A stretch of DNA of 19,614 nt from Microcoleaceae cyanobacterium (lineage in GTDB: Bacteria > Cyanobacteriota > Cyanobacteriia > Cyanobacteriales > Microcoleaceae), in assembly GCA_051652765.1 (NCBI GenBank), contig JBOFUV010000094.1, forward strand, positions 1 to 19,614, given 5' to 3'. The notes below the pieces were generated by a model. That model was not told where the DNA came from. It saw only the letters and a list, made by a program, of their open reading frames with translations, and did not search any database. The position numbers and the translations under genes were made by a program. Below are positions 1-19,614 of this stretch, piece by piece. Each line of letters begins with the position of its first letter. Position 1 is the stretch's first letter.

Positions 1-1
1 T

Positions 2-157
2 TGTCATGGATTCAGCTTTTTCTCTGAAGAAATCAAGCCTCTTTAAGTTTTCAGCTCTGAGCTTTTTGCTTTTACCCGCCAAAGATCCGCCAATAGCAAT
101 GAGCATCCAGGCCAATTCACGCTTTCTCTCTTCATCCAAATCAACAAATTTACTCAT
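2..157 (-). CDS. Hypothetical protein, partial (runs off left edge; MSKFVDLDEERKRELAWMLIAIGG...)
   Basis: ATG at 157 overlaps the end of 150..338 (ATGAGTAA coupling). The frame is open to the window edge. Not in the ORF track because it is truncated. Confidence 0.55.
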   Translation of the reverse strand, partial: MSKFVDLDEERKRELAWMLIAIGGSLAGKSKKLRAENLKRLDFFREKAESMT

Positions 158-338
158 CGGTTTCCTCTTCTTCTATTACCTTGAGATCAAACTCAAACCT
201 TGCCTCTTTAATCCCACCAGTAAGAATATTCTCGATCATCTCAGCAATTCCATCCGCAAGCTCTCTTATAGTGTGACTACCTTTAATTGGAGCAAATTCT
301 TTAATCAAAGCTCCAGACCTGATAACTATTTTTGACAT
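150..338 (-). CDS. Small hypothetical phage-like protein
   Basis: 62 aa ORF overlapping its neighbours at both ends in a co-oriented minus-strand operon. Confidence 0.6.
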   Translation of the reverse strand: MSKIVIRSGALIKEFAPIKGSHTIRELADGIAEMIENILTGGIKEARFEFDLKVIEEEETDE

Positions 339-580
339 CCTCTAATCCTCTTCATTTGCTTAACAACTTTCAATCCAAATTCCATGCCCTGAGCCCTTTC
401 AGGGCTACAGCGCTTTCTTGAAGTGTATCCAATCAAAGCATTCCAGAATCCAGTTGTCCATTGATGATGGTCTGCTAGTGAGTTCCTAACTGGATTAATT
501 GCCCAAATGAAGCAATAGAATTCATGATTGTCATAACCCGTCAAAGTTGGCTGATCGCCCTTGATTTTTTTCCTAGCCAT
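326..580 (-). CDS. Hypothetical protein (likely start MARKK at 580 rather than 652)
   Basis: The ORF track gives 326..652, but a terminator-like hairpin occupies 614-636, so the downstream ATG at 580 is more plausible. Confidence 0.55.
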   Translation of the reverse strand: MARKKIKGDQPTLTGYDNHEFYCFIWAINPVRNSLADHHQWTTGFWNALIGYTSRKRCSPERAQGMEFGLKVVKQMKRIRGCQK

Positions 581-599
581 AAACTGCAAACTACTTTTT

Positions 600-636
600 A
601 AAAAAACTACAAGGCCCTCCCACCGGGTGAGAGGGC
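600..636 (-). terminator. Putative rho-independent terminator
   Basis: Hairpin GCCCTC-C-CACC-G-GGTG-A-GAGGGC (614-636) just after the stop of 645..1049, followed on the minus strand by a T-run a few bases downstream. Confidence 0.5.
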
Positions 637-644
637 TGTTGAAA

Positions 645-1049
645 TTAGGCAACTATTGCCAGTGGCATCTCATAGCTTTTAAGCAAACATGAACTGCCGT
701 GAGCAGTAGTAAAGTAATGATTGAGTTCTTCCCAGTCTGAATACTCCTGAGCTTCCATACCATCCCACTCACGACGGTAGAGAAATAACAGCAGGCCGTT
801 AATGTGCTTTTTCAGGGAGTGATTATAGCCTTGGCACAAAACCACCTCAGGCTGATAGCCAAGCTTAGCAACCAGATTAACTGCATCAGTCAGCGATAAG
901 TTGTCCAGGTGATTGATCAAGACGTAGAGGCTAACCTCTCCCTGACTCATGGGCATTAGGTCGTTATGAATCGTTATCGTCATCGTTGATCCGTTCAATG
1001 CATTCATGTCTGTTAGTTTCCTCGTTAAATCGAATAGCGTTTCCTTCAC
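645..1049 (-). CDS. Hypothetical protein
   Basis: 134 aa ORF with GTG start (true start could be an internal Met), co-oriented in the leftward operon. Confidence 0.6.
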   Translation of the reverse strand: MKETLFDLTRKLTDMNALNGSTMTITIHNDLMPMSQGEVSLYVLINHLDNLSLTDAVNLVAKLGYQPEVVLCQGYNHSLKKHINGLLLFLYRREWDGMEAQEYSDWEELNHYFTTAHGSSCLLKSYEMPLAIVA

Positions 1050-1203
1050 GGGACTTGCAGTCCTCTAGCAAAATATTGTGCCCGATCGTGTTGAGCCTTT
1101 CGTCATATTCTTTGACTTTTCGGTATGGGCCAAACTGATCCTCTTCAATTTTCTTGTTGCTCATCAAACAAATTTCCTCATTATGATTTGTGAACGTCAA
1201 CAA
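964..1203 (-). CDS. Small hypothetical protein (start uncertain)
   Basis: Charged 79 aa ORF in the leftward operon; overlaps 645..1049 by 86 bp. Confidence 0.4.
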   Translation of the reverse strand: MLTFTNHNEEICLMSNKKIEEDQFGPYRKVKEYDERLNTIGHNILLEDCKSREGNAIRFNEETNRHECIERINDDDNDS

Positions 1204-1242
1204 CCAGGAACCAGCTTTTAGCTTGCAGCTCCTGGCGCTGAC

Positions 1243-1461
1243 CTATGGCGATCGCCGTTTCCGAGACTCAGCCTTCAACACCTCAGCAGCTAGGGTTTTA
1301 ATCTTAAAAGTCATTTCCCGGCCCCTTGCTTTGAGATCAAACTTGTACCCGCACTTGGGACAATTCGTCAAATTGATGACCATTTCCATTCGACAATTTG
1401 GAACCGGACATTGTTTGAAAACCTGTCCGAATGGACGTACTCGTCTCTTCATAGCGATCAA
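1243..1461 (-). CDS. Small zinc-ribbon protein
   Basis: Two Cys pairs (CPVPNC...CPKCG) and a basic composition. Confidence 0.55.
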   Translation of the reverse strand: MIAMKRRVRPFGQVFKQCPVPNCRMEMVINLTNCPKCGYKFDLKARGREMTFKIKTLAAEVLKAESRKRRSP

Positions 1462-1615
1462 TCATCTCCTCAATTTCAGATGGTGTGTACTCAAACAAAC
1501 GGAACCAAATTAAGGCATATTGCCTGACTTCCTCCTCAGTAAGCTGATAATGGTTGACAATGTTGACGGATAGTTCACCTGACGCTAGACTTAGTTCCAT
1601 GCTTCTTACCTGCAA
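1337..1615 (-). CDS. Small hypothetical protein
   Basis: 92 aa ORF with an amphipathic helical middle (LTEEEVRQYALIWFRLFEYTPSEIEEMI); overlaps 1243..1461. Confidence 0.45.
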   Translation of the reverse strand: MQVRSMELSLASGELSVNIVNHYQLTEEEVRQYALIWFRLFEYTPSEIEEMIDRYEETSTSIRTGFQTMSGSKLSNGNGHQFDELSQVRVQV

Positions 1616-1698
1616 TGAGAGCTGAACAAGGCTGTCTGATTCACAGCCTTAAATTTTTGAGATTTTCCGTTCAATGCATCTGTTTCCTTTGAGGAAGG

Positions 1699-1720
1699 CC
1701 CCCGGCAATCGGGGGTTTTT
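1699..1720 (+). terminator. GC hairpin with T-tract
   Basis: CCCCCG-GCAAT-CGGGGG followed by TTTTT. Confidence 0.5.
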
Positions 1721-1926
1721 CATTGGAAAAAATGCAGATATTCAGAGAATCAAAGTGTTCTGTATTGAACTGCTGGAGCAACGCCCGGTCTTTCTTGATA
1801 ATTCAAGATTTTTCAGGAACGCCCCCGCCGCAAGTGATTGAACGGCAAGGGCAAAGCGGATATGCAGTATACGAACGCTGTAGCTAAAGCTTGGTTCATA
1901 ATTTTCGTCTAGGCTACCTCTCTTTA

Positions 1927-2001
1927 AACTTACACGTGTAAGTTATATAAGTGCTATAGTTGCACGTGTAGACAATTCTGTCAACAAATTTACACGTGTA
2001 A
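1927..2001. promoter_or_regulatory. Triple palindromic operator array in a divergent promoter region
   Basis: Cores TACACGTGTA (1931-1940), TGCACGTGTA (1961-1970) and TACACGTGTA (1991-2000). The first sits in the perfect 18-bp palindrome AACTTACACGTGTAAGTT (1927-1944). An extended -10-like TGCTATAGT (1952-1960, +) and a TTGACA (1979-1984, -) lie between the cores. Confidence 0.75.
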
Positions 2002-2019
2002 TATTTAGGAAGAAGAGTT

Positions 2020-2379
2020 GTGATAGAAGATGAACGAAAAGAAACGAGGGCCAAAGCCAAAAGGGAAAGTCCTTTTCAACCTGAGTCTGGAACCGGAAGC
2101 GAAACAAGCTCTGATAGAGAAAGCTCAGGCAGTGGGGAAAAAGCCATCCGACTTGGTAAACGAGTTCGCCAAATCCGGGTTGCAATCTATGGAATTGGAG
2201 CATTTACTGGGGGAATCATTGAGCAAACGCTTGAGCAGCTTAAAGAGCGTTTGCGAGAATACGACGACTGCATCGTCTGGTACGTGCAGGCCAAGCAAAA
2301 AGCACTAAAACAAATAGAAGCTATGGAGAAGCTTCAGACTGAGTTTGCCGAGAAAATGAGCCAATTTGAAGAAGAATAA
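2020..2379 (+). CDS. Coiled-coil protein overlapping the RHH gene in another frame (start uncertain)
   Basis: The C-terminal half is heptad-like (GGIIEQTLEQLKERLREYDDCIVWYVQAKQKALKQIEAMEKLQ). The stop is followed 10 bp later by a terminator hairpin. Confidence 0.5.
   Translation: MIEDERKETRAKAKRESPFQPESGTGSETSSDRESSGSGEKAIRLGKRVRQIRVAIYGIGAFTGGIIEQTLEQLKERLREYDDCIVWYVQAKQKALKQIEAMEKLQTEFAEKMSQFEEE
2030..2308 (+). CDS. Putative ribbon-helix-helix (CopG/Arc-like) repressor
   Basis: Basic N-terminus, alternating strand VLFNLSL, then two helices (EPEAKQALIEKAQAVG-KKPSDLVNEFAKSG); immediately downstream of the operator array. Confidence 0.6.
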   Translation: MNEKKRGPKPKGKVLFNLSLEPEAKQALIEKAQAVGKKPSDLVNEFAKSGLQSMELEHLLGESLSKRLSSLKSVCENTTTASSGTCRPSKKH

Positions 2380-2388
2380 CCACCCAGC

Positions 2389-2420
2389 AAGCACCTTAAA
2401 TATTTGAGGTGCTTTTGATT
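2389..2420 (+). terminator. Rho-independent terminator
   Basis: AAGCACCTTAAA-TA-TTTGAGGTGCTT stem followed by a T-rich tail directly after the stop at 2379. Confidence 0.65.
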
Positions 2421-2636
2421 TGTCAGGTTCTAGGCTACTTCTCCCAGTGCTGCGATCGCCGGAACTAGCCGGATAAAAATTCGGTGTGTTAGTCAGGTTC
2501 GTTTAAATGTTTATCATTTTTCAACAAACACCGCACCTCACTTAATTCATGATTTAATCTGCTTCATCTCCCCAAGAAATCCTTTCTCTCCAAGAACTGA
2601 CAATGACAACCCAACTTACCTTACCCCTCAGCAATC

Positions 2637-3155
2637 ATGCTTACCACCCCCCCTGCAATCACTAGAGAGTGGGATGAGCCAATCATCATTAAGGCATTGG
2701 AAGAGAATCCCGGCCTCACTCACGAGCAACTCTTAAAGCTCCTCAACCAGGATCGCCCCTCCCCCATTTCCGCCGATCAACTCAGAAGATTTATCTCTCA
2801 ACTCGAAAACGAAGGGAAGGTTGGGCTGTGTCAAACAATTCGTCCCCCAAAAAAAGAAGCACCGAATCAAAGTTTTGGAGGACGAATTAATTTAAGAGTC
2901 CATTGGGCCAAGGCAGGCGGCAAGGCCAAGGGGGATCATAAATATCCCTGGCTGTATGAGGGTAGCAAACCAATTAAATATATCGGAGGTGGAAACGAAA
3001 AAAGTGCGATCGCCCAGGCGCGATCCGAGCTGATCGAAAATTGGATCGTTCAGGGCCTCGGCAAAGATGAGATTATTGCCCTCATTCCTCGTCTTCAAAG
3101 CCAGCTGAAAAAGATGAAGAAGAAGTCTAGGGCTGCGAAAAAGCTCAAAGAATAA
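2637..3155 (+). CDS. Putative DNA-binding protein with N-terminal winged-HTH-like domain
   Basis: IIKALEENPGLTHEQLLKLL...ISADQLRRFISQLENEGKV fits a wHTH pattern; Lys-rich C-terminus. Confidence 0.55.
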   Translation: MLTTPPAITREWDEPIIIKALEENPGLTHEQLLKLLNQDRPSPISADQLRRFISQLENEGKVGLCQTIRPPKKEAPNQSFGGRINLRVHWAKAGGKAKGDHKYPWLYEGSKPIKYIGGGNEKSAIAQARSELIENWIVQGLGKDEIIALIPRLQSQLKKMKKKSRAAKKLKE

Positions 3156-3157
3156 CG

Positions 3158-3166
3158 TGCTATAAT
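3158..3166 (+). promoter_or_regulatory. Extended -10 promoter upstream of the recombinase
   Basis: TGCTATAAT is a consensus TGn-TATAAT element. Confidence 0.55.
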
Positions 3167-3328
3167 GCCGATGTAGAGGGGATTGCAGCCGAAGCGACCC
3201 CTAAAATATTAGAAACGTCTCAAAATGCCCCTTTTAAGCCGTTCACCTACAGTCGAAACAAGCTAGAATGACCTTTTAAGGCTTATAGAATTTTTGCTCT
3301 AGGGCGCTTATCTAGGACATTCAAGTAA

Positions 3329-3904
3329 TTGACAGGCAGAAACCAACAATTACGGCCAAGGGGTGAATACCTGACTCCGCAAGAGATTGAGCGATTACTA
3401 GCGGCTGCCCGCGGCTCCTCAAATCCAGTTCGGGATCAGGCGCTAATCCTGATCGCATTTCGGCATGGTCTTAGACTTAGGGAGGCAGTGGATGAATCTG
3501 GGTTGAGATGGGGACAGATCGATCTCCCATCTGCCCAGCTCCACTGCACCAACCGTCTGAAACACGGGAAAAATAGCGTTCACCCCCTGGCGTTGGATGA
3601 GATGAAATTGTTAAAAAAGCTCAGGCGCGATCGCCCCTGCGATCTCCCGTGGGTGTTTGTCAGCCGGAATTCCCTTCCTCTCTCAGGCAAACAGGCTAAT
3701 CGCATTGTTTCCGGCGCTGGAGAAGCTGCCGGATTTGATTTCCCAATCCATTTCCACATGCTGCGTCATAGCTGCGGTTACGCCCTGGCGAACAAGGGCT
3801 ATGACACTCGCCTGATCCAAGACTGGCTAGGTCACAAAAACATCAAGCACACAGTCATCTATACCGAACTCTCGCCTGAGAGGTTAGCCGGGGTGAGGTT
3901 CTGA
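3329..3904 (+). CDS. Tyrosine recombinase, FimB/FimE-like (catalytic domain only)
   Basis: EYLTPQEIERLL, RD.ALILIAFRHGLR, LKHG, HMLRHSCGYALAN, DTRLIQDWLGHKNIKHTVIY give the R-K-H-x-x-R-H-Y catalytic set. 191 aa, with no N-terminal arm- or core-binding domain. Confidence 0.92.
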   Translation: MTGRNQQLRPRGEYLTPQEIERLLAAARGSSNPVRDQALILIAFRHGLRLREAVDESGLRWGQIDLPSAQLHCTNRLKHGKNSVHPLALDEMKLLKKLRRDRPCDLPWVFVSRNSLPLSGKQANRIVSGAGEAAGFDFPIHFHMLRHSCGYALANKGYDTRLIQDWLGHKNIKHTVIYTELSPERLAGVRF

Positions 3905-4170
3905 TGTGGAAGAATTACGTTGCCATCGGATTTGCAATTCCATCTGGAGCAATATCCGCATTAAAGCTGTTCCCTGTATTTTTTGAGGATAGGGATGAAT
4001 TCATCCAGGCGATCACCTACACCCTGATACCGGACTGGTATTCGCTTTTGCGGGGGCAGCTCTGGCGGGATTGGGAAAAGTCCTGGAAGTTGGGGTTATA
4101 CCTGATTGGGATAAATGGGGTGGCGCTGGCTGTCTGGCTTTTGGTTGGGTGGCTGATCAAGGATGTGTAG
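3904..4170 (+). CDS. Small membrane protein (two hydrophobic segments)
   Basis: TGATG stop/start coupling with the recombinase; hydrophobic N- and C-terminal stretches. Confidence 0.6.
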   Translation: MWKNYVAIGFAIPSGAISALKLFPVFFEDRDEFIQAITYTLIPDWYSLLRGQLWRDWEKSWKLGLYLIGINGVALAVWLLVGWLIKDV

Positions 4171-4217
4171 CTGGTGGAGTCAGGATTGACAAGGTATTTA
4201 TTCTGCCTTGAGTCATG

Positions 4218-5246
4218 TCAAGCATATCTAATTGTCTTACTCACTGGATCTTTATAAAGTTGCCCAGGATTGAGACCCGTAGCAGAGGTAGGAAGATTGA
4301 AGAATTGAATATTCTGGGCTGCTACATTGAAACTCATTACATTTGTCGTATTGTGACTGGCAGCTTGAAATATGTAATTCCCACCACCGTTCCCTTGTCC
4401 AAACTCATAAATTACCTGCTTTCCAGATCCCGAGTTGTTGGTTCCAAAATACCCCCAGCGAAAAAAAACATCTTTCATTTGGACATTTGGAATGTCTGTC
4501 CAGATCAAGGCATAATTTGCATCCGAGCTTCCGATGATCGATCCTCCCCCGGGAAGGTTGACGCTATTTGTGAAAATTTTCCCATCTCCCATTCCAATCC
4601 CCGGCAAAAGAAAAGCCCCAGTTGTACTAGAAGTTGCCTGAGTTGTGTTTGTCAAAGAAAGTTCGGGAGAGGTTATCAACCCGGTAAAAGTGGGACTAGC
4701 CAAAGGAGCCTTGTTAGCAAGGCTCGCAGTCAATCCTATGATCTGAGAGATTGACAGCGCAGAGATTCTCTCTGCATCAAGAGTCCCTGTGGTGATCGCT
4801 GCAGCGTCATGCCCATGGGCCTCCGGGGTGAAAACCTTTGGTTTCCCGGTAACAGCAGTCCAATCATGTCCATGCGCTGCCGGAAGAAAAGTCGTTGGTT
4901 TCCCGGTAACAGCAGTCCAATCATGCCCATGCGCTGCCGGAAGAAAAGTCGTTGGTTTCCCGGTAACAGCAGTCCAATCATGCCCATGCGCTGCCGGGGC
5001 GAAAGTCGTTGGTTTCCCGGTGAGGGAGTCCCAGGTGTGATCATGCGCTGCCGGGGCGAAAGTCGTTGGTTTCCCGGTGAGGGAGTCCCAGGTGTGATCA
5101 TGCGCTGCCGGAGCGAAAGTCGTTGGTTTCCCGGTGAGGGAGTCCCAGGTGTGATCATGCGCTGCCGGAGCGAAAGTCGTTGGCTTCCCAGTGATGGAAT
5201 CCCAGTTAAGATATTGTTCAGGAAAGAATCCAGTAACTATCGGCAT
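4218..5246 (-). CDS. Phage fibre / spike-like protein with HxH repeats
   Basis: Seven W-x-x-[ILV]-TGKP...AH-x-H repeats, then ITTGTLDAERI and IIGLTASLANKAPLASPTFTG, motifs typical of phage tail fibres; beta-rich C-terminus. Confidence 0.8.
   Translation of the reverse strand: MPIVTGFFPEQYLNWDSITGKPTTFAPAAHDHTWDSLTGKPTTFAPAAHDHTWDSLTGKPTTFAPAAHDHTWDSLTGKPTTFAPAAHGHDWTAVTGKPTTFLPAAHGHDWTAVTGKPTTFLPAAHGHDWTAVTGKPKVFTPEAHGHDAAAITTGTLDAERISALSISQIIGLTASLANKAPLASPTFTGLITSPELSLTNTTQATSSTTGAFLLPGIGMGDGKIFTNSVNLPGGGSIIGSSDANYALIWTDIPNVQMKDVFFRWGYFGTNNSGSGKQVIYEFGQGNGGGNYIFQAASHNTTNVMSFNVAAQNIQFFNLPTSATGLNPGQLYKDPVSKTIRYA
4806..5204 (-). repeat. Coding tandem repeat, 7 x 57 bp (19 aa)
   Basis: Four WDS[IL]TGKPTTFAPAAH units and three WTAVTGKP units; near-identical at DNA level within each subtype. 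Confidence 0.95.
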
Positions 5247-5766
5247 GTTATTTAATCCAGGAACAGGCGGTTCAATTACATCAGACGAGCTGGAAGGGCA
5301 GTTTTACACCCTTGTATCAAAATGCCAAAGGCTCGAACTCCAACCAGCCATCAACCCCAAAAACGTGAACATCATCAATTTTACGATTCGAGATGATGGC
5401 ATCTGTTCGGGTAGCGCTAATATTCCCGCCTTGATTGTAAATGAAGGTGGCAAAACCATTATCGATTATCCAGATCCGTTCGTTGCTGCTGGATGGGTTG
5501 AAGGATCTGGCGGGGATGGACAGGCCCTCAATTATGCCCATGCCTTAGCTCAACGCGCTGAGCTTCTTGCTCGAGCTGAAAGAAATCCCATAACAAATCC
5601 TCAAGCCGTAACAAATCGGTTCGGCGAATTTTCTTGGACAGTTGAGGCTTTCTTGTCAGCTCCAGTCACTCACAACGGTATCCTTAATTTTAGTTTTGCC
5701 GTTCCCACAGAGGTGACAAATTCTGGAGATGGAGAAACCCGCAAAGGGGCTATCTATCTTCCTTAA
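5245..5766 (+). CDS. Putative virion protein made of two tandem copies of the ~80-aa domain encoded at 11200..11442
   Basis: Start MLFNPGTGG at ATG 5245 preferred over 5191. Visible similarity to the 80-aa ORF (LE.Q, NP.N, DG..S.S..IP, GK). Confidence 0.65.
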   Translation: MLFNPGTGGSITSDELEGQFYTLVSKCQRLELQPAINPKNVNIINFTIRDDGICSGSANIPALIVNEGGKTIIDYPDPFVAAGWVEGSGGDGQALNYAHALAQRAELLARAERNPITNPQAVTNRFGEFSWTVEAFLSAPVTHNGILNFSFAVPTEVTNSGDGETRKGAIYLP

Positions 5767-5776
5767 TCGCTAATCT

Positions 5777-6730
5777 TTAGAAACCCGATAAGGTAAACGT
5801 TCCCCCGGTGTAGGGGTCAACATTTGCCACATAGGATTTAATGATTGCTGTATCGTATTGGCCTGTGGATGTAGATTTGGCAACAAACCGCCCGAACAGA
5901 TTTAAAAAATTTGGGTGAAGCTTTATCTTCCCAGCGCTGACCATTCCCTCATACCCGTCTTTCGTGAATTCTCCCACGATGGAGCGCTGGATGTTGTTGT
6001 CTTCCGGGTTGATGATGTCACTAGCAACCGTAGCTACAAATTTGAGAATCCTTGGTAACGAGATCCACTGAAAATTCAGAGGGGCAGTCAGGTCATAAGC
6101 AGATCCCTCGACTGTGACGGAAAATTCATATTCTGTTTTCGGAGCAAAGCTAGTGAGGAATACAGCTTTCCATCCTGTTAATCCCTGTTCTGAGTCCAAA
6201 AAGGTAGTCATGTTGTCAACAAAAGCAGAGGTTGAGTTGTCGTAGTAAGGGGCTAGAAAATCATCCCGATTAGCTCCAGTCCCGATCAATAGTTGCAGTC
6301 CTAGTGGGGTAGGCATCTCATCAAGTCCTATTTCAAAGTTAATCGTAAAGTTCGATCTGACGATAACATCAACCGTAGCCCCGATCTCTCCCTGAATATA
6401 AACCGTCTGTTTATTGAATTGCTCCTTTAAGCTTGCTCCTGGCATTAGGGTGATGGGAACAGTGGAATTTCCCACAAAAATTAGTAGGGGCTGATCGGTG
6501 GTATTCGTAATCCAGATTTCCCTTGCGTAGGTTTTGTCAGTGATCGCCTCTCCAGGGGGAATAACTATCTGTTTAGTGCCGTCTAAGGTGATGGTTCCTC
6601 CTTTGATTTTGTCCAAGTCAGGAGTGCCGATAATCCCTTCAAAATTAAGGTTGCCCAATTTGTCAAGGATTTGCAATAAAATATCCTCACAAGGGCAGTC
6701 ACCCCCATTGCTCCCAATAAATTTAAACAT
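5777..6730 (-). CDS. Putative structural protein (beta-rich)
   Basis: 317 aa ORF filling the space between plus-strand genes; contains IWITNTTDQPLLIFVG...LMPGASL. Confidence 0.65.
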   Translation of the reverse strand: MFKFIGSNGGDCPCEDILLQILDKLGNLNFEGIIGTPDLDKIKGGTITLDGTKQIVIPPGEAITDKTYAREIWITNTTDQPLLIFVGNSTVPITLMPGASLKEQFNKQTVYIQGEIGATVDVIVRSNFTINFEIGLDEMPTPLGLQLLIGTGANRDDFLAPYYDNSTSAFVDNMTTFLDSEQGLTGWKAVFLTSFAPKTEYEFSVTVEGSAYDLTAPLNFQWISLPRILKFVATVASDIINPEDNNIQRSIVGEFTKDGYEGMVSAGKIKLHPNFLNLFGRFVAKSTSTGQYDTAIIKSYVANVDPYTGGTFTLSGF

Positions 6731-6736
6731 AATAAA

Positions 6737-7648
6737 ATGCTTTTAAGTTATCCCCAGAATTATAAAGAAGTCATTCAATCTACTGGTCTATTAAGTCCAG
6801 TGGATTTAACAAAACCACCTGGAAAAAACATAGAAATAGCCAATTGGAATAGCTTGATAAACGCTCAATTGACTAAATTTACCCCTATTGACGATATCAA
6901 AATCTTGGGGGTAAAGGTGAAGATCGAAACCCTATTAGCTACCTATCGGCTATCAAGCTTGAAGGTATGTCAGCCTAGGGATTGGGACAGCGATTTATTG
7001 TCTCCAGAGCAAAACAGCTTCAAAGAAGCCACGTACAGGGCAAATTATCCCATAGGGGAAGGGTACGCAGTTAGAATGATTGCCTATCAGAGAGTTGCAA
7101 GTGGCGACCTTCAACAGATAGGGTCAATGGATTTGTACAATGAGAAGATGGAAAATCACAGAAACTTGATGATCCTTCTAAGTGATGGACAAGTAGGCTT
7201 ACAAGCGTACGATTCTTCTCTCTGGTTCTCTCTAGGGAATTGGCCGCCAAATTTTCTGGGAGACGAAAATAACTATTTAATTATCAAGGGATCATACTCG
7301 TATACCGCTGAAGTATCTGTCGAAAAAAAATATAAATTCACGTCTGAAGCCAGACAGCATGAAGTAAGCAAGCAGTACCAAACCAACATCATGTATAGGA
7401 GTGACAATAGGGTAGCTTTCCTGATAACAAATAACAGTGACTACCCTGTTTACTTTGGCTACGATCCATTTGTTACCGCCCAGTCAGGCATAGAAATCAA
7501 GCCAAGAGAGCGGTTTCTTAGTTCGCAGAGCTTGGATGACTTTTTGGCAACTGTTCCTTATGCTCTATTCGATTCTATTTATGTAGTTGGATCTAGAGAT
7601 CAAACCCAAAAAATTACTACCCTTGACTGGCGAATCCCTAACCAGTGA
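6737..7648 (+). CDS. Putative structural protein with C-terminal beta-sandwich-like domain
   Basis: 303 aa ORF; the C-terminal RVAFLITNNSDYPVYFGY...GIEIKP resembles the motif in 5777..6730. Confidence 0.65.
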   Translation: MLLSYPQNYKEVIQSTGLLSPVDLTKPPGKNIEIANWNSLINAQLTKFTPIDDIKILGVKVKIETLLATYRLSSLKVCQPRDWDSDLLSPEQNSFKEATYRANYPIGEGYAVRMIAYQRVASGDLQQIGSMDLYNEKMENHRNLMILLSDGQVGLQAYDSSLWFSLGNWPPNFLGDENNYLIIKGSYSYTAEVSVEKKYKFTSEARQHEVSKQYQTNIMYRSDNRVAFLITNNSDYPVYFGYDPFVTAQSGIEIKPRERFLSSQSLDDFLATVPYALFDSIYVVGSRDQTQKITTLDWRIPNQ

Positions 7649-7663
7649 ATTAAAAATTAAATT

Positions 7664-9493
7664 ATGTCGCCCGAACAAGCTGAACTACTGGATGAATTAG
7701 ACTTTTCTGAAAGCGGGATTGCTGAAAGAGAAGGAATTAGCCGTCAGGAAGTAAGGGAATTAAGGGAGGCAGCCAAAGACACAGAAACAGGTGGGATTTC
7801 AGGCAAGATTAAATTTAAACCTTTGAAATTAGGGGTTACTTTAAATCCTAAAGGGGAGATTGGTTTCAGTGTTGGGGCTATGTCTGTTTCCTCTCGTTTA
7901 ATTGGCTGTTTTTGGGTCACATCCTACTCCATAGCTGGAATTGAGGTTTATTCAAACATCGCGCGCTCTGGTCTCCCTGGATGTGAAGAACCTCCACCGC
8001 CGCCAGATCCCAAAAAACCCCCAAGGCCGAAAGAGCCAACCTGGAAAGACGATTATTCTCCAGGTGATCCTAGGGACATGATTCAAGTCTGCTTGGATTA
8101 TCAATACTTCATAAGTATGAATCCCAAGGTCATTCCTTCATACGAATGGACACCTATTATTTTTGAAAAATTTGATTTAGCCACGGCAGCCTTCAGGATG
8201 GAGAGAACAACTAGAGGTAGAGATGTTTTATGTCTGGTTGAACAAACAACTAACAGGACTCGGTATGAATCCTGTTATAACTATCGCGGGGGATTGGGCT
8301 ATTACAATATTGTTTATGACCTAGCACTAGGAGAAAGATTCATTATCAGTCCTAGCAGTTCGGCTCTATATGGATTCAGTCAACCGACAAGACCAGGGCG
8401 ATATACCATTGACTTACTCGGAACTAAGTATCAGTTGATATACGACCCAATCGGGTTAAGAGGTACAAGGGGATGGGTTAATCAAATGATTCCAACTATT
8501 TCACGAACTATCAAAAGAGATATTGCAGCAGAATACTATAACTATAATGTCACCCGATCTGATGTTGCTACGCAGATAGTCGATGAATGGGTATTTGAAA
8601 AATTTCCTTCTACCGGAGTAGCTCCGGCATACACAGCAAAGAGGCCCGAAAAAATGGATTGTTGTGATTTAGTTCGAAAAATGTATAAGAGAATAGGGTG
8701 TGATTTGTATCCTGGCAAAATGCCCATCAGTCTGACTGGTGGAGCAGACGGGAAGTTGAATCCGAATGATCAGATTGAAATCACGAACCTTACAGGTCTA
8801 CTCCTTCACGTCTTTAAGCTAGATGACGAACGTTGGGGACAATTCCCCATAGATATCCAAATTGAAGATTCAGATCAAACCCAGGAAGGCAGCCAAACCT
8901 ATGAAATTAGACTTCCTAATGCCGCTGAAGCCTTAGCTGAAATCTATGGATTGCTCATGAATATGCAATCTGATTCAGATGTTAATCAAAGTTATGCAGC
9001 CCGCACTCTGGCTGAGGTTGGACTAACCCGGATCGCCGCCCGTCAAGCCTACGAGGCCATCCGACAAGTTATAGAATATCTAGGGTTTGACTATCAAAAA
9101 ATTGAATCCAGTATGAAATTTACATTCACACCTGGAGCTGAAGAAGTTGACCAGGTGCTGAAGGAGTCAACCCAGTCTTATCAGTCGATTAAAATTGCAG
9201 ATGAGGAAAAGTCTCTGAAAGAAGTTCTGGCAGATTTACTAAATGCCGCCGCCATTATCAGAGCAACCCAATTCCGCAAAGTTAATCCCAAAGGAGACAT
9301 GAAACAGCAAATCCTTAATAATCTGCGCCGGGGGGTTGACATGTACCAAAAGCTTGAAAACCTCAAGACAGATGGAAAGTTAGGCTGGAAAGAGTTTGTG
9401 GACAAAACTCAGGACAACTGGACGACCGACACTGACAAATCTAACAACCCCATCATTCAAGACTACAAAGCCCCTCCTGCAACCAAAACATGA
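7664..9493 (+). CDS. Large hypothetical, putative virion protein with Pro-rich linker
   Basis: 609 aa ORF with an EEPPPPPDPKKPPRPKEP linker and helical C-terminal half; ATGA overlap with the next gene. Confidence 0.75.
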   Translation: MSPEQAELLDELDFSESGIAEREGISRQEVRELREAAKDTETGGISGKIKFKPLKLGVTLNPKGEIGFSVGAMSVSSRLIGCFWVTSYSIAGIEVYSNIARSGLPGCEEPPPPPDPKKPPRPKEPTWKDDYSPGDPRDMIQVCLDYQYFISMNPKVIPSYEWTPIIFEKFDLATAAFRMERTTRGRDVLCLVEQTTNRTRYESCYNYRGGLGYYNIVYDLALGERFIISPSSSALYGFSQPTRPGRYTIDLLGTKYQLIYDPIGLRGTRGWVNQMIPTISRTIKRDIAAEYYNYNVTRSDVATQIVDEWVFEKFPSTGVAPAYTAKRPEKMDCCDLVRKMYKRIGCDLYPGKMPISLTGGADGKLNPNDQIEITNLTGLLLHVFKLDDERWGQFPIDIQIEDSDQTQEGSQTYEIRLPNAAEALAEIYGLLMNMQSDSDVNQSYAARTLAEVGLTRIAARQAYEAIRQVIEYLGFDYQKIESSMKFTFTPGAEEVDQVLKESTQSYQSIKIADEEKSLKEVLADLLNAAAIIRATQFRKVNPKGDMKQQILNNLRRGVDMYQKLENLKTDGKLGWKEFVDKTQDNWTTDTDKSNNPIIQDYKAPPATKT

Positions 9494-11076
9494 CCTTTGC
9501 AGTAGCCGCAAAACTCCTTAGCTCTCGCGTTGTTCGTGCGACTGTCACGGGCAACGCTCGGGGTGTCAGGCAGTTACAGAGATCAACCGGGGGAAAGCTG
9601 GCTCAGGGGGGCAAAAGCGGGGGAATCTTCAAGGGATTAGGCAACTTCATTTCTAGAGTTCTCAAACAGGTAGCTGGAGGGATAAGCTGGTCATTCACAA
9701 CTCTGTGGAACTGGATCTCTGGAGCAGTCTCTGCACTTTGGAATTTCAATTGGGATATCTCAGACACAACAATTGATACCCAAATCCAAGCCATGTGGAC
9801 TTCAGTCGGAGGAGCATTGGGAGGTCTGGCAGGGCAGCTTGTAGGTTGGACAGTTTGTGGGTTTGTTCCGGCTGCTGCTATCTTCACCTTCAATGAAGCA
9901 ATCGGTATCCACCTCTTGAAAGAACTGGGAGAGGAAGCTGTAGACGAACTTGCTGGAGCTGCTGCCAATGTTATTCAAATCTCAGCCCGAACTCTCATCC
10001 AGGCATCCCTGCTTTGGACTTACAAAAATGTTCGTAGGGCCCTAAAAAATCCCAATAACGTCGTAGGCCGTTCTCTGCGAAAGTTTTTTGGGGATGAAAA
10101 AATGAGCCAATGGGGTGACGAAGACCAACAAGACTGGAGCTTCTCCCGCAAACTCCAAAACCGCATTGAAAGTATTAAATCAGAGTGGTGGCAGGAATTC
10201 TTTGAGGAATTTTTTGATGAAGCCTTTGACGCTTGCAACGAAGCAGGCTACGCCCTGGCGGGAGGAATGGACTCTTGGTACGCCCAACAAGCCGAACTCA
10301 AAGCGTCAGGGCTACTAGGGGCAGAACGAACCATTGAAGTATACCCCAACAGAGGCGACAAGTCCGAGCGCTTGGTCTTGCACGGCCCCGAAAAGCTGCT
10401 ACGGGGGGCAGTCAGCCAAACTTTAGCGAATGCCCAGCTCCTAAATAATCGGGATATTGGGTTGTACTCGTTCCTGACTCCTGAATGGATGGCGGCTCAG
10501 GATGACGATCTAAAGGTCATCATTGAGTTTTATAGCGTTCAAGGAAAAGGGAGTCTGACAGCTCAGGCTAGAAAAACGGCTACTCGTTCCTATATCACTA
10601 TTCCCAATGTCAGCAGGTCTAAGTGTTCTTGGTCTGACATCAAGCTAGCCGCTGGAGGTTCTAACGGATTTCTTTGGGGGCCTTGGAGTTGCACCGCTCA
10701 CCTTAAAGGGGGAAGAAATATTAGAGTTAATGCCGGGACAGAGAAGGAAGGGGAACAACTTCTGACTCAACTATCGCTACTCTCTGAGAATGAAATTGAC
10801 TGGGAAAGAGATCCGCCCATCACCCTTAACAAGAAAGGAGGAACTGAGCGCTCTACCCGATCTAAGCAACAAAAAACAGTCAAGGTTTACCCTTGGGCAT
10901 TCGTTCTGCTCAACACCAAAAAGCTGAGGAAATACCAAGAACGCAAGCTATTGGGAGCATTGCCCCCAAATACTTTAGACCCGGCGCTGGAAAAAGTGAG
11001 AATTCATTTATACGATGATATGGAACCCGCTAAGGCTAAAAATCAGATAGCCCAGGTTCTAAGAAATACACTCTAA
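9490..11076 (+). CDS. Large hypothetical, putative membrane-interacting virion protein
   Basis: 528 aa ORF with Gly/Trp-rich amphipathic and hydrophobic N-terminal third (GGALGGLAGQLVGWTVCGFVPAAAIF) and a basic C-terminus. Confidence 0.75.
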   Translation: MTFAVAAKLLSSRVVRATVTGNARGVRQLQRSTGGKLAQGGKSGGIFKGLGNFISRVLKQVAGGISWSFTTLWNWISGAVSALWNFNWDISDTTIDTQIQAMWTSVGGALGGLAGQLVGWTVCGFVPAAAIFTFNEAIGIHLLKELGEEAVDELAGAAANVIQISARTLIQASLLWTYKNVRRALKNPNNVVGRSLRKFFGDEKMSQWGDEDQQDWSFSRKLQNRIESIKSEWWQEFFEEFFDEAFDACNEAGYALAGGMDSWYAQQAELKASGLLGAERTIEVYPNRGDKSERLVLHGPEKLLRGAVSQTLANAQLLNNRDIGLYSFLTPEWMAAQDDDLKVIIEFYSVQGKGSLTAQARKTATRSYITIPNVSRSKCSWSDIKLAAGGSNGFLWGPWSCTAHLKGGRNIRVNAGTEKEGEQLLTQLSLLSENEIDWERDPPITLNKKGGTERSTRSKQQKTVKVYPWAFVLLNTKKLRKYQERKLLGALPPNTLDPALEKVRIHLYDDMEPAKAKNQIAQVLRNTL

Positions 11077-11090
11077 CGAAAAAGATATTC

Positions 11091-11123
11091 GTTTCATTGT
11101 CATCCTAAGGGTGACAATGAAAC
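11091..11123. other. Strong intergenic inverted repeat (15-bp stem, 3-nt loop)
   Basis: GTTTCATTGTCATCC-TAA-GGGTGACAATGAAAC, with one G-T pair. Confidence 0.8.
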
Positions 11124-11199
11124 ACATCGCCTCAAACCCCTTTACAGTAACAATCTCAGGCGCTATGTTGAATTCATCAACCTTACAGAGGAATTCCTC

Positions 11200-11442
11200 A
11201 TGGCAGCCGTAATTACAACAACCGCCTTGACCCTTGAAGAGCAACTACTAGAAGTCTTATTTAAGCTCTATTACTTGCAATCTGGCAGCAACGCTGCAAC
11301 CACAAACCCTGACAACCGCACACTAATCACAAACATCTCAATCGGCGCTGACGGAACTATTTCGTTTTCCGGCAGTATCCCAACCACAGTTACCGCCCCA
11401 GCCGGAAAGCCAAACTACGACCCCGTAGAAATCTTCCCTTAG
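11200..11442 (+). CDS. 80-aa protein, candidate major virion/coat subunit
   Basis: GAGG Shine-Dalgarno upstream, preceded by the largest intergenic gap in the structural module, and has a tandem-duplicated paralogue at 5245..5766. Function is inferred. Confidence 0.65.
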   Translation: MAAVITTTALTLEEQLLEVLFKLYYLQSGSNAATTNPDNRTLITNISIGADGTISFSGSIPTTVTAPAGKPNYDPVEIFP

Positions 11443-11506
11443 GGCTAGGCAGAGACCTTAAATTTTTCTTTCAGACCTCACTACTCACTTAGGACTATGA
11501 AACCTT

Positions 11507-12055
11507 ATGTCTGGATTAACCAAGGCATCAATCAAAGCGTCGCTTGATGCCTACCGAAAAAAAGTTGCGACTGAATTTGGGGCAACCAAAAACGCCCCTG
11601 GCGGCGTGATGATGACTGCCCTGGTAGACAGTAATACCAAGGTGAACCTGTACGTCCCTGGTAGGATCATCATGCATTTCAATATTGCCGATAGCGCAAT
11701 TGCAGATAACGTCGGTTACTACAAACCAAAAATTTTGGCAGCAAGCACGGTCAAAAACCGAGGGCTACCAGCAGGAGCTGCTAAGGAAGATAAGAGCATG
11801 ATTGGGGAAATAATTAAAATCCCTCTCTCAACTCCCTACACCAAGTCGGTCAAAGGCAAAAACCGCCTGATTTCCAACACCACCATGCGGTTTAATGCGC
11901 TAATGAACCTAAAGTGTATTGCTTGGTGGCTCTACAATCACTGTGGAACCAAACCAGGGCAGGGATGGACGTACCGGGGGTTCTTCTTCCCAGTCTCTAA
12001 TATTCCCACTGCTCAATTGGGTGATATATTCCAAAACAAACCTACTACGCCTTAA
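11507..12055 (+). CDS. Basic hypothetical protein (possible nucleic-acid-binding virion protein)
   Basis: 182 aa, Lys-rich; AGGA upstream; co-oriented in the late operon. Confidence 0.65.
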   Translation: MSGLTKASIKASLDAYRKKVATEFGATKNAPGGVMMTALVDSNTKVNLYVPGRIIMHFNIADSAIADNVGYYKPKILAASTVKNRGLPAGAAKEDKSMIGEIIKIPLSTPYTKSVKGKNRLISNTTMRFNALMNLKCIAWWLYNHCGTKPGQGWTYRGFFFPVSNIPTAQLGDIFQNKPTTP

Positions 12056-12060
12056 TCGTC

Positions 12061-12420
12061 ATGAGCTTGGCTGATGAAACTCGTTGGTCAGTTTTTTACG
12101 AAACCGGGAACATCACTCAACCTCAGGGGAAAATATTGCCAATCCAAGTATTTTCCCCTTTAACATCTAAAGTCATCAGGGTTACCGCTCACTCAGTCAT
12201 AGTCCGCCCGGAATGGTACACAGCAGGCTACCTGTCACACCGACTCACGCCAGCTCCTGTTGAAGCCCCCAATGTTGCCGTTCAGGTTCAGAGTGACAGA
12301 ATCGCTCTGAATGTAAAGCAGATTCTATTTCTCGAAAATGTAGAGGAAAAAGCCTATCTAGTATTCTTCCCTGTTAAGTGGTTAACCAGTCTCAGTTTGG
12401 CGATTGAGCAGTACCAATAA
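12061..12420 (+). CDS. Small beta-rich hypothetical (putative structural) protein
   Basis: 119 aa with alternating hydrophobic strands, e.g. KVIRVTAH, WYTAGYL, AYLVFFPVKWL. Confidence 0.65.
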   Translation: MSLADETRWSVFYETGNITQPQGKILPIQVFSPLTSKVIRVTAHSVIVRPEWYTAGYLSHRLTPAPVEAPNVAVQVQSDRIALNVKQILFLENVEEKAYLVFFPVKWLTSLSLAIEQYQ

Positions 12421-12464
12421 AAATCAATAAATTTCAAGCTGATTGAACTTTAGATCCTTGAATC

Positions 12465-12827
12465 ATGGATGCTTTAGCCCAAGTTGAATTGATGAATAAT
12501 TCTGGCTATTTTAGTCTCGAATTTGGCTTGTTCCTAAGGAAATTGTGCGCGATCCTCTATGCGATTCAAATCGTTGAGGCAATTCTTTTGGCTTACTTCC
12601 TTTGGGCGAACAAGCGACGATCTGCCTATCGCTCTATCGCTTTATTTATGTTGTTGCAGGCAATCGGAAATCTTTACCTCGTCTATTTGCTTGTTGACTA
12701 TTCCCCAGTGAGACTTGTGAAATTTGCGTTCCTGCCCTTGGCGATCGCCGTCCTATTGGCGGATATCACCGGGGGCTTTGTTATTTTGATGATTCGAAGA
12801 GAGTCCCGTTTAGCGAGGAAAGCATGA
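12465..12827 (+). CDS. Holin-like membrane protein (three hydrophobic segments)
   Basis: Three hydrophobic stretches and a basic C-tail (RRESRLARKA); lies upstream of the peptidase. Confidence 0.55.
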   Translation: MDALAQVELMNNSGYFSLEFGLFLRKLCAILYAIQIVEAILLAYFLWANKRRSAYRSIALFMLLQAIGNLYLVYLLVDYSPVRLVKFAFLPLAIAVLLADITGGFVILMIRRESRLARKA

Positions 12828-13183
12828 TCCTGCTAGATGTTCAACCAGTGCCCCAGCAGCAATTTGATTCAGACTACTTTCAGTTTCTGGCACTGCTAGC
12901 AACTTCAATCACGACACTGGTTGGGACAGGGCTAACGATTTGGGCTGGAATCATTAACAGAAAACAAGAGAAGGCGGTTCAGAATGTTGAATCCATTGCC
13001 CAGGAGCGTGAGCGACTAGAGAAAGCTGCTCATATCTATCGCAATGCTCTAACCCTCATTAGAGGAAATCTCAGCACTATTTCCTACTACCAAGGGGATG
13101 ACAGCAAGGAGATCAAGATTCTAAGAACTATAGACGAGACCATTCATCAAGCTCTACTCAAGGGCGATCAATTTATTGATTAG
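12824..13183 (+). CDS. Single-TM plus coiled-coil protein (lysis-cassette accessory)
   Basis: FLALLATSITTLVGTGLTIWAGII followed by a charged helical region; ATGA-coupled to the previous gene. Confidence 0.55.
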   Translation: MILLDVQPVPQQQFDSDYFQFLALLATSITTLVGTGLTIWAGIINRKQEKAVQNVESIAQERERLEKAAHIYRNALTLIRGNLSTISYYQGDDSKEIKILRTIDETIHQALLKGDQFID

Positions 13184-13196
13184 TTTATGAAAAAAT

Positions 13197-13766
13197 ATGA
13201 AAAAAATTGACTTACAGGGTAAAGAAGTTGGCTTTTACCTATCCGTTCCTTTCTATAGTCAGCGAGATAATGCGATTCAGTGGTGGCGAACCTGCAATAC
13301 GTCGAGCTGCGCCATGGTTGCCGAATACCTAAAGCCGGGATGCATCGACAATTCAGATGATGAATATTTCAGACTAGTGAAACAGTACGGTGATACCACA
13401 GATCACCAAGCTCACACAGCCGCATTGAACGAAATAGGCATCAAATCAAGCTTCTGGACAAACCTAGATTATCAAGACTTGGACAAGCAACTGGAAAAGG
13501 GTCATCCAGTTGTAATTGGAGTGGCGCATCGAGGAGCCGTTGAAGCCCCTCAGGGAGGGCACATGATTGTGGTTATAGGGAAATATAAGAAGTTGGGGAC
13601 AGAGAAAATAGGATACATCTGCCATGACCCTTGGGGGGAAGGTTTTGGCGCTCATTACAACCTAGGACTTTCAGGAGAACGGGTGACCTATCCCAAATCA
13701 AGCCTTGACAACCGATGGCTTTGTGAAGGGAACGGATCTGGATGGGGAAGAATTTTCGAGGCATAA
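13197..13766 (+). CDS. Peptidase C39-like (papain-fold) protein, putative endolysin
   Basis: VPFYSQRDN...RTCNTSSCAM (Cys), GGHMIVVIG (His), HDPWG (Asp). Confidence 0.8.
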   Translation: MKKIDLQGKEVGFYLSVPFYSQRDNAIQWWRTCNTSSCAMVAEYLKPGCIDNSDDEYFRLVKQYGDTTDHQAHTAALNEIGIKSSFWTNLDYQDLDKQLEKGHPVVIGVAHRGAVEAPQGGHMIVVIGKYKKLGTEKIGYICHDPWGEGFGAHYNLGLSGERVTYPKSSLDNRWLCEGNGSGWGRIFEA

Positions 13767-13845
13767 TGCTTTTTTGCCTACAAGAAAAACTGTGGGGATT
13801 CTGCTAATGTAACTTACACAGAGTGATGTCTGCCGAAGGACTCTT

Positions 13846-15138
13846 TTGAGTTTTGTTGCAATGACCACCCCGTCTGAGTCAGTTTTATCCCCTAATAATT
13901 GGCCATTTCTGCTCGATTTACTACCCCAATCTGCCTATTTAGTGGGAGGAGCGGTCAGAGACGGCTTGCTTTCCCGTCGGTCAAAACAGTTGGATTTGGA
14001 CTTTGTTTTGCCAGAGCAGGCGATTAAAACGGCCCGCCGGATTGCTAACTATTATAAAGCGGGGTTTGTTTTGTTGGACGCGGATCGTCAGATTGCCAGG
14101 GTTGTGTTTGGAGCAAAGTCAGGGGGAGCAACGGTGGATTTTGCTCAAATGGACGGAGAGACTGTAGAGCAAGATTTACAACGGCGGGACTATACTGTTA
14201 ACGCGATCGCCTACAATCCATTCACTCAAGAGATTATTGATCCGCTGCAAGGACAAGCGGACTTGCAGCAACGGCTGATCCGCATGGTTTCCCGCAAAAA
14301 TTTGCAGGATGATCCGTTGAGATTGTTGAGAGCTTACCGTCAAGCCGCACAGCTTGGATTTCAGCTTGAGCCTCAAACCCAAGCCACTTTACGTCAGTTG
14401 TCTCCGTCGCTGCCTCAAGTGGCTGTGGAGCGGATTCGGACTGAATTGAACTATTTGCTCAATCTCCCGCAAGCCACTCCTTGGATTCAAACAGCCTGGG
14501 AAGACGGCTTACTTGCCTTATGGTTTCCCCAAGCCCAGCAGCACTTTAATCGGTTAGCAGCCCTGGATCAGGTAGCAACAGACTTAGTTCAAACTTGGCC
14601 TCAATCTAAACTAACGCTGAAGTCAAAGCTGAATGCAGATCTAAGAGACACAATTAAAATTTCTCGACTCGCCGTTGCTAAATTGGCCACTCTGCTCACC
14701 CCCAATCCTAAAATTGCTGAACTGGAACTGGCCCAGTTAAAATACAGCAAAGTAGAATCCCGCAGTGCGATTCTCCTAGTGAGAAACTTGCAGCAAATTC
14801 ACCAGGTTTCCCCAGAAGATATGACCCTGAGCCAGCAATATCTTTTGTTTAGAAATACAGGAGATTTATTGCCCGCTCTCGTCGTTATGGCTATTGCAGA
14901 TGGTCTGACAACGGTATCAGTTTCTCCTTTAATTCATCGTTATCTCACTCCGGGCGATCCAGTCGCCCATCCCATTCCTTTAATTACTGGAAAAGCCCTA
15001 ATGAAAGAGCTATTTCTAGTTCCTAGTCCTCAGGTAGGTGAGTTGTTAGAAGCCATTCAACTCGCTCAAGTTGAGGGAAAAATCTCTACTGCAAGCGAGG
15101 CCATTCAGTTTGCAGAAAATAGATTGAGCAACAAGTAA
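13846..15138 (+). CDS. tRNA nucleotidyltransferase (class II), probably CC-adding type; start may be ATG 13861
   Basis: YLVGGAVRD, DLDF, DLQRRDYTVNAIA, DDPLRLLRAYR and ERI motifs. Confidence 0.92.
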   Translation: MSFVAMTTPSESVLSPNNWPFLLDLLPQSAYLVGGAVRDGLLSRRSKQLDLDFVLPEQAIKTARRIANYYKAGFVLLDADRQIARVVFGAKSGGATVDFAQMDGETVEQDLQRRDYTVNAIAYNPFTQEIIDPLQGQADLQQRLIRMVSRKNLQDDPLRLLRAYRQAAQLGFQLEPQTQATLRQLSPSLPQVAVERIRTELNYLLNLPQATPWIQTAWEDGLLALWFPQAQQHFNRLAALDQVATDLVQTWPQSKLTLKSKLNADLRDTIKISRLAVAKLATLLTPNPKIAELELAQLKYSKVESRSAILLVRNLQQIHQVSPEDMTLSQQYLLFRNTGDLLPALVVMAIADGLTTVSVSPLIHRYLTPGDPVAHPIPLITGKALMKELFLVPSPQVGELLEAIQLAQVEGKISTASEAIQFAENRLSNK

Positions 15139-15259
15139 TCTGTTCGATTAATCTTGATCCTGAAGCGGATGGCAGCAGGGAGATTTAGGAAAATTGCTCT
15201 GTATCACATCTGAACAAAAACGGCTGTAAGTTTAAGTATTAAAACAATCCAAGAGGAAT

Positions 15260-15348
15260 TTGGGGACAAAACCCCTAAGAAGGGGAAACGCCCCTTCACC
15301 CCATTTCACAAATTACCCTATTTCACAAATCATTGGGGATTGCTATAG
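15260..15348. repeat. Remnant of a cyanobacterial short intergenic repeat / MITE-like element
   Basis: GGGG/CCCC hairpins (15262-15275, 15279-15297), duplicated ATTTCACAAAT (15303, 15320) and a terminal TTCACAAATCATTGGGGATTGCTATAG that resembles cyanobacterial repeat ends as I recall them. Confidence 0.4.
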
Positions 15349-15464
15349 TTTACTAAAGTAATTTGGATGGATAGGGCATGGTGTGCTTTTGCTATTAACG
15401 ATCAACCTTATGCTCTCCCATAGATAAACCTTTTATATTTTGTAATTTACGTGTTTCATCCCCT

Positions 15465-16232
15465 ATGTTTCGTAACTTTATCAGAACTGCGCTCAATCTT
15501 TTTCTTAAACCCAACTGCCCCCTGTGCGATCGCCCAGCCAACGGGGAACTTTGCACCTACTGTACACGGCAGCTTTTACAGTACAAATCCCTTAACCATT
15601 ACCCGCTATCGAGCCAGGTTTCTGTGTTTGTTTGGGGAAGGCACGAGGGGCTTTTGAAGCGGGCGATCGCCTCAATGAAATACAATAATAATCCTCAAAT
15701 CGCTCAATTTTTGGGAGATCAATTGGCGGAGGGGTGGTTCAGTGATCTTGAATATCTAACAGAAAATTCAACAGAAAATTCAACAAGACCTGCCAAAGAT
15801 TCTGCAAAAAACCCTACAGAAACCTTAGTGGTTGTTCCGATTCCGATGTTTGTAGACAAACAAAAACAGCGAGGCTTTAATCAGGCAGAATTAATTGCCC
15901 GAAGTTTTTGTCGCGCGACAGGTTTACCCCTGAAATCTCAAGGTTTAGAACGTGTTCGGGAAACTCAGGCTCAGTTCCAACTCTCTGCCCAACAACGCCA
16001 GGAAAACTTAAAGGATGCCTTCAGTTTGGGTCAAGATTTTCGTCGTCATTTACCTAACGGTTCAGTCTTGTTGGTTGATGATGTTTTTACCACAGGAGCA
16101 ACGGTTCAAGCTGCAATTCAAGTCTTAACTCAAGCTAAGATTAAGGTTGCGGAAGTGATCACCGTTTCCACCACCAAACAGCCAACATTAATTAAGCCAA
16201 CATTAATTAAAAAGCAACGCCCATCTAAATAG
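15465..16232 (+). CDS. comF: ComF-family protein (zinc ribbon + PRTase-like domain)
   Basis: CPLC...CTYC, VVPIP, RGFNQAELIA and VLLVDDVFTTGAT motifs. Confidence 0.9.
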   Translation: MFRNFIRTALNLFLKPNCPLCDRPANGELCTYCTRQLLQYKSLNHYPLSSQVSVFVWGRHEGLLKRAIASMKYNNNPQIAQFLGDQLAEGWFSDLEYLTENSTENSTRPAKDSAKNPTETLVVVPIPMFVDKQKQRGFNQAELIARSFCRATGLPLKSQGLERVRETQAQFQLSAQQRQENLKDAFSLGQDFRRHLPNGSVLLVDDVFTTGATVQAAIQVLTQAKIKVAEVITVSTTKQPTLIKPTLIKKQRPSK

Positions 16233-16397
16233 GGGAAATCAATCAACTTGAATATGGTGTAACTATGCTGATGAAGTTCATGTTGTCCTTGCAAGCGATC
16301 TTTTAAAATAGCGATCGCCCCTAAAATCTCCGAACTTGCATATTGAGCTTCAACCAAATTAAACTCAAACTTATTGAGAGACAATAAACGGCTGTAT

Positions 16398-16435
16398 CTT
16401 TTAAAAACGTAACTTTTAAAAACGTAACTTTAAAA
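16398..16435. repeat. Short tandem duplication (15-bp unit)
   Basis: CTTTTAAAAACGTAA twice plus a partial copy. Confidence 0.8.
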
Positions 16436-16439
16436 CCTC

Positions 16440-17738
16440 TTAGTCAATGAGATTCCGATGGATAAATAATTTAGGATTATTTCCAGAGTAAGATGCTGCT
16501 AAATGACCATTTCCAACAACTTGATATTTGTAAGTAACTAAGCCGTCTAGACCAACCGGGCCACGAGGTGGTAGTTTACAGGTGCTAATACCAACTTCTG
16601 CTCCAAATCCATAGCGAAATCCATCTGCAAATCGAGTCGAACAGTTGTGATAAACGCCTGCCGCATCGACAAAATTTAAAAAGGTTTGAGCTGTTGCTTC
16701 ATCTTCAGTGACAATCGCTTCAGTGTGCCTAGAACCATAGGTGTTGATGTGAGAAATGGCTGTTTCTAAACTGTCTAAAACTTTAACTGAAAGGATTAAG
16801 TCATTATATTCTGTAGACCAATCTGTCTCTGTCGTTGGGTTCATTAAAACAATCTGTCTAGCAGTTTCATCTCCGCGCAACTCGACCTGACGAGCCTGAA
16901 GTTCAGTCACAACTTTTGGGAGAAATTCTTTTGCGATCGCCTGATGAACTAATAATGTTTCAATTGCATTACAGGCAGCAGGATAGTCTGTTTTTGCATC
17001 AACTGTAATCTGAATTGCTTTTTCTAGATCAGCAAATTGATCAATATAAAGATGGCACAAACCGTCAGCATGACCCAATACAGGAATCCGAGTATTCTCC
17101 TGAATTAATCGCACAAACGCATTCGACCCTCTGGGAATAATTAGATCAACATAGTCCTCTAATTTCAGCAGTTCTAAAATTTCTTCGCGGGTTGTGAGCA
17201 ACTGAACAGATTCTGGATTGACGGCTGTGTTTGAAAGTCCTTGCTGAAGGGCTTTTACAATCGCTTGGCAGGAATTGATTGCTTCTTTTCCACCTTTGAG
17301 AATTACCCCATTCCCTGATTTAATTGCCAACCCTGAAATCTGAATCACGGCATCCGGGCGAGCTTCAAATACAACTCCTAAAACTCCTAAAGGACAGGTG
17401 ATGCGCTTGAGAGTTAGCCCTGCATCTAGCTCTCGGTGAATTTGTACCTGCCCGACTGGGTCAAATAACTGACCTACCGCTCGCAACCCAGCGATCGCCC
17501 CCTTGAGTTTGGTTTCATCGAGTTTCAGGCGATTGTACAGCGACGTGGAAATGCCCTCAGTTTCAGCGTGTTGACAGTCTACGGCATTGGCAGCTAGTAT
17601 TTCTACAGCAGCAGTTTCTAGAGCATCAGCCATAGCTTCAATGGCTTGATTTCTAGCCTCTGTGGGCAATACAGCAAGCTTGTAAGCGGATTGGCGAGTG
17701 CTTTGAGCGAGTTCAACAAGAGGTATAGTCGTCATCAC
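16440..17738 (-). CDS. proA: Gamma-glutamyl phosphate reductase (glutamate-5-semialdehyde dehydrogenase)
   Basis: [65 protein letters not shown] and RGPVGL motifs. Confidence 0.97.
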
Positions 17739-17760
17739 GTTTCTCCGTTTCTATCCTAAT

Positions 17761-17788
17761 GTTCTACTAAGGTTCTACTAAGGTTCTA
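17761..17788. repeat. Short tandem duplication (11-bp unit)
   Basis: GTTCTACTAAG twice plus a partial copy. Confidence 0.8.
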
Positions 17789-17807
17789 TGTTCTGATTTA
17801 CCTTGCT

Positions 17808-19112
17808 TTATGTGGCATGTTTCCCGGTCACTGACAGCCCTTCAATAATAATCGACGGCGTATAGCAGGAGCCATTCCAATCTGCATCTCCCCCTAGCTG
17901 AACCACTTGCTTCAGCGCATTGTAAACATTGCCTGAAACCATGGTGTCCTTGATGCGACCAATGATTTCGCCTTTTTCAATCCGATAACCCAGCTCAACA
18001 TTGATGGAGAACTCCCCCGTAATTCCAGCACCCCCTCCCAACATTTGATCAACAATGATGCCTTGGTCAAGTCGTTGAACTAAGTCTAGAAAGGTTCCTT
18101 GTCCAGCATGAACCATCATATTAAATAAGCCTGGGGTAGGATAGCTATTTAATCCGGCTCGGAACCCATTCCCCGTTGTGCCACTCCCCAGGATTTTGCC
18201 CGTGGTTAGATCAGTGTAGAACAGTTGCAAAACGCCGTTTTGAACAAATACAATCGAGCGGGTTGGCGTACCTTCATCGTCAAAGGGGCAACTAAACGGC
18301 CCCTCAGTCGGGGATTGGGAAATGGTCAACGCGGAAGACATCACTGCCGAACTCAGGCGATCGCTCCAGGGAGAGGCTCCTTCTAGAACTTGTTTCCCAT
18401 TCAGGGCAGCAGCAACCGTACCCCACAGCATATCGGCGGCCTTGGCGGTGAACAAGACAGGAACCCGTCCTGGCAGGGAGGACACATTCTCTTGGGCCCA
18501 GCTCAATCGGCGTAAAATCTGCTCGGCTAGCAGCTTGGGGTTCAGAATATCTCGCTGGGTTTGACCATCAGAGACGTTGAGAAAATCATCTCCTCGAATC
18601 CATTCTGTTTCCATATAGCCACTCAGGGTCGTATCGGTGTGACTACACTCTAGTCCGAGGGAATTCACTAAGCGCGTGGACTCAACCTCGCAATCCCACT
18701 CTGCTGTACAGATAATCTCAGGGTAGGCATCTCGAATCAGAGCGATCGCCTCTCTCCCCCAAGTAATTAATTGTTCTACTGTGACTAATTTTCCCAAATC
18801 AGGGTAAGACTGGCTGAGAGACTCCGCAGACAATGCAATCGGTTCAGATTCATTGAGGCAGCTCAGGGCGATCGCTCGCTCTACCAACTTCTTCGGGTCT
18901 ACTGGCCCATAGGCAACTGCTAAACCAGGCCGTCCCTCACACCATAATCGTAGGGCAGTTCCTTCAGTTTGGATGCTTTCGAGTTGCTTTAATCGATTGG
19001 CTTCAAAAAAGACAGGTCGAGATTCGGACTGAGACTGAAAAACTTCTGCCGCTTCGGCTCCGGCTCTTGCTGCCAAATCCAGTAGCTGTTCGGCTAAATG
19101 GTCAGGGGTCAT
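17808..19112 (-). CDS. TldD/PmbA-family protein (PmbA/TldE-like)
   Basis: AEAAEVF, PFDDEGTP, TTGNGFR, TGEFS and MVSGN motifs; no HExxGH motif seen, consistent with the non-catalytic PmbA subunit. Confidence 0.9.
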   Translation of the reverse strand: MTPDHLAEQLLDLAARAGAEAAEVFQSQSESRPVFFEANRLKQLESIQTEGTALRLWCEGRPGLAVAYGPVDPKKLVERAIALSCLNESEPIALSAESLSQSYPDLGKLVTVEQLITWGREAIALIRDAYPEIICTAEWDCEVESTRLVNSLGLECSHTDTTLSGYMETEWIRGDDFLNVSDGQTQRDILNPKLLAEQILRRLSWAQENVSSLPGRVPVLFTAKAADMLWGTVAAALNGKQVLEGASPWSDRLSSAVMSSALTISQSPTEGPFSCPFDDEGTPTRSIVFVQNGVLQLFYTDLTTGKILGSGTTGNGFRAGLNSYPTPGLFNMMVHAGQGTFLDLVQRLDQGIIVDQMLGGGAGITGEFSINVELGYRIEKGEIIGRIKDTMVSGNVYNALKQVVQLGGDADWNGSCYTPSIIIEGLSVTGKHAT

Positions 19113-19233
19113 GAATAAGGTTGGTTTGGCGCGTTGTCATCGTTCCATCCTACCTTGAGGGGGGTCACTTGAATTCGCCAATATCATCGTAAATTCTGCT
19201 ATGGACTCCCTTGGCAAATTTGATCCTGAGAAT

Positions 19234-19614
19234 TCAGGGTTTGTAGTCTAGGGTTGTTCTAATGAGTTCTTCCACACCTGTCACAGGCAGGATCGGAATC
19301 CCGAGAACTTGCGAAATCTCCGCAACAGTTCTATCGTCAAGAAACAAGTCTTCACCCTGTTTCAGCATGACCGAGGGCAGTAATAGAGCATCTCCTAACG
19401 CTTTGCCCTGCAAACCTTGGAGCAAATCCTCACCCGTGAGTAACCCCGTAACCGTAATCTCCTGTCCCCAATATTGACTATTGAGTGCCACCATTTGGAC
19501 TTCAACTCCTGGAACTTGGTTGAGCCGCTCGACAACAGGCTGAAAGGCAACTTCTACGGCATTCCCAACCACCCAGGTGAATTTGCCAGGGGTCGAACGG
19601 GAGAAGGTTGCAGC
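19234..19614 (-). CDS. DUF512 / TIGR03279-family Fe-S protein, 3' part (partial)
   Basis: The frame is open to the window edge; TWVVGNAV, YWGQEITVTGLLTGEDL, LLLPSVML and FLDD motifs. Confidence 0.85.
   Translation of the reverse strand, partial: AATFSRSTPGKFTWVVGNAVEVAFQPVVERLNQVPGVEVQMVALNSQYWGQEITVTGLLTGEDLLQGLQGKALGDALLLPSVMLKQGEDLFLDDRTVAEISQVLGIPILPVTGVEELIRTTLDYKP

Follow-up and report, generated by a model that had tools for sequence, protein, structure and literature searches.

Bacterial DNA viruses are sorted into few capsid lineages, and tailless jelly-roll viruses of the Varidnaviria type that lack an ATPase, such as FLiP, are known. According to the available portions of three reports, several described systems come close to the locus studied here. 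The 'novel phage-like sequences' reported in 2010 from Arthrospira platensis NIES-39 measure 12.5-25.5 kb, occur in at least 18 copies per genome and carry small conserved unknown genes (PMC2853384). The filamentous phages Zuza8, Zuza27 and phiOH16 of Thermus and Nf of Neisseria have an IS110-family gene at the end of the provirus, which is thought to integrate and excise them (PMC11437467). In IS110 bridge recombinases of the IS621 type, an RNA lies upstream of the recombinase, its target and donor guides each include the core, and this short core is repeated at both ends of the element (bioRxiv 2024.01.24.577089).

The window, that is the whole stretch of 19,614 nucleotides analysed here, carries all but the left end of an element which, judged by its sequence, is a complete, small, virus-like provirus of about 15.7 kb. 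We consider it probable that this is a complete temperate virus from a large cyanobacterial lineage, with a non-tailed particle built of proteins of no described capsid class. The NIES-39 sequences resemble it in size, copy number and small conserved genes, and another A. platensis genome gave six matches to its protein E, the most conserved marker of the element group; by this analogy they likely belong to the same family, which in the available portion of PMC2853384 is not analysed at the level of genes or virions. The filamentous phages share the terminal IS110-family gene with the provirus, but they are inoviruses that leave the cell without lysis, whereas the provirus has a lysis cassette, lacks a Zot/pI ATPase and encodes no small membrane coat protein among its core genes; it also has a bridge-type RNA, while a guide RNA is unmentioned in the available portion of PMC11437467.

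With the tailless jelly-roll viruses the provirus shares genome size, a probable temperate tailless lifestyle, lysis genes and putative variable spikes, but sequence matches are lacking and the models of its proteins G and E are not jelly-rolls. It is like the Caudoviricetes in its fibre repeat and its holin and endolysin layout, and in the integrases and primase-helicases of relatives, and unlike them in that no terminase, portal or HK97 capsid turned up in the element, elsewhere in the genome or in the whole-contig relatives. The position of the RNA, the core-containing guides and the repeated short core are shared with IS621, from which the provirus differs in a core of 3 nt where IS621 has 2, a right donor guide with a bulged base, an RNA whose 5' end bears a motif that we take to be hammerhead-like, a cargo comprising a whole provirus of 15-19 kb, and Pfam scores under the family cut-off.

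Borders and probable RNA-guided integration

On the right, the element ends at a 3-nt att core (13799..13801), followed by host DNA and the gene of a CCA-adding enzyme. The left end is outside the window, on contig C84, which is joined to the window by a 99-nt overlap, and the left att core at C84 2022-2024 agrees with the guide match. The initial annotation had considered the module bounded on both sides; this holds for the right side, with lysis genes, att core and host DNA, but not for the left, where the border is on C84. Of 20 loci from a search of relatives, 16 had the host gene that flanks C84 next to the CCA gene, and an unoccupied insertion site was present in relatives. Contig C92 had been considered as the left flank and was rejected (its flanking gene adjoined the CCA gene in 0 of 20 loci), and a 5-nt core first guessed from the contig overlap was superseded by the 3-nt core that the guides support.

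Retrieval of the left flank, as initially proposed, thus yielded attL and an IS110-like recombinase. Together with a bridge-type RNA, the recombinase is all that C84 adds to the provirus; no terminase, portal or Rep gene was found on this part. The recombinase gene (C84 523-1959) is at the element terminus and the RNA (C84 about 190-500) is upstream of it. With regard to the DEDD RuvC-like and Tnp domains of bridge recombinases, the protein matches PF01548 with E 0.004, and a recombinase copy on C92 matches PF01548 with E 4.6e-6 and PF02371 with E 1.1e-4, all below the family cut-off, and residues D, E, D, D and S are conserved in the recombinase alignment.

The RNA guides match both element ends and the insertion site, core included, and the match shifts with the insertion site in all six elements tested, which represent five distinct RNAs. 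In each of the six, three guide arms of 8 nt, which follow one another along the RNA as left target, right target and left donor, match with 0-1 mismatches, and 0 of 300 shuffles performed equally well; non-cognate guides gave exact matches of at most 6 nt. The element end pattern was not found at locus L132, and Rfam gave no match at E 0.01 for the RNA in 5 loci. These data suggest that the window copy appears to insert by means of an RNA-guided recombinase. The integrase is thus probably the IS110-like protein with its bridge-type RNA, and not the FimB-like gene at 3329 which had been seen as the recombinase of the element. Such elements would be natural cases in which bridge-RNA recombinases shift a cargo of 15-19 kb to different sites via altered guides.

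Early and regulatory genes

The left part of the window begins with seven small leftward early ORFs (2..1615, minus strand), the first of which continues into C84; none has a family match. On the plus strand, a small ORF of the regulatory region (2020..2379) is common to 6 loci and overlaps a 92-aa ORF (2030-2308) with a weak RelB-like match. It is followed by a gene for a basic protein (2637..3155, plus), found in 11 loci, which has a weak winged-HTH signal and is a candidate late activator or replication initiator. The FimB/FimE-like tyrosine recombinase (3329..3904, plus) consists of the catalytic domain only (PF00589, E 6.5e-39; PRK09870, E 7.7e-44, under that model's cut-off) and is probably a resolvase rather than an integrase. 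The adjacent 88-aa membrane protein (3904..4170, plus; hydropathy 2.22) was seen in no other locus. No replication gene is recognisable in the window copy, which may replicate via host enzymes and one small early protein.

Virus hallmarks

The claim that recognisable hallmarks of tailed phages are missing was borne out, since there are no confident head or tail matches except for the accessory fibre repeat. In the genome, which is 99.97% complete, PF03237 and PF03354 (terminase; positive controls detected), PF04860 (portal) and PF05065 (HK97 capsid) each gave 0 matches. The att-bounded element gave no terminase match either, PHROGs revealed no portal, and HK97 was not listed in fold searches of the E and G models. 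No head, portal or terminase protein was found among the 48 proteins of two whole-contig relatives (L123 and L124), and terminase and portal genes are absent both to the left of the window and elsewhere in the genome. Fibre repeats typical of tailed phages, weak tape-measure matches of E and a window copy without replication gene could also point to a satellite that depends on a helper, or to a tailed prophage whose decay has spared just the tail-tip and lysis genes. We regard this as quite improbable, because terminase, portal and HK97 capsid were not found in so complete a genome, dozens of genomes share the gene set, dN/dS is low, closed circles carry the set, and the E model fits no tail part specifically.

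The traits of inoviruses were not found either. There is no Zot/pI ATPase in the element (the sole Zot match in the genome, E 2.1e-4, is within a 1102-aa frame on a different contig), hydropathy shows in F, G and H none of the transmembrane stretches that a small one-helix membrane coat protein would have, and an endolysin is present where release without lysis would be expected. An FtsK/HerA packaging ATPase is absent from the element; an accessory P-loop ATPase, which may or may not be its counterpart, is encoded at 9 of 45 loci, on both PLSDB circles and in L123.

Distribution among cyanobacteria

Homologous loci are abundant among cyanobacteria, as a check for syntenic clusters had been meant to reveal: of 401 genomes sampled from the phylum, 27 have the gene set, which is present also at 55 further cyanobacterial loci, as well as on two closed circles of 20.8 kb and one circular contig of 18.4 kb. 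The elements measure 15-21 kb. Their conserved core consists of D, E and the genes in the G and H slots, with C and F in most, while modules for replication, integration, fibre and lysis are exchangeable between relatives, in some of which primase-helicases and integrases occur. Median dN/dS values are 0.08-0.20. Integration sites are varied, several divergent copies occur per genome and att sites are intact.

Two members were deposited as plasmids and no relative was found in the viral contig collections, as would be expected of an integrative plasmid or of a host-domesticated particle that does not package its own DNA. Lysis cassettes and fibres are hard to explain in a plasmid, however, and varied sites, multiple divergent copies and intact att sites argue against domestication, so that we find such an origin very improbable. 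Pattern scans of IMG/VR, which detect close relatives only, and GenBank phages gave no relative, and 61 CRISPR spacers, partly redundant and extracted with a simple finder, gave only matches of 16-17 nt.

Overall, a small virus of unusual architecture, as originally suggested, is supported by the lack of head and tail matches and of terminase or portal genes on the left, by the abundant synteny and by the existence of circular forms, and we infer the terms 'tailless' and 'virion' from sequence. That particles package the element's own genome is suggested, indirectly, by circles, lysis genes, fibres and low dN/dS. If this is true, a marker-free lineage with hundreds of divergent members escapes current virus finders and may define a new virion architecture, and the estimate of lysogeny frequency in freshwater, soil and filamentous cyanobacteria would be revised. 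The proposal is directly testable, as cultured strains carry elements, some of them with closed circles; besides the strain of the window, PCC 7601, PCC 7113 and NIES-515 are cultured carriers.

Candidate structural genes and lysis genes

All parts listed initially for 4218..13766 were found, that is the fibre, eight ORFs, two membrane proteins and a C39 peptidase. The module does not form one operon: the minus strand encodes the fibre and B, which face A and C, respectively, head to head. The start codons of fibre and A overlap, and 6 nt separate those of B and C. An identical strand layout is seen in the copy on contig C87. Phase-variable inversion by the FimB-like recombinase was rejected as the source of the mixed strands, since inverted repeats at the switches are at most 9 nt, C87 and C116 keep the layout, and in 18 of 41 loci G and D lie on opposite strands.

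The fibre-like protein (4218..5246, minus) has six 19-residue repeats encoded by six 57-nt repeats and matches PHROG minor tail and fibre families with E 5.8e-30, in line with its initial description; it is a candidate accessory receptor-binding part. The eight ORFs from A to H were rightly called unannotatable, with no Pfam, PHROG or NCBIfam match below E 0.007. A (5245..5766, plus) is acidic and a tandem duplicate of the acidic 80-aa unit F (11200..11442, plus), and B (5777..6730, minus), an acidic protein of 317 aa in 4 loci, may be a minor structural protein. D (7664..9493, plus), with a hypervariable N-terminal half, Pro-rich linkers and a conserved C-terminal half, is a candidate adhesin or spike. 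PDB sequence-profile searches with H, C, G, G1, D and F gave no match under E 0.1.

C (6737..7648, plus) combines an N-terminal domain of some 180 aa, which is conserved, with a variable C-terminal domain and is a candidate vertex or spike, whereas H (12061..12420, plus), a protein of 119 aa, is a candidate shell or vertex protein. As a rather unlikely alternative, the element may be a tailless icosahedral virus whose capsid, formed by H and/or C, is a single or double jelly-roll that has diverged strongly; G would bind DNA internally, and the accessory ATPase would be a packaging motor that some members no longer have. H and C look beta-rich by eye, C measures 255-290 aa in most loci and resembles vertex spikes, which have a conserved base and a variable tip, and a minority of loci, as well as the circles, encode P-loop ATPases. 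Searches of PDB sequences with H and C profiles were empty, however, C is found in only 31 and H in 37 of 45 loci, and the att-bounded window element has no ATPase.

E (9490..11076, plus) is predicted to form a long amphipathic helical hairpin and an alpha/beta C-terminal domain. Its tape-measure match in PHROGs (E 0.0076) is weak and the best among the eight ORFs; in fold searches, the hits of the model were limited to generic helical hairpins (Z at most 8.9, rmsd 3.2, 95 aligned), with the C-terminal domain barely covered, and to a nameless BFVD entry (A0A510E869, E 0.011). We consider E, from its model, a candidate DNA-delivery or membrane-piercing protein. G (11507..12055, plus) is a basic protein of 182 aa with pI 10.0, and median pI is 9.6-9.9 across every sequence family of the G slot. 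Its moderately confident model (mean pLDDT 68; 53 of 182 residues below 50; alignment identity 9-24%) gave no fold match among 48,161 chains (best Z 2.2), and the ESM Atlas returned no usable match for G or E; such searches with models of two of the eight core proteins do not prove a new fold. G is the best candidate for a DNA-binding major coat protein. The G-slot genes form three families (G1, G2 and G3) not joined by HMM or hhalign searches, something one would not expect of a major capsid protein.

It is tempting to speculate, with slightly less than even confidence, that the non-tailed lineage proposed here is a widespread, undescribed class of cyanobacterial DNA viruses with a major coat protein G whose fold belongs to none of the HK97, jelly-roll and inovirus lineages, motorless packaging and lytic exit, in a subgroup of which the integrase is a naturally reprogrammed bridge-RNA recombinase, possibly with a hammerhead-trimmed RNA. 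On the main reading, which we consider probable, the recombinase and its RNA would release the element in circular form and direct it to guide-specified sites, and late genes would be transcribed from both strands. Basic G would condense and coat the DNA, so that a packaging motor would not be needed, and the rest of the shell, or its ends, would consist of H, C and F/A. Host binding may then fall to D and the fibre, E may pierce the envelope and deliver the DNA, and holin-like proteins and endolysin would free the particles by lysis.

The lysis genes also agree with the initial description. The membrane proteins I and J (12465..13183, plus) have maximum 19-residue hydropathies of 2.46 and 1.76, J has a weak Rz-like match (E 0.024), and by position both are candidate holin- or spanin-like proteins. 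K (13197..13766, plus) is a C39-like peptidase (Pfam E 1.9e-11; PHROG endolysin E 2.2e-54) and a predicted endolysin; relatives carry endolysins of several types. A hairpin, seen as a self-inverted match, separates E from the F-G-H block (11091..11123).

Extent and gene content of the element

The element represents a real and complete provirus lineage that is widespread and falls outside the marker sets of tailed phages and inoviruses; it is very probably a virus. The window is one entire contig (C94), and its genome carries three or more elements of this kind. C94 and a second contig, C87, each overlap both C84 and C92 by 99 nt. In 20 loci around the CCA-adding-enzyme gene, obtained from a search of relatives and including this genome's own, that gene is adjoined by the small gene flanking C84 (which we take to be ycf34) in 16 cases and by the C92 flank in none; C84 is therefore the left continuation of C94, and the two together give an element of about 15,720 bp. 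C84 contributes no more than the remainder of a small ORF, about 320 nt of non-coding DNA and, at the end, a 478-aa outward-pointing IS110-like gene. Terminase and portal genes are absent from this left part, and a search of the genome for terminase (two families), for portal and for HK97 capsid proteins gave no matches, with the controls giving signal.

All parts listed earlier, including fibre, recombinase, eight ORFs and endolysin, are present in the sequence. The eight core ORFs (A to H, with starts from 5245 to 12061) were indeed unannotatable, none having a Pfam, PHROG or NCBIfam assignment; these searches did recognise the C39 endolysin, the tyrosine recombinase and the fibre. Two genes are encoded on the minus strand, the fibre at 4218-5246, head to head with A, and B at 5777-6730, head to head with C. 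A local inversion was rejected as the source of this layout, because C87 has the identical arrangement, no flanking inverted repeat exceeds 9 nt, and G and D are on opposite strands in 18 of 41 loci family-wide. At 5244-5247 and 6728-6739 the start codons of divergent genes overlap or are 6 nt apart, which leaves no room for promoters and implies that late transcripts from the two strands are long and overlap. An inverted repeat with palindromic sites (1921-1944 and 1987-2010) between divergent early genes likely represents the operators of a genetic switch.

Probable RNA-guided integration

The IS110-like gene is terminal in eight elements, three in this genome and five in four other genomes, and this genome has no copy of it away from the three element ends. 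The conserved DNA upstream of it has a structure with two internal loops and would encode a bridge-type RNA (about 190-500 of C84, L102:190-500; also in L101, L100, L126 and L129-L132). In six elements with both ends placed, the RNA contains three 8-nt arms in fixed order (left target, right target, left donor), with 0-1 mismatches and with the 3-nt core included in every arm; these ends were picked after the RNA had been seen, with two candidates per far end in L021, L035 and L034, and the six elements represent five distinct RNAs, as L129 and L130 have the same one. For each of the six, none of 300 mononucleotide shuffles was as good as the real RNA, and non-cognate guides matched at most 6 nt exactly. 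The right-donor guide matches over 5 nt and resumes after one bulged base. For L126 a single 8-nt arm was compared, and no element end was located in L132. The guides pair C84 with C94, C92 with C87 and C116 with C19. Overall, these sequence matches make it highly likely that integration is guided by the bridge RNA. The guide layout agrees with that of the bridge RNAs of IS110 recombinases of the IS621 type (bioRxiv 2024.01.24.577089). IS110 genes at provirus ends, as in this element, are also known from filamentous phages of Thermus and Neisseria (PMC11437467).

L129 and L130, from one genome, carry identical RNAs at different insertion sites, the right target guide being exact at one and having one mismatch at the other. 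The 5' part of the RNA resembles a hammerhead ribozyme motif, canonical-looking in L129, L131 and L126 and with a long insertion in this genome's three copies; an Rfam search of five loci gave nothing at E 0.01. Self-cleavage at this motif could set the RNA 5' end.

Spread and gene census

Syntenic relatives, for which a search had been proposed, proved abundant. D matches occur in at least 27 of the 401 genomes sampled from the phylum (20 of 156 genera); the E profile gave 727 clusters at 50% identity and 55 loci, all labelled cyanobacterial, from 93 pattern hits. The gene census covered 45 loci with sufficient flank, after removal of six near-duplicates. D and E, the baits, are present in all 45, and the G and H positions are filled in 41 and 37, making these four near-universal; C was found in 31, and F-like genes and the tyrosine recombinase in 27 each. 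Lysis enzymes and fibres are freely exchanged among members. Median dN/dS was 0.08-0.20 for E, D, C, G, F and H, as estimated from 3-15 non-independent pairs per gene with at least 60% identity, such pairs being absent for B, G3 and H2.

Primase-helicase, DnaB-like and another helicase-like family were each found in 7 of 45 loci and a P-loop ATPase, read as FtsK-like, in 9; 17 lack all four types within the fetched stretch. In some members the P-loop ATPase lies among the early genes and has a hydrophobic N-terminus (L041:13323-14513, L042:16220-17689, L123:1532-2758); it may serve in packaging or cell-to-cell DNA transfer.

The module is also present on two closed 20.8 kb records, which were submitted as plasmids and come from Tolypothrix PCC 7601 and from PCC 7113. 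An 18,455-bp contig is circular, as its 141-nt terminal repeat shows; a terminal repeat of 48 nt is present on a contig of 17,690 bp (coverage 360 according to its record name), and two further contigs and one end pair showed none. No head, portal or terminase PHROG matched any of 48 proteins from the 18,455-bp and 17,690-bp contigs, a set that omits an N-containing ORF and four others of doubtful status.

Several observations count against the preferred reading. The ATPase is present in both deposited circles and L123; no relatives were found in pattern scans of IMG/VR or among GenBank phages; and no replication gene could be recognised in this copy, which may be replication-defective or rely on functions of the host. 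Full-text searches, taking in a minority of subscription papers, revealed at the level of abstracts neither a description of this group nor any provirus whose bridge RNA had been mapped. The novel phage-like sequences that PMC2853384 mentions for Arthrospira, 12.5-25.5 kb in size, probably belong to this family, and provirus catalogues such as that of PMC13626063 may list members. The copies L085 and L086, with identical match scores, share a contig at a distance of about 21.5 kb and are possibly a tandem provirus.

Candidate coat protein

Of the near-universal genes, D is hypervariable and E helical, which leaves G or H as the expected major coat protein. G is our preferred candidate, being basic in a family that lacks a universal motor. 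All proteins in the G position are basic and all F-like proteins acidic. The window's G falls in family G2 by HMM iteration; G1 and G3 occupy the same position, and no sequence link between the families was found. Modelled from 40 sequences (pLDDT 68), G consists of a long beta-hairpin, one helix and short strands, with a best fold-search Z of 2.2 and nothing in Foldseek at E 0.001. A new coat fold for the lineage has, in our judgement, slightly less than an even chance; alternatively, H and C could be jelly-rolls.

The E model (150 sequences, pLDDT 86.7, pTM 0.49) combines long amphipathic helices with an alpha/beta region at the C-terminus, and its fold matches were generic hairpins only. 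Its top viral structural match, BFVD entry A0A510E869 (443 aa, E 0.011), aligns over the whole length, with a low TM-score. Several members (L033, L038, L065 and L099) encode E as two genes, divided at the helical to alpha/beta boundary and sometimes on opposite strands. The G1 protein itself consists of two repeats, and its genes are tandemly duplicated in L060:8000-9368 and L072:2540-3848.
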